Of a stretch of 64,000 bases of DNA, positions 1 to 64,000 are shown one piece after another. The position numbers were made by a program, and so were the translations under genes. How positions within the stretch are numbered: position 1 is the stretch's first letter; the number at the start of each line of letters is the position of its first letter. Source of the stretch: Bacteroidota bacterium (GTDB lineage Bacteria > Bacteroidota > Bacteroidia > Bacteroidales > SZUA-534); NCBI GenBank assembly GCA_003250355.1, contig QKGS01000040.1:2812-66811 (forward strand), given 5' to 3'. A model generated the notes under the pieces. It did not search any database. It was not told the origin of the DNA and saw nothing but the letters and a program-made list of their open reading frames with translations.

Positions 1-1626
1 TCCTTCAGTTTCCTGATTACCTCCCTGGTCAGTAGCTTCATAATCGGTAAGATTGTTCCATACTTTTACGTTGCTAAACTCATATCCATTGTACCATGCA
101 CCCATAGTTGCACTTCCTTTTACAAGAGTATTATTGAAAATATTGAGGTTAGTTCCGTCCCAGTTTATCTGAACGTTTGTCCACTCAGTATTATAAACCA
201 CATTGTGGTGAACATCCCAGTTTTTTGAGCGGTTATCTAAGTAAATACCGGCGGCTTTAAAGCGTTTGCCTTTTGAAGCTGCATCATGAAAGTGGTTGTG
301 GTGTATTGTTGAAGTTATGCTACGCGTATTTGTAGTATATAAAAGAGCACAGTCGTCGGCTACTTTATTACTTTGTGATACATCGTTATAAGCATACTCA
401 CAGTTATCGCCATAAGCCTGAATTATATCACGTCCGCCATATTCCAAACGGTTGCCTATGTATTTACAATTAGTGGCACCACGGGTATTGAGTACACAGT
501 CGTAGTTTCCTAAAAAGTTGAAATGGTGAATGTAGTTGTTCAGTATTTCGGTATAGTTACCGCGGTCACGGAGTCCGTTACCTGCACCGTAAGCAATTTC
601 ACATTTTTCAACCTTGTTATAATCACCATCGATCCATACGCTTTGGCGTCCTGAATCGAAACTTGAAATTACTCCAAGAGTGTTGTTTCCATAAAAACTC
701 GAAACACGATATAGTTTGTTGTTATTTCCGTCAATATCAATTGAACCACCAAATACAGCAAGGTCTTCAATGTGTATATAGTTTTTATTTATGTCTATGG
801 TTTGTGTGCGTTTACGCATCATAATAGCTCCATCAGCAGGTTTGCCTCCTCCTTCTATTTGTACATATAGTGTTTTTGAACTATTGTTGTAGTACCATTC
901 ATTTTTATAATCGAGAGCTTCACGAATACCCTGAAGAAAAAATTCACCGTCGTAAATTCCGTGACCTGTATAACCCGGGTTGTGCTTTTCAGGTATCCAG
1001 CTTTCATTACGTACTAAGTTGAAATATATGCGATTCCCCGATTTTGAAGTTATGTATTCTTTCCATGCAAGAAATCCTGCACCCCCGTAGAAATGCAGCG
1101 ATCCTCCATTAGCCCAGTTCCAGTCGGGTATACCCTGCGAATACTCAATATAGTTGCTTCCCCCTGACGACATTACATTGTAGGTAAGCGGGAACGGGCT
1201 TTCGCTTGTGTTATTTGGCCAACGTGCCAAATCCATGAGTTTGTTGTTGTGAAGCACCATATTGTCCTGCCCCAAATCCCATGTTACACTTGCCTTGTAA
1301 ACATTGTCTTTATCGAGCGACCAGCTATTAACTGACTGCATAGCAGATATTACTACTTTTTCACCCGGAGCTCCCTTAAATGTTATAGGATTACCTGCTG
1401 TACCTGAATTAACCGGACTTAATAATTCCTCATACGTCCCTGCATGAATAATTACCACATCGCCGGCTACGGCAACGTTTGCAGCTTTGGTTACAGTTTT
1501 GTACGGACTTGCTGCTGACCCATTATTTGAGTCATTCCCCAATTTGCTTACGTGTATTTCTTTGGCACTAAGAATACCTGCTAATAGCAACAATATAAGG
1601 AAAATAAAGGTTTTTAGTTTTCTCAT
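1..1626 (-). CDS. Secreted right-handed parallel beta-helix (pectin-lyase-like, DUF1565 N-terminus) protein, runs off the left edge
   Basis: Not in the ORF track (no stop in window). Manual translation from ATG at 1626: MRKLKTFIFLILLLLAGILSAKEIHVSKLGNDSNNGSAASPYKTVTKAANVAVAGDVVIIHAGTYEE..., later ARWPN, NEWYYN and GIYLDN...VHHNVVYN beta-helix motifs. Confidence 0.85.
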   Translation of the reverse strand, partial: MRKLKTFIFLILLLLAGILSAKEIHVSKLGNDSNNGSAASPYKTVTKAANVAVAGDVVIIHAGTYEELLSPVNSGTAGNPITFKGAPGEKVVISAMQSVNSWSLDKDNVYKASVTWDLGQDNMVLHNNKLMDLARWPNNTSESPFPLTYNVMSSGGSNYIEYSQGIPDWNWANGGSLHFYGGAGFLAWKEYITSKSGNRIYFNLVRNESWIPEKHNPGYTGHGIYDGEFFLQGIREALDYKNEWYYNNSSKTLYVQIEGGGKPADGAIMMRKRTQTIDINKNYIHIEDLAVFGGSIDIDGNNNKLYRVSSFYGNNTLGVISSFDSGRQSVWIDGDYNKVEKCEIAYGAGNGLRDRGNYTEILNNYIHHFNFLGNYDCVLNTRGATNCKYIGNRLEYGGRDIIQAYGDNCEYAYNDVSQSNKVADDCALLYTTNTRSITSTIHHNHFHDAASKGKRFKAAGIYLDNRSKNWDVHHNVVYNTEWTNVQINWDGTNLNIFNNTLVKGSATMGAWYNGYEFSNVKVWNNLTDYEATDQGGNQETEG

Positions 1627-1767
1627 AAATAATATAATAAAAATTAGTAGTCAGGGTAATTACATATAATTATTGCGAAGGTTAACAGTTTGAATAGAAA
1701 AAAAGCGACAAAAATAATTTTTTCATAATCAAACATTCAATTAAAGAGTAACACCCACAAGCACGAC

Positions 1768-1910
1768 CAATGTCGTTAAGTTAAGAAAATCACCCTATTA
1801 TCCCCTCAAGGGGATACTGCTTCGATTTAGCACTGAAGCTGAATTGGAACAGTCCTCCCTTGAGGGAGGTCAGGAGGGTGAACGTTAACTACCTTAACTT
1901 AACGACATTG
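1768..1910. mobile_element. MITE with IS4-type terminal inverted repeats (copy 1)
   Basis: Perfect 18-bp TIR CAATGTCGTTAAGTTAAG (1768-1785) / CTTAACTTAACGACATTG (1893-1910). Flanking near-direct 10-mers CAAGCACGAC / CAAGCATGAT. Related copy at 62028-62206. Confidence 0.85.
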
Positions 1911-1983
1911 CAAGCATGATTATCATAATATATGTTCTATCTATACTATTAGAAATAATAATATAACCAGATGAAAAATATAT

Positions 1984-1991
1984 TAATTTTG
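1984..1991 (+). promoter_or_regulatory. Bacteroidota sigma70 -7 element
   Basis: TAATTTTG matches TAnnTTTG, just upstream of ATG 2005. Confidence 0.55.
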
Positions 1992-2004
1992 CACCTTGGT
2001 AAAT

Positions 2005-3921
2005 ATGAACAAAGCTCAAATTGTAATATCGAAAATTGTTGTAATAATTATATTCAACATACTTGTGCTAAATGCTTTTGCTCAAGCCGAGCATCATTTG
2101 TTTGAAAAAAAACAATACTCAAAAAAAATATACAATTCAACACAATACGATGATAATTACAATATTATTTATCACCGAATACACTGGTTTGTTGACCCTT
2201 CACAGCATTATATAAAAGGAAGTGTTTTTTCTATTTATACTATGACCAATAATTCTGAAAATATTTTGTTCAACTTAAGCTCCGGCCTTAATGTTGATAG
2301 TATAATTCAGAGAAAAAAGAAAATAGAATTCACACACAAAAATGATGTAGTTTCAATTAAAAATATTGCAGCAAAATCGAAAACAGATTCACTTACAATA
2401 TATTATAGCGGTAATCCGCCTAAAACAGGCTTTGGTTCATTTGAAACATCGGTACACAATGGAAACCCCATATTATGGACACTTTCTGAGCCATATGGAG
2501 CTCATGATTGGTGGCCCTGCAAACAATCGTTAACCGATAAAATTGACTCAATAGATATAGCTGTTACTGTTCCGGTTGGAAACAAAGCAGCATCGAATGG
2601 GATGCTCGTAAAAACAGATACTACACCACAAGGGGTAACTTTTTACTGGAAACACCGACACCCAATTGCTGCTTATTTGGTAGCTATTGCTGTGTCTAAT
2701 TACAGCGAATTTACCATTTACGCCCATGTTAGTAACCATGACAGTGTACCGATATTGAATTATGTATATCCTGAATCGTACGAACGCATTTATAACAATG
2801 TGCTTTACACATCGCAGGTAATGGAACTTTTTAGCCGCTTATTTATCCCTTACCCGTATAAAAATGAAAAGTACGGGCACGCACAGTTTGGTTGGTCGGG
2901 GGGAATGGAACATCAAACCATGAGTTTTATGGGTGGCTTTTCTAAAGAACTTATAGCACATGAACTTGCACATCAGTGGTTTGGCAACCATATTACTTGC
3001 GGTAGCTGGAGCGATTTATGGATAAACGAGGGCTTTGCCACTTGGAGCGAATGTGTGGTTATTGAACATTTGCACCCCGAATTTTATCAATCAATATTAT
3101 ACTCACGCATTCACGATGCTGTAAGCGAAACCCGCAGCGGATCACTATATGCAAACGATACTGCCAACGTTGATAAACTATTTAGCAGTGAACTAACATA
3201 TAACAAAGGGGCAATGGTGCTACACCAGCTACGCCACCAAATAGGCGATTCAGCTTTTTTTGCAGCCATTAAAAATATGCTTAACAGCAAAATGCATTTT
3301 GTAAAAACTCACCAGATACAAAAATTCTTTGAGCAAGCTGCCGATACTTCGCTGCAAAACTATTTTAGCGATTGGGTATATGGACAAGGTTTTCCCGAAT
3401 ATACTATTGAACTGCTCAAAAACGAAGTGTCAAATGTTGTTATTGAAATAAAACAGACTACTTCACATGAAAGCAATTTGTTTTTCCCAATGAAAGTGCC
3501 TTTACTCCTTGAAGGAAATAACGATACGGTATTAATGTACTTTCACAATTTAACAAAACAACAAACATTCAGCATAAACATACCATTTACTGTAAATACT
3601 ATAAAATTCGACCCATATTATACAATTATTGCCCCACACCCGGCTCGAATTATTTATCCCGCCGACCGATTGTTATTGGAAAACAAAATTGTTGTAATAC
3701 CAAACCCTGCCAACGATACCATGAAAATAATGTGGCTCGACACTTTTTCGGCAAAACGTATTGAAATATACAATATGGCAGGCAAAGTAATATATAGTGC
3801 ATTTGTTGAACCAACTCCTCATTATCATCAGGTTGATGTTTCGGGCTATCATTCAGGTGAATATATAGTAAAAGTATATGCCGGGAAAAGTAGCCTGTCG
3901 ACTAAGTTTATAAGGTATTAA
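2005..3921 (+). CDS. M1 family zinc aminopeptidase with T9SS type A C-terminal sorting domain
   Basis: GGMEH exopeptidase motif, HELAHQWFG...NEGFA zinc motif, YNKGA, C-terminal IPNPA...IYNMAGK...GEYIVKV...KFIR. ATG 2005 preferred over TTG 1996. Confidence 0.92.
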   Translation: MNKAQIVISKIVVIIIFNILVLNAFAQAEHHLFEKKQYSKKIYNSTQYDDNYNIIYHRIHWFVDPSQHYIKGSVFSIYTMTNNSENILFNLSSGLNVDSIIQRKKKIEFTHKNDVVSIKNIAAKSKTDSLTIYYSGNPPKTGFGSFETSVHNGNPILWTLSEPYGAHDWWPCKQSLTDKIDSIDIAVTVPVGNKAASNGMLVKTDTTPQGVTFYWKHRHPIAAYLVAIAVSNYSEFTIYAHVSNHDSVPILNYVYPESYERIYNNVLYTSQVMELFSRLFIPYPYKNEKYGHAQFGWSGGMEHQTMSFMGGFSKELIAHELAHQWFGNHITCGSWSDLWINEGFATWSECVVIEHLHPEFYQSILYSRIHDAVSETRSGSLYANDTANVDKLFSSELTYNKGAMVLHQLRHQIGDSAFFAAIKNMLNSKMHFVKTHQIQKFFEQAADTSLQNYFSDWVYGQGFPEYTIELLKNEVSNVVIEIKQTTSHESNLFFPMKVPLLLEGNNDTVLMYFHNLTKQQTFSINIPFTVNTIKFDPYYTIIAPHPARIIYPADRLLLENKIVVIPNPANDTMKIMWLDTFSAKRIEIYNMAGKVIYSAFVEPTPHYHQVDVSGYHSGEYIVKVYAGKSSLSTKFIRY

Positions 3922-3996
3922 ACATATTAATATGTGACGGCGAGGAACTTCGAATAAATTATTCAGGAATTGGAAAAGTAACCTATCCAATCATTC

Positions 3997-4233
3997 TCAA
4001 CCGGCTCCACCCATTTTAAGAACCACTACCGTATCGTTGGGTTGTAATACATAAGTGCCGCGCTGCATTTTTCCGTTTATTACAAAATTAATTCTTCCGG
4101 CAGTTGACGGTATTCCGAATTTTTTATCAATAAGTTGAAAAACAGTAGTATTATCGTTATTCAATTCAACAAACTGTTCCTCGGTTATCTGCTTTTTAAA
4201 ATCGCCTAATGCCGATATTTTTATCTTACCCAT
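3997..4233 (-). CDS. MoaD/ThiS family ubiquitin-like sulfur carrier
   Basis: 78 aa beta-grasp pattern ...INFVING...LQPNDTVVVLKMGGAG. Putative own TAGTTTTG promoter at 4260-4267. Confidence 0.75.
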   Translation of the reverse strand: MGKIKISALGDFKKQITEEQFVELNNDNTTVFQLIDKKFGIPSTAGRINFVINGKMQRGTYVLQPNDTVVVLKMGGAG

Positions 4234-4291
4234 ATAATTATCCTTTTTACCATAAACACCAAAACTATAAAAGTGTTTAACAAAAGTAAAA

Positions 4292-5842
4292 CTAATACCT
4301 TTTATTCTGCATAATTATTTTATAGCTACTGTCTATTTTTCCAAGTGTTACGGCATTGTCGCAGCGGAAAAACATATTATTCCATTTTGCGCCTGTAAAC
4401 TTATATATGCCGGGTAGCAAATAAGCTGTAACTTCGCCTTTATGGTTGGTTTTATAAATAGTATTATCTACCGAAAATGTCATGCCGCCCAATGTCATTA
4501 AATCTTCTGTTTTAAACGTCAGCCTGGCTGCATACCTTACACCATTGGCAATGTATGCATTCTCAAAATTGACAACTGTATCGCCCGGCTCATATATTTT
4601 CGATGAATTTAATGAATCAACAACACTTATTTCACGCCAGCCTGCAAAATCATTAACAATTGAGTATGGCATAACAATAGCTTTCAAACTGTCATTGCCT
4701 GCAAATGCACTGTCTGAAACCATTTCAAGCTTGCATTTATTTTTAATCTCCACTTTCGTTAAATTATTATTTGCAAAAGCAGCTTTCTCAATTTTCTCAA
4801 CCCGTTCAGGTATAATCACTTCGCTTATTCTATTTTCATAAAATGCATAGTTGCCAATCTTAGCAAGTAATCGAGGCATTTCCACTGCGCTGACATTACA
4901 GTTTGCAAAAGCATAATCGTCGATAGTAATAATACTTGTCGGTATAAAATTTACATTCTCGGCCGCCCCTGCATACGAAACCATAATGCTTTTATTTTCA
5001 GTGCCATCGCTCATGCGGGCGTAAATAATCCCCTTCGATGGCATTTCGTTATATACCCTTATTTTATTGTCATTAAATGCTGCTTTACCTATCATACTAA
5101 CCGACGAGGGTATATTTAATCTTGTTATTTGATTTGTCATAAATGCTCGCGACCCAATTGAAGTAACTGTTTTGGGTATATCAAGTTCGGTAATGGAATT
5201 GTTCGTAAATGCATCTCGTTCAATTATTTCCACCCCTTTAGGAATATCAACATAAGTGAGGCCGTTTCCGGCAAATGCAAACGGGTGTATCGTTTTTACA
5301 CTTTTAGGTATAAACTTTATTTCATCGGACTCACCTCCATACGACACTATATTTATCATATCGTCAATACCCTCAAAGTTCCTCATATATATTATGCCGT
5401 ACGATGCCTTGCCATTTATTTCTTTTATCTTATTCGAATTAAATGCTGCATAACCTATACGAACCTTCCCAATAGGGAAAGTGAGTCGTGTAATTTCATT
5501 ATCGGCAAAAGCCATTCGCCCTATACTGTCAACACTCTTGGGCAATGTGGCTGTATTTATTTTATTGTTATAAAAAGCATAATTGCCAATAGTTTTAACC
5601 CCCTCTTCTATTGTTATGGTTTCAAGCTCTTTATTTGCAAAAGCATAATCGGCTATTGTAAGTATAATATTGGAGTCAATCTTTCCGGGTATTTCTATGT
5701 TTTTTTCAATAGTATTAATATAATTTACAATAGTGTCGCCCGATAGGGCTACGTCATTTAACGTAAGTTTATACTGTGCCGACACAAAACAGGAATAAGT
5801 TAGTAAGGTGCTTAATAACAGTATTTTAGATAATAATCTCAT
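4292..5842 (-). CDS. BspA-type (TpLRR/LRR_5) leucine-rich repeat surface protein
   Basis: Signal peptide; repeated IP..V..IG..AF..N.I units. Confidence 0.88.
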   Translation of the reverse strand: MRLLSKILLLSTLLTYSCFVSAQYKLTLNDVALSGDTIVNYINTIEKNIEIPGKIDSNIILTIADYAFANKELETITIEEGVKTIGNYAFYNNKINTATLPKSVDSIGRMAFADNEITRLTFPIGKVRIGYAAFNSNKIKEINGKASYGIIYMRNFEGIDDMINIVSYGGESDEIKFIPKSVKTIHPFAFAGNGLTYVDIPKGVEIIERDAFTNNSITELDIPKTVTSIGSRAFMTNQITRLNIPSSVSMIGKAAFNDNKIRVYNEMPSKGIIYARMSDGTENKSIMVSYAGAAENVNFIPTSIITIDDYAFANCNVSAVEMPRLLAKIGNYAFYENRISEVIIPERVEKIEKAAFANNNLTKVEIKNKCKLEMVSDSAFAGNDSLKAIVMPYSIVNDFAGWREISVVDSLNSSKIYEPGDTVVNFENAYIANGVRYAARLTFKTEDLMTLGGMTFSVDNTIYKTNHKGEVTAYLLPGIYKFTGAKWNNMFFRCDNAVTLGKIDSSYKIIMQNKRY

Positions 5843-5990
5843 GGTGTGCTTATTTTGCTGTAAAGTTATAATATTTAAAGTTTAGTAATAAACTAAAAAC
5901 GTGTTTAATATCAATTTATGACATGAAAAAACTGTATTCGGTTTTTTGAACATATATTGTATTTTTGTATCCCTTTTCACTAACAGAGAT

Positions 5991-7952
5991 ATGATAGAAC
6001 GCGAAACCATAGACAAAATATTCGACACCGCAAATATTGTTGAGGTAGTAGGCGATTTTATTAATCTGAAAAAAAGGGGAGTTAACTATCTGGGAAACTG
6101 CCCGTTCCACAATGAGAAAACACCATCGTTTACCGTTTCGCCTTCAAAAGGCATATACAAATGTTTTGGATGCGGAGCCGGTGGAAACTCGGTAAACTTT
6201 ATTATGGAGCACGAAAAGCTTTCATATATTGATGCACTGAAATTTCTTGCACGAAAATATCATATTGAAGTTGTAGAAAAGGAGATGACACCTGCCGAAA
6301 AAGAGAAGCAGGATGTACGCGAAAGCTTAATAATAGTAAGCGAATTTGCCGGAAAAACCTTTACCGACAACCTTCACAACTCCGACGAAGGTAGAGCAGT
6401 TGGATTAAAGTATTTCAAAGAGCGAGGATTTAACGATTCCATAATCGACAAATTTCAGTTAGGATATTGTCGTGCATCGCGCGATAGTTTTACCCTACTA
6501 GCTGAAAACAAAGGGTACAAAACAGAATATTTGGTAACAACCGGTCTTACCGTAAAACGCGACGACGGAACAAAATTTGACCGTTTCAGCGAACGGGTTA
6601 TGTTTCCTATTCACAACCTTATGGGGCGCATTATCGGTTTTGGCGGGCGCACACTCCGTTCCGACAAAAAAATAGCCAAATACCTGAATTCGCCCGAATC
6701 GGAAATATACCATAAAAGCAAAATTCTTTACGGACTCTTTTTTTCAAAAAATGCCATTGTAAAAAACGATAAGTGTTTTCTTGTAGAAGGATATACCGAT
6801 GTAATGAGTATGCACCAGTCGGGGATTGAAAATGTAGTAGCATCGTCGGGAACATCGCTAACCACTGAGCAAATAAAACTAATAAAGCGTTTCACTTCAA
6901 ACATAACCGTTTTGTTCGACGGCGATGCAGCCGGTATAAAAGCTGCTCTGCGTGGTATTGACATGGTACTTAAAGAGAGTATGAACGTTAAAGTAGTTCT
7001 ACTTCCCGACGGCGAAGACCCCGATTCATTTGCTCAAAAACATTCGGCTACCCAGTTTTACGATTTTATAGAGCGTGAAGAGACCGATTTTATACGCTTT
7101 AAAACCAAACTTCTACTTGAAGATGCTAAAGACGACCCTGTTAAAAAGGCCGAACTTATTAAAGATATTGTAAAAACAGTATCGGTTATCCCCGATAATA
7201 TTACCCGCTCTCTGTATGCAAAGGAGTGTTCGTTTTTGCTAAATATGGAAGAGGCGATACTCGTAGCGGAGATTGATAAATTAAACAAGGGTGAACAACG
7301 AAAGCAATTTAAGGAAGAGCAAAAACACGAAGAACACACTCAACCTGTAATTGAAGAACCTGCAATAACAGAAAAAAGCATTAATGAAAAATTCGATGAA
7401 TTTGAAAAAGAAATAGTGCGCATACTGTTAAAACATGGAAAAACACACCTGTTTACAGTCGCTCAAACACTCGAAGAGTCGGAGCAGAAAGTATTTGTAA
7501 GCCAATATATTGCTCGTGAACTTAGGGGTGAAATAGAAATAAAATCGCCTGTATTTCAAACTATTATCAATGAATTTGAAACTCATTTTAACTCAAACCC
7601 CAATTTCGATGTTAAGTACTTTGTAAATCATGAAAATCCGTTGATTAGCAAAACTACTGCCGATTTATTGTCGGAAAAGCATACGCTTAGTAGGATTCAC
7701 TCACAAAATGGTTCACAAACCCCCGCCGAAGAACGTAATTTGAAAGAAGTAATAGACCAAGCTATTTCAGGCTACAAATACAACATAGTTATGGATATTC
7801 TTCATAACATTGAGGCTGAAATGAAAAGACTTGAAAACAGAGGTGCTGCCGATGAAGAATTATCGCTCACTTTTGAAAAGTTTATTCTTTACACCCAAAT
7901 GAAGCGAGAAATTGCAAAATCATTAGGAAACAGAATAGTTCTGAAACGGTAA
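5991..7952 (+). CDS. dnaG: DNA primase
   Basis: CPFHNEKTPSF...CFGC zinc finger, KYLNSPES, VEGYTDV TOPRIM, FDGDAAG, DPD. ATG 5991 (MIERETIDKI) follows TATTTTTG at 5960-5967. Confidence 0.98.
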   Translation: MIERETIDKIFDTANIVEVVGDFINLKKRGVNYLGNCPFHNEKTPSFTVSPSKGIYKCFGCGAGGNSVNFIMEHEKLSYIDALKFLARKYHIEVVEKEMTPAEKEKQDVRESLIIVSEFAGKTFTDNLHNSDEGRAVGLKYFKERGFNDSIIDKFQLGYCRASRDSFTLLAENKGYKTEYLVTTGLTVKRDDGTKFDRFSERVMFPIHNLMGRIIGFGGRTLRSDKKIAKYLNSPESEIYHKSKILYGLFFSKNAIVKNDKCFLVEGYTDVMSMHQSGIENVVASSGTSLTTEQIKLIKRFTSNITVLFDGDAAGIKAALRGIDMVLKESMNVKVVLLPDGEDPDSFAQKHSATQFYDFIEREETDFIRFKTKLLLEDAKDDPVKKAELIKDIVKTVSVIPDNITRSLYAKECSFLLNMEEAILVAEIDKLNKGEQRKQFKEEQKHEEHTQPVIEEPAITEKSINEKFDEFEKEIVRILLKHGKTHLFTVAQTLEESEQKVFVSQYIARELRGEIEIKSPVFQTIINEFETHFNSNPNFDVKYFVNHENPLISKTTADLLSEKHTLSRIHSQNGSQTPAEERNLKEVIDQAISGYKYNIVMDILHNIEAEMKRLENRGAADEELSLTFEKFILYTQMKREIAKSLGNRIVLKR

Positions 7953-8057
7953 TTTAGAACACAATTAGTGTACGATACTTAACAATACATCTAACATTTG
8001 GTTTGTTATAATGATGAAAAAATTGTAATATTATATTTCATTTTATATATATAAGAG

Positions 8058-9134
8058 ATGTTTAAGAATAAGTTTTTTATACTGGCATTATTGCTTATTA
8101 CTACTGTAATGGCATGTGACAATATGAGTTCAAAAAAGAATAAACTGAGCTACAAGTATGGAGGAACGCTAAGGGTTAATGCTACTTCGGAACCCGACAT
8201 GATATTTCCCGGTCAGGTGAATAAATCGAGTGAACATCTTATTGTTAGTCAGGCTTACGATGGGTTGGTTAAGTATCACCCCAGAACATTTGATATAGTA
8301 CCTTCTCTTGCGAAACGATGGCTTGAAGAAAGAAACGGAACTATTTATACATTCTATATGAGCGACAATGCTTATTTCCATAAAGATAAAGTGTTTAAAA
8401 ATAAACAAGAGCGTAAAATAACAGCCGTTGATGTTAAAAATTCAATAGAACAAATAGCAAAAACATATCGTATGTTGGAGCAACCAATACCTAAGCATAT
8501 TATGAATATCAAAGGAGCCGAAGAGCTGTTGAACGATAAAATACATAACGATTCTATACACGTTAGTGGTATAGAGGTATTTGACGATACTACCCTGATA
8601 TTTTACTTGAATGAGGCCGATAACTTGTTTTTACACTTTCTTGCAGGAACCGATGCCTTGGTTTTTTCAAAAAAAGCATTCGATGCATATGGGTTTAAAA
8701 GCACTGTTGGTTCAGGAGCATTTACTTATGAGTATTTCAATAAAGTTTCAGACCATTTAATATTACTTGCAAATAAAGAATATTATGGAATAAATAAACA
8801 AGGAGAAAGACTACCGTTCCTCGATTCTATTGTAGTTTCGTTTGTCACATCTACCACTAGTGAAATAGAATTACTCAATGATAACAAAATTGATATGGTG
8901 CTTGGATTGCCGGAAAAATACGTAACACCATTTCTTGATAATAATATTGAATTGTTTCAGCAAAATCCACCTTTCTTTGTTTTAAAGCAAAGTCATGATT
9001 TTGAAACTAGGAAAGAATACAATATTTTACGTTCCAATATTCATGGTTTTGAGTTAAACTCTCAAAATTACTTCGATTTTTCAGAAACATTTAAAAAAGA
9101 CCCTGAACCGGAAGAAGTGCTTACTGTCGAGTAA
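8058..9134 (+). CDS. Short family 5 ABC solute-binding-like lipoprotein
   Basis: Lipobox VMAC; YGGTLRV, YDGLV...IVPSLA..W...YTF, GSGAF, LPFLDSIV motifs; only 358 aa. Confidence 0.8.
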   Translation: MFKNKFFILALLLITTVMACDNMSSKKNKLSYKYGGTLRVNATSEPDMIFPGQVNKSSEHLIVSQAYDGLVKYHPRTFDIVPSLAKRWLEERNGTIYTFYMSDNAYFHKDKVFKNKQERKITAVDVKNSIEQIAKTYRMLEQPIPKHIMNIKGAEELLNDKIHNDSIHVSGIEVFDDTTLIFYLNEADNLFLHFLAGTDALVFSKKAFDAYGFKSTVGSGAFTYEYFNKVSDHLILLANKEYYGINKQGERLPFLDSIVVSFVTSTTSEIELLNDNKIDMVLGLPEKYVTPFLDNNIELFQQNPPFFVLKQSHDFETRKEYNILRSNIHGFELNSQNYFDFSETFKKDPEPEEVLTVE

Positions 9135-9251
9135 TAGGTTGTCGTTTATGTTTGTAATATCATTACACAAATACTTTAACAATAGTTTCGTGTTGAAAAT
9201 TTGAACAACTAAGTGTTATACTGGTTAACAATATTTGATAAAAAAGCGGCT

Positions 9252-11408
9252 TTATCTTACAATTGTAACAGATAAACTTGATCCGTCGTTGAACAAAAGT
9301 ACGTATAGTCCGGTTGGTAACGGCGAACCGTCAAGATTGTTGGTTGTTATGTTTGCAGGCAATTCGATTTCATATATAACTTTACCTGCTTCGTTAACAA
9401 GTTTTGCTCTCCCTTTTCCTTCAACATAATATGTTGATGTTCCACCAGGTACATTATCGTATAGAATAGCATCGCACGTGCCGGTTTGTTTGAGTTGTAG
9501 GTTACTCTGAATTATCATTTCGCAACCTTCGCTATCAGATAATTTAATAGTATAAATTCCATGATTAAGTTCAGTATTTACCAAAGCAGTAAGTGTATCT
9601 GTAACGCCTGTATAATCATTTACAGCTAAAACATTATATACATAATTATTAGGAGCACTGTTTTCATTAAAATGGAATAGTGTTTTTTTGCAGTCAGACT
9701 TATAGTTGGTTGTTATATCAACCTGATTGATACAATTACATTCAGGAATAACAGGGGCATTAGTTAACAGAATACTGTCGTAGCAAAAAAGCCCTTGTTT
9801 AACGAACAGATAGTTTTCTCCACTTTCAATAGTGTACTTTCCATTTTCAGAAATCACATTAGAATTAATATAGTATTCAGGTAATGATAAAGAATAACTA
9901 AATTCAACACTATTTATTTCAACCTCTGTTTTATTGCAGTTTTCAATTATATCAAAATCTGCATTATCTATAACCGGGTAAGCATTTATAGAAATAACAG
10001 TATCAAAATAGAATTCACAGCCGCTATTGTTAGAATACAGCACTTTATAATTGCCGGGCATAACCGGGTATTTTGTTGCATTTATTATTTGATTTCTGTT
10101 ATTCAGGCTGTCGGCTAAATATGGCGTAACCCAATCGCCCGAAAGTCCTTTGTAAGTAATATCATTGAACTGAACAATATATCCGGAATTGCAATTAAAA
10201 TCAACTGTAAAATTTAGAACATCAGCTTCAATACATTCACATACAGGATACTCAGGTATTGTAACAGTAGTATCAAATAATGTAGAGCAACTGTTATTAT
10301 TTGTTATCTGAACTTTGTATATTCCCGGATTTATGGGATACGTATTATTAGTATTTACTTCGTGTAAAATATTCCCATCACTATCTAATAAATTATAAAT
10401 GAAGCTATAATTAGGCATTAAGGTGTCGTAGCTTATGTTTAATTCAGAAAAGTTAATGGTATATTTTTGAGTGCAGTCGAAATTTATTTCAAAACTCAAA
10501 GTGTTGCCTGCCGGACAGTCATAAGCATATATATATGTTTCGCCAGATAAAATAGTTTTATTAGTCCATACACCTAAGTTTTTTGCAAAAGATGCAACTT
10601 CATAGATAGAGTAGTTTTCTATTATGCTATCAATGGTAATAATTTTATTATTAGATATTTCAACAACACTATCCCACAGATTGTGTGAAAACCAGCGATA
10701 CCATACATAATCAGAGCCAAGGGTATCGGGATATTCTATAGTAATACTTTCTCCCTTATATATATGACACCATTTATCATTAGTAATCTCTTTTTGAGGG
10801 AAGCAATTGAAAATAGTATTATACCCGGGAATACCTGCTAACCTCCTTATTTCAGGCCAGTTGAGTTTATTTTCGCGTAATGTAACAGAGTCTAAGTTGG
10901 GTAGTTGACTGAAATCAGGAAGCTGTGTTAAATAATTATTGTCTGCATTTATAAGGCTAAGATTTGGGTTAGCCCCAAATTCAGGTATACTTTTTATTAA
11001 GTTGTTGCGAAAATCAATTGTGGTAAGTGTTGTTAAATCAGACACATCGGGAGCTTTTGTAAGTCGGTTGTGATTAAGGAATATATATTCAATATTGTTA
11101 AAACCTGTGAGCTTTGGGAATGATGATAGTTTATTCCCATCTGCTATTATCCCTTTTGAATTTTTAAAATACTGTATCTCATTAATATTTGTAACACCGG
11201 TATTGTTTAAATAGAATATGCCATTAAAGTTTTTAGCTTCTACGGTATCTAATTTTCCCAATTCAGGGCTTGCGGCAGATATATTATTAAAAATATAACG
11301 GGCAAATATAGTATCGCTAATATTGATAGTTTGTGCTTTAATAACGCCCGATATCAATAAAGCAATCAATACTCCAATAACTTTTATATGTATATTTTTG
11401 AATATCAT
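9252..11408 (-). CDS. LRR protein with Cys-containing SprB-like repeats and divergent T9SS type B (CHU_C-like) C-terminal domain
   Basis: N-terminal LxxLxLxxNxL repeats; repeats YPINPGIYKV...C / YPVMPGNYKV...C; C-terminus GKVIY...DGSPLPTGLY...VTIVR. Confidence 0.78.
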   Translation of the reverse strand: MIFKNIHIKVIGVLIALLISGVIKAQTINISDTIFARYIFNNISAASPELGKLDTVEAKNFNGIFYLNNTGVTNINEIQYFKNSKGIIADGNKLSSFPKLTGFNNIEYIFLNHNRLTKAPDVSDLTTLTTIDFRNNLIKSIPEFGANPNLSLINADNNYLTQLPDFSQLPNLDSVTLRENKLNWPEIRRLAGIPGYNTIFNCFPQKEITNDKWCHIYKGESITIEYPDTLGSDYVWYRWFSHNLWDSVVEISNNKIITIDSIIENYSIYEVASFAKNLGVWTNKTILSGETYIYAYDCPAGNTLSFEINFDCTQKYTINFSELNISYDTLMPNYSFIYNLLDSDGNILHEVNTNNTYPINPGIYKVQITNNNSCSTLFDTTVTIPEYPVCECIEADVLNFTVDFNCNSGYIVQFNDITYKGLSGDWVTPYLADSLNNRNQIINATKYPVMPGNYKVLYSNNSGCEFYFDTVISINAYPVIDNADFDIIENCNKTEVEINSVEFSYSLSLPEYYINSNVISENGKYTIESGENYLFVKQGLFCYDSILLTNAPVIPECNCINQVDITTNYKSDCKKTLFHFNENSAPNNYVYNVLAVNDYTGVTDTLTALVNTELNHGIYTIKLSDSEGCEMIIQSNLQLKQTGTCDAILYDNVPGGTSTYYVEGKGRAKLVNEAGKVIYEIELPANITTNNLDGSPLPTGLYVLLFNDGSSLSVTIVR

Positions 11409-12445
11409 CGTTCTAATATAGTAATGCCTTTAATACACTTATCGCCATTTTGGTACAACACGATGATTTTATATAATCCCATAGGTAAATATTCGCCGTT
11501 GTTGTTGGTTCCTTCCCACAATAACTTTTCGCCTAGGTAGAAGTTACGTTTGTATACCTCTTTCATTGTTTCGCTATATACTATTATACTACCTGCCGAC
11601 AAAGCCGATGAAGTTATTGTTATTTGTTCATTGTATGAAGGCTCATAAGTTTCAGGAACAGTAAAATCGCAACCATTTTTCTCAACTTCACTGTTCCAAT
11701 TATTATCAGAACTCTCTTTGTGAGTTATTTCATCGGTTTGAGTTACAGGTTTAGTTGTTTTCTTTTGTTCAACAACATTTTTTTCTCCATTAGCTTCACT
11801 TTTCTTTATTTCGGACTGTTTTTCATTATCAACATTAGGTAATGCAACTATTGTTGTTTTACTTTCATTGGTCTTACTATCCACATCAGCATTGGCTTTT
11901 GGTTCAGGCTTTTGCTCTTTTGTTCTTTCAGGCAAGCTGTCCAATTCTTTTTGTGGGTTGTTTTCAATATTATTCTTAGGTGTGTCATTTTCACCTCCGT
12001 TTTTATTTTTTAAGGAATTAACATCATTCAATTCAGTATTATCGGTATTGTTTTTCTCAATTGCAGTAATTGAGTCAGTGCTATTAATTACCGGTTTTTC
12101 TATAGTTGTTTCATTTGTTTTATTGGGCAGAGTTTCATTTTTACTGTTATTGTTGAATACAAAATAAAGAGCCGTTCCGGCAACAACAGCAGTTGCAACA
12201 GTTACTACTTTTTTGTATAATTTTTTTGCCTTTGCTTGTTTAGCATATCCTTTAGCTGCCTGTTTAAAATTAATAAGTTCGTTCTCTTCAAGTAACACCT
12301 TTGCAGCCCTGAATGTCTCAAGGTGTTCGGCAACTTCCGGATTGCTGTTAACCTCATCGAACAGCAATGATGCTTCGTCATTAGGCAGCTCTCTGCGCAG
12401 ATACCTGAAAAGGTTATTATATATATTTTGTAAATCGCCGGTCAT
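11405..12445 (-). CDS. Putative membrane-anchored anti-sigma factor with C-terminal T9SS type B-like domain
   Basis: N-terminal RYLRRELPNDE...V..N.E anti-sigma-like helices, one TM helix, long N/E/K/T-rich linker, then WEGTNNNGEYLPMGLY...GITILER. Overlaps the sigma gene. Confidence 0.65.
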   Translation of the reverse strand: MTGDLQNIYNNLFRYLRRELPNDEASLLFDEVNSNPEVAEHLETFRAAKVLLEENELINFKQAAKGYAKQAKAKKLYKKVVTVATAVVAGTALYFVFNNNSKNETLPNKTNETTIEKPVINSTDSITAIEKNNTDNTELNDVNSLKNKNGGENDTPKNNIENNPQKELDSLPERTKEQKPEPKANADVDSKTNESKTTIVALPNVDNEKQSEIKKSEANGEKNVVEQKKTTKPVTQTDEITHKESSDNNWNSEVEKNGCDFTVPETYEPSYNEQITITSSALSAGSIIVYSETMKEVYKRNFYLGEKLLWEGTNNNGEYLPMGLYKIIVLYQNGDKCIKGITILER

Positions 12446-13013
12446 AGTCTATAAATATTGTTCTTAGGTCACTCTCATTTTGCAAAAGCTTAACAAGTTT
12501 TTCTTTGCATCGGCTTTTTATTATTTTTACTACTCCTTCGTTAGCAAAGCCATATTCTTCGGCTATATCTTTGTACTTCTGTTCTTGAAACAAAATGGCT
12601 TTAAATACATTAGCGCATTTTTCGCCAAGCATTTCAAATACTTTTTTTATTGTATTCTCTTTTTCATTTACAGTAGTCTGATAATTAATATCTTCGTCCC
12701 ATTCTCCGTTTTCTTCATATCCTTCAAAAGCTTCCGACTTACTGTCGCGTTTCACTTTATTTATCCACAAATTCCGGCATACTATAAATAAAAAACTGTT
12801 TATATTTTCATTTTTATCAAAACTGCCGTTTCTTATTTTTCGAACCAGTATAACCATGGCATCTTGAAAAACGTCTTGAATATCGTCAGAATTGGCACCC
12901 TGCTTTTTCAATGTGCGCTCTATTCCGGGATATGCATTCTTGTATAAAGTAGCTATTACTTTCCTGTCGTTTTTGTCAAGAATGGACTGAACTATTTTAT
13001 CTTCGTACTTCAT
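12417..13013 (-). CDS. ECF sigma-70 family RNA polymerase sigma factor
   Basis: DIQDVFQDAM, FLFIVCRNLWIN (region 2); LGEKC...YKDIAEEYG...SRCKEKL (region 4). Confidence 0.92.
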   Translation of the reverse strand: MKYEDKIVQSILDKNDRKVIATLYKNAYPGIERTLKKQGANSDDIQDVFQDAMVILVRKIRNGSFDKNENINSFLFIVCRNLWINKVKRDSKSEAFEGYEENGEWDEDINYQTTVNEKENTIKKVFEMLGEKCANVFKAILFQEQKYKDIAEEYGFANEGVVKIIKSRCKEKLVKLLQNESDLRTIFIDYDRRFTKYI

Positions 13014-13048
13014 TTTGCTTTAATTACAATCGCACTTATAAATGGTTA

Positions 13049-13915
13049 TCACTTTTTACTGTAAAAAATTAATCCTGCCTGAACCGACGAGGTGTTGTAT
13101 CGGAATTCAAATACACCGGTTTGTATTTGGTAACCAATATACGCTTCTACAACCGATTTTCTATGCCAGTTGTATTCAAATCCCACGCTGGTAAAAAAAT
13201 CGCCGTCGGTATTAAAACTTGCACCGGCCATAATTTTTTCTTTGAATATGGTTTTTGTCCCTGCCGACAATTGAGTGTAATACTCGGAATATACATCGAG
13301 TCGGCCGTATCCGTAGCCGCTCCATTTTTTATCTCTTGTTTTATAATTTCGTAATATAAGAGCTTGAAAAAAACGGGGCAGGTATGTTTCTTCATAAAAT
13401 GGCGATAACTTTGGCCGGGTAATTTGGTTTATGGTAATATTTATTGTGTTTCTTTTGTCGTAATAAGCCAACGCAATACTGCCGTCGGCTTTAGTGTCTG
13501 AGCCGCTGGGGCCTCCGGTATTATTGGCAATGGAGTAATTAACCAATCCTACCGATACTCCCCCTGCTATTTGTTGCTTTTTGTTCAGTGGTATATGTAC
13601 AGCATAGTTAATATAAGCACGATCTCTTTTTATAAACTTACCCTTTCGGTTAGCTATGGCATTTATACCAATATTAGTATTGCGAAATGAATACTGCCCA
13701 TTCATTTGCAACGAGCGTATTTCTTTAAATAAACCTGTTCTTTGTTTTGCAAATGTACTTGCTTTAAAGTCTTGTTTGTTAGGGCTTTCCAAATAATCGG
13801 CAAGCGATGGCACCATTGTATTACGGGCAATTATATCTTCGGGGTATAACGAAAAGTTTTGAGCAATTGCAGTTGCACAAATTATTGTGAAATATATTGT
13901 AAATACTTGTTTCAA
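13049..13915 (-). CDS. PorP/SprF-like T9SS outer-membrane barrel protein
   Basis: 288 aa with signal peptide and alternating beta strands; PorP-like P....(RQ.TG)...YINYAVHIPL...GVSVG pattern; upstream of type B CTD cargo. Confidence 0.65.
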   Translation of the reverse strand: MKQVFTIYFTIICATAIAQNFSLYPEDIIARNTMVPSLADYLESPNKQDFKASTFAKQRTGLFKEIRSLQMNGQYSFRNTNIGINAIANRKGKFIKRDRAYINYAVHIPLNKKQQIAGGVSVGLVNYSIANNTGGPSGSDTKADGSIALAYYDKRNTINITINQITRPKLSPFYEETYLPRFFQALILRNYKTRDKKWSGYGYGRLDVYSEYYTQLSAGTKTIFKEKIMAGASFNTDGDFFTSVGFEYNWHRKSVVEAYIGYQIQTGVFEFRYNTSSVQAGLIFYSKK

Positions 13916-14092
13916 CTTACCCCTTTTAGTTGTATATAACCTGTTAGCTTAGTAGAAATGTAGCAAATAAAGGAGAACTAATATAGCATAAAAATAAAAT
14001 GATTGGAGTTTTATATGTGAAAATTTAAGATAATTATTCTGCGGAATCACTACATTTACAGCAATATATCTAAAACATTAACTCGCTTTACT

Positions 14093-15304
14093 ATGAAAAC
14101 AAGGCTATTGCTTTTTTCTCTATTATTTAGTCTGTCGGCATTGGCTGCAACAGTTGAAAAACCTGAATATCACTATTCGGCATCGTGCATGAAATCAAAC
14201 TGTGTTATTTCAAAGCCACAAATATTATTTGTAGGCGATTCGCTTTATATATATGACTGTGTATCTGCAAACTGTTGTGCAAACTTTGAACTTAATGTTT
14301 CAGAACCGGTGAATGACACACTTACTGTAACATTTACTGACACTGCTTCATTGCTTTGTACCTGTAGTTGCGATTTTAGTGTTACTATAAATGCCGGTAA
14401 AATAGCATCGAAAGATATTGTTGTTCAATACAGCGGAGAGTCATATCCGATGAATGCTAAAGCAATACTTCCTATAATTGAGAAAGGGAAAACGTGGAAT
14501 GTTGAAACTATCAATATGGCTATGGGGCCGTTACCGGTTACAGCTCAATATATGGTTGAACCAAATTCAGAGCGTCCATTTTGTTGGAATGGATTATTTT
14601 ATACTAAAATCAGTAAAAGCCATCTTATAGCATTAAAATCGGGAAGCCTTAATAACGAGGCGGTTTACATTAGAGAGTACAATGGAAAGGTTTACTATAT
14701 GGATGATACAACTCAGTGCCGCGAGATATTGATTTACGATTTTACGCTCAATAAAGGCGATTCAGTAACAGTTGGCGACTCTAATGATTATTTAAGTCAT
14801 TTAAAGGTTGATTCGGTTAATTATATTCAGTACAATGATGGCGTAAGCAGAAAAACTATGTACCTGTCGGGCGATGGCAATAAAATATGGATAGAAGGAA
14901 TTGGCGATACTAATTCACCTTTTTATTATTGGTTACCATTACCAAATAAAAGATGCAAATGTGGTGATAGTTCGTACGAAAAGCTGATTTGTTGCTCAGT
15001 AAATGATAAGTTGATATACCGGACTCCCGGGTATTACAGCTGTGTAATAATATCATCGGCTACCGATTTTAATTATAGCTTTAGTATTTATCCAAATCCG
15101 GCAAGTAGCTATTTAAACGTTGAAAGTACGGTATATACAGGGGTAAGTTATACTATAACCGATCTTTCAGGCAATATAGTGCAAAAAGGAAATTTGTCAG
15201 ACGAAATAAATATTAACATACCCGACGGAATGTACTTTATATCATTATCAGATGATAAAGGTATTATTGGAGCAGAGAAAATTTTAATAGAAGGGTGCAA
15301 GTAG
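14093..15304 (+). CDS. Cys-rich secreted protein with T9SS type A sorting domain
   Basis: Signal peptide; NCC...CTCSC module; YDFTLNKGD...WIEGIG domain; IYPNPA...GMYFI...KILI C-terminus. Confidence 0.85.
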   Translation: MKTRLLLFSLLFSLSALAATVEKPEYHYSASCMKSNCVISKPQILFVGDSLYIYDCVSANCCANFELNVSEPVNDTLTVTFTDTASLLCTCSCDFSVTINAGKIASKDIVVQYSGESYPMNAKAILPIIEKGKTWNVETINMAMGPLPVTAQYMVEPNSERPFCWNGLFYTKISKSHLIALKSGSLNNEAVYIREYNGKVYYMDDTTQCREILIYDFTLNKGDSVTVGDSNDYLSHLKVDSVNYIQYNDGVSRKTMYLSGDGNKIWIEGIGDTNSPFYYWLPLPNKRCKCGDSSYEKLICCSVNDKLIYRTPGYYSCVIISSATDFNYSFSIYPNPASSYLNVESTVYTGVSYTITDLSGNIVQKGNLSDEININIPDGMYFISLSDDKGIIGAEKILIEGCK

Positions 15305-15361
15305 TATATTTTAGGTAAATAAATAAAAAGCATTCCACTAGAAATGCAGTAGTACCCAATA

Positions 15362-16909
15362 TTAAGCTCCCCAGTTATCACGGTCAAGGCTTCGGTATTG
15401 AATAGCTTCAGCTAAATGGTGCGATTCAATATTTGTACTACTTTCTAAGTCGGCAATAGTTCGTGCAACTTTTAATATACGGTCGTAGGCTCGGGCACTA
15501 AGCCCTACCTTTTCCATTGCATTTTTAATAAGAGCTTGTCCTTGTGTGTTCAGGTCGCAATATTTACGAATAAGCTTAGTGGTCATTTGTGCATTGCAAT
15601 GCATTCCGTTTATTTCCACAAAACGTTTTTGCTGAATATTGCGTGCTTTGGTAACACGCTCTCGAATGTTAACACTTGGTTCTAGTTGCTCTTTGCCTGA
15701 GAGTTTTTCAAACGGAACCGGTACTACCTCAATATGAATATCGATACGGTCAAGTAGTGGTCCCGATATTTTATTAAGGTACTTTTGCCTTATTCCGGGT
15801 GAGCAAACACACTCTTTATCGGGGTGGTTATAGTAACCGCAAGGGCATGGGTTCATACTTGCCACAAGCATAAAACTGGCCGGGTATTCTACCGTAAATT
15901 TTGCCCTTGAAATGGTTATTATTCGGTCTTCGAGTGGCTGTCGCATTACTTCAAGTACTGTTCGTTGAAATTCAGGAAGCTCATCAAGAAAAAGGACACC
16001 ATTGTGCGATAGCGATATTTCGCCCGGCTGTGGATAAGCACCTCCTCCAACAAGTGCAACATCGGATATAGTGTGGTGCGGGCTGCGAAAGGGGCGGGTT
16101 AACATCAGTGATGTTTCTTTGTCTATTTTACCGGCTACCGAGTGTATTTTGGTGGTTTCAAGTGCTTCGTGCAATGTAAATGGAGGCAATACAGACGGTA
16201 CGCGTTTTGCCAGCATAGTTTTTCCGGCTCCCGGAGGCCCTATCATTATTATGTTATGCCCACCAGCAGCAGCTATTTCCATAGCTCGCTTTACATTTTC
16301 CTGTCCCCGAACATCGTTAAAATCGAATTCGGGGAATTTCAACCCTTCGCTGAACTCTTTACGAGTATCTATAAGGGTGGGTTCTATAATATTTTCACCG
16401 TTAAGGTGTTCAATTACCTCTTTAATATTTTTTACCCCTAATACTTCAAGATCATTTACAACTGCTGCTTCACGCGCATTTGCCTTGGGCAAGATAAACC
16501 CTTTAAAACCTTCGGAACGGGCTTTTATGGCTATGGGTAAAACTCCTTTTATTGGTTGTAAGCTACCATCGAGCGATAGTTCGCCCATAATGATATAGCG
16601 TTCTAATTCGGGGCAGTTTATTAAACCTGAGGCGGCTAACATACCTATGGCAAGGGGTAAATCAAATGCAGAACCTTCTTTGCGAATATCGGCAGGAGCC
16701 ATATTTATAACAGTTTTGAATGTCTGCATTTTGTAACCGTTGTTTTTAATGGCTGCATTTATACGGTGTTGGCTCTCTTTTACCGCACTGTCGGGTAGCC
16801 CAACCAAATTAAAATTTACCCCTGTCGATATGTTTACTTCTATTGTAATGGTAGTGGCATCGATACCAAAAACAGCACTTCCATAGGTTTTAACTAGTTT
16901 TTCGGGCAT
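15362..16909 (-). CDS. comM: YifB/ComM family Mg-chelatase-like AAA+ ATPase
   Basis: VGLPDSAVKES, NMAPADIRKEG, GPPGAGKT, PFRSPHH, FLDELPEF, NPCPCG, LSARAYDR. Start set at MPEKLVKTYG (16909) rather than 17059. Confidence 0.93.
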   Translation of the reverse strand: MPEKLVKTYGSAVFGIDATTITIEVNISTGVNFNLVGLPDSAVKESQHRINAAIKNNGYKMQTFKTVINMAPADIRKEGSAFDLPLAIGMLAASGLINCPELERYIIMGELSLDGSLQPIKGVLPIAIKARSEGFKGFILPKANAREAAVVNDLEVLGVKNIKEVIEHLNGENIIEPTLIDTRKEFSEGLKFPEFDFNDVRGQENVKRAMEIAAAGGHNIIMIGPPGAGKTMLAKRVPSVLPPFTLHEALETTKIHSVAGKIDKETSLMLTRPFRSPHHTISDVALVGGGAYPQPGEISLSHNGVLFLDELPEFQRTVLEVMRQPLEDRIITISRAKFTVEYPASFMLVASMNPCPCGYYNHPDKECVCSPGIRQKYLNKISGPLLDRIDIHIEVVPVPFEKLSGKEQLEPSVNIRERVTKARNIQQKRFVEINGMHCNAQMTTKLIRKYCDLNTQGQALIKNAMEKVGLSARAYDRILKVARTIADLESSTNIESHHLAEAIQYRSLDRDNWGA

Positions 16910-17192
16910 AGTATGTAATTCTTTTCGGGTTGTTGAAAAGAGGAAAATACTATTTTTTTGATAAATAAAAAATAGGAATATTGATAATGCAGTAAAAAAC
17001 AGATACAATAACACATTAGTAAAGGAGATAATAGTGCTGCAATTCGTTGTTTTTAACATAAGTAAAAAAAACGATATGGCTCAATTTTTTTAATGACTAA
17101 ATATTTTGTACTTTTAGAATAAGTGAACCATAACATTTATTTCCAATTTTTATAATTGTGGGTAAATACTGCGGTTTCTTATTTTAAACAGA

Positions 17193-20100
17193 ATGAAACA
17201 AATATTAACAGGTATATTATTATTACTTTTTGCCGGTAGCAATTTATATTCTACCAATTTTATCCCTTTTGAGCGGCTTGAATCGCACGAGGGGTTAAGT
17301 CTTGTAAAGGATATATACCGCGACGATAACGACTTTCTGTGGATAGCAACCGATGGGTTTGGTCTTAAGCGTTACGATTCGTACCAAATGAAAAGCTTTG
17401 TTCATAACCCCAATGATCTGTTAAGCTTATCGAACGATAATGTTACCAAAATATTTGAAGACAGCCGTAAGAATCTATGGGTTGCAACATTTTCGGGTTT
17501 AGACCTTTTTAACCGCAAAACTGAAAAATTCCATAATTATTTGAACTTTGAAGGGCGATCAACCGATTTTACAAGCCAGTATGTAAATGATATAGTTGAA
17601 GATAATTATGGAAGGCTTTGGATAGCTTCGGGAAACGGTTTGTATGAATACCGATATGCTGAAGACACAATGGTATTCTACAAATTGCCATTTGAAGACC
17701 CAAGACTTAGTAATTTAAAGAACCTTTCGCTCGATAAAGACGGAAATATCTGGATTTCATCAATTGCACCAACAGTTTGTAAATTTATACCTGAATCACA
17801 GAAATTTGAGATATTTGAATTTGAAGAGTTATTAAACTTTACAATTACCTCAACAAGTGTATTAGTTGACAGCGACAACAAAGTTTGGTTAGGATTTGGT
17901 GGTTTTGGTTTAGCGATATTTGACCCTGTAACGGGTAAAACTAACTATGTAAGAAAGGACGAGAATGGCAAAGGATTGTCTAATGTTCTTGTAATGAGTA
18001 TTGAAGAGTTTTATCAGGGGAAAATATATATTGCAACCGATCAGGGAGGTATCAATATTTTTGATAAGCAAACCAATAAGTTTACATATATAAACTCAAA
18101 AAATAAAAATGCCGGGAATCTTTCATCCGACGGAATATATTGTCTTTATAGAGATAGAGAAGGGATACTTTGGGTAGGAACTTCGCGCGGCGGGATAAAT
18201 TTTTATAATCCAAAAAAGCATCGGTTCAACAATATGTTGGAAGCAAATAATATAAAAAGTTATTTTAGCAAAGGGGCAAATATTACACACGGTGTAGTTG
18301 GTACATTTTTAGAAGATACCAAAGGGAATATTTGGATAGGTACTAATGGAGGAGGATTAAACAAATATAACCCCAAAACGGGAGATGTTAAAATATATAC
18401 TACCCGCAATTCCGGATTAAGCACCGATATTATTGCCCGCCTGAGTGAAGATTCTAACGGCGATATATTAATAGCTACATGGCCCGAGGCGGTTCATAAA
18501 TTAATAGTAAAAGAAGACCGCATTATTCAGCTTAACTTTATAAGCAACTATAAAGTAGGTTTTGTACATAATATACTTTGGTCTGTTATGGTAGATAAGA
18601 AAGACCGAATATGGATTGACTTTTCTGAAGGACATGTAATAGTGTTAGATAAAAACAGGAATGAAATTGCAAAGCGTATTATTACTCCCGATCCGGTACA
18701 TTATTTCAACGAATCGGGTTATATTAAGGAGGTTGACAAATACTACAACAATAATCCGGAAGGTATATTTTGGCTCAATGAAGCGACAATGGAATTTGAG
18801 CCATTTATTGAACGTGGCGACATATTTTGTTTTAAACGCGATAGTAGGGGAAATTACTGGACAGGAACTTTAAAAAGCGGTGCTTTCTGTTATAACAATA
18901 AGGGGGAATTACTTTTTTCATTAAATACCGATAATGGCTTGTCGAATAATACGGTTTATGCTATTGAAACATCAGACGAAGGGGCTGTTTGGTTAGCAAC
19001 GAATAACGGACTAAATGAGTTTTCTTATTCCGATTCTACAATATTCAGCTATTATGAATCGGACGGGTTGCAAAGCAATCAGTATTTTATGCAGGCTTCA
19101 CTTAAAACACGCAACGGGCAAATATTTTTTGGAGGCACTGAAGGCATTGACTATTTCTACCCCAAAGAGATACAGCGAAACAATTTCCTTCCCAAAGTAC
19201 ATTTGAACGAAATGCTTATAAGAAACAATAGTGGCGAAGAACAAAATGTACTTAGTGCGAATAGAGATACGGCTGATATTATCAGGCTTAGCTGGAATGA
19301 GAATAGAATTGTATTCAAGTATTTTGCCATTAACTATACCTTTCAGGAAAAAACCAGATACAAGTATAAACTTGCAGGTATTGACACCGACGAGTGGATA
19401 ATAACCGGTTTGCGACAAGCTACTTATACCAACTTAAAGCCCGGCAAATATACTTTTAGTGTAATGGCTTCCAATAACGATGGAATATGGAATAATGAAG
19501 TGGCGGAGATAAGTTTTGCAATAGAAGCACCATTTTGGCTACGAATATGGTTTTATTTTGTTTGTGTTTTAGTATTGGCATTTTTTGTTTATTTATCTAT
19601 GCAGTGGAGAGAGCGTTCTTTAATTCGCGATAAGGAAAACCTTAGAAGAAATGTTCAGGAACGCACCCGTGTTATTGAGGCTCAGAAAGAAGAACTGGTG
19701 CGACACCGCAATGAGCTTAATATGCATAAAGAGAAGCTTGAAGATTTAGTAAAAGAGCGTACTAAAGAGCTTGAAGAGGCAAAAATAAAGGCTGAGAACT
19801 CTGATCGTTTAAAGTCGCATTTCCTTGCTAACTTGTCGCATGAAATACGTACTCCAATGAACGCAATAGTTGGCTTTTCAACATTGCTTAAAGACCCTCA
19901 ATTTGAAAAAGAAGAGAAAAGAAGTTTCATTGACACCATTATCGACAATTCAAACTCTCTAATGGTATTGATAGAAGATATTCTCGACTTTTCACTCATT
20001 GAAGCCGGACAGCTAAGAATAAATATTGAGAGTTTCAGTATTATAGAATTGATTAAAGATGTTCATTCTACACATAGTATTAATGCAGCTTTAAAGCAAA

Positions 20101-20909
20101 TAAATCTGAAAATAGTAAATGAGCTTAGCGAAGATTTAGAAATAAAATCGGACAAATATCGAATACGTCAGATACTTAATAATTTGGTAAGTAATGCTAT
20201 TAAATTCACCAATGAAGGAACTATAAATATAGGAGTAAAGCTCGACGACGACATATTGAAAATGTATGTTCAGGATTCGGGTATAGGTATTGATGAAAAG
20301 CAAAAGGAATATATATTCGGACAGTTTGTAAAGCTTGACCGCGACCAAACATCAAAACGAGGAATAGGACTAGGCTTGGCTATTAGCCGCAGGTTATCGA
20401 AACTGCTTGGCGGAAGCTTAACCGTAGAATCGGTTCCGGGTACAGGTTCTACTTTTGTGCTGGCTATTCCTATTGAATATATTAAGGTTGATAAAAAACA
20501 ACAGGCGAAAGAGATAAAAAAAATAAACGAAAAGCCCGACTGGAATGGTAAACGAGTTTTGATAGTTGAAGACGAAGAGGATAATTATGTGTATTTACAA
20601 ACTATATTATTGAAAACAAATGCACATATTACCATTGCAAAAGATGGGTTGGAAGCTGTAGAAATATTTAAAGCAAACAATAATTTTGACTTGGTGCTTA
20701 TGGATATAAAAATGCCCCGAATGAATGGGTATGAAGCCATGAGACAGATTAAAGCTATAAATCCCAATCAGATAATAGTAGCTCAAACCGCTTATGCTCA
20801 ACCAAACGATGAAATAAAAATACGGGAACAAGGTTTCACAAATTATATAAGTAAACCAATAAGACCGAATGCTCTATTTGACTTATTGAGTTTATATTTC
20901 AATTCTTAA
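17193..20909 (+). CDS. Hybrid sensor histidine kinase (Reg_prop propellers, Y_Y_Y, TM, HisKA, HATPase, REC)
   Basis: Repeated ED..G.LWIAT..GL blades, YTNLKPGKYTF.V.ASN, SHEIRTPMN, NAIKFT, GIGLGLAI, DLVLMDIKMP. No AraC HTH. Confidence 0.95.
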   Translation: MKQILTGILLLLFAGSNLYSTNFIPFERLESHEGLSLVKDIYRDDNDFLWIATDGFGLKRYDSYQMKSFVHNPNDLLSLSNDNVTKIFEDSRKNLWVATFSGLDLFNRKTEKFHNYLNFEGRSTDFTSQYVNDIVEDNYGRLWIASGNGLYEYRYAEDTMVFYKLPFEDPRLSNLKNLSLDKDGNIWISSIAPTVCKFIPESQKFEIFEFEELLNFTITSTSVLVDSDNKVWLGFGGFGLAIFDPVTGKTNYVRKDENGKGLSNVLVMSIEEFYQGKIYIATDQGGINIFDKQTNKFTYINSKNKNAGNLSSDGIYCLYRDREGILWVGTSRGGINFYNPKKHRFNNMLEANNIKSYFSKGANITHGVVGTFLEDTKGNIWIGTNGGGLNKYNPKTGDVKIYTTRNSGLSTDIIARLSEDSNGDILIATWPEAVHKLIVKEDRIIQLNFISNYKVGFVHNILWSVMVDKKDRIWIDFSEGHVIVLDKNRNEIAKRIITPDPVHYFNESGYIKEVDKYYNNNPEGIFWLNEATMEFEPFIERGDIFCFKRDSRGNYWTGTLKSGAFCYNNKGELLFSLNTDNGLSNNTVYAIETSDEGAVWLATNNGLNEFSYSDSTIFSYYESDGLQSNQYFMQASLKTRNGQIFFGGTEGIDYFYPKEIQRNNFLPKVHLNEMLIRNNSGEEQNVLSANRDTADIIRLSWNENRIVFKYFAINYTFQEKTRYKYKLAGIDTDEWIITGLRQATYTNLKPGKYTFSVMASNNDGIWNNEVAEISFAIEAPFWLRIWFYFVCVLVLAFFVYLSMQWRERSLIRDKENLRRNVQERTRVIEAQKEELVRHRNELNMHKEKLEDLVKERTKELEEAKIKAENSDRLKSHFLANLSHEIRTPMNAIVGFSTLLKDPQFEKEEKRSFIDTIIDNSNSLMVLIEDILDFSLIEAGQLRINIESFSIIELIKDVHSTHSINAALKQINLKIVNELSEDLEIKSDKYRIRQILNNLVSNAIKFTNEGTINIGVKLDDDILKMYVQDSGIGIDEKQKEYIFGQFVKLDRDQTSKRGIGLGLAISRRLSKLLGGSLTVESVPGTGSTFVLAIPIEYIKVDKKQQAKEIKKINEKPDWNGKRVLIVEDEEDNYVYLQTILLKTNAHITIAKDGLEAVEIFKANNNFDLVLMDIKMPRMNGYEAMRQIKAINPNQIIVAQTAYAQPNDEIKIREQGFTNYISKPIRPNALFDLLSLYFNS

Positions 20910-21594
20910 TTATCAGCCTGTAACCGGCACTGCGAATATTCTCTATTGTTAGGCTGTTATCTTTTTTCAGGTATTTTCGTATACGTGTCATAAATACATC
21001 GAGGCTGCGACCATTAAAATAACTGTCGTCGCCCCAAACAGTAAGCAATAACTCATTACGGGGAATAAGTTTTTGAGGATTCTCAAAGAACATATTAAGT
21101 AACTTGGCTTCGCGCTGAGTTAGTTTATGAATTTCATTTCCAAACAGCAAATTCAGATTATGGTAATCAAGCATAGTATTGCCGGCTTTAATCAGCGACA
21201 GTTCGGCAGTTAATTCTATAACTCTATTTCTCTTCAAAAAAACCTCAATTTTCAATTGCAACTCCTCTATACTGAATGGCTTTATAATATAATCGTCGGC
21301 TCCCAGCGATAACCCTTTTATTCTGTCTTCAACCTGCGACTTTGCCGAAAGAAATATTATAGGTATATCTTTATTAATCTTGCGTATTCGTTCAGCAAGT
21401 TCATAACCATCCATTTTGGGTAGCATAATATCGAGTATACACAAATTGAAATCGGAATGGACAAAATTATTAATTGCCTCTGCTCCATTGGTATAGTGCG
21501 TTACGGTATAGCCAAGCTCTTCCAGATTATCTTTTGTTACAAATGCCAAAGTACTGTCATCTTCAACATATAATATTTGTATGTTTTTACTCAT
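20899..21594 (-). CDS. OmpR/PhoB family response regulator (RprY-like)
   Basis: VEDD, LDIMLP, GADDYIIKPF, VWGDDSYFNGRSLDVF. Confidence 0.95.
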   Translation of the reverse strand: MSKNIQILYVEDDSTLAFVTKDNLEELGYTVTHYTNGAEAINNFVHSDFNLCILDIMLPKMDGYELAERIRKINKDIPIIFLSAKSQVEDRIKGLSLGADDYIIKPFSIEELQLKIEVFLKRNRVIELTAELSLIKAGNTMLDYHNLNLLFGNEIHKLTQREAKLLNMFFENPQKLIPRNELLLTVWGDDSYFNGRSLDVFMTRIRKYLKKDNSLTIENIRSAGYRLIIKN

Positions 21595-21774
21595 GTTTAA
21601 CCCGCATTATTTATTAGGTTTTCAAGATTATCATTAATCAATTATTAATCAGCACCTTTCTAATGCAACGCACTAGAGCGGGCTGAACCCAGATGGTTAA
21701 TTGATGTTTTTCATTAACCATCTGTATTGCTTCTATTTACCCTCATTATTTCAATTCTATTGCATAGTTCGGGT

Positions 21775-23052
21775 TTAAACAGTATCAATAATAAAATTAA
21801 AGGTACTACCTTTACCTTGTTCGCTTTGTAATTCAATTTTCCAGCCATGTAAGCGGCATATTTCTTTTACATAAAACAGGCCTAGTCCAAAGCCTTTTAT
21901 ATTGTGAATGTCGCCGGTAGGAACACGAAAAAATTTATCGAATACCTTTTTGTGATATTTCTTTTCAATTCCTATACCTGTATCGGTAATGGATAAGTAT
22001 ATTTTATTGCTCCGGTTATAGGTATTTATATAAATACTTAATTCATTGTGGCTGTATTTTATTGCATTATCGAGCAGATTGAGCAGTATGTTGTTTATAT
22101 GAAGTTTATCGGCAAGTATGTTTTTATGTTCGGCCGACAGTTCCTTGTGGATAACAATATTTTTGTCGGGGCGGTTGCTGTTTTCTTCAGAAAAAACCTC
22201 GTTTATTAGGTTGTGAATATCTATTTTTTCTTTTTCAATTATTGTTTTTGTTTTTTCAATGCGGGCAGCTTTCAGTACATTTTCAACCTGTGAGTTAAGT
22301 CGTTCGTTTTCCTGTTTTATAATAGATGCATAATTTAAAAACCGTTCGGGTATTTGGTCTTTATTGCTGTTCAATAACACATTGCAGGCAATACCTATCG
22401 ACGATATAGGGGTTTTAAACTCATGAGTCATATTATTTATAAAATCTTTCTGTAACTCATTTAACTGTTTCTGACGATACGAGTTATAAATAGCATAGGC
22501 AAAAAACGAAACTATTATGAGCAAGAAAAGCGAAAGAATAAGCCACAGTCTCATTTGTTTAAACAGGTAATATGTTTTACCCGATAGGTTTATACAAAAA
22601 AAGTAAGGAACATCAATATTTAAATCGGACACACAAGACTCCAAATCGCCTGTTTCAGTAATAAGATGCCCTGTTTCTGAGAATTTGCCTATGTATTCGA
22701 GTGTGTTAGTTTCACAGTTGTGGTTAGCCAGTTCGTATTCAATGTTTATTTCATTTTCGAAAAAGCTTTTAGTAATCAGGTGTTTTAAAGTAGCATTGCT
22801 ATAAGTGCATGAAACATCTACTACATAGCACGACTCGGTAGTTTGTATTACAGGGTTTTGATAGCTTGTTTGGCAGTTGTTATATGCATTAGTTTCGGCA
22901 GCCACTTGTTTCAGTGCCTGCCATATTTGCTCGTTAAGCTTACTTTGGTTCGAATTCCACACTGTAAACAGCCAGTATATTTGTATAATAATGATACCCA
23001 GCAGGGAAATAGTTCCAAGTATTATTGTAAGGCGTATTTGTTTTACTCGCAT
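21775..23052 (-). CDS. Sensor histidine kinase (RprX-like)
   Basis: Two TM helices, DFINNMTHEFKTP, NLLDNAIKYS, KGFGLGL. Confidence 0.95.
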   Translation of the reverse strand: MRVKQIRLTIILGTISLLGIIIIQIYWLFTVWNSNQSKLNEQIWQALKQVAAETNAYNNCQTSYQNPVIQTTESCYVVDVSCTYSNATLKHLITKSFFENEINIEYELANHNCETNTLEYIGKFSETGHLITETGDLESCVSDLNIDVPYFFCINLSGKTYYLFKQMRLWLILSLFLLIIVSFFAYAIYNSYRQKQLNELQKDFINNMTHEFKTPISSIGIACNVLLNSNKDQIPERFLNYASIIKQENERLNSQVENVLKAARIEKTKTIIEKEKIDIHNLINEVFSEENSNRPDKNIVIHKELSAEHKNILADKLHINNILLNLLDNAIKYSHNELSIYINTYNRSNKIYLSITDTGIGIEKKYHKKVFDKFFRVPTGDIHNIKGFGLGLFYVKEICRLHGWKIELQSEQGKGSTFNFIIDTV

Positions 23053-23092
23053 TTACGCAAGTTAGCAAAACCTGTTGTGTTGAAAAAGCTGA

Positions 23093-23108
23093 TTAACGGT
23101 TTGTTAAC
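23093..23108. promoter_or_regulatory. Possible OmpR-family operator (11-bp-spaced TTAAC direct repeat)
   Basis: TTAACggtttgTTAAC about 40 bp upstream of the kinase start; 11-bp periodicity is typical of OmpR/PhoB boxes. Confidence 0.35.
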
Positions 23109-23116
23109 AAATATGT

Positions 23117-23422
23117 TTACGAATATTCAACCTCTTCGCTAGCCCCGCACACAATAGAATATTTTCTTGTAGCATATTTAATTACTTCGGGTTTGCGACT
23201 AACTACGAATACAATATCAATAGTTCGTGCCACTGCCATCATGTAGGTAATGTCGTGCTTATCGAGCGATGAAAAGGCTTCATCGAGGATAAGTACCGAT
23301 GGTTTAGTGATAACAGCACGTACAAATGCTAATTTTTGCTTTTGTCCTTCAGAAAGGTCAATCCCGTTTTTACCTATTACCAAGTCGAGTTCATTATGGT
23401 GGTTTAAGCTTATAAAATTTGA
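23117..23422 (-). pseudogene. 3' remnant of an ABC transporter ATP-binding domain truncated by IS1595
   Basis: Frame open from the IS end: [54 protein letters not shown] (signature and Walker B); no Walker A. Confidence 0.85.
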
Positions 23423-24279
23423 TAGAGGTCAGTAGATAATTATCTTTAACCCCAATAAAATCAATGCTTCCATGAATCTATTTCAAGGACAAAACCTTTT
23501 GGAGTTTGCTGATCGTTTTAAAACCGATGAGGATTGCGTGGAATACCTGGCGCATTTCAAATGGGAGACGGGCTATACCTGCATAAGGTGTGGGCATATG
23601 GGAAGCCAAAAAAGAAAGGACCATTCAAGGACCTGCAATAAGTGCAGCCATACCGAGTCAGCTACCGCAAATACCTTGTTTCATAAGGCTAAATTTGGGA
23701 TACGTAAGGCGTTCTTCATATGTTTCGAAATGTCAACAACAACAAAAAGCTTATCTGTCAGCTATGTTGCAGAGCGCTTTAGCCTGACGGATAAAACCGC
23801 AAGATTATTCATGCACAAAGTCAGGGAGGCGATGAAGTCCAGTGGAAAATACCCCATAAAAGGTAAGGTACATGTAGATGAATTTGTAATAGGTGGCAAG
23901 GAAGAAGGGAAAGTCGGTCGAAGTTATGACAGCAAAAAGAAAAAAGTTGTTTGTGCAGTTGAACTTACTGACGATGGAAAAGTAAAGCGTATGTATGCAT
24001 TGGGTATAGACAACTATTCGTCCAAGGAGTTAAAAAAAACTATTTGAAAGACATATATCATCAGAAGCCCAGGTGACCACGGATATTTGGAAAGGTTACC
24101 GTCCTTTGATGACGGATTACAACATCGAGCAAGTAGAAAGTAATGGTGGCATGAATTTTGTTTTCGGATAAACCGATCACAGGTCAAAGGCAACGTTTTC
24201 AATAATATTATTGGCAGAATGGTCGCTGCCGACAAAATTTATCAGGCCGAATTGATATGCGGTTAACTACTTACCTCTA
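23423..24279 (+). mobile_element. Decayed IS1595-family insertion sequence
   Basis: TIRs TAGAGGTCAGTAGATAA (23423-23439) and TTAACTACTTACCTCTA (24263-24279), 15/17 match; encloses the transposase. Confidence 0.88.
23472..24266 (+). pseudogene. IS1595 (ISXO2-like DDE) transposase, frameshifted and internally deleted
   Basis: Zn ribbon C..C...C..C and VHVDEFVIGG. Frame breaks at A8 (24032-24039), continues LFERHIS...TTDIWKGY...NGGMNF, then jumps frame to EFCFRINRS...ICG* (24266). Confidence 0.88.
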
Positions 24280-24690
24280 TAATTTTAATGTAAGTTTTTT
24301 CATAATGTTTATATAAAGTAAAAAAACACCTATATCCTTACTCTTTCCGAGTGGCAATATTTTACATTTTGCAAATGTAGCTGATTATCCGAAATGCATC
24401 AAATTACATATAAGCTTTTGACACTATATAAAATGAATCTAAAGAATTACAATTTAACACTTGTACCATTTTTTAATTTGAAATAGGGATAGAGTTAATG
24501 ATACAAAAGGCAAATCAGGTATTGAAAATTTTCATCCTCTGTATTAATAGGAACGCTTCTGCCTCTAGTCAGGCAAGAATTACACTGATAATTCACAGAT
24601 TAAAAAGATACAATTGCCACAGATTACTATAATACTGCAATAAACATTTTATGTAATAAAAGCTAAAATACCCACTTAAACTGTCATATA

Positions 24691-24722
24691 TTTGATAAGA
24701 TTACCAATATTTGGTAACTTTG
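24691..24722 (+). promoter_or_regulatory. parDE promoter with overlapping palindromic operator
   Basis: TTTG (24691-24694), 20 bp, TAACTTTG (24715-24722). TTACCAA-TAT-TTGGTAA inverted repeat at 24701-24717. Confidence 0.7.
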
Positions 24723-24740
24723 TGATATAATACTTCAACA

Positions 24741-24983
24741 ATGGGTAAAAACACTTCAATATCATTAGGTTCACACTTTGAGCAGTTCATAAGCTCGGCT
24801 GTAGAATCAGGCAAATACAGTTCTGCAAGTGAAGTTGTACGCTCTGCATTAAGACTCCTTGAGAATGAAGAAATAAAACTCAAGGAATTAAGAACAGCCC
24901 TTAAGGAAGGTGAGAACAGCCCGATGACAGAAAACTTTAATGCAGAAAACCACCTTGCTGATTTGCATAAGAAATACTTATAA
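24741..24983 (+). CDS. parD: ParD family antitoxin (ribbon-helix-helix)
   Basis: NTSISLG.HFE.FI...V.SGKY.SASEVVR.ALRLLE. Confidence 0.93.
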   Translation: MGKNTSISLGSHFEQFISSAVESGKYSSASEVVRSALRLLENEEIKLKELRTALKEGENSPMTENFNAENHLADLHKKYL

Positions 24984-25282
24984 TGAGTAACTACAGAATT
25001 AGTAAAAAGGCAATTGAAGACTTAGAGAATATTTGGCTTTATACTTTCAACAATTGGTCAAAAGAGCAAGCTGACAGATATCACAATTTAATTATCAGCG
25101 AAATAAGTTTCATTTCAAATAATTACAACTTAAGTCGGGATATGAGTGATGTTTGTTCAGGATACAGAGTTACTAAAGTTAAATCTCACTTAATATTTTT
25201 CAAGAGAGGGAATGACGAAGTTGTTGAAATAATAAGAATACTGCACCAAAGTATGGACATAGACAAAAGGCTGAAAGAGTAA
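24983..25282 (+). CDS. parE: ParE family type II toxin
   Basis: ISKKA.EDLE.IW.YT...WS.EQAD.Y...HLIFF...EIIRILHQSMD; TAATG overlap with parD. Confidence 0.93.
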   Translation: MSNYRISKKAIEDLENIWLYTFNNWSKEQADRYHNLIISEISFISNNYNLSRDMSDVCSGYRVTKVKSHLIFFKRGNDEVVEIIRILHQSMDIDKRLKE

Positions 25283-25395
25283 TTTAAGCTTGTCCCCTTC
25301 CTCTTTACATCAACCCGAAATAATATATTTCTCAAAATCTTGTTTTTAAGTTAATAATGTATATTTGTCGTTATCTCAAAAAAACTGAATACACA

Positions 25396-26616
25396 ATGGT
25401 TATTTTTAAACGTATAGTTCCGGTAATTCTTTTTGCATTAGCATTTACTTCATGTGAACCTGACGAGAACCGTTTTACCATAAATGGAAACATTAAAGGC
25501 GCAGAGGGTAAATACATTAAGTATATAAATATGCTTGAGCATGGGCATAAGTCCGATTCTCTGTATGTAGATATGGGCAGCAAGTTCATTTTAACGAAAG
25601 TTAGCAATGAACCTGTTGACTTAGTTTTTTATTTCAACAATGAAGAATCTGTAAGAATTCTGGCAGGGGTTAACGAAACTATTACCCTTACGGCAAATGC
25701 CGATAATATGCTGAAAAGTTATAAAGTGGAAGGTTCTCCCGAGTCAGCTCTTTTGGCTGATATTCTGAAAAAGAATGCTGAGGTGAGCCATGCACTTGAT
25801 ACTATGGATATGTTCTATATGAAAAACCAGCAACATCCGAACCTTGATTCTATTGTAGTACAGTTACGTTATTTGAGCGATTCAGTTTACAATACTCATA
25901 AGCAATATTTACATGACTTTGTAAAAAAGAATCCTTCATCGCTGTCTAGTTATATTGTACTTTCGCTAAAACTGAACCGTGATATTCAGTATTTTAAAAT
26001 GCCCGACGATATTGAATATTTTAAAATGGTTGACACAGCTATTTACAACAGATACGATAGTATTCAAATATCGCAAATGTTGCACACTTATGTTGCTAAA
26101 ATGGAGAGTGCTAATAAATCTTTAGCTAAGAGTGCAAACCTTTCAATAGGAGATACTGTTCCCGATATAATACTACCTAACCCTTACGGTGATACTTTGC
26201 CGTTATCAGCCCTGCGTGGCAAGTATGTATTAATTGATTTCTGGGGCAGCTGGTGTAAACCATGCCGCGAAACAAATAAGGGACTACTATCGGTTTATTA
26301 CACTTTCAGCAAACGTGGGTTTCAGATATATCAGGTAGCAATAGAGCGCAACATAGATGACTGGAAAAACACTATTCGTGAAGATAAACTTTGGTGGAAA
26401 TATCAGGTTAGCGACCTTCAGTATATGAAAAGCCCTGTGGCTAATCAATTTGGGTTAAAGGAACTTCCTGCAAACTTCCTTATTGATGGCAATGGTGTAA
26501 TTGTGGCTAAGAACTTGTATGGTGAGGATTTGCGGGAAAAGCTTAAAGAGGTATTGCCAAGGCCTGTGGTAGTGAAGAAGGATACTGTCAATGGTAACAC
26601 GAAAAATGCAGATTAG
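25396..26616 (+). CDS. TlpA-like thiol:disulfide oxidoreductase lipoprotein (DUF4369 + AhpC/TSA)
   Basis: Lipobox FTSC; LIDFWGSWCKPCR. Start at 25396 after TATATTTG. Confidence 0.88.
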   Translation: MVIFKRIVPVILFALAFTSCEPDENRFTINGNIKGAEGKYIKYINMLEHGHKSDSLYVDMGSKFILTKVSNEPVDLVFYFNNEESVRILAGVNETITLTANADNMLKSYKVEGSPESALLADILKKNAEVSHALDTMDMFYMKNQQHPNLDSIVVQLRYLSDSVYNTHKQYLHDFVKKNPSSLSSYIVLSLKLNRDIQYFKMPDDIEYFKMVDTAIYNRYDSIQISQMLHTYVAKMESANKSLAKSANLSIGDTVPDIILPNPYGDTLPLSALRGKYVLIDFWGSWCKPCRETNKGLLSVYYTFSKRGFQIYQVAIERNIDDWKNTIREDKLWWKYQVSDLQYMKSPVANQFGLKELPANFLIDGNGVIVAKNLYGEDLREKLKEVLPRPVVVKKDTVNGNTKNAD

Positions 26617-26627
26617 GTAATCAATGA

Positions 26628-26662
26628 TATTCACGGGGTGACTTAAAGTCACCCCGTGAATA
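26628..26662. repeat. REP palindrome upstream of RAYT
   Basis: TATTCACGGGGTGACTT-A-AAGTCACCCCGTGAATA, perfect 17-bp inverted repeat. Confidence 0.88.
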
Positions 26663-26674
26663 AAATTAAACACC

Positions 26675-27322
26675 ATGATATTCGAAGAGGGTCATCTTTA
26701 TCACATATATAACCAAGGAAATAATCGTCAAAAGATATTTTTTGAGCGAGAGAATTTCTTATTCTTTTTACAAAAGATGAGAACATATTTATTACCTCAT
26801 TGTGATATTTTAGCGTATTGCTTAATGCCAAATCATTTTCATTGGATGGTATTGGTTAATAATTTGGAGATTACAATTGAGCCATCAGTAAATACTGACG
26901 GGGTGACTTTGAACATTGCTACCGAGGGCTTCGCTCAAAGCGAAACCCTCGGTAATGGTAAGTTACGTAGTTTAAATCAATCAATAGGTATTCTTCTACG
27001 CTCATATACTAATGCAATAAATAAACAAGAAAAACGGTCAGGTTCCCTGTTCAGAAGAGAGACCAAAGCAGAATGTTTAACTGAAATAAACGGTATTACT
27101 CCATCGTTCTATAGTACACAAGCAGGAACAGTAATACATATTGACAGACCTGAAGATCAATATCCGCAAGTATGTTTCAATTATATACATCAAAACCCTG
27201 TACGTTCGGGGTTAGTTACAAATGAAACAGACTGGGAATTTTCATCAGCTCAGGATTATGCCGGTATGCGTAATGGAACTTTGGTAAACAAAGAAATTAT
27301 AAAAGACTATATTGTAATATAA
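26675..27322 (+). CDS. REP-associated tyrosine transposase (RAYT, Y1 HUH family)
   Basis: YHIYNQGNNRQKIF, YCLMPNHFH (HUH), YIHQNPV..GL, WEFSSA; flanked by REP palindromes. Confidence 0.92.
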   Translation: MIFEEGHLYHIYNQGNNRQKIFFERENFLFFLQKMRTYLLPHCDILAYCLMPNHFHWMVLVNNLEITIEPSVNTDGVTLNIATEGFAQSETLGNGKLRSLNQSIGILLRSYTNAINKQEKRSGSLFRRETKAECLTEINGITPSFYSTQAGTVIHIDRPEDQYPQVCFNYIHQNPVRSGLVTNETDWEFSSAQDYAGMRNGTLVNKEIIKDYIVI

Positions 27323-27324
27323 TA

Positions 27325-27357
27325 ATTCACGGGATGACTTTGAGTCACCCCGTGAAT
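27325..27357. repeat. REP palindrome downstream of RAYT
   Basis: ATTCACGGGATGACT-TTG-AGTCACCCCGTGAAT, same family as 26628-26662. Confidence 0.88.
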
Positions 27358-27372
27358 ATTCAGAACAAAACA

Positions 27373-28134
27373 ATGACTGAACAAAACAAAAAAATATATT
27401 TCGCATCGGATGTTCATTTGGGGCATCCGCCAAAAGATAAAGCACGAGAAAGAGAACAACTTTTCGTAAAATGGCTCGATAGTATTAAACATGATGCTGA
27501 AGCACTCTATTTATGTGGCGATATTTTCGATTTTTGGTATGAATATAAAAAAGTAGTTCCGCGCGGGTTTGTACGTACTCTTGGCAAACTTGCAGAGTTA
27601 TCGGATAGTGGTGTAGATATTCACTTTTTTATTGGAAACCACGATGTATGGATGTTCGATTATTTTAAAGAAGAGCTTGGAGCAACGGTTCACTATGAAC
27701 CTTATGAACCTGAGCTATTGGGTAAAAAATTCTACATCCACCACGGCGATGGACTTGGAAAATGGGATAAACCATACCGTTTTATGAAGCGTTGCTTTAT
27801 GAGCAAAACTCTTCAGTGGATATTTAGCCGTTTGCATCCGAATTTTGCCTTCTGGCTGGCTCATACATGGAGCAAAAGCAGTCGCGATGCCAAAGGTATT
27901 GTTGCTGAACAGTTCAATGAAGGGAGCAAAGAATTTATTTACTTACATTCCTCTGATGTAGCTTCGAAGCAAAAGGTTGACTACTTTGTATTCGGACACC
28001 GCCATGTAATGGTAAATAAAGAGATAAATAACGGTAGCCGCTTATGTATACTTGGCGATTGGCTATACAACTTTTCATATGGTGTATTTGATGGTGAGAA
28101 GTTTGAAGTGAAGAAGGTTTCGTTCAATGAATAA
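27373..28134 (+). CDS. lpxH: UDP-2,3-diacylglucosamine diphosphatase (LpxH family)
   Basis: SDVHLG, GDIFDFWYEY, GNHD, HGDG, FGHRH, LGDW. The upstream ATG 27334 lies inside the REP, so 27373 is preferred. Confidence 0.88.
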   Translation: MTEQNKKIYFASDVHLGHPPKDKAREREQLFVKWLDSIKHDAEALYLCGDIFDFWYEYKKVVPRGFVRTLGKLAELSDSGVDIHFFIGNHDVWMFDYFKEELGATVHYEPYEPELLGKKFYIHHGDGLGKWDKPYRFMKRCFMSKTLQWIFSRLHPNFAFWLAHTWSKSSRDAKGIVAEQFNEGSKEFIYLHSSDVASKQKVDYFVFGHRHVMVNKEINNGSRLCILGDWLYNFSYGVFDGEKFEVKKVSFNE

Positions 28135-28807
28135 GCTAGTTTATATAGTACATATTTTTATTTATTTATTTGTTATATTCTCATGCACTCAAAAGAATAG
28201 TGATAAAGTATACAATGAAAACTCAGATACCACACAAGCAATAAGCCATTCATTAATAATAGGAAATGACAGCACTTCACTTTCATTCCGTGATTCTGTA
28301 AATTATCCAAACATTCAAATATCTTTTATTAAGAATAAAGATTCAGCAGCATATTCAACTCTGCGAATAAGCAACTATTATTATCAAGCCAATATTGATA
28401 CAAGTTTTACATTAGAATACCTTTCCGAACAGCTTTCCACAATTTGGGCAATAGTTGAAATGGAAAATAAAATTAGCTTAACCCACGTTTCGGTAGGTTA
28501 TCCACTCGAATACACCGATGTATTAATAAACCAAATAGAAGCTTTCAAAAACTCACCCCAATGGCAACCGCATTTATACGAAAGTAAACTATGGCTCGAT
28601 TATGAATTGATTAAGGCAACAATGCTAGAAGCCGATGTTTATAAGCCTTTGAATAATTTTCTAAAAACAAAAGGATTTCATATTTCAGGGTTTCACCTCG
28701 AAAAACACGGATATGTAACAAAGAATAAACTTGAAGAACTAGGGTACGATACAAACATGATGATTCCTGTACCATTTATAGTGTGGATTGACATACGAGA
28801 ATTATAA
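28127..28807 (+). CDS. Hypothetical lipoprotein
   Basis: Lipobox IFSC; 226-aa ORF overlapping the lpxH stop. Confidence 0.7.
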   Translation: MNKLVYIVHIFIYLFVIFSCTQKNSDKVYNENSDTTQAISHSLIIGNDSTSLSFRDSVNYPNIQISFIKNKDSAAYSTLRISNYYYQANIDTSFTLEYLSEQLSTIWAIVEMENKISLTHVSVGYPLEYTDVLINQIEAFKNSPQWQPHLYESKLWLDYELIKATMLEADVYKPLNNFLKTKGFHISGFHLEKHGYVTKNKLEELGYDTNMMIPVPFIVWIDIREL

Positions 28808-28916
28808 CTTAAATATTTTGTGTAATCATAATGTTTAATCAATAAACTATTCCTTTTTTTATTGCGAATTATTTGCTAATGTGTATGTTTGTATTTCAAT
28901 AAAAAAACGATATAAC

Positions 28917-29966
28917 ATGAGCAAAACAATTCTTATTACCGGGGGAGCAGGTTTTATAGGGTCGCATGTAGTACGACTTTTCGTTACCAAATATCCCGAT
29001 TATAACATTGTAAATCTCGATAAGCTTACTTATGCCGGTAATCTTGAGAACCTTTCCGATATTGATAAGTTACCTAACTATACATTTGAAAAAGGCGACA
29101 TTGCCGACGAAGCTTTCATTGACTCCTTATTTGCCAAATACTCATTCGACGGAGTGGTTCATTTGGCTGCCGAAAGCCATGTTGACCGTTCTATAAAAGA
29201 CCCTATGGCATTTATTATGGCTAATGTTTTTGGAACTGTTAACTTACTCAATGCTGCTAAAAAATACTGGGCAAATAATTTTGAAGGCAAACGCTTTTAT
29301 CATATCTCAACCGACGAGGTATATGGTGCTTTGGAAGAGACAGGATTCTTTTACGAAGATACCCCTTACGACCCTAAAAGCCCTTATTCAGCATCGAAAG
29401 CCAGTAGCGACCATTTTGTAAGAGCATACATGAATACTTACAAATTGCCTGTGGTAATCAGTAACTGTTCCAATAATTATGGACCAAACCAGTTTCCCGA
29501 AAAACTGTTGCCTCTTGCAATTAATAATATTAAAAACAATAAACCAATTCCAATTTACGGCAAAGGTGAAAATATTCGCGACTGGTTATATGTAGTAGAC
29601 CACGCCCGCGCAATAGACCTTATTTATCACAAAGCCGAAACAGGGAAAACATACAATATAGGGGGGCATAACGAGTGGACAAATATAGACCTTATTCGTT
29701 TATTGTGTAAGGTGATGGATAAAAAGCTTGGTCGTGAAGAAGGCACATCGGAAAAGCTTATAACTTATGTAACCGACCGAGCAGGTCACGACCTTCGTTA
29801 TGCTATTGATGCTTCGCTTATTGAAAAAGAATTAGGTTGGTTGCCTTCTGTTACTTTTGAGCAAGGTATGGAAATAACTGTTGACTGGTATTTAAATAAC
29901 GAACAATGGTTGGATCGTATTGTTTCCGGAGCATATTCCGAATACTACAATAATATGTATAAATAG
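28917..29966 (+). CDS. rfbB: dTDP-glucose 4,6-dehydratase
   Basis: ITGGAGFIGS, DKLTYAGN, HLAAESHVDRSI, STDEVYG, YSASK, GHDLRYA. Start MSKTIL after TATGTTTG. Confidence 0.97.
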   Translation: MSKTILITGGAGFIGSHVVRLFVTKYPDYNIVNLDKLTYAGNLENLSDIDKLPNYTFEKGDIADEAFIDSLFAKYSFDGVVHLAAESHVDRSIKDPMAFIMANVFGTVNLLNAAKKYWANNFEGKRFYHISTDEVYGALEETGFFYEDTPYDPKSPYSASKASSDHFVRAYMNTYKLPVVISNCSNNYGPNQFPEKLLPLAINNIKNNKPIPIYGKGENIRDWLYVVDHARAIDLIYHKAETGKTYNIGGHNEWTNIDLIRLLCKVMDKKLGREEGTSEKLITYVTDRAGHDLRYAIDASLIEKELGWLPSVTFEQGMEITVDWYLNNEQWLDRIVSGAYSEYYNNMYK

Positions 29967-30033
29967 CACGAACAATACGAAGGGTTAAAGGTTAATATTA
30001 TATATTTATACCATATTAACTCTATAACTGGAA

Positions 30034-30786
30034 ATGAAGTTTTTAAAAAATATATTCAGAAAAGAGGAACCTATGGTTCCTTTTTCTTTAGGTTGTCTTA
30101 AAACCGATATTCATTCGCATTTAATACCCGGTATTGACGACGGCTCCGATTCAATGCAAACATCGCTGAATCTTGCACGGGGCTTGGTGGAACTTGGATA
30201 CACAGGCGCAGTAACAACACCTCATGTAATGAGCGATTATTATCAAAATTCGCCCGAAATTATTAAGTCAGGTCTTGAAGAATTGAACAATGAATTAGTA
30301 GCGAACAATATCCCTTTGAAAGTTGAAGCCGCCGCTGAATACTTAGTCGATTTTGACTTTTTTGAAAAAATTGAGAAAGAAAAACTACTCACTTTTGGCG
30401 ATAATTATATTCTCGTTGAATGTTCATTTGTTGATGCTCCTATGCAGTTAAGCGAAGCAATATTTGCATTACAAACCAACGGATACAAACCTGTACTGGC
30501 TCACCCTGAACGATATATATACTGGCAGGCAAAGTACGACATTTACAATTCACTTAAAGAGAAAGGGGTGCTGTTTCAAACAAATTTACTTTCGCTAAAA
30601 GGTAGAAACGGCCCTATAGCTCAAAAAACAGCGGAATGGCTTATTATGCACAATATGGTAGAATGGCTTGGTTCCGATTTGCATAATTATATTCACCTCC
30701 GGGAGCTGAAACATTACAGGGTTAAAGAGTCGATAGCTCACAAAATACTCGATTGCGATTTTTTAAATAAAACTCTCCGTTTGTAA
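30034..30786 (+). CDS. CpsB/CapC family PHP tyrosine phosphatase
   Basis: DIHSHLIPGIDDG, TPH, LAHPERY, GSDLH. Confidence 0.93.
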   Translation: MKFLKNIFRKEEPMVPFSLGCLKTDIHSHLIPGIDDGSDSMQTSLNLARGLVELGYTGAVTTPHVMSDYYQNSPEIIKSGLEELNNELVANNIPLKVEAAAEYLVDFDFFEKIEKEKLLTFGDNYILVECSFVDAPMQLSEAIFALQTNGYKPVLAHPERYIYWQAKYDIYNSLKEKGVLFQTNLLSLKGRNGPIAQKTAEWLIMHNMVEWLGSDLHNYIHLRELKHYRVKESIAHKILDCDFLNKTLRL

Positions 30787-30846
30787 ATTATTTCCCTTTT
30801 GTCAATATAATTCCCTTATATTCAATTGCCTAATTACTGATTCAGG

Positions 30847-31104
30847 TTAGCATTTGCCTCTTGCACACGGGCTGTTTGTTAAAAATATGCCTATTCCCAA
30901 CCCCATTAGTATATCTTTAAAAGCATTGCTATTCCAATACACTCCGGTGTGTTTACCTTCTGTTACAAAAAAAAGGGTATATGCAACCAAACCACCTATT
31001 ACTGCTGTAATTACAGTTTTTTTAAAATGTACCGATTTTATTATTTGTTCTAATTTACTGCCTTGTGGTTTGTAGTTGAGTTTTTTGAAAGTGTAAGTTC
31101 TCAT
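30847..31104 (-). CDS. Small two-TM membrane protein with C-terminal PCARGKC motif
   Basis: 85-aa ORF with ATG start, two hydrophobic helices and a terminal Cys pair. Confidence 0.65.
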   Translation of the reverse strand: MRTYTFKKLNYKPQGSKLEQIIKSVHFKKTVITAVIGGLVAYTLFFVTEGKHTGVYWNSNAFKDILMGLGIGIFLTNSPCARGKC

Positions 31105-31155
31105 TTATTATATATTTATAAAAATACAATAATAGATGTTTGTACTTACTTGCAC

Positions 31156-31171
31156 CGTAACTTTTATCACA
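31156..31171. promoter_or_regulatory. Crp/Fnr-like site upstream of the 85-aa gene
   Basis: CGTAACTTTTATCACA resembles TGTGA-N6-TCACA. Confidence 0.4.
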
Positions 31172-31261
31172 GTAAGGTATTAATTCAATTATTTTTATTA
31201 GGCTAAAACTTATCCACTAAATTGGTAGTAGAACCAAGTATGTTTGAATACCCAATCCCCT

Positions 31262-31303
31262 AAAAAAGAAGAGGCTGTTCCGGGGAGGAACAACCATCTT
31301 CTT
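31262..31303 (-). terminator. Rho-independent terminator after aor
   Basis: Minus strand AAGAAGATGGTTGTTCC-TCCCC-GGAACAGCCTCTTCTTTTTT: hairpin plus U tract. Confidence 0.75.
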
Positions 31304-31324
31304 ATAATTAACCCATGAAAAAAA

Positions 31325-33241
31325 TTACCTTAATTCTTCTAAACGAAGTTCAACCAATTTACCTTTAAGCGGAGCACCATTCTGATCCATACCCGCCATT
31401 TGGTAGTAAAGCTCTTTTGCCTCATTGAACTGAGCTCTGTCTATTGCCATTCCTTCAAGCGCACCGTTTGGTAGCGGTTCAAAGCAACGGTCAGGCAATA
31501 CTTCGTCGGCAGCAGTAATACCACACTTAGCGTTAAATAAACGACCCATTACATGGCTACGTTCTGCTGCTATTATTAATTCATCTAACGATAAATCCCA
31601 ACCAGTAATATGATTTACCAACATTGGCATATGTTTAAGTGTCATCATTCTACGACTTGGTTCGCACAAAAATATACAAATATCTAACATATCGGCAATT
31701 CCCCACAACTTTTGTAGAATAATAAATGCACGAATTTTTTCGTAATCGAGAGAGCAAGGCTCCATTGGCTTGCGGATACCCCAGTTAAATAACGGGAATA
31801 TATCACCATCAACAAGTGCGTTAGGGTCAGTATTTGGTTCACCCATAAAGCAGTGGTCGTGTTCAACTACAACGTGGTCGGCACCGTTTGGTGATACAGC
31901 GTATCCAAGACCAACGTTCCATTTTCCGCGTGCTTCGTGAGCTGCAAATTCCATTTTTTTCGATGTCATTGCATATTTAGGAGCGTCGCCGCCAATTTTC
32001 TGAGCAGCACGGTAAGCACCCTCTGCTAAAATATCGCCAAAGCCTTCACGCTTAGCTATCATTTCAATAATTTTGGTGTATGCTTCGCTGTTATCCCAAA
32101 TTAATTCGAGACCACCTGTATCCTCTTTTGTAATAATACCTTTTTCATATAATTCCATTGCAAATGCAATAGTCATACCTGTTCCTATTGAGTCCATTCC
32201 ATAGCGTGCTACAAGCTCGTTACCTTTACATACTGTAATAGGGTCGCTCATACCGCAAGCCGAACCAAGTGAACCCATAGTTTCGTATTCAGGCGCACCG
32301 TATGCCTCATCAATATTACGATCAGGATTATCGGATTCATGCTTAACTACTTGCTTGCAACGAACCGGGCAAGCCCAGCAACCTTCGCGCTTATGACCTA
32401 TTTTCTGTTGTATTACAGGTCCGTCAATAAGAGCTGCTTTATCGAAAGCACCCATTTGGAAGTTGTGAGTAGGTAGTATCCCCATATTGCTTAATATAGT
32501 GACTAAGCACATAGTTCCGGCTTCACCAAACCCGGGAAGACCTTCGTGTTGCTTAATACCTTTCGACATCCATTGAGTGTATTCTTTAATTTTGTCGGCT
32601 TCTTTCATAAAGTCTTTGTTATCGCCTTTTACAGCAATAGCACGTAAGTTTTTAGAGCCAAAAACGGCACCCATACCTGTACGACCGTTCCAGTGTTTTA
32701 ACTCGTTACAAAGAGCAGCAAAGCGAACTAAATTTTCTCCACCGGGGCCTGTTTGAAGTACACGAGCTCTGGTTTCGCCCATCTCTTCACGAATCATATC
32801 CTGAACCGGGCCGGTTTCTTTACCCCACATATGTGAAGCATCTTTAATTTCTACTTTGTCGTTGTTAATAGCTATATAACAAGGCTTTTCTGACTTACCT
32901 TCAACAACGATAGCATCCCAACCTGCGAATTTTAATTCCGGACCAAAGAAGCCACCTGCCTCAGAATTTCCAAAACCTTCGGTTAAAGGACTTTTTGCTC
33001 CAACTGAGAAACGCGATGTTCCCGGAATAGGTGCTCCGGTAATTACACTTGGGGCTACTATAATTTTATTGTCGGGGCCAAGTGGGTCAGCATTGCCGGG
33101 TACTTCTTTGTTCAAGTAATAACCAATAATGTTTGTTCCACCAATGTACTTTTTGAAGAAATCTTCTCCGGGACTTTCAACTTTGATTGTCTTGTCGGTA
33201 AGGTTTACCCTTAAGATTTTGTCTCTGAATCCAAATGACAT
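31325..33241 (-). CDS. aor: Aldehyde:ferredoxin oxidoreductase (tungsten/bis-pterin AOR family)
   Basis: ILRVNLT, KSPLT.G...SEAGG.FGPELKFAGWD, GR.GMGAVFGSKNLRAI, C..CPV.C, PEYET, YGMDSI. Confidence 0.93.
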   Translation of the reverse strand: MSFGFRDKILRVNLTDKTIKVESPGEDFFKKYIGGTNIIGYYLNKEVPGNADPLGPDNKIIVAPSVITGAPIPGTSRFSVGAKSPLTEGFGNSEAGGFFGPELKFAGWDAIVVEGKSEKPCYIAINNDKVEIKDASHMWGKETGPVQDMIREEMGETRARVLQTGPGGENLVRFAALCNELKHWNGRTGMGAVFGSKNLRAIAVKGDNKDFMKEADKIKEYTQWMSKGIKQHEGLPGFGEAGTMCLVTILSNMGILPTHNFQMGAFDKAALIDGPVIQQKIGHKREGCWACPVRCKQVVKHESDNPDRNIDEAYGAPEYETMGSLGSACGMSDPITVCKGNELVARYGMDSIGTGMTIAFAMELYEKGIITKEDTGGLELIWDNSEAYTKIIEMIAKREGFGDILAEGAYRAAQKIGGDAPKYAMTSKKMEFAAHEARGKWNVGLGYAVSPNGADHVVVEHDHCFMGEPNTDPNALVDGDIFPLFNWGIRKPMEPCSLDYEKIRAFIILQKLWGIADMLDICIFLCEPSRRMMTLKHMPMLVNHITGWDLSLDELIIAAERSHVMGRLFNAKCGITAADEVLPDRCFEPLPNGALEGMAIDRAQFNEAKELYYQMAGMDQNGAPLKGKLVELRLEELR

Positions 33242-33629
33242 ATTTTTATTTTTTTAATGAGTTTTCACTCAAATGTTATAATACTAAAAAAATGAGCCGT
33301 AAATATAAAAAATATTGATGTAACTTTCACTAAGCTAACGTTTTGTAAAGTTTTACCATTCGGAAATGCAAATATTCACATATCCTAAATATCTTGTAAT
33401 AAGCATATTCGATTTTTATATATTGCTATTTTTTATATTTCTATGATATAATTTAGAATGAGTTCAAGTAAGTTGCACATATAAGTTTACGAGTAGCGAA
33501 CCTTTTTATTCCATGAATAAGTATATTTTATCAAAACAAAGCCTCTATTTGTACGATTTGATAAATTATTACCCCGCCCCAAATGTATCTTTACAGCCTA
33601 ATTCATGACACTTAATCATTAGTTTTCCT

Positions 33630-36600
33630 ATGAAAAAAATTACTGCCTTTAATACCAAAATGGTAATTGCCGTTTTTGCGTTTTGTTGCATTCAATTAAC
33701 AGGTTATTCCCAAAACAACTGTTTGCATTTCGATGGTTCAAATGATTATATTGATATTCCCTCATTAGGTACAGGTTTAAATCAGTTTACGCTTGAAACA
33801 TGGATAAATCCTGAAGCTTTCAGTGCCAGCCTGAACGGAGTGTACAATACCAACAGTTGGACAACAGGATCGGCACATCTGCAATTTAACGGAAGTGGTA
33901 ATATATGTATAGCAATAAGTGGCGGATCGAACCCGAATATTCCGTTCACTTATGTGTTCCAAACCGGTACATGGTATCATTTGGCCATAACCTACAATAA
34001 AGTTACCAGTACCATGAACTTGTATGTAAACGGGCAATGGCAGCAAACCTATACCGGCACAAATTTTCCTTTGGTTAATTTTAGTGCCGCTCGCATAGGG
34101 TCGTGGAGTGGCGATGGCCGCTATTTTAAAGGTAAATTGGATGATTTTCGTATTTGGAATCGTGAACGCACGGCTGAAAATATAAAAGATAGTGCTATGG
34201 TTCTGCTCACCGGAACCGAACCGGGCTTACTGGCTGCATACAATTTTAATCAGGGAACAGCCGGTGGCAGCAATGTCGGGTTAACCCAGGCCACCAATGC
34301 CACAGGTACAAACCATGCCACGCTCACTAACTTTGCATTGAGTGGAAATACATCGAATTGGGTAAGTGGCATAAAGGATGAGCCAAGCAGCCACGTTTCA
34401 AACTTTATGGGTGCGCTGGCAGGCAATAAAATGACTTTATCATGGACTGATGCTACCGGTGGTGTTGTGCCGGATGGATATTTCATTTTTGCAACTAATG
34501 ACACTAATAACTTTACTTATCCGGTAAACGGTGTTGAACCACCCATTGATAATAATTTGAGTGATGGATACGGGTGTGTTAAAGTATTGCAGGGCACTCA
34601 AACCTATAATGGCTGGATAAATGAAGCATATAACACAAAATACTATTTTAAAATTTACCCTTTCACTAACCAAACATCGCAAATAAAATACTATACAGGT
34701 GAAAATATTCCATGTGTTAACGTTGTTTCGTTACAACAATTTACGGCTGTTGCATCACCCATCCCCCTTTCAAATGGTATGTTCTGGGCCGATTATCATA
34801 ACGATGGTTTCTTTGATATGGTAACATATTTAGATAATATGGAGCGCACTGCTATTTACCAAAATAACCTGAATGGTACATTTACAAAACAAGCCTATTT
34901 TACTTTACCTGCTTTTGAGCGAAACCTGCACTGGATTGATTTTGACCGCAATGGATTTTTAGATATAACAGGTGAATCAACCATTTATTTGAACAATGCT
35001 AATGGAACGTTTACCGGTTATTATTCTTCACTTTGGGGATTAAGCAGGCTTAATGGGCAATGGGCTGATTTTAATAACGATGGAAGCTTAGATTTATTAC
35101 AAACAGCTGATAATGGATATGATATTATACTCTATCAGAACACGGCTGGATCATATAAACAAGTATATGGTAATAATTTTAAACCGTGCGAAGGTCACCT
35201 AATATGGTTCGATTATAATAATGACGGTTTTAAAGATATATTAAGCACCGGCGTAAACCCGATTGATGTAAACCTTTACGCAACAATATATAAAAATGCA
35301 GGCAACGGAAAGTTTTTAGAACAACCTCAATTTCAGATACCGGCCGGTATTACCAAACCCTTTGTATGCGATTATAACGCCGATGGTTGGATGGATTTAA
35401 TTCTGATTGACAGCACCAGCAGCTTGCTACTATTTAAAAATGAGAATGGAATTGGTTTTACTCAAAGGTATAAAACAAATTCATCGGATAAGTTTTTTGA
35501 TATTATTGCAACGGCCGATATTAATAATGATGGTTATGCTGATATTTTGGCATCGTATTTTATAAATAATTATTTAATTGGCATTAAGGCTATTTCATAC
35601 AATAATGGTTTATTTTATGAAAGTTATAATCAATTATTTGAAGTAGGAGGTGAACCTTACAAAAGTTACGACCCTAGTATTACTGATATTAATAACGATG
35701 GAAATATTGACTTGTTTGAGAATTATAGCAGATGCCTGAAAAATATAACTTCTGCAACCAATTTACGACCTAATAAAATTACCAATGCCTCAGCAGTGGC
35801 CGAGGGTAACGGCATTCGGTTTTCATGGAGTGCAACCGATGATAAAACGCCAAGTGCAGGATTAACCTACAATCTTAGAATTGGTACCAGCCCGGGGGCA
35901 TCAAATATTCTTTCGGTAAATGCAACTCCTTTAGGAATACTCAAAATACTTGAACCAGGAAATATGGGTACCTGCACCAGTCCGTTTTTTAGATTACCTA
36001 AAGGAACTTATTACTGGAATGTGCAGGCTGTAGATAATTCATATAAGGGGAGCCCATTTATGGATGTTGATAAATTCTTTACAGTAGTTGATGTAGCAGC
36101 CTCAAATATACAAGCATCTGTAATAAATAATACATCGCTAAAACTGAAATGGAATAATGGCAATGGAACTAAGCGTGCTGTTTTTTGCAAAATTGGCTTA
36201 AGCGGAACGGCATCACCTGTTAATAGTAAAACCTATGTTGCATCTCAGGCCTTTACCGAGGGCGATCAAATTGGCATAACCGGCTGGTATTGTGTGTATA
36301 ACGGAATTGCAGATAGTACTATTGTATCGAACCTAAGTTCATCAAATTCGTATGTTTTTCATGTAATAGAATACACCGGCAGTGCAGGTGCAGAGATTTA
36401 CATGACACAAACCGGGACAGGAAACCCCGAGGCATACAGCACAAGTATTTTTAGTTTACAAAGCCTTATCGGTGCAGCCAATTATGACATAAACAAGAAT
36501 CACGTGAAAATGGCCGATATGAATAACAATGGCTATTTAGACTTTTTGTATTATAAACCTTACACTGGGTTAATGAATTTATATGTAAATCAAGGAAATA

Positions 36601-39600
36601 ACACTTTTGGAGAAACCAAAATACCTATAAATGCAATTTTAAGTAATTCGGCATTTCATTTATTCGATTATAACAGCGATGGTTTACTCGATTTCATATA
36701 CTCAGGCGAAAAACATTCGAACTTTTATTATCAATATACTCGTGCTTATTTTTACATAAATAACGGGAACAATACATTTACATCGTTTTTATCCGATTCA
36801 GTTTTCGGAACATCATATCCTTCAATTGCAAGCGCCGATTTCAATAACGATGGCAATATTGATTTGTTTGTTGGCGGTTCAAAGTCCAGAATTGTACCAG
36901 CTAATAATGCCGAGGGCAAAATTACTGAGTTTTATCCTGTTTCCTTTCTTTATAAGAAAATTGCTACAATCAATAATGATAAATATACACGAGTAAACTA
37001 TAATTTTAAGCCTTTGGAAAACGGAGGTGCATGTTTTGGTGATTTTAACAACGACGGGTGGAGTGATTTAGTTATTAGTGGTTCTGCTGAAGATGGCCAT
37101 TTTTATATTTATCTATACCTGAATAATCAGGATGAAACGTTTCGGGAACAACAACTATTAGTAATTCAAAATCAAGTTTATGCAGGATGTAACCTGTACA
37201 GTTCCGATTTTAATAAAGATGGATTTTGCGACTTAATTTGCGGAATTACAAGTAATAAAACCATTTATTTTAAAAATAATGGCTTTGGCGATTTTGAGGC
37301 TGATTATAACACGTTTAGCAATCAAACAAGGTTCAATACCTATACCGTTTCCGATTTTAACAACGATGGCGCAGCCGATATTTTATTTACAGACGCTAGT
37401 AATCCTTTTAAAAAGTTGTATATCAATAACTACCCCACTAATGGGTTTTCAATTAAAACGGATTTTGTTTCCGATAGGGCTAAAGATAGTCAGATAACAT
37501 CGGGCGATTACGACAATGATGGAGACTCTGATTTTATTGTTGCCAATGATGGCGATGGAATTATTAATGTATTCAGAAATACAATGATAATGAAATCGAG
37601 CTTTTATAATAGTAATAGCAGACCTTCCAAACCAAATAACTTGAAAGTGCAACTAAGTCCAAATGAATTAAGCCTTTCGTGGGATGCTATTACAAGCGAT
37701 GAATCACCTTTTTTAAGTTATAATGTAGCTCTTAAAAAAGATACCATTTTATTCTCGTCACCAAACAGCAATTATGAAAGCGGTAACAGGTGGATTCCTG
37801 AAATGGGTAACACCGGATTTAACACTTTTGCTGTTTTTAGAAACCTTGAACCGGGTAGTTATGTAGCAAAAGTACAAGCTGTGGATGGAATGTACTGTGG
37901 CAGTGAATGGTCCGACTCTATTACCTTCGAAATTAAAAACCTTTCGGCCTACTTTACATACGACACTGTTTGTGCCCGTACACCTAATACCTTAACCGAT
38001 TTGTCGCAATCGACCAAAACAATTGCATTGCGCCAATGGAAACATTACAACAATAGTACACAAGTGTATGAGACTATTGCTACCGATTCAGTTTCAAACT
38101 ATATTTTCCCACACGCCGGGCTCGATTCCATAATGCTTGTGGTTGAAGATATTGATGGCTTGCGCGATTCGGTGAGCCATAACATTTGGGTAAAATCCCG
38201 ATCGGTAGCTGAGTTTTCTGCCCCACCGGTTTGCTTTGGTACAGCTACATCTTTTACCGATAATACCACTCTGCCCGACAGTGTGCAAACATGGTTATGG
38301 AACTTTGGCGATGGTACTGCCAACTCTACCCCAACCAACGCAACACAGCAAAATTACACTTACACCTATTTGAGTGCCGATACCCTTACGGCAAGGCTAA
38401 TTGTACTAAATAAAAACGGCTGTTCTGATATGGTAAGTAAACCCGTTATTGTAGCTCCAATGCCCGACGCTAACCTGAGCGTTTCGTCTGACAGTAGATT
38501 TACATTCTGTAAAAACAGTGGCGACAGCGCATATATTTCAGTACCCGATCAGTTGAATTGCACCTACCAGTGGCTAAATAACAACTACGATATTGCAGAC
38601 AAAATCAATAAGTCAATTACAATTAAAGAAAACGGAGGTAGTTTCAAAGTCAGGGTTACCAATACTTTGGGAGGTTGTTCGGTAACTTCGGCTAATCCGG
38701 TAGTTATTACGGTTAACTCAAACCCCGAAGCACCAACCATTATACAACCCACTCAAACCACCATTTGCGAAGGCGATACTGTAAAACTACAGGTTACCCC
38801 TGTTGCCGGACTAAGTTATGTATGGAATGGCGGACTAAACACCAATAATCTTAACACCTACAATGCTACCACTAGCGGAACTTATTCGCTTAAAGTAAGC
38901 AACGCTTCAGGTTGCCAAGTTCAGTCAACCAATACAATAAATGTAACTGTAAACCCAATACCTGAAATTAAAGGGTTTAGTTATGGTAAAACAAACTTTT
39001 GCCGTGGAGATAGTGTTGTTTTTTCTGCTATTACAAACCCCGATTTTACATATAAATGGATACAAAATGGAGTGGAAATAACTGGTACAAACCGTTTCAC
39101 TGCTTACGAGCAAGGTATTTATAGTCTGTTAGTTATTAATACATACGGTTGTACTTCACAAACCGATAATATTGATGTAAATGTATTTACAACTCCCGAT
39201 TCTCCCACAATTAACCAACCCGCTCAAACCACCATTTGCGAAGGCGATACAGTTAAGCTGTTTGTTTCGCAGGTGCCCGGCTTAACATACCTTTGGAGTG
39301 GCGGCTTGAATACAAACAATATAAATACATATAATGCTACTACTTCGGGAACATACTCGCTTGTAACATCAAATGCAGGTGGGTGTAGTGCAGCTTCGGT
39401 TAATAGTGTTGAGGTTACCGTAAACCCCAAACCCGAAAAACCCTCGGTAAGTTACGGTAATACCGAAATATGTAAAGGCAATACGGTAAACTTTTCGGTT
39501 CCCGACAACAGCTCATTAACCTACCAGTGGATTAAAAACGAAACCCCTGTTGCCGGGGCATCATCACATAACTTTTCAGTAAATGAATCAGGATTATATT

Positions 39601-40409
39601 ATCTGAAATTGAAAAACAATCAAGGCTGTACAGTTTCTACAAACGGCATTCAGGTTAATGTGTACGACAATCCGCCAAAACCGGTTATAAAAGAGAGAAA
39701 CAACATTACAAAATTTTGCAACGGTGCAGTAGTTGAGCTTATGGTCGACAATTCATCGGCTCAGTACAACTACCAATGGCAACGCTCGGGGGTAAATATC
39801 GACACTGCTCTATCGGCGGTGTTATACGGCAAGCTCAAAAGCGGCGATTATTCGGTTATTGCCCGTTCAGGAGTGTGTACATCGCAGTCGGAAATACTAA
39901 CCCTTGAAAACAAACCGGCTCCGCCCAAACCCCCTATTTACGCAAGTGGGCCTGTTGAATGGGTGGTAATATGCGATACACGTGAGGCACAAGCATACCG
40001 CTGGTACTACAATGGTGAACTTATAAAGGGAGCAAATCTTTCAACATATTTTGCCAACCGCAATATGGGCGAATACTATTTCGAAATAAGCGATGGCGGC
40101 GAATGCTGGACTATGAGCGATATTGTTACCATTCCGCTGCCAGGTACCGAACCCATAACAAAATCGGCACAGGTAATTACGGTTTCGCCAAACCCGTCGA
40201 ACGGAATTTTTACAATAAACCTTGGCGATAATGAGAATGAAAATGCAATGGTAACAGTTTATAACAGCTACGGCAAAATAATATATTCCGCTCAACACAA
40301 CGGTGAAAGGGTTGTTAATTTGAATCTTACACAGGCTGAAAACGGGGTGTACCTGTTCAATGTTATTGCCGGCGGAAATAATGTAATGTTGAAACTGATA
40401 AAAGAGTAG
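33630..40409 (+). CDS. 2259-aa T9SS-secreted adhesin-like protein (LamG, FN3-like, two FG-GAP/VCBS propellers, PKD, Ig-like repeats, type A CTD)
   Basis: FDGSNDY...FTLETWI...WYHLA...FKGKLDDFRIW (LamG); many D.N.DG..D repeats; WNFGDG (PKD); C.GD.V...Y.W repeats; VSPNPSNG...NGVYL...KLIKE. Confidence 0.92.
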   Translation: MKKITAFNTKMVIAVFAFCCIQLTGYSQNNCLHFDGSNDYIDIPSLGTGLNQFTLETWINPEAFSASLNGVYNTNSWTTGSAHLQFNGSGNICIAISGGSNPNIPFTYVFQTGTWYHLAITYNKVTSTMNLYVNGQWQQTYTGTNFPLVNFSAARIGSWSGDGRYFKGKLDDFRIWNRERTAENIKDSAMVLLTGTEPGLLAAYNFNQGTAGGSNVGLTQATNATGTNHATLTNFALSGNTSNWVSGIKDEPSSHVSNFMGALAGNKMTLSWTDATGGVVPDGYFIFATNDTNNFTYPVNGVEPPIDNNLSDGYGCVKVLQGTQTYNGWINEAYNTKYYFKIYPFTNQTSQIKYYTGENIPCVNVVSLQQFTAVASPIPLSNGMFWADYHNDGFFDMVTYLDNMERTAIYQNNLNGTFTKQAYFTLPAFERNLHWIDFDRNGFLDITGESTIYLNNANGTFTGYYSSLWGLSRLNGQWADFNNDGSLDLLQTADNGYDIILYQNTAGSYKQVYGNNFKPCEGHLIWFDYNNDGFKDILSTGVNPIDVNLYATIYKNAGNGKFLEQPQFQIPAGITKPFVCDYNADGWMDLILIDSTSSLLLFKNENGIGFTQRYKTNSSDKFFDIIATADINNDGYADILASYFINNYLIGIKAISYNNGLFYESYNQLFEVGGEPYKSYDPSITDINNDGNIDLFENYSRCLKNITSATNLRPNKITNASAVAEGNGIRFSWSATDDKTPSAGLTYNLRIGTSPGASNILSVNATPLGILKILEPGNMGTCTSPFFRLPKGTYYWNVQAVDNSYKGSPFMDVDKFFTVVDVAASNIQASVINNTSLKLKWNNGNGTKRAVFCKIGLSGTASPVNSKTYVASQAFTEGDQIGITGWYCVYNGIADSTIVSNLSSSNSYVFHVIEYTGSAGAEIYMTQTGTGNPEAYSTSIFSLQSLIGAANYDINKNHVKMADMNNNGYLDFLYYKPYTGLMNLYVNQGNNTFGETKIPINAILSNSAFHLFDYNSDGLLDFIYSGEKHSNFYYQYTRAYFYINNGNNTFTSFLSDSVFGTSYPSIASADFNNDGNIDLFVGGSKSRIVPANNAEGKITEFYPVSFLYKKIATINNDKYTRVNYNFKPLENGGACFGDFNNDGWSDLVISGSAEDGHFYIYLYLNNQDETFREQQLLVIQNQVYAGCNLYSSDFNKDGFCDLICGITSNKTIYFKNNGFGDFEADYNTFSNQTRFNTYTVSDFNNDGAADILFTDASNPFKKLYINNYPTNGFSIKTDFVSDRAKDSQITSGDYDNDGDSDFIVANDGDGIINVFRNTMIMKSSFYNSNSRPSKPNNLKVQLSPNELSLSWDAITSDESPFLSYNVALKKDTILFSSPNSNYESGNRWIPEMGNTGFNTFAVFRNLEPGSYVAKVQAVDGMYCGSEWSDSITFEIKNLSAYFTYDTVCARTPNTLTDLSQSTKTIALRQWKHYNNSTQVYETIATDSVSNYIFPHAGLDSIMLVVEDIDGLRDSVSHNIWVKSRSVAEFSAPPVCFGTATSFTDNTTLPDSVQTWLWNFGDGTANSTPTNATQQNYTYTYLSADTLTARLIVLNKNGCSDMVSKPVIVAPMPDANLSVSSDSRFTFCKNSGDSAYISVPDQLNCTYQWLNNNYDIADKINKSITIKENGGSFKVRVTNTLGGCSVTSANPVVITVNSNPEAPTIIQPTQTTICEGDTVKLQVTPVAGLSYVWNGGLNTNNLNTYNATTSGTYSLKVSNASGCQVQSTNTINVTVNPIPEIKGFSYGKTNFCRGDSVVFSAITNPDFTYKWIQNGVEITGTNRFTAYEQGIYSLLVINTYGCTSQTDNIDVNVFTTPDSPTINQPAQTTICEGDTVKLFVSQVPGLTYLWSGGLNTNNINTYNATTSGTYSLVTSNAGGCSAASVNSVEVTVNPKPEKPSVSYGNTEICKGNTVNFSVPDNSSLTYQWIKNETPVAGASSHNFSVNESGLYYLKLKNNQGCTVSTNGIQVNVYDNPPKPVIKERNNITKFCNGAVVELMVDNSSAQYNYQWQRSGVNIDTALSAVLYGKLKSGDYSVIARSGVCTSQSEILTLENKPAPPKPPIYASGPVEWVVICDTREAQAYRWYYNGELIKGANLSTYFANRNMGEYYFEISDGGECWTMSDIVTIPLPGTEPITKSAQVITVSPNPSNGIFTINLGDNENENAMVTVYNSYGKIIYSAQHNGERVVNLNLTQAENGVYLFNVIAGGNNVMLKLIKE

Positions 40410-40410
40410 T

Positions 40411-42321
40411 ATGAAAGTAAAGAGTTTAGTGGCAGTATTGGTTTCAGTTTTAATTTACATAAATGGCTATACCACAGAATTTAGCGAAAAGCAAAAAGCA
40501 GTTATTTATAATGAAGCAATTAATTTATTAAAAACTTATAACACTATAAGCAATAATATGGCCGATGCCGTGGTCGATATTAATGAGGTGAACAAAGCAA
40601 GCCAGCAACTTATCGATTTGTTTGTGAGCCGCAAGGCAATAGTGTATAACGACCTCGACCCCAACTATTTGCTCAGCGAGGCCTATGAGCTTGAAACTTA
40701 TGTTGCCAATATGTTGCTCTGGTATCCCGACGGGTTGAAAATATCTTTCGATTATAACAGCATAAAAGCCGGTAACATAATTGAGCACGGTAACGACATT
40801 TATACCGTTGACCTGATGGTAAATAAAACCAATAACGGCAACTACCTTAACCGACAAACCAATAATGTTAGCAAGGAGCTGCTTTACCGTATTGCATTTT
40901 TACAAAAAGGGAGTGCCTATGAAAGCTTTAAAATAGCAGGTGTGCGAAGCAAAGAATCGGGGGCTGCATCGGGTAGCGATATGCTTGCAGGGGTTAAGAG
41001 CGTAAAATTTTCCGATAAGGAACTGGCTATAATTAAGGAACAATCGAAAATGCTTATGGCCGATTATGTAAATTTCATAAACCTGTTGGTTGACCCCAAC
41101 GAAACCACCGACGATAAGGCGTATTACAAAATATCGTTTTTGGGGTTGTTTAACGATACTGCCTCGCAGGTATCGAACGATATTGAACCGGAACCTGTTA
41201 ACCGCTGGCTGCCTGTTGGCGAGTATTATCAAACATTGGTAAATTCGTACCCCGAAGGAATTAAAAACCTTGCCCTTAATATTGATTCTGCCGAGTACAG
41301 CTCTGTTATTGCCGATGGTGGCGACAAGTATTACATTAACGGTTATATAACAAAATTTTTCTCGGGCAAATACCGCAATAAAACAGTGTTTCGCGATAAC
41401 GATAAGTATAATTTTAAAATAACCTTTGAGAAAGATGAAAACACTTTCAAGAATTTTAAAATGGCAAGTATCGACAAATTTGGTGTAAACCTGTACCAAG
41501 CCACCGATAAAAATTCAAAGGATGAATTACCCCAAATAGCCATAACACCATTGCAACGTAAAGGTTTCTACTTTGGCGCATCGGCAGGTGTTGGATTAAC
41601 ACATTTCACAGACCCTAACTTAACCGAAGATCCAATACTAAAATGGAGTATCGAAAACAAACCTTCAATATGGTTCGATTTTAATACCACTTACTATTAT
41701 TCGAACCAGTTTGGGATTAATATGGGATTAGGTTATTCGTCATTTACAGCAAACACTTCAATAAAGGGTGAATATCAAATTACTGAGAGTTATGTAACCG
41801 AGGCAAATAAAGAACCATACTACAAGGTGGTAAATGCCGATTTTGACTCTTTGCTCACATTTAATTATATAACAATACCTCTGTCAATAATATATCACAC
41901 AAACGAGAAACCCGAAAAGTGGGGTTTATATGTTCAAATGGGGGTTAATATTTCATTGTTGCTGAGTGGCAATTATCATGCTATGGGCGATATGGAAACC
42001 ACCGGGTATTTCTATAATGGTGAAGGCAATAATAAAATCAGGGAGCAAATACCAAGCTGGGGATTTGTGAACCGCGATGGAATTGATAATTCGGGGAAAG
42101 TCGGTATTAAAAACATGAATGTATCGGTATTAATTTCACTTGGAGTTAGTTACCCGCTGAACTATTTTACTACTATATATGCAGGGCCTGAAATAGCATG
42201 GGGATTACAGTCGGTTTTGAATTCACCAACATATACCAATATTTTTGGCAATGAAATAAAGTCTAAAACAGCAACATTATCAAATTATGGTATTAAATTT
42301 GGCATTAGTCATAAATTTTAG
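40411..42321 (+). CDS. Exported protein with two tandem uncharacterised N-terminal domains and C-terminal PorT-like outer-membrane beta-barrel
   Basis: Internal repeat (LF....V.NDL/IxP...Y...L...YP.G...FK.A); barrel motifs GLGYS, YITIPL, GISHKF ending in Phe. Confidence 0.75.
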   Translation: MKVKSLVAVLVSVLIYINGYTTEFSEKQKAVIYNEAINLLKTYNTISNNMADAVVDINEVNKASQQLIDLFVSRKAIVYNDLDPNYLLSEAYELETYVANMLLWYPDGLKISFDYNSIKAGNIIEHGNDIYTVDLMVNKTNNGNYLNRQTNNVSKELLYRIAFLQKGSAYESFKIAGVRSKESGAASGSDMLAGVKSVKFSDKELAIIKEQSKMLMADYVNFINLLVDPNETTDDKAYYKISFLGLFNDTASQVSNDIEPEPVNRWLPVGEYYQTLVNSYPEGIKNLALNIDSAEYSSVIADGGDKYYINGYITKFFSGKYRNKTVFRDNDKYNFKITFEKDENTFKNFKMASIDKFGVNLYQATDKNSKDELPQIAITPLQRKGFYFGASAGVGLTHFTDPNLTEDPILKWSIENKPSIWFDFNTTYYYSNQFGINMGLGYSSFTANTSIKGEYQITESYVTEANKEPYYKVVNADFDSLLTFNYITIPLSIIYHTNEKPEKWGLYVQMGVNISLLLSGNYHAMGDMETTGYFYNGEGNNKIREQIPSWGFVNRDGIDNSGKVGIKNMNVSVLISLGVSYPLNYFTTIYAGPEIAWGLQSVLNSPTYTNIFGNEIKSKTATLSNYGIKFGISHKF

Positions 42322-42326
42322 AAAAC

Positions 42327-42947
42327 ATGAAATTAATAGCTTTTATAATTCTCCTAAACAGTACAATTATTTCTTTTGCACAGCAACCAACCAAAACCGC
42401 CGTTGCAAGCAAAGAGGCTGCCATAGTTGAAGAACTAAGCCTTTCGGCTGCAGACATTGAATTATTCAAAGAGCAAACCAAACAAAAGGTTGAGGAGTTT
42501 CAGCAACACATAGTAACCATAGGAAGTAAAGACCAGCCTGCCGAAAAACGCAACATGGCTGAGCGCGAGGCTTTAAAACTTTTTTATGTAGGAGCTGAAA
42601 TGCAAACATCGGTTATAAATGCAGCGGGCGAAACCACTATACAGTCGCGCCCTATGGAGAAATATCTGGCAAGGTTGAAATCGCTGCCATATACGGCGGT
42701 GGTAATCAAATTTTACGATTTGGTCTATATTTCAAGCTTTACCAAAGGACCCGATGGCCGATACTATTCGTCGGCTACCGTATTGCAGGAGTTTACCGGC
42801 TTTACCGGCGACAATGTGGCGTATAAAGATGTAACCAAAAAAGAGATTGAAATAGTAATAGACCTTGTTGAAGACAAATTTTTCAATGAGAAAAAATGGA
42901 AAGTATTTTTGGGTAACATAAAGGCAACTGAAACCCGAGGGGCATAA
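42327..42947 (+). CDS. Exported hypothetical protein (NTF2-like pattern)
   Basis: Signal peptide; 206 aa; 5 bp after the previous stop. Confidence 0.75.
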   Translation: MKLIAFIILLNSTIISFAQQPTKTAVASKEAAIVEELSLSAADIELFKEQTKQKVEEFQQHIVTIGSKDQPAEKRNMAEREALKLFYVGAEMQTSVINAAGETTIQSRPMEKYLARLKSLPYTAVVIKFYDLVYISSFTKGPDGRYYSSATVLQEFTGFTGDNVAYKDVTKKEIEIVIDLVEDKFFNEKKWKVFLGNIKATETRGA

Positions 42948-42965
42948 ACTAAAAACAATTGTTAT

Positions 42966-43775
42966 TTGAAAATGAACCTCAAACCCCTTTACTTTATACT
43001 TATTATATTTTGGCTTTATATACTCGCTACAAAGAGCATCAATGCCCAGGTTACCATTTCCACATCAAACACCATTGAAACACCTGCCGAGTATTATTTG
43101 AACGTAAAGCAATTTGCCGAGTTTATTGACCGTTTCAACTACACCACCGACTGGAAAGGAAACGTTATAGACCAGTCATTCGCCGAAAAGTATTCGCGCA
43201 AAGCATATATTGGTTATTTGCTTAATGCTGATGATAAACGTTTTATGAACGATACTGCTTATAAAACCCTTTGCGACACTTTTATCAGCAAGGCTGTTAA
43301 CCCCGACAAACCATTTGGCATAAGCCTGTATAGCAACCAGGTAACAGCCGTTGCAAAAGTGAATATTGAATATTTGGGCAAACCACAAGTTGCAAACATT
43401 AGTTTTGTACCCGAGGTACTGCCAGATAAATCTGTCAAATGGGTTATTTCAAGTGTTGAGGCAAATTGCTTTACCAATATTTCCGACAGTTTGCTCAAAT
43501 ATTTCATATCGCCCAATAGCCACGAAACAGGGTTTATAAACCTGAAACGGATTGAAAATGTGGATAACCCCGTTTACTATTTCGACAGTAACATAACAGC
43601 AAACCCCACCATACTATTTATGACCGAAACAGCTGCCAAGCGTTTAACCATTAAGAATATTGAAAAGGTTAGTTACAAAGTAAACTTCCCTGGTTGGAAA
43701 ATAACAGTAAATGAGTTTGTCCGCATCGGATATAACTCGGGCTGGCTTATAAGCAATTTGGAACAGAGTCAATAG
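42966..43775 (+). CDS. Exported hypothetical protein (VKQF.EFIDRFN motif)
   Basis: Signal peptide; 269 aa; operonic; start may be ATG 42972. Confidence 0.75.
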   Translation: MKMNLKPLYFILIIFWLYILATKSINAQVTISTSNTIETPAEYYLNVKQFAEFIDRFNYTTDWKGNVIDQSFAEKYSRKAYIGYLLNADDKRFMNDTAYKTLCDTFISKAVNPDKPFGISLYSNQVTAVAKVNIEYLGKPQVANISFVPEVLPDKSVKWVISSVEANCFTNISDSLLKYFISPNSHETGFINLKRIENVDNPVYYFDSNITANPTILFMTETAAKRLTIKNIEKVSYKVNFPGWKITVNEFVRIGYNSGWLISNLEQSQ

Positions 43776-43795
43776 TAAATCAAACAAAATGTTTA

Positions 43796-46258
43796 TTACT
43801 GTGTAAGGAATGAAGGGTTGGCTCCCGAATTATTACTTCCTCCATTTTTGTAGTTATTGAATCTGTAAGCAAAGTAGAAGTTTATATTCAGATAATCGAT
43901 GAAGTAATAGTAGCGGTCAGAGTATCCTGTGCCTGAAGTTTTACGGTCAAACGATGTGAGCTTAAATGGGTCCCACATAGTTACTGCAAAGGTTGCCCTG
44001 TTTTTGAACAGCTTTTTACTTAATCCAATATCGGAAAATAGCATCCCTTTCTCCTCGCCTTGTGCCGAAGCCGATGCCCCGTAGTAATTTGCATTCATAC
44101 TTATGCTTACATAATCTTTTATGTTGATATTCACCTTAGTTGAAATATTATAACTCAGGCTTGAGTACATTTTCTCATGTGTAAGCTCACTATAATAAAC
44201 ATCGAACCCTTGCTGTACATTCAGCCATTTAAGTTTACTGAAAGTAAGCATTGTACTTGAACCTCCTGAATAATGCCAGTCAATGTTTACCGGATAACCC
44301 GCCCTTACTCCGTTTGAGTCGGGCACAAAAAGTGTTTGTATCGATTTTTCATTTTTTGAATAAAACAATTCAGAATATAGATTGAATCCATCCCAACGTT
44401 TTTGAAATGAAAGCTCGGCATTGTGCGAATACATTGGCTCCAGATACGAATTTCCGAGGTAAACATAGCTCTTATTATGGTATGTGGGTATTTTGAAAAC
44501 CATCCATGAGTAAGGTCGAAAAGTATGTTTTGAATAACTCAAAGCAAGCTCCTTTTCATTTTCCATATTGTACGATAATCTGCTTGAAGGATACAATTGA
44601 ACAAAATCGGTATTCCAATTGGTTGCCTCAACATTTAGCTTAGCTGTACGCATATAATACTCTGCCCGTACTCCAATATTGTACCCAAACTTTCCCACAG
44701 TTCCCTCAAATGTTGCATAAGCTGCATGTACATTTCTTGTATAATCGCCGTTCAAAACCGGAATAGTATCATATATTGAAATGTCAGATGGAGGGAAGTC
44801 AGTATCGGTAACAGATGCATCGGTGCGGTTATAGAGTATAAATTCATATCCGGTATTCAGCTTGTACCTCTCTTTTATGGGCATTATGTATTTGCACGAA
44901 AGCCTCATGTCGCTACGTACCACATCGTTTATACGGCTGTAATAACTTTGCTGCGAAAGCTTATTCCAATCGCTGTCGGTGTTACTTATGTAAATGGAGT
45001 TATCGTGATTTTGCGAAAATCCGAAATAGTACGCATTTACCGAAAGTTTGTGTTCTTTTGAACTAAAATATCGTTCATAAGTACCGTTCAGCGAATATTG
45101 TGGCCCTTTATGAATGCGGTATGCAAGGCTGTTTGTATACGTAGTTCCTGCGGTATTCAGAAACTGTTCGCTGTAATCGTTATCCATTTCATTTACCCTG
45201 TCGGTAAATGTGAAGTTTCCCGAAAAGGAAATAAAGTTGTTTGTATCGGGCGAATAGTCAATTCCCAGAGAGTAAACATAGTTTTTACCCTCATTTATAA
45301 AGTCACCCAGAGCTGTTCTGTCTATATCTGTTTGCCCTGAACTGTTGTAAGTGGTCTGGTAAAACTCATTTCTGTATTTCCATTGGTTATTATCATAGTT
45401 GAAACCTGTATTTATACTTACTTTATCGAACATATAGCCTAAGCGAAATCCTGCACTATGCGATGTATTTATGTTATATGATGATTCAACCATTCCGTTC
45501 AAACCATTAATGCTTTGCTTTACGGTAATTACATTCAAAATAACCGAAGCCCCTTCCGGATTATATTCTGCCGATGCATTTGTAATAAGCTCTATTTTCT
45601 CAATCATATTCACCGGAATTTTCTCCAGTTCCTCCTGTCCTGTCAGTGTTGTTGGTTTACCGTTAATCAATACTTTAAAATTTCCGTTTCCTCTGATAGA
45701 AACATTACCTTCGTAATCGACCTGAACAGCCGGCAGTTTTTTTACCGCATCAACCGCTGTTCCTCCAAGGTTTGTAATATCAGACCCAACATTCAGAACT
45801 TTCATTCCATTTTCAAAAGTAAGTGTAGAGCGTTTTCCGGTTATCACAACATCGTTAAGTTGTTGCGTAGATATTTGTAATGTTGTTGAACCTAAATTCA
45901 CATTTTTATTACCGGATGAAATAGTGATATCTGAAATAGTATGCGATGCAAAACCTATTGACTGGATAGTCACATAGTATTTCCCCTCGTTAAGGTTATT
46001 TATGTTGAAATTACCATCGGCATCAGATGCTGCTCCTGTTACAAGTGATGAATCGGGGAGACTATATAATACTGCATTTGCAAATGGTACAGGTTCACCT
46101 TTATTGTTTGATACAGAACCTTGTAAACTCCCTTTTGAACCATTTTGTCCGAAACTAAACATTGCAATCAGCAATAGCGAGGATATTAATTTGATTTTTA
46201 ACACTTGTACCCTTTTTTTAATTTGAAATAAAAATAGAGTTAATGATACAGATGGCAA
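43796..46258 (-). CDS. TonB-dependent receptor-like outer-membrane protein (CarboxypepD_reg + plug + barrel)
   Basis: G.V....GEPVPFAN.VL, plug IEKIELITN.SA.Y.PEG...ILNV, GN..LEP, FAYRFN. True start may be a few codons downstream. Confidence 0.88.
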   Translation of the reverse strand: MPSVSLTLFLFQIKKRVQVLKIKLISSLLLIAMFSFGQNGSKGSLQGSVSNNKGEPVPFANAVLYSLPDSSLVTGAASDADGNFNINNLNEGKYYVTIQSIGFASHTISDITISSGNKNVNLGSTTLQISTQQLNDVVITGKRSTLTFENGMKVLNVGSDITNLGGTAVDAVKKLPAVQVDYEGNVSIRGNGNFKVLINGKPTTLTGQEELEKIPVNMIEKIELITNASAEYNPEGASVILNVITVKQSINGLNGMVESSYNINTSHSAGFRLGYMFDKVSINTGFNYDNNQWKYRNEFYQTTYNSSGQTDIDRTALGDFINEGKNYVYSLGIDYSPDTNNFISFSGNFTFTDRVNEMDNDYSEQFLNTAGTTYTNSLAYRIHKGPQYSLNGTYERYFSSKEHKLSVNAYYFGFSQNHDNSIYISNTDSDWNKLSQQSYYSRINDVVRSDMRLSCKYIMPIKERYKLNTGYEFILYNRTDASVTDTDFPPSDISIYDTIPVLNGDYTRNVHAAYATFEGTVGKFGYNIGVRAEYYMRTAKLNVEATNWNTDFVQLYPSSRLSYNMENEKELALSYSKHTFRPYSWMVFKIPTYHNKSYVYLGNSYLEPMYSHNAELSFQKRWDGFNLYSELFYSKNEKSIQTLFVPDSNGVRAGYPVNIDWHYSGGSSTMLTFSKLKWLNVQQGFDVYYSELTHEKMYSSLSYNISTKVNINIKDYVSISMNANYYGASASAQGEEKGMLFSDIGLSKKLFKNRATFAVTMWDPFKLTSFDRKTSGTGYSDRYYYFIDYLNINFYFAYRFNNYKNGGSNNSGANPSFLTQ

Positions 46259-46442
46259 AGAAGGTGTTAAAAATTTTAACAGTTTTAATAATAAGAATGC
46301 GGAATATGTTTATGAAGATTGTTTTACATTTATTGTATATGCTTACTCTGTTTTATTAATTATTTAGCTAAGTTGTTTTTATTATTTTTGTAAGTATACT
46401 TTAACGGGTATTTATAATTGTTGTACATAAATGTTATTAAAA

Positions 46443-47174
46443 ATGGTGTTAAACTCCGATGAGAAACAGAGATATTTTCGGCAGTTAATTCTTGCCCAAT
46501 TTGGAGAAGAAGCTCAACTGAGGCTTAAAAAGGCGAAAGTTTTTATAGTTGGAGCCGGGGGCTTAGGTGGTCCGGTATCGTTTTATTTGGCAGCAGCAGG
46601 AGTTGGGCATATAATAATTTGCGACCGTGATGTAGTTGAACTTTCAAACCTAAACCGTCAAATACTTCATGGGACATCAGATATAAACTGTTCAAAAGCC
46701 GATTCGGCAAAAAATACACTTACTGAACTAAACCCCGGTATAACTATTGAAACACATAAAGTAACTATTGATGACAAAAATATAAGTGATTATGCAACCG
46801 GTGTTGATATTATTATCGACTGTCTCGATAATGTTCCTACTCGGTTAATGATAAATAAGTTTGCTGTTAATGCCAATATCCCTATTATGCATGCAGGTAT
46901 TGACAGTTGGACAGCTCAGTTAACATTAATTAAACCGGGATTAACTCCCTGTTTGCAATGTTTATTCAATACTTATGAAGAAGCCGAAGGCCCTAAGCCT
47001 GTTATAGGGGCAATGGCGGGTGTTACCGGAACCGTACAGGCTCTTGAAACATTGAAATATCTTTCGGGGGTTGGCGAAACGCTTGAAAATAAACTGGCTT
47101 ATTTTGATTCATTAAATATGGAATGGGCAAAAATTCCTATATTTAAAAATGAAGATTGTATGGTTTGTAAATAA
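46443..47174 (+). CDS. HesA/MoeB/ThiF family adenylyltransferase
   Basis: RY.RQL, VGAGGLG, VELSNLNRQ, DCLDN, PCLQC and terminal CMVC zinc ligands. Confidence 0.92.
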   Translation: MVLNSDEKQRYFRQLILAQFGEEAQLRLKKAKVFIVGAGGLGGPVSFYLAAAGVGHIIICDRDVVELSNLNRQILHGTSDINCSKADSAKNTLTELNPGITIETHKVTIDDKNISDYATGVDIIIDCLDNVPTRLMINKFAVNANIPIMHAGIDSWTAQLTLIKPGLTPCLQCLFNTYEEAEGPKPVIGAMAGVTGTVQALETLKYLSGVGETLENKLAYFDSLNMEWAKIPIFKNEDCMVCK

Positions 47175-47182
47175 ATGATATT

Positions 47183-47569
47183 ATGGCAGGTTCAAAAGGT
47201 TCAAAATACTACGATATATTTCTCGACTATTCTATTTTGCTTGAGCATAAGCAACTTGGAACTATAATGGATCCGTATAAATTTGCTCTGTTGCGTTCGA
47301 TTCATGAAGAAGGATCACTTAAATTAGCAACCGAGAAAATGGGTATTAGCTATCGCAAAGCATGGGGCAGTGTTGAGGAGATGGAAGAAAAACTAGGCTT
47401 CAAACTTGTTAATCGTCAGCGCGGGGGCTCGCAAGGAGGTAAAACAGAACTAACCGACGATGGTTTAAAACTAATAAATTCTCACAAAGAGCTGCGTGAA
47501 GAATTTAATAAAGTAATTAAAGAAATTACTAAAAAATTCTTCCGCGAACTAAATACCGATGGTGAGTAG
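47183..47569 (+). CDS. ModE-like winged-helix regulator (N-terminal domain only)
   Basis: LL.SI...GSL..A...MGISYRKAW...LV.R.RGG..GG.T.LT; no TOBE domain. Confidence 0.85.
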   Translation: MAGSKGSKYYDIFLDYSILLEHKQLGTIMDPYKFALLRSIHEEGSLKLATEKMGISYRKAWGSVEEMEEKLGFKLVNRQRGGSQGGKTELTDDGLKLINSHKELREEFNKVIKEITKKFFRELNTDGE

Positions 47570-47582
47570 TAAAGTAAATTAT

Positions 47583-49100
47583 CTACTCAAATTCTACTTT
47601 TAAAATTGTAGCTATACTATTCATTTCATCAGTATCGGGGGTAGTAAATTTTAATATTTCACCTTCTTGTTTCCATATTGGTTCATAGTTGCTGCCAAGT
47701 AACGACACATAATTTATAACCTTATTATTGTCCGACAAAATATGTTCCAGTTCTATTTCTGTATTGGCCTGGGGCATTCCTAGAAAGAAAACATACAGGG
47801 TTTTGCCATCTTTCGATTTTGTAAAGCGGATATCATTAGCGGTAAAATGTTGTGTGGCCGATTGCCCTTCACCTTGAAAGCCCTCTTTTATTTCAGCTAT
47901 TCCATATCCGAAAATATTATGAGTTCTGGTATTATACACAGCTTCGCCATATTCTGAAAGCCAGTCGCCTAATTCCATAAGAACTTTTTGCTGCTGTTCA
48001 TTTATCACCCCTTCGGCAGTTGGCGACACATTTAAAAGAACAATACCTTTTTTGCTCCATACATCTATCATATTGCGAAGTAACATATCGAGTGTTTTAT
48101 AAGTCTGACCCTGAATATACGACCAGCTTTCATTGCTTATAGTAATGTCGGTCATCCAATAGTCGGGTGACATTTCGGTCATACCTGCCTGTTCCATATC
48201 TAGCACCCCAACATTGCGAGGCAAATCGTGTTGCTTGTACATTACCAACGGTTCTTGTCCGTTGTTTACTCCATTATTAAACATGGTTGCAACCATTTTT
48301 ATACGGTAGCTCTCCGGTATTTCATCGAGCCATGCGTCGAACCAAATCATATCGGGGTTATAGCCTTCAACCACCTCTTTAATTTGAGCTAACCAGTATT
48401 CATTAAATTCGGCAGAATCAATATTGCCATATAAATATTTCAGGCTGTCGTTAGTTGACGATGTTGCGTAATTGGGGTTATATGGGAAATGACTGTTCCA
48501 GCCTCCCCATTGTAATGAATCGGACGAATATCGCTGTAAGTTTCTTGCATGGTGAAATGTTGCTATGGTTTTCATATCGCGCTTTTCGAGTTCAGCAAAT
48601 ATCTCTCCTAAAACATCACGCTCAGGGCCCATATCTTTTGAGTTCCACATATTTATGTTACTGTTCCACATTGCAAAGCCATCGTGATGTTGGGCTACAG
48701 GCCCTGCAAATTTTGCACCTGCTTTTTCAAAGAGGTCAACCCATTCGGAAGCATCAAATTTTTCGGCTTTGAACATGGGTATAAAATCGTGATAGTCGAA
48801 ATTATCACCATACGTTTTCTTGTGATATTCATATATTCCCTTGCCCCACCCTTCGGGGTCTTTCATGTACATCCAGCGCGGATACCACTCATTGCCATAA
48901 GCCGGAACACAGTAAGGCCCCCAATGGAAGTAAATACCCAGTTTTGCATCGGCAAACCATTCAGGCTCTTTATTGTTCTTCGATAGCGACTCCCACGACT
49001 CTTCATAAACAGGTGCTTTTTCACTTTTTGGGCTGTCATTACTGCACGATGCAAGTGATATACAAGCTATTACTCCCAATATTATTTTGCTGATTTTCAT
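47583..49100 (-). CDS. Alpha-L-fucosidase, GH29, lipoprotein
   Basis: PEWF.DAKLGIYFHWG, HHDGFAMW, PDMIWFD, LLNVSP, GEAVY.TR; lipobox LASC. Confidence 0.92.
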   Translation of the reverse strand: MKISKIILGVIACISLASCSNDSPKSEKAPVYEESWESLSKNNKEPEWFADAKLGIYFHWGPYCVPAYGNEWYPRWMYMKDPEGWGKGIYEYHKKTYGDNFDYHDFIPMFKAEKFDASEWVDLFEKAGAKFAGPVAQHHDGFAMWNSNINMWNSKDMGPERDVLGEIFAELEKRDMKTIATFHHARNLQRYSSDSLQWGGWNSHFPYNPNYATSSTNDSLKYLYGNIDSAEFNEYWLAQIKEVVEGYNPDMIWFDAWLDEIPESYRIKMVATMFNNGVNNGQEPLVMYKQHDLPRNVGVLDMEQAGMTEMSPDYWMTDITISNESWSYIQGQTYKTLDMLLRNMIDVWSKKGIVLLNVSPTAEGVINEQQQKVLMELGDWLSEYGEAVYNTRTHNIFGYGIAEIKEGFQGEGQSATQHFTANDIRFTKSKDGKTLYVFFLGMPQANTEIELEHILSDNNKVINYVSLLGSNYEPIWKQEGEILKFTTPDTDEMNSIATILKVEFE

Positions 49101-49218
49101 ATCTGATTATTTTATTTTTCATATAAATGCAAAAGCATTTTATCTGCTGCGATGTTACTAAAATTATAACCCTGAAACAATTAAGTTTATTAGCTTTTGT
49201 CATGTATATTAATACTTT

Positions 49219-49329
49219 CGTAAATTTTTTTACCATATTGTGTAAACTATTTTTACATATTAGCCTTAAGTAAAAACAAATAAACCGCACAATATCAGGG
49301 CAATGAGTATTTTGGCATAGACATTGAAT
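49219..49329 (+). promoter_or_regulatory. Sigma54 promoter with upstream activator palindromes
   Basis: TGGCATAGACATTGAAT (49313-49329); TGTAAACTATTTTTACA (49241-49257); weaker site near 49219-49234. Confidence 0.7.
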
Positions 49330-49367
49330 CCTTTTGACAGAGTAATTATGTTTAATTTTACAACTCT

Positions 49368-51740
49368 ATGATATTTAAATTCATTATTAGAAATATAAAG
49401 AAACACTCTTTTCTTAATTCGGTAAAAGTGTTTGGATTGAGCCTGGCTTTTATAGGTATTTTATTTATAGTACTGTTAATTAAATATGAAACATCATACG
49501 ATAAACATTTTCATAACTCTGATAACATATACCGTTTATCGATAAGTAATCCTGACTTTTTGGGAGGGAAGCATTTTGCCCGAATATTTCAGCCGTACTT
49601 TATTCCCGATATAAAAGAGAATTTTTCCGATGTGCAAAATTATGTTAGACTTTCGCCAATACGTGGTGGCGTATTGAAACATAACAGACAGTTTTACTCA
49701 ATAACTCAGGCATATGAGTGCGACAGTATGTTTTTATCGGTATTTAAACCGGTACTGCACGAGGGGAGACTTGCAACAGCATTTAATAATCCGAATGCTA
49801 TAATTATTTCCCAAGCATTTTCAACGAAGGTATTTGGTTCAGAAAGTGCTATTGGGAAAACAATTACATTACCCGAAGGACAATTTAATGAAAGGGAGAA
49901 GGTATTTACGGTTACCGGAGTTATGAAAGATTTCCCGAATAATACGCATTTCCACCCCGATGTTATAACTAATACCTTTGCAGACCATGCAAATAATTGG
50001 GGTTGGACATATTTGCTTGTCAATAATAATGCGGATATTACTAATCTTGAGACCAAACTATCGGCTTACGTTTCTGAACTATTTGGCAAACAGGTAGATA
50101 TGGGAGTTGGTGTTCATTTGCAAAATATTACCGACATCCATTTGTACTCGCATAAGCTTAGAGAAATAGAGGCCAACGGAAACATTGCAAATGTATATGT
50201 GCTTGCAATAGCAGTATTGGTTTTGCTTCTTATTGCATTGAGCAATTATGCCAATTTGAATGCCGGTATGTCTGGTTTTGCTGCAAGCTGGCTTGGGATT
50301 AACAAAATTATAGGAGCCCCGAAAAAACTGGCCACAAAATACTACTTGTTGGAAGGGGCATTACTGCTATTGTTCACATTAATAATTTCGGTAATACCTA
50401 TAATAATAGTAAATAGGTTATTTATAAAAGCATACCATATAAACCTGATTAACGGCAACTTATCATATATATTGGTTATGGTATCATTATTTGTAACAAT
50501 ATGCTTGTTAATAAGCATATTGACGGCATTGAAATATGTGGGTTCGCAAGCTATATCAAAAGTGTACAGACTAAAAAAAGGTGTATCGGTAAACCATGGA
50601 ATAATTGTTGCTCAATATGCTCTTACTATTTCATTGTTAGTTTCGGTATTGGTTATAGTTCGGCAAACACATTTTTCGTTATCGCATAGTATGGGCAACC
50701 AAAGCGATAATATAATTTGTATTCCGTCGATACATCAGAATTTGCAACAAAAATTTGCCGTGTTTAAACAAGAGCTACTTAAAAATAATGTAATAGAATA
50801 TGTAACCGGAATGCAGGAAGAAGCCGGAGGAGAAGCAAATGATGCATTTCCATTTAAAATGGAGGGTTACCAACCTAAAGAAGGTGAATATGACCATATA
50901 GGTATTTTCGCATGCGATTATTCATTTCCTGAGTTATTTAACTTGACTTTCTTAGCCGGTAATACTTTTTCTGCAAACAATAGTGAAACCGATGGTGAGT
51001 ACATAATTAACAAGTCGGCGGCTATTCGGTTGGGATATAGTAATGCAGTTGAAATAATAGGTAAGCAATTTCAACTCATATTTGAGTATGGCGATATTAA
51101 TTTGCCTAACGGCAAAATAATTGGTGTTGTAGATGATTTTCACCTTTCAAGTACAAGGAAAAAGATAGAGCCACTGGTACTGTTCAAGCGGGAGAGCCTG
51201 TGGCTTATGAACTATGCTGTGTCATATAAGCCCAATCAGAGAGCCGAAGCAATTAAGTATATTCGGGACACTTGGAATAGTATGTTCCCTAATTATCCTT
51301 TCTACTATGAAGATGTAAATGCTATGTACAGAAATATTTACAAACCTGAATTAATACAAGCCCGACTATTAAGCATTTTTACAATAGTTGCCATTATAAT
51401 TTGTTCAATGGGGTTATTAGGAATATCGCTACTAACAGCACAAAATCGCACAAAGGAGATAGGTGTTCGTAAAGTGAACGGAGCTACTACCCAAGAAATA
51501 CTATTAATGCTTAACACAAAATATGCTAAACTTGTAATAATTGCATTTATTATTGCCTCTCCTATATCATATTATGCAATGTTGCGATGGTTAGATAATT
51601 TTGTTTATAAAACAAACATAAGCTGGGGGTTATTTGCTGTATCAGGAGTTGTAACTATGTTTATTGCTTTACTTACGGTAAGCCGGCAATCGTACAAAGC
51701 TGCAAGCAAAAATCCGGTTGAGGCATTACGATATGAGTAA
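49368..51740 (+). CDS. MacB/FtsX-like ABC transporter permease
   Basis: Two periplasmic MacB domains, RTKEIGVRKVNGA, ends NPVEALRYE. Confidence 0.93.
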   Translation: MIFKFIIRNIKKHSFLNSVKVFGLSLAFIGILFIVLLIKYETSYDKHFHNSDNIYRLSISNPDFLGGKHFARIFQPYFIPDIKENFSDVQNYVRLSPIRGGVLKHNRQFYSITQAYECDSMFLSVFKPVLHEGRLATAFNNPNAIIISQAFSTKVFGSESAIGKTITLPEGQFNEREKVFTVTGVMKDFPNNTHFHPDVITNTFADHANNWGWTYLLVNNNADITNLETKLSAYVSELFGKQVDMGVGVHLQNITDIHLYSHKLREIEANGNIANVYVLAIAVLVLLLIALSNYANLNAGMSGFAASWLGINKIIGAPKKLATKYYLLEGALLLLFTLIISVIPIIIVNRLFIKAYHINLINGNLSYILVMVSLFVTICLLISILTALKYVGSQAISKVYRLKKGVSVNHGIIVAQYALTISLLVSVLVIVRQTHFSLSHSMGNQSDNIICIPSIHQNLQQKFAVFKQELLKNNVIEYVTGMQEEAGGEANDAFPFKMEGYQPKEGEYDHIGIFACDYSFPELFNLTFLAGNTFSANNSETDGEYIINKSAAIRLGYSNAVEIIGKQFQLIFEYGDINLPNGKIIGVVDDFHLSSTRKKIEPLVLFKRESLWLMNYAVSYKPNQRAEAIKYIRDTWNSMFPNYPFYYEDVNAMYRNIYKPELIQARLLSIFTIVAIIICSMGLLGISLLTAQNRTKEIGVRKVNGATTQEILLMLNTKYAKLVIIAFIIASPISYYAMLRWLDNFVYKTNISWGLFAVSGVVTMFIALLTVSRQSYKAASKNPVEALRYE

Positions 51741-51886
51741 GTTAGAAGGGAAACCGGTGACATGATAAAATATTGTGCAAAGAGTTTTAAATGAAATCGC
51801 CCTATCATTTCGATATAATTTTCCCAAACATATGTAATTTTACCATAATGCGGAAATATCATATATCTCAATGTATTCTTTTTCTG

Positions 51887-54265
51887 CTACTCGTACCGAA
51901 GAGCTTCGACCGGATTTCTGGTTGCTGCTTTCAAGCTCTTTTTGCTTACTGTCAGCAGAGCTATAACAAGTACAATAAATCCGGCTAAAGCAAATATCCA
52001 CCAGCTTATGTTTGTTTTATAAGCAAAGCTTTCAAGCCATTTGTTCATAACGAAATACGATACAGGGAATGCCAGTATAAATGCTAAAGCAAGCCACTTT
52101 ATAAAACCGGAGTTGAGCATCAGCATTACATCGGCTATGCGGGCACCATTAACCTTACGTACTCCTATCTCCTTAGTACGACTGTTTATAATCATGGTGC
52201 TTAATCCGAATAAACCTATGCAGGCTATGAGTATAGCTATAGCTGAGAATAGTTTTATTTCATTCGAATACCTAATCCATGTATTGAATTGTGAGTTGTA
52301 GTGTTCATCGAGCCAGAAATAGCTGAATACATTGCCGGGATGGATATTTGCCCATATATTTTCTAATTCATTTATTGTTTGTTCAGGGTCTGATGATTCA
52401 ATTTTTACAAAACAATATCCGCGGGCATGATTCCATAAAGAGAATAATAAAGGTTCAACCGGAACATCGGCCGATTGTTGGTGAAAGTCTTCTATTACTC
52501 CAATTATTTTACGGTTTTCACCTTTATGTTGCCAATAAATATCTTTCCCGATAGCATTTTCGGCAGATGAAAATCCATATAGCCTTAGTAGTGTTTCGTT
52601 TATTATTACAGCTTTATTATCAGTTGAGAAATCTTTTGAAAAGTTTCTGCCTGCAATAATTTTATGATTAAGCATGGTGATATAATCGTAACCTACAAAA
52701 TTCATCCGGGTCATTATGTTTTCAAAGCGTGTTTGTCCCGAAAGTCTTGTGGGCATAAATGAAGCTATTTTGCTCCCCGGAACATAACTTGCTGAACTTA
52801 TCCTTCCTACTCCCGGAACTTTTAAAGCTTCTTGTTTAAATATTTCTCTATCAATATAAATATCTCCTTTAGCAGAAGTATTTGCGCTGTTCAATGTAAG
52901 CACTTGTCCGGTAGTCATTCCGGTATTTATTTTCATCAATGCGTTAACTTGTTTTGTTGAAATAATTGCAAAGCATATAAGTACAACAGAAGCAGTAAAC
53001 TGAGCAATAAGAAGCGATAACCAAAGCGATTGTTTCCCCTGACCTTTTTCATTCTTTTTGTACAGCATATTTACTATTTTCTGTCTGTTGAGCATATTGT
53101 GAACAGAAAGGCTTACTAATAATACTCCTGCAAATTGGAATAGTATTATGGTCAACCAAAATATTAGTGCATGGTAATTTGAAAGATGAATAAATCGGCC
53201 TGTAATATTTTCATATACAGGCAGTAAGCTAAAATATAGTATTGTAGATATTACAAAAGCAACAATGTTTATAACCAGGAGATTCCTGAACAGGTAAAAC
53301 CAAATACTTTTGCCGGTAGCTCCTAATGCTTTTTTTACACCTATTTGTTTGCTGTTTTTAATACTGTCACCAATATTTATATTTATCATATTAAGCCATG
53401 CAATGAACATTATTATAAATGCAATTGCCAGTCGGATATTAACCTGAGAAGCGTCAGTATTATTGTCCATGAAATTTGTTTTACCATTAAGGTGAATTTC
53501 TTTAAGCTTATATAAACTATATTCAGCATCTTCACTGTAATATTCACGTGCACCGTTAGCATTTGCAACTCCGGCAAGGTCTTTATTAAAAATATTGGTT
53601 TCTACCGGATGCGATGATTTAAAATATGTATAGAAATTTCCCCATTGCCATGGGCTTATTCCTCCACTGTACATTTCATGTTTTAAAATGTTTCCTATGG
53701 AGAATAGAATATCGGTTTTTAAGTGACTGTTAAAGGGAATATCTTCAAAAACAGCAGCAACAGTATATACTATATTGTGTTCGTAAGCACCGTTTACATT
53801 AAAGGTTTTTCCAATCGGGTTTTCATTGCCGAAAAATTGTTTGGCCTTAGACTCTGATATTACTGCCTTGTTCACCGAATTAAGAGCCTCTGCTGCATTG
53901 CCCTGTATAACATTGAATGTTAATAATTCAAATATAGAACCATCGGCAAAATACACTTGATTATCAAAGAATGCTTCTTTGTTTAATATTATTGACACTC
54001 CGCGGTAGCAAGGGTGCAGGCGGGCATAGTTTTCAATATAACTTAGGTTTTCTTTAGCCAATATTCCTTCATGCATAGGGCCTGTACCTTCTGTACGAAA
54101 TATCAGACTACTATTTTTATGAAATGAATCGAAACTGTGTTCGTATATTGAGTATCCAAATATGAACATACAAGCCAGTAAAGCCAGTGTCATCCCCAAC
54201 ATCTGAATGACTGATGACTGGTTGTTTATTTTAAGTTTTCGTAGTATCATTTTTTGTTCTGGCAT
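51887..54265 (-). CDS. MacB/FtsX-like ABC transporter permease
   Basis: Same architecture, RTKEIGVRKVNGA, ends NPVEALRYE. Confidence 0.93.
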   Translation of the reverse strand: MPEQKMILRKLKINNQSSVIQMLGMTLALLACMFIFGYSIYEHSFDSFHKNSSLIFRTEGTGPMHEGILAKENLSYIENYARLHPCYRGVSIILNKEAFFDNQVYFADGSIFELLTFNVIQGNAAEALNSVNKAVISESKAKQFFGNENPIGKTFNVNGAYEHNIVYTVAAVFEDIPFNSHLKTDILFSIGNILKHEMYSGGISPWQWGNFYTYFKSSHPVETNIFNKDLAGVANANGAREYYSEDAEYSLYKLKEIHLNGKTNFMDNNTDASQVNIRLAIAFIIMFIAWLNMININIGDSIKNSKQIGVKKALGATGKSIWFYLFRNLLVINIVAFVISTILYFSLLPVYENITGRFIHLSNYHALIFWLTIILFQFAGVLLVSLSVHNMLNRQKIVNMLYKKNEKGQGKQSLWLSLLIAQFTASVVLICFAIISTKQVNALMKINTGMTTGQVLTLNSANTSAKGDIYIDREIFKQEALKVPGVGRISSASYVPGSKIASFMPTRLSGQTRFENIMTRMNFVGYDYITMLNHKIIAGRNFSKDFSTDNKAVIINETLLRLYGFSSAENAIGKDIYWQHKGENRKIIGVIEDFHQQSADVPVEPLLFSLWNHARGYCFVKIESSDPEQTINELENIWANIHPGNVFSYFWLDEHYNSQFNTWIRYSNEIKLFSAIAILIACIGLFGLSTMIINSRTKEIGVRKVNGARIADVMLMLNSGFIKWLALAFILAFPVSYFVMNKWLESFAYKTNISWWIFALAGFIVLVIALLTVSKKSLKAATRNPVEALRYE

Positions 54266-54332
54266 TTATTTAATTTAAATGTACTTCCTGAATTGTTGCC
54301 GGAATTAATTCAATCTGTATTACATTTATAGT

Positions 54333-54443
54333 AATCATAAGCTATGCCATTTTTTTTTAATTTCTGTAAATCAGAGCATTGGCATATATTTTTTTTATAG
54401 AATGTAAAAATATTTTACAAGAGAAAGTTAAAATATTACACAG
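54333..54443 (-). promoter_or_regulatory. Sigma54 promoter with upstream activator palindromes
   Basis: Minus-strand TGGCATAGCTTATGATT (54349-54333); TGTAAAAATATTTTACA (54403-54419); degenerate second site 54427-54443. Confidence 0.65.
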
Positions 54444-54532
54444 AAAATCTATTTGAATAACTCTTATCATTGATGCTATGATTTTTCACATCTCTGTGAG
54501 ACAAGTATTGGAACAAGTAAGCATTCTACTCT

Positions 54533-55879
54533 TTATACACTCAACGTAACCACAGTTCCCTTACCTACTTCCGATCGTATATTTATCTGTCCGCCATGAA
54601 GTTTCATTATCTGTTTTGAAAGGCTCAGGCCAATGCCGTTGCCATCTTCATTGGTAGTGTAAAATGGTACAAATACCTTGTCAATATCTTCCGGAGCTAT
54701 TCCCTTACCTGTATCGGAAATATTGAATACCGTTTTGCCATCGTCAGATGTATGTACATTAATACCTATTGTTCCACTTTCGTAAATAGCGTTGTAAGAG
54801 TTCTTTACCAGATTTATAATTACCTGATTCAACAGCTTTTTATCAGCTGTAATGAAATTGCAGTTTGCAGCCAGAGTTATATTCAAATCAATGGCTTTGT
54901 CCTTAACTATTTCAAGCAGTAATAATTTTAGTTCAGAAAGCCAGTCGTGCAGAATTATCTTCTCAATCTTTGGTTCAGGAACCTTATTCAGCTGACGGAA
55001 ATTTTCAACAAAACTCATAAGCCCCTTGCTCATATCGTCAATTACACTCAACCCTTTAACTGTGTTATTTATAGTGCGTTCGTCGAGTTCGGCAGGCTGC
55101 TTTATACTCTCTCCTGAAGAAAAATACGATGTTAATTTTTGTGCAAGCGATGTGATTGGCGCAATGGAATTCATTATCTCGTGAGTAATAACCCTGAAAA
55201 GCTTATGCCACGATTCCAGTTCCTGCTCATCGAGTTCGCGTGAAATATCTTGTAGTGATACTACCTTGAAAAGTGATTCCCGATACTTAATTTCCGCTAA
55301 GGAAACCGATAGTACATAGAGTTGCTCATTACGTTGAATCCGGTGAATACGCTTTTCGCCGGGCTTTAAACTTTTAATAATCTGATATAGCTGAGGGTCG
55401 TTCTCCCTGAGTCTGTTCAGGTTCGATGTATGCTCAATATCAAGGTATTTACGAGCATTCCGGTTCAGAACCTCAAAACTCCCCGATTCATCAATAGTTA
55501 TAAACCCTCCCGATGTATTTTCAATCAGAGTTTTCAAAAGCTGTTCGTTATACCCTATCTCAATTTTGGTTTTCTTAAGTTTTTCATTTAAAAATGAAAG
55601 ACTAGCATAAAGTTCATCGATAGTATTGCTCCTTATATCTTTTGGCAACAGAACAGATGTATCATCGTTACGGATAGAATCAATGAAATAAGCCATCCGC
55701 CTGTTGGTTTTATTCAGATAGCGTACAAGCAGATATACTTCAAAAGCAAGCAAAGGAGTTGTAAGCATAAGAATTGAAAAGCTTTCTTTTACCGAAACCT
55801 GATAACCTGCCCCTATACATGTTCCTGCTATTACAAGAACATAGAATACTATATTCAGTAACAGGTTTTTAGACATCAT
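54533..55879 (-). CDS. NtrB-like sensor histidine kinase (PAS, HisKA, HATPase)
   Basis: RVITHEIMNSIAPI, NLVKNS, FVPFYTT, GNGIGL. Confidence 0.93.
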   Translation of the reverse strand: MMSKNLLLNIVFYVLVIAGTCIGAGYQVSVKESFSILMLTTPLLAFEVYLLVRYLNKTNRRMAYFIDSIRNDDTSVLLPKDIRSNTIDELYASLSFLNEKLKKTKIEIGYNEQLLKTLIENTSGGFITIDESGSFEVLNRNARKYLDIEHTSNLNRLRENDPQLYQIIKSLKPGEKRIHRIQRNEQLYVLSVSLAEIKYRESLFKVVSLQDISRELDEQELESWHKLFRVITHEIMNSIAPITSLAQKLTSYFSSGESIKQPAELDERTINNTVKGLSVIDDMSKGLMSFVENFRQLNKVPEPKIEKIILHDWLSELKLLLLEIVKDKAIDLNITLAANCNFITADKKLLNQVIINLVKNSYNAIYESGTIGINVHTSDDGKTVFNISDTGKGIAPEDIDKVFVPFYTTNEDGNGIGLSLSKQIMKLHGGQINIRSEVGKGTVVTLSV

Positions 55880-57230
55880 ATTTCTTAAGCTTATTGTAAA
55901 GTGTCTGGCGTGTAACTCCTAGTTGTTTTGCCGCAAGGCTCAAATTCCCGTCATGCTTTTCTATGGAATCATTTATAAGTTGTTTTTCCATTTCTTCAAG
56001 AGTAAGCGGCACATTTGAGCGTGTACTTCCTGTACTTTTAAAGAAAAAGCTATCGGGCGATATTGTATTTGAATCGCTCAGAATAACGGCCTTCTCTATA
56101 GTATGTTCAAGCTCACGGACATTGCCGGGCCAATGATATTTTTTTAACTTTTTAAGCGTCGCAGAACTAAGTTCACGGCAGTTTTTCATATACTTTGAGC
56201 AATACCTTTTCAGAAAATGGTGTGCCAGCAATTCAATATCATCCTCCCTATCTCTTAAAGGTGGCAGCTCTACGTTTATTGTATTTATCCTGTACAAAAG
56301 GTCTTCGCGGAAACGGTTTTCTGCTATCATTTTATCAATATCGCAGTTTGTTGCAGTTATCAGGCGGATATCTACTGGTATTTCCTTATTGGAACCTACC
56401 GGAGTTATGGTTCTGGTTTGCAATGCAACCAACAGTTTCGACTGCACTGACAACGGAATATTTCCCAACTCATCTAAAAACAGTGTCCCTTTATGAGCAA
56501 GCTGAAACTTACCTACTCTGTCTTCACGGGCATCGGTAAATGCCCCTTTTTTATGACCGAATAGTTCGCTTTCAATAAGTGTTTCAGGTAATGCGCTCAC
56601 ATCAACAGTTACAAGCAGCTCATTGGCTCTGAGCGACTGACGGTGAATTTCACGGGCTATTACCTCCTTGCCCGTTCCGTTTTCACCGGTTATCAGAATA
56701 TTGGCATCGGTTTTTGCAACTTTACTTACAAGCTGCTTTATTTTCAGCATTGAGGGCGAACTGCCAATAAGTATCTGCGATTCTTTATTTATCTCTTTTC
56801 TAAGCGATTTTTCTTTCGTCTCCAGCTCGCTCACTTTCTTGTTGCTCATTCTTAGCTTCAGTGCCGAATTGAGTGTTGCAATAAGTTTGCTGTTGTCCCA
56901 TGGTTTGAGTACAAAATCGCAAGCTCCCTCTTTTAAAGCTTTTACGGCAAGTTCCACATCGCCATAGGCTGTAAATAATACTACTTCTATGGTTTTGTCG
57001 TATTTTTTTATCTCGTTGAGCCAGAATATCCCTTCATTTCCGTTAGCCATTCCGGCCGTATAGTTCATATCGAGCAATACAACATCAATGCTGTTGGTTT
57101 GCAGTGTTGAAACCAATGTTTTAGGATTGTTCAAAGTGATTATTTCTTCAAACTCATCTTGTAAAAGAAGGTCAAGTGCATTCAGCACATTCTTTTTGTC
57201 ATCTACTATTAATACAGTACCCTTTGCCAT
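55869..57230 (-). CDS. Sigma54-dependent NtrC-family response regulator
   Basis: REC (LLDMN), GENGTGKE, GAFTDA, FLDE, WPGNVREL, Fis-type HTH. Confidence 0.96.
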   Translation of the reverse strand: MAKGTVLIVDDKKNVLNALDLLLQDEFEEIITLNNPKTLVSTLQTNSIDVVLLDMNYTAGMANGNEGIFWLNEIKKYDKTIEVVLFTAYGDVELAVKALKEGACDFVLKPWDNSKLIATLNSALKLRMSNKKVSELETKEKSLRKEINKESQILIGSSPSMLKIKQLVSKVAKTDANILITGENGTGKEVIAREIHRQSLRANELLVTVDVSALPETLIESELFGHKKGAFTDAREDRVGKFQLAHKGTLFLDELGNIPLSVQSKLLVALQTRTITPVGSNKEIPVDIRLITATNCDIDKMIAENRFREDLLYRINTINVELPPLRDREDDIELLAHHFLKRYCSKYMKNCRELSSATLKKLKKYHWPGNVRELEHTIEKAVILSDSNTISPDSFFFKSTGSTRSNVPLTLEEMEKQLINDSIEKHDGNLSLAAKQLGVTRQTLYNKLKKYDV

Positions 57231-57239
57231 TTTAAATAT

Positions 57240-57335
57240 GGTTGAAAGGTTCAGGGTGGCAGGGTTTCAGGGTGGAAAACTCAATACAAAAATACTTCAA
57301 ACCCTGTTTCCTTGTTACCATGCTACCATGTAACC
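57240..57335. repeat. Inverted pair of degenerate 8-mer (RGGTNNCA) arrays
   Basis: GGT-type array 57240-57277 and complementary ACC-type array 57301-57335. Confidence 0.7.
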
Positions 57336-57383
57336 TTAATTGTTTTTCAAAATTACAACTCAAGCTTAAATCTTCCTCGCTTG

Positions 57384-57493
57384 TGTTAAAATATTTTACA
57401 CAAAAGTGTATAATGTTTTTACATTTTTCAAAAAACCACAATTGCTATCTAGTTGATTATATGATTATTATAGTTTTGGCACAGGGGTTGAAT
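57384..57493 (+). promoter_or_regulatory. Sigma54 promoter of the tolC operon with paired activator sites
   Basis: TGTTAAAATATTTTACA (57384-57400), TGTATAATGTTTTTACA (57407-57423), TGGCACAGGGGTTGAAT (57477-57493). Confidence 0.78.
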
Positions 57494-57520
57494 AAATTTT
57501 AACGAGTTTAGATTTAAAAT

Positions 57521-57638
57521 TCACCCTCCTTACCTTCCCGAAGTAAATTCGGGACAGGCTCCTCAAGGTAGGACTGTTCCAATTAAGCAGAAATGCAAAA
57601 TCGGAGGATGTGTCCCCTTGAGGGGACTATATGGGTGA
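57521..57638 (-). repeat. TIR-less copy of the MITE core palindromic element, with a 25-bp hairpin insertion
   Basis: Reverse complement matches 1790-1881 (TCACCC...TCCCCTCAAGGGGA...AATTGGAACAGTCCT.CCTTGAGG...GGAGGGTGA). Confidence 0.8.
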
Positions 57639-57662
57639 AAAACTTTATACTGAATAAATAAA

Positions 57663-58991
57663 ATGAAAATAACATTCTTCATAGTATTTTTTGGATTGCT
57701 GATACAATCTGCATTTAGTTCTGAACCTATGGGGTGGGAACAATGTGTTCAATACGCATTGGAAAACAGTTATGAGATTCGGGAGCAAAAACTGAATGTA
57801 GATAATCAGCAACTTAGTGTGAATTCTGCTTATTATAACTATTTGCCGGGAGTGTATGGTTATTCAAATTACAACAAAAATTACGGACGTTCAATTGACC
57901 CGCAAACAAACGCAATAGCAAACAGCGACTATTTCGATGCAAATTACGGACTGAATGGTAGTCTTGGGTTATTTGAGGGTTTTACCCGTATAAATAAAGT
58001 GAAGTACGAAAAGTATATTCATGAATACAACAAGTCGAGCCTTGAAGCAAGCCGTGTTAACATTACTTTCACTGTTATTGATAATTATATAAAAGTGCTG
58101 TTTTTTACCGGCATTAGCGAAATAGCTCTTGAGCAAATTAATATATCGAACAGGCTTTTACATAAGCAAAAAGAGATGTTGCGTTTAGGTCGTATTTCTG
58201 AAACTGATATAAATGAAACAGAAGCTCAGCTTGCACTCGACAGCCTTAGTTATATCAGGTATGACATGAATAAGCAAACATCGGTTAATTCACTTAAACA
58301 GGTTATGAATTTTCCGGTATCGGACACTTTGCTTCTGGCTGAAAACACAACTAATACCGGCATAATTTCAGATACCGATTATACTTTTAAAAATATTATG
58401 GTTCAGGCTGAAGAGCATTTGCCTGAGATAAATATGCTTAAAAACCGGTTAAATGCTACAAATGCAAGACTTGCAGAAGCAAAGGGTTCAATCCTGCCTA
58501 CATTAACGCTTAACTCAAACTGGGGCTCGGCATATTATCAGACTACAAGAGATTCGCTTGGCAATACGCTTGGTTTCGGCAATCAGTTCGATGGTAACCA
58601 AAGTACACGCATAAGCCTGAATCTGTATATCCCCATTTTTAACCGTCTGCATAACAGAACAAATATTCAGAAAGCAAAAATTGATAAGGACCTTGCGGAA
58701 AATTATTATGAAAAAGAATATTCGAAAATTCAATACGGCATTCATGAAAATGCCCTGCTGCTGGAGTCGGCTATAAAGCAGTATCAATCGGCTATGAAGA
58801 GTGAAGAGAAACAGCTTACGGCATTTAAAGCAGGTGAGAAAAAACTTGAAACAGGATTAATAAATACAATAGATTTTTATACACTTAAAAATGAATATGC
58901 CCGCTCAAAAGCTGAAAGGCTCAGGGCAGGAATGGAAATGTTTTTACAATATAAAACAGTGCAGTATTATTTGACTGGAACAATTTTATAA
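57663..58991 (+). CDS. TolC family outer-membrane efflux protein
   Basis: C.QYALEN, YLP....S...YGRSIDP, LF.GF, LPTL, IPIFNR. Confidence 0.92.
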   Translation: MKITFFIVFFGLLIQSAFSSEPMGWEQCVQYALENSYEIREQKLNVDNQQLSVNSAYYNYLPGVYGYSNYNKNYGRSIDPQTNAIANSDYFDANYGLNGSLGLFEGFTRINKVKYEKYIHEYNKSSLEASRVNITFTVIDNYIKVLFFTGISEIALEQINISNRLLHKQKEMLRLGRISETDINETEAQLALDSLSYIRYDMNKQTSVNSLKQVMNFPVSDTLLLAENTTNTGIISDTDYTFKNIMVQAEEHLPEINMLKNRLNATNARLAEAKGSILPTLTLNSNWGSAYYQTTRDSLGNTLGFGNQFDGNQSTRISLNLYIPIFNRLHNRTNIQKAKIDKDLAENYYEKEYSKIQYGIHENALLLESAIKQYQSAMKSEEKQLTAFKAGEKKLETGLINTIDFYTLKNEYARSKAERLRAGMEMFLQYKTVQYYLTGTIL

Positions 58992-59146
58992 GGTGACAGG
59001 GTAACAAGGTGGCAGGGTTACTGAACTAGATACAATAATTTAATTGATAAGAAACATAGAAATAAACAGGCAGGAAGATACATGGATAAAAGGTCGAATA
59101 TAGATATACTACCTTGAAACCCTGATACCTTTCTACCATTCAACCT
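58992..59146. repeat. Inverted pair of degenerate 8-mer arrays between tolC and the adaptor gene
   Basis: GGTGACAG GGTAACAA GGTGGCAG GGTTAC (58992-59021) and ACCTTGAA ACCCTGAT ACCTTTCT ACCATTCA ACCT (59111-59146). Confidence 0.7.
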
Positions 59147-59153
59147 CGATATT

Positions 59154-60410
59154 ATGGGAATGGACAGAATTATAGAAGATAAAAGGCTGATAAAACCAAA
59201 GCACTGGCGATATATAATTATCGGGGCAATAGTGCTTGCAAGCAGTCTGTTTTTAATGCTAAGAAACCCTGTGAGTGTTTACAAAACAGAACTCAACAGG
59301 TTAAGTATTGATAACGTAACAGGGGGTGAGTTCCATGAATTTATTACCGTAACAGGCGAGGTTGAACCTATCACAAGTATTTATCTCGATGCTGTGGAAG
59401 GCGGACGCGTAGAGGAAATATTCATTGAGGAAGGTGCTATGCTTAAAAAGGGTGATGTTATTCTTCGCCTGCACAATCAGGATTTGAAAATGAATATTAT
59501 GAACAGCGAATCGAGCCTTGCTTACCAGTCGAATGAGCTGCGCAATACTCTTATTCAAATGGAACAACAGAAAATTCAGAATAAACGTGAGCTGCTTCGC
59601 ATTGATTATGAGCTTGTACGATTGAAAAGGAAGTTCGACCAGAATAAAGAACTATATAATGATAAACTGATATCACGTGAAGAATATCTGGTATCGGAAG
59701 AGGACTATTTACTTGCAAAAGAGAACCGTGATCTGGCATTTCTGAAAATGACTCAGGACTCAATATTCCGCTCGAACCAAAAGGACCAAATGGATGAAAA
59801 CCTGAGAAGCATGCAGCAAAGTTTACGCATGGTTCGTGAACGACTTGAAAACCTCAACGTAAAAGCTCCTTTCGACGGACAGCTTGGCTTACTTAACGCC
59901 GAACTTGGTGAAGCGATTAATAAAGGACAGAGAATTGGTCAGATTAACATTCTTGAGTCGTTCAAAGTAAAAGCTGAAATTGACGAACACTATATTGATA
60001 AGATACGCCAAGGGTTGACTGGCTATTTCGAACGTCAGCAAGATACTTTTAACCTGAGACTTAAAAAGCAGTATCCTGAAGTACGCGACGGCCGATTTGA
60101 AATTGACCTTGTATTTACCGGAGAGCAGCCTGAGAAAATCAGAATCGGTCAGACATACAATATTAAACTGGAACTGGGACAACCTAAGCAAGCAGTAATG
60201 ATTCCTCGCGGGGGTTTCTTTCAAGCTACCGGCGGACAATGGATATTCGTTGTTGACCCTTCCGGAACATTTGCTGAAAAGCGTAATATAAAAATAGGTC
60301 GTCAGAACCCGAAATATTACGAAGTAATAAGCGGACTGGAACCGGGTGAAAAAGTAATAACATCAAACTATGAAATGTTCGGAGAGAATGAGAGGATAGT
60401 GTTTAAATAA
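59154..60410 (+). CDS. Efflux periplasmic adaptor (HlyD/MFP family)
   Basis: EGGRVEEIF.EEG...KGD, coiled coil, KAPFDGQ, EVISGL.PGEKVI. Confidence 0.93.
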   Translation: MGMDRIIEDKRLIKPKHWRYIIIGAIVLASSLFLMLRNPVSVYKTELNRLSIDNVTGGEFHEFITVTGEVEPITSIYLDAVEGGRVEEIFIEEGAMLKKGDVILRLHNQDLKMNIMNSESSLAYQSNELRNTLIQMEQQKIQNKRELLRIDYELVRLKRKFDQNKELYNDKLISREEYLVSEEDYLLAKENRDLAFLKMTQDSIFRSNQKDQMDENLRSMQQSLRMVRERLENLNVKAPFDGQLGLLNAELGEAINKGQRIGQINILESFKVKAEIDEHYIDKIRQGLTGYFERQQDTFNLRLKKQYPEVRDGRFEIDLVFTGEQPEKIRIGQTYNIKLELGQPKQAVMIPRGGFFQATGGQWIFVVDPSGTFAEKRNIKIGRQNPKYYEVISGLEPGEKVITSNYEMFGENERIVFK

Positions 60411-60411
60411 T

Positions 60412-60899
60412 GGAGACCGGAACATGGAAACCGGAGACAGGATTGAATAATATTGTATTTTGAGCCTACAATATTATTCATTTAAATAAAATTATAATTA
60501 TGGGTTCAAAGATTGAAAAATTTGAAGATTTAACTGTTTGGCAAGAAGCAATGGATTTAGCAGAAATGGTATATAAAGCTATGAAAAACTGTAAGGATTA
60601 CGGATTTCGAGACCAGATACAGCGTTCATCGGTATCTGTGCCATCAAATATTGCTGAAGGTTTTGACAGGCAAACTAACAAAGAGTTTATACAATTCCTA
60701 TATATAGCTAAAGGTTCATGTTCTGAATTAAGAACACAACTATATTTAGCCAAACGATTTGAATATATTAATGAGAATGAAATTCCGGCATTAATTGAAT
60801 TATCAAAAAAGGTATCATCAATGCTGTTCAAACTAATAAATGTCAGGAAAGAAAGATTCAGTTAAAAATCCGGTCTCCGGTTTCCTTATTCCGGTTTCC
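60412..60899. mobile_element. Putative cassette: four-helix-bundle gene bounded by 31-bp inverted heptamer arrays
   Basis: GGAGACC GGAACAT GGAAACC GGAGACA GGA (60412-60442) matches the reverse complement of 60869-60899 at 27/31. Perfect 14-bp hairpin at 60444-60480. Confidence 0.6.
60500..60865 (+). CDS. Four-helix-bundle protein (23S rRNA IVS / S23-like, TIGR02436 type)
   Basis: FEDL.VWQ.A..L, DQI.RSSVS.PSNIAEG..R, FL.IAKGS..EL.TQL. Confidence 0.92.
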   Translation: MGSKIEKFEDLTVWQEAMDLAEMVYKAMKNCKDYGFRDQIQRSSVSVPSNIAEGFDRQTNKEFIQFLYIAKGSCSELRTQLYLAKRFEYINENEIPALIELSKKVSSMLFKLINVRKERFS

Positions 60900-60915
60900 G
60901 CTTAATTAGAAAGAT

Positions 60916-61611
60916 ATGATTAAAACAAAAAATCTTACCAAAGTATTCCGTACAGAGGAAGTTGAGACTTCGGCTCTGGATAACGTGAATTTTGAAGTGA
61001 AAAAAGGAGAATTTGTAGCAATTATGGGACCTTCGGGTTGTGGTAAATCTACACTCATGAATATCCTTGGATTACTTGATAACCCTTCTGCGGGTGAGTA
61101 TTTTTTCGATGGTGTTGATGTATCAACATACAAAGAGAGTAAGCGTACCGGGTTGCGCAAAGGAAACATCGGTTTTGTATTCCAGAGCTTTAACCTGATA
61201 GATGAACTGAATGTGTATGAAAACATTGAGCTTCCTCTCATTTACCTGAAAATGTCGGCACGTGAGCGTAAGGAAAAAGTAGAAGCTATAATGGAGCGAA
61301 TGCAGATAGGGCATCGTAAGAAGCACTTCCCTCAACAACTTTCGGGTGGTCAGCAGCAACGTGTGGCTCTTTGTCGTGCAGTAGTTGCAAACCCTAAGCT
61401 TATACTTGCCGATGAGCCTACCGGTAACCTCGATTCTAAAAATGGTATTGAGGTAATGAACCTGCTAAAGGAACTTAACAAAGAAGGTACAACCATAGTA
61501 ATGGTAACTCACAGTAAGCGCGATGCTGAATTTGCACACCGTGTAGTTAACCTGCTCGATGGGCAGATTGTAACTGAGAATATTCAGAGTGTACTTGATG
61601 CGGTGATTTAG
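60916..61611 (+). CDS. ABC transporter ATP-binding protein (LolD/MacB type)
   Basis: GPSGCGKST, FQSFNL, LSGGQQQRVA, ADEPTGNLD. Confidence 0.96.
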   Translation: MIKTKNLTKVFRTEEVETSALDNVNFEVKKGEFVAIMGPSGCGKSTLMNILGLLDNPSAGEYFFDGVDVSTYKESKRTGLRKGNIGFVFQSFNLIDELNVYENIELPLIYLKMSARERKEKVEAIMERMQIGHRKKHFPQQLSGGQQQRVALCRAVVANPKLILADEPTGNLDSKNGIEVMNLLKELNKEGTTIVMVTHSKRDAEFAHRVVNLLDGQIVTENIQSVLDAVI

Positions 61612-61795
61612 GTGCAAAGGGTACAGGGTTACAGGGTAGCAGGGTTTCAAGGTGGAAAGGCTGAAGGGTAGAAGGGTAGAAAGGAGACCGAAGACTGGAA
61701 AAAGTAGACAGTATGCAGTATTTTATTATTTAAAGTGAACTAAAGTGATTAGAGTTTTATGTGGAAATATGAGAATGAAGGAATTTGAAAATGGA
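61611..61795 (+). repeat. Stacked short tandem-repeat arrays (8-, 7-, 7-, 9/10-mers)
   Basis: RGGTNNCA-type array 61611-61684; GGAGACC/GAAGACT 61683-61700; AGTAGAC/AGTATGC 61703-61720; TAAAGTGAAC/TAAAGTGAT from 61731. Confidence 0.65.
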
Positions 61796-61865
61796 GTTTT
61801 AGAAAATATATCCAAATATTTAATTATCAATATTGAGTTAGATAAAAGAGAGTAGTTTCAATAAA

Positions 61866-61908
61866 GCCCCAAAGGGGCGTAAGCAATAGCCCGGGGTGAA
61901 GCCCCGGG
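61866..61908. repeat. GC-rich double-hairpin REP-like element
   Basis: GCCCC-AAA-GGGGC and CCCGGGG-TGAAG-CCCCGGG in an AT-rich spacer. Confidence 0.55.
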
Positions 61909-62027
61909 ATAAAAACGGAGAATAAATATCGTCGCAAGCAATGAAGATTATTTGAAAATCAACAGATATCATGCGACGAAATAAAAAACGAAACATCAGG
62001 TTTTATTCCAATACGCTACCGCACGAG

Positions 62028-62206
62028 CAATGTCGTTAAGTTAAGGAATTCACCCCTATAATTATTCCCTTTGGTCATGAGTTCGCTACGCTCAGTTCCC
62101 TCAAGGGGATACAGCTCCGATGTAGCAGAGCTGCTAAGTTCGAAGGAGTCCTCCCTTGAGGGAGGTTAGGAGGGTGACTTTTTAAATGCTTAACGTAATG
62201 ACATTT
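62028..62206. mobile_element. MITE with IS4-type TIRs (copy 2), inserted in a REP-like element
   Basis: CAATGTCGTTAAGTTAAG ... CTTAACGTAATGACATTT; flanking 10-mers ACCGCACGAG / ATCGCACGAT; same core as copy 1. Confidence 0.82.
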
Positions 62207-62301
62207 ATCGCACGATTGTATCGTATGGTGAGGGCTAATGCCACAAGAGAGGACTCGTGCGGCAGCTATGAAAAAAATTAAAAACAATAAACCGAAATAC
62301 T

Positions 62302-64000
62302 ATGAACCATAATCTGAAAATAGCATTCCGAAATGCAAAGAAGAACGGTATTATCACCTATGCCAAACTGTTTGGTCTTGCGCTATCATTTGCAATAGCA
62401 ATATTTGCAGCGGTATACGCATGGTACGAGAAGAGCTTCGACAGCTTTGTTCCAGATAAGGATAAAATATACCGCGTTTATACCGAGGGGGTATTTCAGG
62501 ATGTAAATACATTTGATGTAGTGGTAACATCTCCTGTTTTAGCAGACTTTTTGAAATTACAGGTATCGGAAATTAAAGAAACCATGCGTGTAACCGAATG
62601 GGGAGCCGGTGATATTCGGTTTGAGGAGAAATTCTTTCAGGATGTTGAATTCCTGTATGTTGACTCAAACTTCTTCACATTTATGGGAATGGAGTACAGA
62701 ACGAATCTTGAGAATCCGTTCGAATCGAAAAACTACATAGCCTTATCGGAAAGCATGGCAATAAAGGTTTTCGGCACCACAGAAAACATACTCGATACTG
62801 AGGTAAAATTCCGTGGCAATCCGGTTACCATCTCTGCCATTTATAAAGATTTTCCTAAGAACAGTCACCTGCAATATCCGGTTCTGACATCAATAAACAA
62901 TTTCGGGTTTATTAATGCCGGATTCAATAACAATGTTCTGTTTACATATCTGAAAACTAAGTCGACGAATGTTGACAACAACGAACTTGACTTTAAAATT
63001 ACAAAAGCATTGTTTTCAAGTGTCGAAAGTCCGGTTGATGCTGAAAATGCCCAAACAATGGAAGACCTTATGTTCGACAATGTAAATTATACACGCTTTA
63101 GAGCCGAACCATTACAGGACATTCACTTTAGCAGCCACAGATACGACTGCGCAATAACTTCAAACAAAACTTACGTAAATGGCGCTATAATTCTGGCAAT
63201 ATTCGTTCTGCTGATTTCATCAATCAACTACCTGAACCTTACTATTGCCGGTATTTCAACACGTATGAAAGAGATAGCCGTTAAAAAATCGAACGGAGCA
63301 TTTAACCGCACTATTTTCAGTCAGTTTATAACCGAAACGTTCATATTTTGGTTCGTAGGAATAACAATAGCATACATACTTCTCATATTGTTTGCAAAAC
63401 CATTTGAAAACTATCTCGGTTTTGAAATAAACATTAACGGAATTACCATGATAAAACTTATGGCAGTAGCATTCTTATTGTTATTCATTTTCAACTTAAT
63501 AATGAATGTGTTGCCACTGGTATTTATTTCACGTAAAAATGTTCTGAATCTGCTTAAAGATGAAAGTGCTGCAGCAAATAAAGTATCGTTACGCGGAGTG
63601 TTTGTATTCCTGCAGTTTGTATTCTCAGGCATGATAATTCTTGGGGCAATTTCGGTTAATAAACAAATAAACTATATGCTTAACGCTGACCGCGGATACG
63701 ACCCTAGCAATCTGGTTTACGTAAATATGTGGGGACTTGGCGAAACCCGTCTTGCCAGTTTTCTTGACGAAATGAATAATATGCCTGCAATTGAAAGTGC
63801 TACTGCGTGTCAGGAAGTATTCGGACGAGAAACACGTACCGATGGAGCCAGATATAAGGAAGCTGAGGAAAATGACTTCTTCGGATGTGCGGTACTTGAA
63901 GTTGATGAAAACTTCTTCAATACTCTCGATATTGAATTTACCGAAGGTCGCGGATTCGATAAAAACCTTGAAACGGACCTTGATAACTCTATTATAGTGA
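62302..64000 (+). CDS. MacB/FtsX-like ABC transporter permease, runs off the right edge
   Basis: Not in the ORF track. Manual translation MNHNLKIAFRNAKKNGIITYAKLFGLALSFAIAIFAAVYAWYEKSFD..., later INYLNL...RMKEIAVKKSNGA. Confidence 0.88.
   Translation, partial: MNHNLKIAFRNAKKNGIITYAKLFGLALSFAIAIFAAVYAWYEKSFDSFVPDKDKIYRVYTEGVFQDVNTFDVVVTSPVLADFLKLQVSEIKETMRVTEWGAGDIRFEEKFFQDVEFLYVDSNFFTFMGMEYRTNLENPFESKNYIALSESMAIKVFGTTENILDTEVKFRGNPVTISAIYKDFPKNSHLQYPVLTSINNFGFINAGFNNNVLFTYLKTKSTNVDNNELDFKITKALFSSVESPVDAENAQTMEDLMFDNVNYTRFRAEPLQDIHFSSHRYDCAITSNKTYVNGAIILAIFVLLISSINYLNLTIAGISTRMKEIAVKKSNGAFNRTIFSQFITETFIFWFVGITIAYILLILFAKPFENYLGFEININGITMIKLMAVAFLLLFIFNLIMNVLPLVFISRKNVLNLLKDESAAANKVSLRGVFVFLQFVFSGMIILGAISVNKQINYMLNADRGYDPSNLVYVNMWGLGETRLASFLDEMNNMPAIESATACQEVFGRETRTDGARYKEAEENDFFGCAVLEVDENFFNTLDIEFTEGRGFDKNLETDLDNSIIV

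Follow-up and report, generated by a model that had tools for sequence, protein, structure and literature searches.

A conserved Bacteroidales locus combines an ECF sigma factor, a putative anti-sigma factor with a type B-like T9SS sorting domain, and a PorP/SprF-family barrel

Four minus-strand open reading frames lie in a row in the window, i.e., the stretch of 64,000 nucleotides of Bacteroidota DNA analyzed here, and encode an outer-membrane barrel, an ECF sigma factor, a transmembrane (TM) protein and a leucine-rich repeat (LRR) protein (Table 1). The reading frame of the TM protein overlaps that of the sigma factor by 29 bp (12417-12445), and an ATGA overlap, seen directly in the sequence, joins it to the LRR gene, so that gene order and both overlaps are as described in an earlier note on this DNA. 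A type IX secretion system (T9SS) is encoded in the same genome (SprA, 2441 bits; GldM, 370 bits), along with sorting domains above cut-off, approximately 89 of type A and 5 of type B.

Table 1. Features of the four-gene locus, in window coordinates.
Feature	Position	Strand	Details
Divergent PorP/SprF-family outer-membrane barrel	13049..13915	-	288 aa, TTG start, PF11751
Promoter-like element GATAAC-N16-TGTAAT	13023..13050	-	Conserved block, window vs L100; promoter role inferred
ECF sigma factor	12417..13013	-	198 aa; TIGR02937 and Sigma70_r2
TM protein, whole ORF	11405..12445	-	346 aa
Anti-sigma-like cytoplasmic N-terminal domain, TM protein residues 1-78	12212..12445	-	Helices and domain HMM
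Transmembrane segment, TM protein ~residues 79-98	12152..12211	-	Sequence and helix 85-97
Low-complexity periplasmic tether, ~160 aa, TM protein residues 99-258	11672..12151	-	pLDDT below 50
Type B-like T9SS sorting domain, TM protein residues 259-346	11408..11671	-	hhalign profiles
LRR and Ig-like-repeat surface cargo	9252..11408	-	718 aa, signal peptide; LRR_4
Divergent C-terminal sorting domain of LRR cargo, last ~95 aa	9255-9539	-	Alignment to cargo of other modules

The barrel carries a signal peptide and reaches 48.7 bits on PF11751 (PorP_SprF; cut-off 22.3), in line with its earlier designation as PorP/SprF-like. On TIGR03519 its score of 46 stays under the cut-off of 90.55, and it ranks weakest among the 8 PF11751 matches of the genome. 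Its AlphaFold2 model has 14 strands (pLDDT 74), and its Foldseek matches include FadL (E 3e-8) and, from a T9SS complex, chain 8gl6_F (E 1e-5). The ECF identity of the sigma factor is likewise upheld by TIGR02937 (61.5, above 42.9) and Sigma70_r2 (31, above 24), and its orthologues in other module loci score 99-113 bits.

In the AlphaFold2 model of the TM protein, N-terminal helices (3-16, 22-34, 36-54 and 58-73) are followed by a hydrophobic helix (85-97), and the lysine-rich flank KQAKAKKLYKK, read by the positive-inside rule, points to an N-in topology. Residues 56-258 have pLDDT values below 50, in agreement with the low-complexity linker of about 160 aa noticed earlier, and residues from about 260 to 346 form a beta-sandwich with pLDDT of about 80. 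Although a disordered tether of this length is present in all homologues, its sequence varies freely between them. Of 29 loci examined around sigma relatives, 26 have a sigma-adjacent protein that matches an HMM of the N-terminal domain; 4 of these loci had served to train the HMM, and the domain is joined to many different C-termini. The N-terminus reached no curated anti-sigma model and matched no solved anti-sigma sequence; in VIA-align, helical matches among the best 50 were confined to two weak ones, the cytoplasmic domain of MucA (Z 7.6, rmsd 4.1, 67 aligned) and that of RsiW (Z 7.5, rmsd 10.2). The TM protein is regarded here as a putative anti-sigma factor, an identity that rests on gene context, namely its position behind the sigma gene and the domain common to loci of related sigma factors, which together support the anti-sigma-like N-terminus suggested previously.

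The C-terminal domain (CTD) of this protein remains under every curated cut-off (CHU_C 17.8 and FlgD_ig 18.6, both vs 27) and has no TIGR04131 match at E<=1, so that the search with CHU_C and TIGR04131, proposed earlier as a check, gave no match above cut-off for the window protein. Profile-profile comparison nevertheless bears out the label "type B-like". With hhalign, the set of anti-sigma CTDs matched type B at 98.7% (E 2e-16, 84 columns) vs type A at 76%, and the window-type subset matched type B at 96.9% vs type A at 1.0%. Within the genome, the CTD has as its best non-self match a true TIGR04131 protein (E 6.9e-6), the orthologue in genome G153 attains the CHU_C cut-off (27.6 vs 27), and in the family profile, positions 239-379 align with the very C-terminal ends of giant proteins carrying SprB repeats; in most relatives of the anti-sigma, a SprB repeat precedes the CTD. 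In structural comparison, VIA-align matched the CTD to those of PorU (Z 9.2) and PorZ (Z 8.8), and Foldseek returned nothing below E 1e-3. These profiles support placing the domain with the type B T9SS sorting domains. In the alignments, the first type B block (N-x-D-G-x-N-D-like in canonical domains) is degenerate.

For the LRR protein, the scores are 35.1 on LRR_4 (cut-off 27) and 22.5 on Por_Secre_tail, below the cut-off of 27. Its C-terminal 105 aa or so align to CHU_C-bearing cargo of other modules, and hhalign linked its CTD to the cargo of the other module type at 97.9%, directly to type B at 32.9% and to type A at 53.2%; judged by these profiles, the domain is connected to type B solely via relatives in other modules. 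The earlier note had rested in part on a likeness between the two C-termini of the locus. The motifs that it quoted are literally present, but the likeness is weak (17.7% over 16 columns in hhalign), not significant alone, and in phmmer searches over all ORFs of the genome, neither C-terminus retrieved the other. The anti-sigma CTD is no nearer to the domain of its own cargo than to generic type B domains. That reading as a whole is partly supported: this likeness fared poorly, the family identities and the type B affinity of the CTD stood, and the link to the barrel is conserved.

The identical collinear order of the four genes was found in one Bacteroidales MAG (L100), and a layout in which the barrel diverges from the sigma and anti-sigma genes was found in G285, G270, G372, G153 and G148; with G000 counted, 6 of the order's 401 genomes carry the module. 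Within the family f8, 29 of 77 genomes encode the full-length anti-sigma, with the sigma gene directly upstream in 26 and a divergent barrel in 25 of these 29 loci; the misses are contig ends and one partial barrel. The synteny survey proposed in the earlier note thus revealed a near-perfect co-occurrence (barrel and anti-sigma in 28 genomes, anti-sigma alone in 1, barrel alone in 0, neither in 48), counts which overstate independence because genomes of one family are kin. Downstream of the barrel, module cargo with the special CTD is present in 18 of 19 extended loci. The four-part locus is best read as a conserved, self-contained Bacteroidales module, with at least one T9SS cargo protein, of which one bears a corresponding divergent type B-like CTD. 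The sole f8 anti-sigma without a barrel sits on a contig of 2.4 kb.

Directly upstream of the sigma gene, and overlapping the stop codon of the barrel gene, lies the block GATAAC-N16-TGTAAT, which is conserved between the window and L100, where it falls within the barrel ORF but in a different frame. In the 3.7 Mb genome, GATAAC-N16-TGTAA has this single occurrence, and the block parallels GGTTAC-N16-TGTAG of the other module type. A PWM of the latter, an ECF-type promoter motif (>=18 bits), has a single match, upstream of sigma, in 25 of 29 f8 loci; in 16 of 19 loci, another site (>=14 bits) is located after the barrel end and before the gene that follows, and one further site across 20 loci is likewise upstream of a downstream gene. 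Upstream of the barrel, no site was found in these 20 loci. From these motif positions, the targets of the sigma factor appear to be limited to its own operon and to the cargo genes, with the barrel outside the regulon. As the f8 PWM picks out nothing in the window (its best value, 9.5 bits, lies away from the sigma-upstream element), the putative window-type promoter rests on the comparison of two sequences.

The complex of barrel and CTD, whose modelling had also been proposed, was predicted with barrel residues 20-288 and anti-sigma residues 256-346. The score was 0.52 (runs 0.58, 0.52 and 0.50), with 0.00 for the best control; the runs share at least 70% of their contacts, and the partner has a pLDDT of at least 72. 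Among solved complexes, 116 of 157 attained the score mark, as did 2 of 215 mismatches, and scores <=0.60 comprise 18 of the 157 solved complexes and both mismatches that passed, counts which are only rough here because own alignments were used. The prediction exceeds its control, but a score of 0.52 falls in a band that, in the absence of a good prior, is more often wrong than right, and offers weak support for an interaction.

Taken together, there is about an even chance that the locus is a trans-envelope signalling module, in which the cargo-like domain of the anti-sigma engages the dedicated carrier or T9SS route. Tethered in the inner membrane, the anti-sigma would reach the outer membrane via its long flexible periplasmic tether, and its C-terminal domain would engage the barrel or the T9SS route as a cargo sorting domain does. 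Such engagement is proposed from gene context and the weak complex prediction. The sigma factor would thereby receive, from across the envelope, the state of the carrier (free, occupied or export-competent), and the cell would make cargo in keeping with the capacity of carrier or secretion. The data allow several directions of control, and the design would resemble cell-surface signalling of the Fec type, assembled from components of the T9SS. The degenerate first type B block speaks against this reading. In addition, the encounter of known carriers with sorting domains takes place at the translocon or past it, a site which a protein tethered in the inner membrane may not be able to reach.

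The CTD could instead be a borrowed Ig-like fold that senses, for instance, unsecreted cargo or envelope stress in the periplasm without engaging the T9SS, the barrel being a neighbor solely as carrier for the regulated cargo. The generic beta-sandwich, with FlgD_ig scores as high as those of CHU_C and no Foldseek match below E 1e-3, would fit such a sensor, as would the sorting domain of PorA, whose signalling in the periplasm is described as independent of the T9SS (PMC12152298). We consider this unlikely, though well worth keeping in view, since in the 77 f8 genomes the barrel subfamily is always accompanied by the anti-sigma, the barrel remains adjacent where cargo has shifted into the sigma operon, the profiles prefer type B to type A, and the complex prediction passed, if weakly, over controls of 0.00.

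Somewhat less probable still is the export checkpoint resembling FlgM, as envisaged in the earlier note, in which the T9SS would treat the CTD as a substrate and thread or pull it via translocon and carrier; the anti-sigma would be cleaved or extracted, and sigma freed only with a working secretion route. All facts behind the signalling module also fit this version, as do the disordered tether in all homologues with its freely varying sequence and a barrel that, lying outside the sigma regulon, would be present before induction. However, the module shows no sign of cleavage sites or of a site-1/site-2 protease, and the first type B block is degenerate, yet SprB secretion is described as needing all five type B motifs (PMC12618676). 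In addition, a comparison of C-tails revealed no Cys-bearing tail in the module barrels; in SprF, such a tail is described as coupling the protein to the moving track (PMC12635249), and the pulling force would therefore have no obvious source. That the TM protein is no anti-sigma, but a membrane-anchored T9SS accessory or cargo protein merely sharing the sigma operon, would agree with its lack of a match to curated anti-sigma families or solved anti-sigma sequences, but is very improbable given its overlap with the sigma gene, the recurrence of its N-terminal domain beside related sigma genes, the ~78 residues before the membrane helix, which are unlike a signal peptide, and the weak MucA and RsiW matches.

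The systems closest to the proposed signalling module are FecIRA signalling, the Dma anti-sigma factors and PorA-PorXY-SigP. Cell-surface signalling is known from FecI-FecR-FecA and from the trios of ECF sigma, anti-sigma and SusC-like transducer in Bacteroides. The module shares with the Fec type an ECF sigma, a single-pass anti-sigma with a periplasmic C-terminal domain, a co-encoded dedicated outer-membrane barrel and output genes that are part of the same transport route. It differs in that its barrel is a 14-strand PorP/SprF carrier rather than a TonB-dependent transducer whose N-terminus bears a signalling extension, is not under a sigma-type promoter, and faces a T9SS type B-like sorting domain instead of a FecR-type domain. 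Dma proteins are likewise Bacteroidota anti-sigma factors for ECF sigmas that bridge inner and outer membrane, but bear their own C-terminal outer-membrane domain, whereas here the barrel is a separate gene on which the soluble sorting domain would need to dock. FlgM is soluble and exported whole; the likeness to FlgM-FliA, an anti-sigma recognized by a secretion machine, is conceptual, homology is absent, and export of the anti-sigma of the module is a proposal.

That a sorting domain can serve as a regulatory ligand is described for PorA-PorY-PorX-SigP (PMC12152298), and in Porphyromonas gingivalis this regulatory role of a T9SS sorting domain also ends at an ECF sigma; PorA tethered in the inner membrane is said still to signal (PMC12152298; PMC7712824). 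As described there, PorA, a type A cargo that is free, acts by binding a histidine kinase, and the genes under its control encode T9SS components, whereas the type B-like domain of the module lies within the anti-sigma and has a PorP-like barrel as its partner, and the regulon predicted for the module is its own cargo. Type B sorting-domain proteins are described as binding cognate PorP-like proteins, as in the cargo/carrier pairs SprB-SprF, PG1035-PorP and Fjoh_3952-Fjoh_3951 (PMC9143113; PMC12618676). The module resembles such pairs in its C-terminal type B-like domain, the adjacent dedicated PorP/SprF-family gene and, in most relatives, the SprB repeat before the CTD, as in SprB-like adhesins. 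In contrast to them, its protein lacks a cleavable signal peptide and bears instead an anti-sigma-like domain in the cytoplasm plus a membrane anchor, its barrel gene precedes or diverges from its partners instead of following the cargo, and its barrel lacks the Cys tail. In the literature, we found no published description of an anti-sigma with a type B CTD beside its own carrier barrel, and the design suggests an unpublished route for matching surface-protein production to the export pathway.

The ECF sigma factor is encoded together with a PorP/SprF-family barrel, a single-pass membrane protein and an LRR protein by four head-to-tail open reading frames on the minus strand of the window. 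The tight packing described in the earlier note is borne out by the gene coordinates, in that the sigma and membrane protein genes overlap by 29 bp and the ATG of the LRR gene is shared with the stop codon of the membrane protein gene, giving an ATGA overlap. Likewise, the ECF assignment of the sigma factor is confirmed by TIGR02937 (61.5 against a cut-off of 42.9, covering residues 21-176) and by Sigma70_r2 (31, above 24). The genome possesses a full T9SS (SprA 2441 bits, GldM 370 bits) and its sorting domains above cut-off number about 89 for type A and 5 for type B.

Open reading frames of the module, neighbouring genes in the window, and the PorP/SprF paralogues of the same genome that bear a Cys-containing tail (prefixes C30 to C94 denote contigs of this genome)
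Feature	Position	Strand	Length	Remark
PorP/SprF-family barrel	13915..13049	-	288 aa	module
ECF sigma factor	13013..12417	-	198 aa	module
Membrane protein (anti-sigma)	12445..11405	-	346 aa	module
LRR protein	11408..9252	-	718 aa	module
SBP_bac_5 protein	8058-9134	+	358 aa	neighbour
Signal-peptide protein	14093-15304	+	403 aa	neighbour, divergent from barrel
Kinase-like protein	17193-20909	+	1238 aa	neighbour
Cys-tailed PorP/SprF paralogue	C30:114090-115088			canonical
Cys-tailed PorP/SprF paralogue	C75:60840-61826			canonical
Cys-tailed PorP/SprF paralogue	C94:46148-47173			canonical
Cys-tailed PorP/SprF paralogue	C36:2-850			canonical

Three neighbouring genes were recorded in passing. The signal-peptide protein is a further T9SS cargo beside the module, and its type A sorting domain is clearly recognized (37 bits for Por_Secre_tail, 37.3 for TIGR04183). 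The kinase-like protein combines a signal sequence, a long N-terminal region and one membrane helix with histidine-kinase-like and receiver-like sequence behind the helix, and has, judged by eye, the look of a hybrid sensor kinase. The SBP_bac_5 protein (85.8 bits) aligns with profile positions 2-193 of 368 only and is therefore short for its family.

The membrane protein spans three structurally distinct regions in an AlphaFold2 model built on six homologues: four N-terminal helices, a low-complexity tether (residues 56-258) to which no confident structure is assigned, and a beta-sandwich at residues ~260-346 (pLDDT ~80). A hydrophobic helix lies at residues 85-97, and the N-terminus is predicted to be cytoplasmic by the positive-inside rule, because the K-rich stretch KQAKAKKLYKK precedes this helix. 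Since a conserved helical domain of 78 aa stands before the single membrane helix, the latter is a signal-anchor and not a cleavable signal peptide.

No anti-sigma model of Pfam or NCBIfam recognizes the membrane protein of the window, and its N-terminal domain contains neither the zinc motif H-x3-C-x2-C nor any Cys. Among 19 N-termini, four are matched by zf-HC2 (best E 0.083), and the orthologues reach NF010501 (E 0.005) and NF052375 (E 0.024), both under cut-off. A profile of the N-terminal domain retrieved no anti-sigma factor from the PDB sequences, the top match being an unrelated Nif11 protein (E 0.0037), and in the structural comparison by VIA-align the cytoplasmic domains of MucA (Z 7.6) and RsiW (Z 7.5) were the only helical matches listed, at values within the noise range for helical models. 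It is the genomic context which marks this protein as a probable anti-sigma factor, with putative sigma binding: besides overlapping the sigma gene in the window, it adjoins the sigma factor in 26 of 29 loci of f8, one family represented by 77 genomes. The nearest relatives of this sigma factor within the order lie in 29 loci, and an HMM of the N-terminal 100 residues matched the sigma-adjoining protein in 26 of these (four being training loci). Most of the sigma-adjoining proteins that share this domain measure 240-270 aa and have other C-termini. In the loci L022-L050, the domain heads many proteins of ~240-270 aa and some longer ones (487 and 506 aa), with unrelated C-termini. These proteins have the look of an extensive family of Bacteroidales anti-sigma factors whose sensor ends can be exchanged.

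The domain found at this end in the module is a sorting-like domain, located at the extreme C-terminus of the anti-sigma factor, which the earlier note had labelled type B-like. This label holds at the level of profile comparison, while the domain of the window scores too low for the curated models and has a degenerate first conserved block. Searches of the C-termini with the models proposed for this purpose gave 17.8 for CHU_C on the window anti-sigma factor, below the cut-off of 27, and no TIGR04131 match at E<=1; FlgD_ig gave 18.6 against a cut-off of 27. The orthologues score 21.0-27.6 for CHU_C, with 27 reached in one order genome (G153) alone, and 17.1-18.5 for TIGR04131 against a cut-off of 35. 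The best non-self match of the domain in its own genome (E 6.9e-6) is a 208-aa protein, which is itself a true TIGR04131 member (52 bits against 35).

Four sets of domains were compared by hhalign: nine from anti-sigma factors, ten of established type B, nineteen of type A and five from module cargo. The anti-sigma domains match type B at 98.7% (E 2e-16, 84 columns) and type A at 76%, set against a background of 87% between the type B and type A sets themselves; the window-type subset, comprising the window, the collinear Bacteroidales MAG record L100 and the relative P0002, matches type B at 96.9% and type A at 1.0%. In a whole-library profile search, the last 140 positions of the family profile fall on the very C-termini of giant proteins with SprB repeats, and the best 150 matches include seven full-length representatives of the family. 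The type B-like assignment holds because the profile comparisons, the library search and the TIGR04131 member in the same genome agree on it. An SprB repeat precedes the C-terminal domain in most relatives and is absent from the window, L100 and P0002.

Five conserved motifs of type B domains, A-E, are required for secretion according to PMC12618676. In our alignments, the anti-sigma domains show a degenerate form of the acidic block which canonical type B domains have at their N-terminal side, and they retain the blocks W-x-G, G-x-Y and, at the terminus, G-x-(I/V)-T-(I/L). Structural comparison by VIA-align places the sandwich near the CTDs of PorU (Z 9.2, rmsd 2.2, 79 aligned) and PorZ (Z 8.8), followed by the substrate CTDs of NucA, FspA and RemA (Z 7.1-7.9). 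The fold alone cannot decide the type B question, since many unrelated Ig-like domains also reach Z 7-8 and a Foldseek search of the anti-sigma model against the PDB returned generic Ig-like matches only, none below E 1e-3.

The earlier note had further seen a resemblance between the C-termini of the anti-sigma factor and of the LRR cargo, which proved weak: phmmer finds no match, and hhalign yields 17.7% over 16 columns. The LRR protein itself is recognized by LRR_4 (35.1 against 27), and the type A tail models remain under cut-off (Por_Secre_tail 22.5 against 27, TIGR04183 19.8 against 23). In direct hhalign comparison of its C-terminus, the type B set gives 32.9% and the type A set 53.2%, which leaves its class ambiguous by sequence. 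The same C-terminus matches the C-terminal domains of cargo from the other, divergent module type at 97.9%, and these in turn match type B at 97.6%.

A survey of synteny, as the earlier note had recommended, revealed that the module is conserved. L100 contains the same collinear order of barrel, sigma factor, anti-sigma factor and a 1172-aa LRR-like cargo, with phmmer scores against the window of 259, 332, 191 and 489 bits, respectively. Among 401 genomes of the order, five others (G285, G270, G372, G153 and G148) encode a sigma factor with an anti-sigma factor bearing the C-terminal domain, and in each of these a PorP/SprF-family gene is divergent from the pair, the module of G148 being split by contig ends. 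In f8, 29 of the 77 genomes carry a full-length anti-sigma factor, in one copy; the sigma gene lies directly upstream in 26 of the 29 loci and the barrel is divergent in 25, the misses being due to contig ends and one partial barrel. The latter, at G796:C1:2378814-2379422 (locus L104), matches profile positions 4-205 only, inside a 537-aa open frame; judging from this match, it could be truncated or fused, and it lies beside an intact sigma/anti-sigma pair.

This barrel subfamily and the sigma/anti-sigma genes are tightly coupled in the genomes, as their co-occurrence also shows. With a profile of the barrel subfamily, 28 of the 77 f8 genomes hold both barrel and anti-sigma factor, one holds the anti-sigma factor only (on a 2.4-kb contig), none the barrel only and 48 neither, counts which overstate independence as these genomes are kin. 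In a phylum-level sample of 401 genomes with four candidates scored in each, both domains occurred in one ORF solely in the genome of the window, and a scan of metagenome contigs with the window protein returned no relative. Of 20 extended f8 loci, 19 contain the barrel, and the gene behind it encodes either a type A CTD protein or a protein of 330-370 aa that has no match. The following gene, in 18 of 19 loci, specifies a protein of 406-537 aa with a C-terminal domain that scores 102-144 bits on the module-cargo profile, and two such cargo proteins pass the CHU_C cut-off of 27 (29.0 and 30.3).

The barrel had been described as PorP/SprF-like from the sequence alone, and it indeed scores 48.7 bits for PF11751 against a cut-off of 22.3. 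It reaches 46 for TIGR03519, where the cut-off is 90.55, and is the weakest of the eight PF11751 matches in its genome; by these scores, it is a divergent PorP/SprF subfamily. Its AF2 model (14 strands, pLDDT 74, pTM 0.69) and its signal peptide correspond to an outer-membrane beta-barrel of the FadL/PorV kind, and Foldseek retrieves FadL (E 3e-8) and, at E 1e-5, chain 8gl6_F of a solved T9SS complex. According to PMC12635249, a periplasmic Cys-bearing C-tail is a feature of SprF and its close homologues, and the twin cysteines of the SprF tail connect this carrier with the moving track. A comparison of C-tails found no Cys-bearing basic tail in the barrels of the window, L100 and L013-L016; most of these barrels stop at the last predicted strand or close to it, and in one a Cys lies 11 residues before the end. 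Four of the seven PorP/SprF paralogues in the window's genome have a basic tail with Cys. These four tails carry a single Cys (for example ...PCPEF and ...PCPKM), unlike the Cys-x-Cys described for SprF.

Type B cargo binds cognate PorP-like proteins, as stated in PMC9143113 and PMC12618676. A complex prediction of the barrel (residues 20-288) with the anti-sigma C-terminus (residues 256-346) passed its controls, although its score of 0.52 suggests this contact weakly. The runs scored 0.58, 0.52 and 0.50, with the best control at 0.00; they share at least 70% of contacts, and the pLDDT of the partner is at least 72. The mark applied is reached by 116 of 157 solved complexes and by 2 of 215 mismatches, and the range up to 0.60, into which all runs fall, holds only 18 of those 157 complexes along with both passing mismatches, a calibration which holds only roughly as our own alignments served as input.

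The arrangement of promoter-like motifs is conserved as well. The motif GGTTAC-N16-TG(T/A)A was found by regular expression upstream of the sigma gene in 21 of 25 f8 intergenic regions, although such counts are partly circular, as the motif was defined by eye and the PWM was trained on 19 sites. Outside the training set, this f8 PWM scores 29.9-33.0 bits at four sites (L079, L080, L081 and L094), 29.7 bits in G148, which belongs to another family, and 14.8 bits in G285. A second site, on the strand of the barrel and located between its end and the gene that follows, occurs in 16 of 19 extended loci (14.8-35.0 bits) and likewise in four of four 16-kb loci (15.6-26.1 bits). The sole further site of at least 14 bits across the 20 extended loci is also located upstream of a downstream gene, and no site was found upstream of the barrel by the PWM in the extended and 16-kb loci. 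In most f8-type modules of L105-L120, a type A protein of 580-1050 aa stands directly behind the second motif, between the barrel and the type B-like cargo, and because of this position the predicted regulon of f8-type modules mixes both cargo classes.

In the window, the f8 PWM yields seven sites of at least 4 bits (best 9.5), none of them at the operon. The 44 bases before the sigma start are near-identical between the window and L100 (AAAAGTGATAACC...CGATTGTAATT); this stretch follows the barrel stop codon in the window and forms barrel codons, in another frame, in L100. At L100:5380-5432, the barrel ORF runs 13 codons longer than that of the window, through the promoter-like block, and a one-base difference ahead of this block shifts the frame. 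GATAAC-N16-TGTAA occurs a single time in the 3.7-Mb genome, before the sigma gene of the window. ECF sigma factors usually regulate themselves, and we therefore infer that the motifs are promoters of the module sigma factor. In both layouts, a putative sigma-dependent promoter would thus lie after the barrel and before the sigma factor, the anti-sigma factor and the cargo.

Based on these arrangements, the tethered sorting domain of the anti-sigma factor may engage its private carrier or the T9SS route, and this engagement would control the release of the sigma factor and thereby the supply of cargo. The sequence is compatible with several directions of control: either a free carrier or an occupied carrier may switch the system on, or an export of the FlgM type may operate, as the earlier note had envisaged. 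A further reading, which we regard as quite unlikely, is that the anti-sigma factor is a true T9SS substrate which never leaves, its domain passing through the translocon to the private PorP-like carrier, and that competition by cargo for this carrier, or force of the secretion motor, sets the amount of freed sigma factor. A single polypeptide would then extend across the cytoplasm, the inner membrane, the periplasm and the outer membrane and, if this were true, would constitute a mechanical or occupancy sensor, coupled to the secretion machine, that meters adhesin to anchoring sites.

To our knowledge, PorA-PorXY-SigP is the sole studied case of how Bacteroidota adjust the production of cargo to what the T9SS and its specialised PorP/SprF carriers can handle. 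PorA-PorXY-SigP employs a type A cargo in free form along with a two-component system, whereas in the module a type B sorting domain is hard-wired into the anti-sigma factor. Besides PorA, the closest published designs are Fec-type signaling and the Dma dual-membrane anti-sigma factors, the latter presented in PMC10927553. Fec-type signaling depends on a TonB-dependent transducer with an N-terminal signaling domain and on a FecR-type periplasmic domain, whereas the module barrel belongs to the PorP/SprF family, without plug or extension, and its anti-sigma factor has no FecR match in Pfam or NCBIfam. Dma proteins carry an outer-membrane domain in the same polypeptide (PMC10927553), whereas the module anti-sigma factor ends in a 90-aa beta-sandwich and the barrel is a separate ORF. 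Literature searches outside subscription journals returned no account of an anti-sigma factor that bears a T9SS sorting domain.

The host is an uncultured environmental bacterium, and no medical bearing is apparent. The module keeps an anti-sigma factor with a sorting domain together with a private carrier and private cargo, and its promoter layout yields predictions that are clear and can be tested. Should the domain dock on the carrier, the module would serve as a natural tool for studies of carrier-domain recognition and would represent a new class of trans-envelope signaling made from secretion parts.

Follow-up and report, generated by a model that had tools for sequence, protein, structure and literature searches.

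A Four-Helix-Bundle Gene Between Inverted Heptamer Arrays: A Candidate Transposase-Free Cassette in an ABC Exporter Operon of Bacteroidota

Introduction

Genes of the S23p/PF05635 family have been described as components of intervening sequences (IVSs) of 23S rRNA. In Coxiella burnetii, the IVS located in helix 45 contains such a gene together with a 28-bp terminal stem and tandem heptamers and is excised by RNase III, and its ORF is reported to be decaying and probably untranslated (PMC4990558). For Avd, the accessory protein of DGRs, it was reported that five protomers grip an RNA stem-loop and that the protein is required by its reverse transcriptase (RT) (bioRxiv 10.1101/2023.10.23.563531). 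Short tandem units are also known from intergenic regions, such as the convergent GGGAATC heptamer pairs in Xanthomonas (PMC4692102) and the TAACTGA repeats of Beggiatoaceae, Cyanobacteria, and Bacteroidetes, which are placed before starts or, reversed, after stops (PMC4679880). These intergenic heptamer repeats are reported to be over-represented, with no mechanism known (PMC4692102, PMC4679880). The main texts of both articles contain neither "four helix" nor "intervening," and in a further article such genes are merely listed in a table (PMC5524665). A linkage of a PF05635-type gene to inverted heptamer arms in mRNA operons was not encountered in the literature covered, which consisted mainly of open-access main texts.

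PF05635 is a large family without an assigned function. Several classes of mobile DNA are relevant for comparison. Insertion sequences and MITEs as well as REP-RAYT systems have terminal inverted repeats, occupy intergenic sites, and produce derivatives without a gene that spread through the genome. Homing endonuclease alleles and replacement hot spots are characterized by alternative inserts at a fixed site with short linked flanks, and the integron gene cassette is defined by a single downstream attC site and the integron integrase.

Here, we analyze a PF05635-type gene in a stretch of 64,000 nucleotides (the window) from a Bacteroidota bacterium. The gene is enclosed by two inverted arrays of heptamers (the arms), and gene and arms together are referred to as the cassette, which is an IVS-type gene with inverted ends outside rRNA. 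The window locus is one of many examples, and its value lies in a junction that exists in three states and in the tests that it provides against a reading at the RNA level.

The Cassette in the Exporter Operon

The operon has the MacAB-TolC-type order TolC-adaptor-ATPase-permease, and the cassette lies at the adaptor/ATPase junction (Table 1). A preliminary description, made from the letters of the window, had already recognized that the gene interrupts this junction and that arrays inverted at 27/31 positions begin 1 bp past the upstream stop codon; both observations hold, and the same pair of arms, taken 2 nt longer, comprises 33 nt on each side with 29/33 complementary positions plus one G·U pair. 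A single nucleotide lies between the adaptor stop and the left arm, and the distance from the right arm to the ATPase ATG is 16 nt. Bacteroidota are not known to use a Shine-Dalgarno sequence for translation initiation, and the segments ahead of both start codons are the likely initiation regions. The GC content of the four-helix gene is 31% (GC3 24%) vs. 40–41% (GC3 37–39%) in both neighbors.

Table 1. Features of the window locus, family copies of the host genome, and copies of the AAA-ATPase/PD-(D/E)XK gene. Plain positions refer to the window; C and L numbers denote contigs and loci.
Feature	Position	Strand	Basis
Upstream host gene, periplasmic adaptor (MacA/DarC-like), ABC exporter operon	59154..60410	+	profile matches
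Left arm, G-rich heptamer array GGAGACC GGAACAT GGAAACC GGAGACA GGATT	60412..60444	+	sequence
Perfect 14-bp AT-rich hairpin, 9-nt loop (60444-60457 / 60467-60480)	60444..60480	+	sequence
A/T-rich stretch ahead of start codon, likely translation-initiation region of four-helix gene	60481..60499	+	inference
Four-helix-bundle gene, 121 aa, PF05635/TIGR02436	60500..60865	+	profile matches, model
Right arm, C-rich heptamer array, reverse complement of left arm at 29/33	60867..60899	+	sequence
16-nt spacer, likely initiation region of ATPase gene	60900..60915	+	inference
Downstream host gene, ABC ATPase (MacB/DarD/LolD-like)	60916..61611	+	profile matches
Gene-less inverted 8-mer array pair (about 58990-59021 and 59111-59145), fills TolC/adaptor junction	58990..59145	+	
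Solo G-rich array, flush with ATPase stop: 8-mer units, then GGAGACC-type units	61610..61711	+	
Gene-less inverted 8-mer array pair, just 5' of divergent response-regulator gene start	57240..57337	.	
Family copy of the window, GGARACC unit, adaptor/ATPase			
Family copy in moxR/DUF58, GTTRCAR unit			neighbor names read from translations
Family copy 3' of restriction methylase gene, AGGTAAA unit			neighbor name read from translation
Family copy in hisA/hisF, AT-rich unit	C96		neighbor names read from translations
Broken family copy in cobU/cobT, 8-mer arms kept, two internal stops	C70:48372-48596		neighbor names read from translations
AAA/PDDEXK copies at contig ends (examples)	C4:1-1082, C22:1-753, C29:1-700, C76:1-1460, C102:1-865		
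AAA/PDDEXK copy without arrays	L110:1260-2830		

In line with the preliminary description, neither a transposase within the cassette sequence nor a target duplication is visible at the window locus, where the empty alleles are too diverged to fix the ends or to exclude a short duplication. An HUH (Y1) transposase is present neither in the unit nor in its neighbors, Rfam yielded no match within the cassette, and no rRNA match occurs in 57000–62500. No terminator was found, and sigma-70 matches stayed at chance level in a scan that did not include Bacteroidota promoters.

The perfect 14-bp hairpin ahead of the start codon is present as previously described. It has no clear counterpart in any of ten same-site relatives folded (judged by eye), three of which show weaker stems (−11 to −12 kcal/mol) formed in part by the arm. 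The hairpin is therefore probably a local accident; a role as a conserved end signal was rejected on this ground.

Within the exporter operon, arrays follow four consecutive genes. The gene-less pair filling the TolC/adaptor junction is built from the unit type that forms the arms of an alternative cassette in the relatives G013 and G019, described below. In the ATPase/permease gap, REP-like elements and arrays occupy common junctions: a weak match to Acido-Lenti-1 (RF01687; 61865–61908, minus strand), below the gathering score, lies beside a hairpin repeat of high multi-contig depth (about 62029–62205). A CCCTCC...GAGGG-type hairpin repeat 5' of the TolC gene (57550–57640) resembles one near 62140–62180.

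The Four-Helix Protein

The assignment to the PF05635 family given in the preliminary description is borne out by profile scores of 131.9 bits for PF05635 (cut-off 33.8) and 123.7 bits for TIGR02436 (cut-off 24). The structure model (pLDDT 96) consists of four long helices and matches XCC0516 (2GSC) with a TM score of 0.87 and an rmsd of 1.0 Å as well as BT_0352 (2RLD). The structural relation to Avd, also proposed earlier, is recovered from the model (4DWL; TM 0.78, rmsd 1.8 Å, 12% identity), and at the level of sequence no match to Avd was obtained at E ≤ 1. The entries of the closest solved relatives, 2GSC and 2RLD, comprise five chains each, and pentamers have been described for 2GSC and Avd; from the latter two we infer that the window protein may form an Avd-like ring or pentamer, and by analogy with Avd it likely binds its own array unit. 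The gene is under purifying selection, with dN/dS values of 0.075–0.17 in the three unsaturated pairs out of seven, the other four pairs being saturated. For the window protein neither a nuclease family nor a nuclease fold was matched. PADLOC gave no match for any of the four proteins checked and thus no support for an anti-phage role.

Family Members and Arrays in the Host Genome

Five family members are encoded in the host genome, each inside an operon, between protein genes, and co-oriented with its neighbors, and they possess five different array units, all inverted (Table 1). The preliminary description would have been weakened by family members lacking such arrays; the other four do carry inverted arrays, with the caveat that the AT-rich arm pair in hisA/hisF failed the shuffle test, from which the broken C70 copy was left out. 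As the five copies are mutually unrelated (detected identity 35% or less), the cassette has not multiplied recently in this genome, and as they use five different units, the unit is not set by the host. The broken C70 gene, with its 8-mer arms retained, is an intermediate of decay.

Arrays are far more numerous than four-helix genes. Arrays of period 7 occur 125 times vs. 3 in the shuffled genome and those of period 8 occur 22 times vs. 0; the heptamer family of the window is abundant elsewhere without a four-helix gene, and solo arms are common. Using a crude gene caller, G-rich arrays were found no more than 15 nt past the stop at 64 of 1,357 co-directional junctions (C-rich arrays 8; shuffle 1.2) and C-rich arrays ahead of starts at 47 of 1,357. 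With only two consecutive G residues, GGARACC is a poor quadruplex candidate. A scan for genes between inverted arrays, based on the same kind of crude gene calling, picked up two genes each of the four-helix and GxxExxY types as well as several host genes, which merely sit between arrays of neighboring junctions.

Both GxxExxY genes of the host genome (C97:42015-42389 and C98:765-1136) are bracketed by inverted arms of about 9-nt units. Moreover, gene-less composite hairpins with a common fixed spacer occur at C57:1240-1392, C94:1689-1889, C99:243-520, and C22:604-753. On the other strand, the spacer reads as a GGAGACC array and an A-rich stretch that lead to an ATG and a few codons ahead of the opposite array. 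It could represent what is left of a deleted cassette gene, spreading as a miniature element.

The Junction in Relatives and in Congeners

The comparison of the junction across relatives that the preliminary description had proposed reveals both presence and absence of the gene. Among 29 ATPase loci examined, 19 have the adaptor adjoining the ATPase; four of these junctions are full (window included), six have gaps of 59 nt or less, and nine are gene-less, with 131–183 nt in eight and 409 nt of other sequence in one. The cleanest empty allele, in the relative G008, measures 11 nt from stop to start, so that the stable synteny without empty alleles that would have spoken against mobility is not what is found. 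Remnants of arrays, or a different hairpin, are often present in the gene-less junctions of 131–183 nt. Upon loss of the gene, one arm or both are often retained. Among the GTDB relatives, 11 of 79 are located at the adaptor/ATPase junction, and they belong to several Bacteroidales families.

The history of this junction was followed in trees of hosts and proteins. A starred clade of seven operons in the host tree contains the GGARAC cassette once, an 8-mer cassette twice (G013/G019), and no gene in four operons. The 8-mer cassettes carry a divergent four-helix protein, which is 53–56% identical to that of the GGARAC cassettes at a host identity of 81–82%, a host distance at which GGARAC pairs are 65% identical. 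Three operons with an adaptor only 40–41% identical to that of the window carry a 63–65% identical cassette. In the protein tree, which omits five loci with an internal stop or fewer than 100 aa (L033, L059, L069, L074, L097), the same-site proteins fall into three groups, with four changes on the tree, and one origin for all 13 of them is not rejected by the AU test (p = 0.089); protein and host distances at the adaptor/ATPase site correlate with rho = 0.53. Given these two values, an old insertion followed by losses, with one faster lineage, is possible at the window junction. Allele replacement at this junction is likely, though not proven, and its independent occupation is suggested by the tree rather than established.

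Some loci display variant layouts: in L010/L125 (G019), L087, and L074, the order is left-gene-left-right, or the whole hairpin is present on both sides. Such layouts are expected if genes enter and leave by recombination within arrays.

As the host genome has no congener, four other four-helix cassettes were compared in the sister genus g4, each junction with five genomes in which the flanks are 82–97% identical (congeners 83–97%). All four junctions vary, and at least two different cassettes are found at three of them. At the araA junction, six genomes (L151, L181–L185) show five states, with cargo from two unrelated families: one four-helix cassette, four GxxExxY alleles representing three different cassettes, each with its own arms, and one empty allele with a gap of 8 nt. 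At the second junction, two distinct four-helix cassettes occur, two genomes are empty with gaps of 5 and 11 nt, and in two more the allele combines another insert with the remnant of one arm. At the third, two different four-helix cassettes are found next to four genomes with another gene order and array remnants, and the fourth is full in one genome and empty in five. No target duplication is visible at any of the congener junctions.

At the araA junction, the first 30 nt (9–10 codons) of the downstream gene track the cassette and not the host. Two genomes with a common cassette are 100% identical near the insert vs. 82–90% distally, and close genomes with different alleles are 67% identical near it vs. 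96–98% distally. This linked-flank effect, which concerns these other cassettes of genus g4 and not the window junction, is clear at one junction and weaker at the other three, the differences there being found mostly in the last codons of the upstream gene. Alternative cassettes at one junction of the congeners carry 10–30 nt of the neighboring host genes with them. Ordinary RecA recombination cannot split the last ~25–30 nt from an insert. Short linked flanks are expected from homing and equally from ordinary RecA recombination beside the insert.

In one cassette-bearing allele (L133, G045:C53), the upstream gene has lost its usual last codons, reads through the left arm, and gains about 20 residues; in the best-aligned pairs, identity to the empty alleles is about 65% over its last 90 nt vs. 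84–90% further up.

Gene and Arms as One Unit Across Loci

Significant inverted arms are present in 58 of 79 relatives and absent from 21, L100 having been left out for its short flank; in the wider family set, without L140 and L156, the arms are significant in 79 of 109. Across 2,841 non-syntenic pairs, the arm 5-mer similarity amounts to 0.27 above 60% protein identity, 0.09 at 50–60%, and 0.04 below 50% (Mantel p = 0.001). Since unit labels are common to kin, this correlation reveals co-travel and not recognition. The match between a left and a right arm is better within a locus than across loci (29.4 vs. 24.3, p = 1e-4, 24 loci), and hence the two arms change in concert.

GGARAC-type arms cluster in one branch of 36 rows (support 88/89, not starred) that spans Bacteroidota, Calditrichota, Fidelibacterota, KSB1, and Aminicenantes. 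According to a survey of 51 neighbor frames at 28 loci, most of this branch resides in MacB-type ABC operons, at four or more different junctions (adaptor/ATPase, ATPase/ATPase, after ATPase, and permease/permease), and other sites are udk/tdk, thiolase, aminomutase, and EngA operons. The array starts within 10 nt of the upstream stop at 36 of the 45 loci where both could be placed. Gene and arm type evidently travel together between unrelated sites and phyla.

RNA Stem or DNA Arms

The preliminary description had proposed that the ends of the cassette pair and loop it out of the operon transcript. In such an mRNA intervening sequence, the arms would be kept for pairing, RNase III would cut the stem, and the flanking stop and start would be joined or processed apart. 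The stem is strong and can physically form: the fold of the 516-nt region reaches −128.9 kcal/mol (z = −5.25; none of 100 shuffles was as good), and the arm duplex by itself contributes −50.4 kcal/mol. In the 3.7-Mb genome, the best partner of each arm is the other arm (29/33), the next-best partners matching at 26 positions for the left and 28 for the right arm. The host genome encodes RNase III, all five family copies are co-oriented with their neighbors, and looping out would leave 17 nt from stop to start, a distance similar to that in the empty G008 allele (11 nt). The Coxiella 23S IVS, with the same gene family, a 28-bp stem, heptamers, and RNase III cleavage, offers a precedent (PMC4990558).

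If the arms were selected as an mRNA stem, however, G·U mismatches on the sense strand should exceed A·C mismatches. No excess is seen, with 79 G·U vs. 81 A·C in 58 arm pairs and 15 vs. 27 in 14 gene-less pairs, as opposed to 45 vs. 10 in 99 terminator-like control hairpins, in a test that is diluted by ambiguous array register and whose signal could be erased by copying between arms even where the RNA stem matters. The duplexes of the sense and the antisense strand do not differ in stability (26/29/3), and G-rich arrays lie past stops as often at convergent gene ends (26 of 552) as at co-directional ones (64 of 1,357), 4.7% each; the frequency of solo arms points in the same direction. In addition, cutting without ligation would sever the message, and the halves of a cut rRNA stay assembled, unlike those of an mRNA. 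Loop-out from mRNA as the purpose of the arms is thus not supported, and we regard this explanation as unlikely. The results speak against this purpose and not against formation of the stem, which RNase III may cut.

A different RNA-based route would be retro-mobility in trans, in which arm-bounded RNA is released, the Avd-like protein recruits an RT from elsewhere, and a copy is inserted at arrays. The fold match to Avd (4DWL, TM 0.78, rmsd 1.8 Å), the binding of an RNA stem-loop by Avd and its necessity for the RT (bioRxiv 10.1101/2023.10.23.563531), and a gene that is apparently promoterless and always in sense with its neighbors would agree with it. Of 28 family genomes, only 12 yielded an RT, and none was found in G002, G024, and G046, which hold 10–15 cassette genes (all figures from drafts), and a resident RT is therefore unsupported as a requirement. 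The only RT found in the host genome (PF00078, E = 5e-41, C11:230-892) is located near a contig end on another contig than the window, the identity to Avd is 12%, and GxxExxY genes, which have no Avd fold, use the same design. Retro-mobility is accordingly a very improbable explanation.

Vertical Inheritance

The four-helix gene could also be an old, vertically inherited accessory gene of ABC exporters that is often lost, with arrays that are slippage repeats of the host and a protein that acts as RNA-binding regulator of the operon. The adaptor/ATPase junction is common to several Bacteroidales families, the clade of the protein is mostly found in MacB-type operons, one origin is not rejected (AU p = 0.089), purifying selection is strong, and many heptamer arrays occur where the gene is absent (125 vs. 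3 in the shuffle). Vertical descent is difficult to reconcile, however, with five copies in one genome that have five units, with units that follow the protein across phyla and unrelated operons, and with junctions whose content differs among congeners that are 83–97% identical, and there is little to recommend it.

Candidate Mobilizing Enzymes

No enzyme that moves the cassette was identified when RT and AAA/PDDEXK genes were followed across relatives. The host genome contains about 18–19 copies of an AAA-ATPase/PD-(D/E)XK gene (PF09820+PF08011), which are 90–100% identical and break the assembly at 38 contig ends. Judged by eye, the 3' ends of about 16 of 19 copies are flush at heptamer or octamer arrays, and the 5' ends of 8 of 18 are preceded by arrays of the window's own unit, of the TCCGGTCTCC type. 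The composite arrays flanking these copies are directly oriented on the two sides, and they are mosaics built from several units. The expansion looks recent, the gene either riding on arrays or spreading them, and it links arrays to recent movement in the host genome. PF08011 occurs in 7 of 27 relatives with 1–2 copies each (0–2 overall) and was not found in G002, G004, and G011, which hold 13–15 four-helix genes; as it is absent from the relatives richest in cassettes, the AAA-ATPase/PDDEXK_9 gene was rejected as a general mobilizer. For this reason, it is hardly probable that the cassette is a non-autonomous passenger of a PD-(D/E)XK-type nuclease (GxxExxY or AAA-ATPase/PDDEXK_9) that cuts at arrays or empty junctions, with repair copying the cassette in as in homing, even though GxxExxY and four-helix cassettes alternate at one congener junction with homing-like short linked flanks and the host copies abut arrays as counted above.

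A Model for the Cassette

The reading that we prefer, with a probability of about one half, is that the gene and its two inverted arrays are one optional unit, likely a promoterless, transposase-free mobile cassette whose arms are likely DNA recombination sites rather than an RNA stem. The other suggestion of the preliminary description, a novel mobile cassette, is upheld in this form by the three-state junction and by arms that follow the protein across unrelated sites; the low GC content of the gene agrees with it. At occupied junctions, homologous recombination of the host, acting through the flanking genes, would exchange alleles among related genomes while the last ~30 nt stay linked, and such swapping is supported in congeners. 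To get to new junctions, the arms would recombine with resident gene-less arrays past stop codons that have the same unit; this second route, which we infer, would explain the hopping among junctions of MacB-type operons. Insertion past a stop codon and ahead of an initiation region, where the host promoter drives its expression, would let the cassette survive. In the weakest step of the model, an Avd-like ring might bind its own arm sequence and help the arms to pair or recombine.

If gene and arms are an exchangeable unit, the function of PF05635 and the heptamer repeats become testable with one 490-nt cassette, a 14-kDa protein, and a defined 7-mer, and operon junctions would be slots for transposase-free elements able to rewrite the last and first codons of host genes. 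More tentatively, and with the odds against it, the cassettes may belong to an undescribed cross-phylum class of enzyme-free mobile cassettes. In this class, each small protein (Avd-like ring or GxxExxY nuclease fold) would recognize and propagate its own 7–8-nt unit and seed arrays past stops as landing pads, junctions would be slots for competing cassettes, and other genes, e.g., the 18-copy AAA-PDDEXK gene, would ride on the arrays. Such a class would explain the excess of intergenic heptamer repeats and make rRNA IVSs and the Avd of DGRs special cases of one element.

Comparison With Known Systems

Mobile DNA elements share single traits with the cassette. Like insertion sequences, MITEs, and REP-RAYT systems, it has terminal inverted repeats, an intergenic site, and gene-less derivatives that spread; in contrast to them, it has no transposase and no visible target duplication, its ends consist of a varying number of tandem units, the allele takes host codons with it, and its one conserved ORF does not encode a transposase. 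With homing alleles it shares alternative inserts at one junction; the short linked flanks seen for other cassettes in congeners would equally result from ordinary recombination next to an insert. Its four-helix cargo has neither a nuclease fold nor a PADLOC match. It differs from the integron cassette by tandem arrays on both sides instead of a single downstream attC.

The heptamers of Xanthomonas and Beggiatoaceae resemble the arms in having 7-nt units in intergenic position with the G-rich strands inward and in lying just ahead of starts or, reversed, just past stops (PMC4692102, PMC4679880), but in the cassette the unit goes with a particular protein clade and encloses a gene. The four-helix fold is common to the DGR protein Avd (TM 0.78; PMC10053308, bioRxiv 10.1101/2023.10.23.563531); unlike in a DGR, no RT, template, or variable repeat is located nearby, and the neighbors are transporter genes. 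The ORF-bearing 23S rRNA IVSs of Coxiella and Leptospira correspond to the cassette in gene family, in length (about 430–490 nt), in a terminal inverted repeat of ~30 bp, in heptamers in tandem on the 5' side, and in sporadic distribution (PMC4990558). The cassette differs from them by its place between protein genes and not in rRNA and by arms without an RNA-wobble signature, and from the Coxiella ORF, which is reported to be decaying (PMC4990558), by purifying selection on the gene. The cassette design is widespread and apparently undescribed, and its nearest described element is the ORF-bearing IVS of 23S rRNA.
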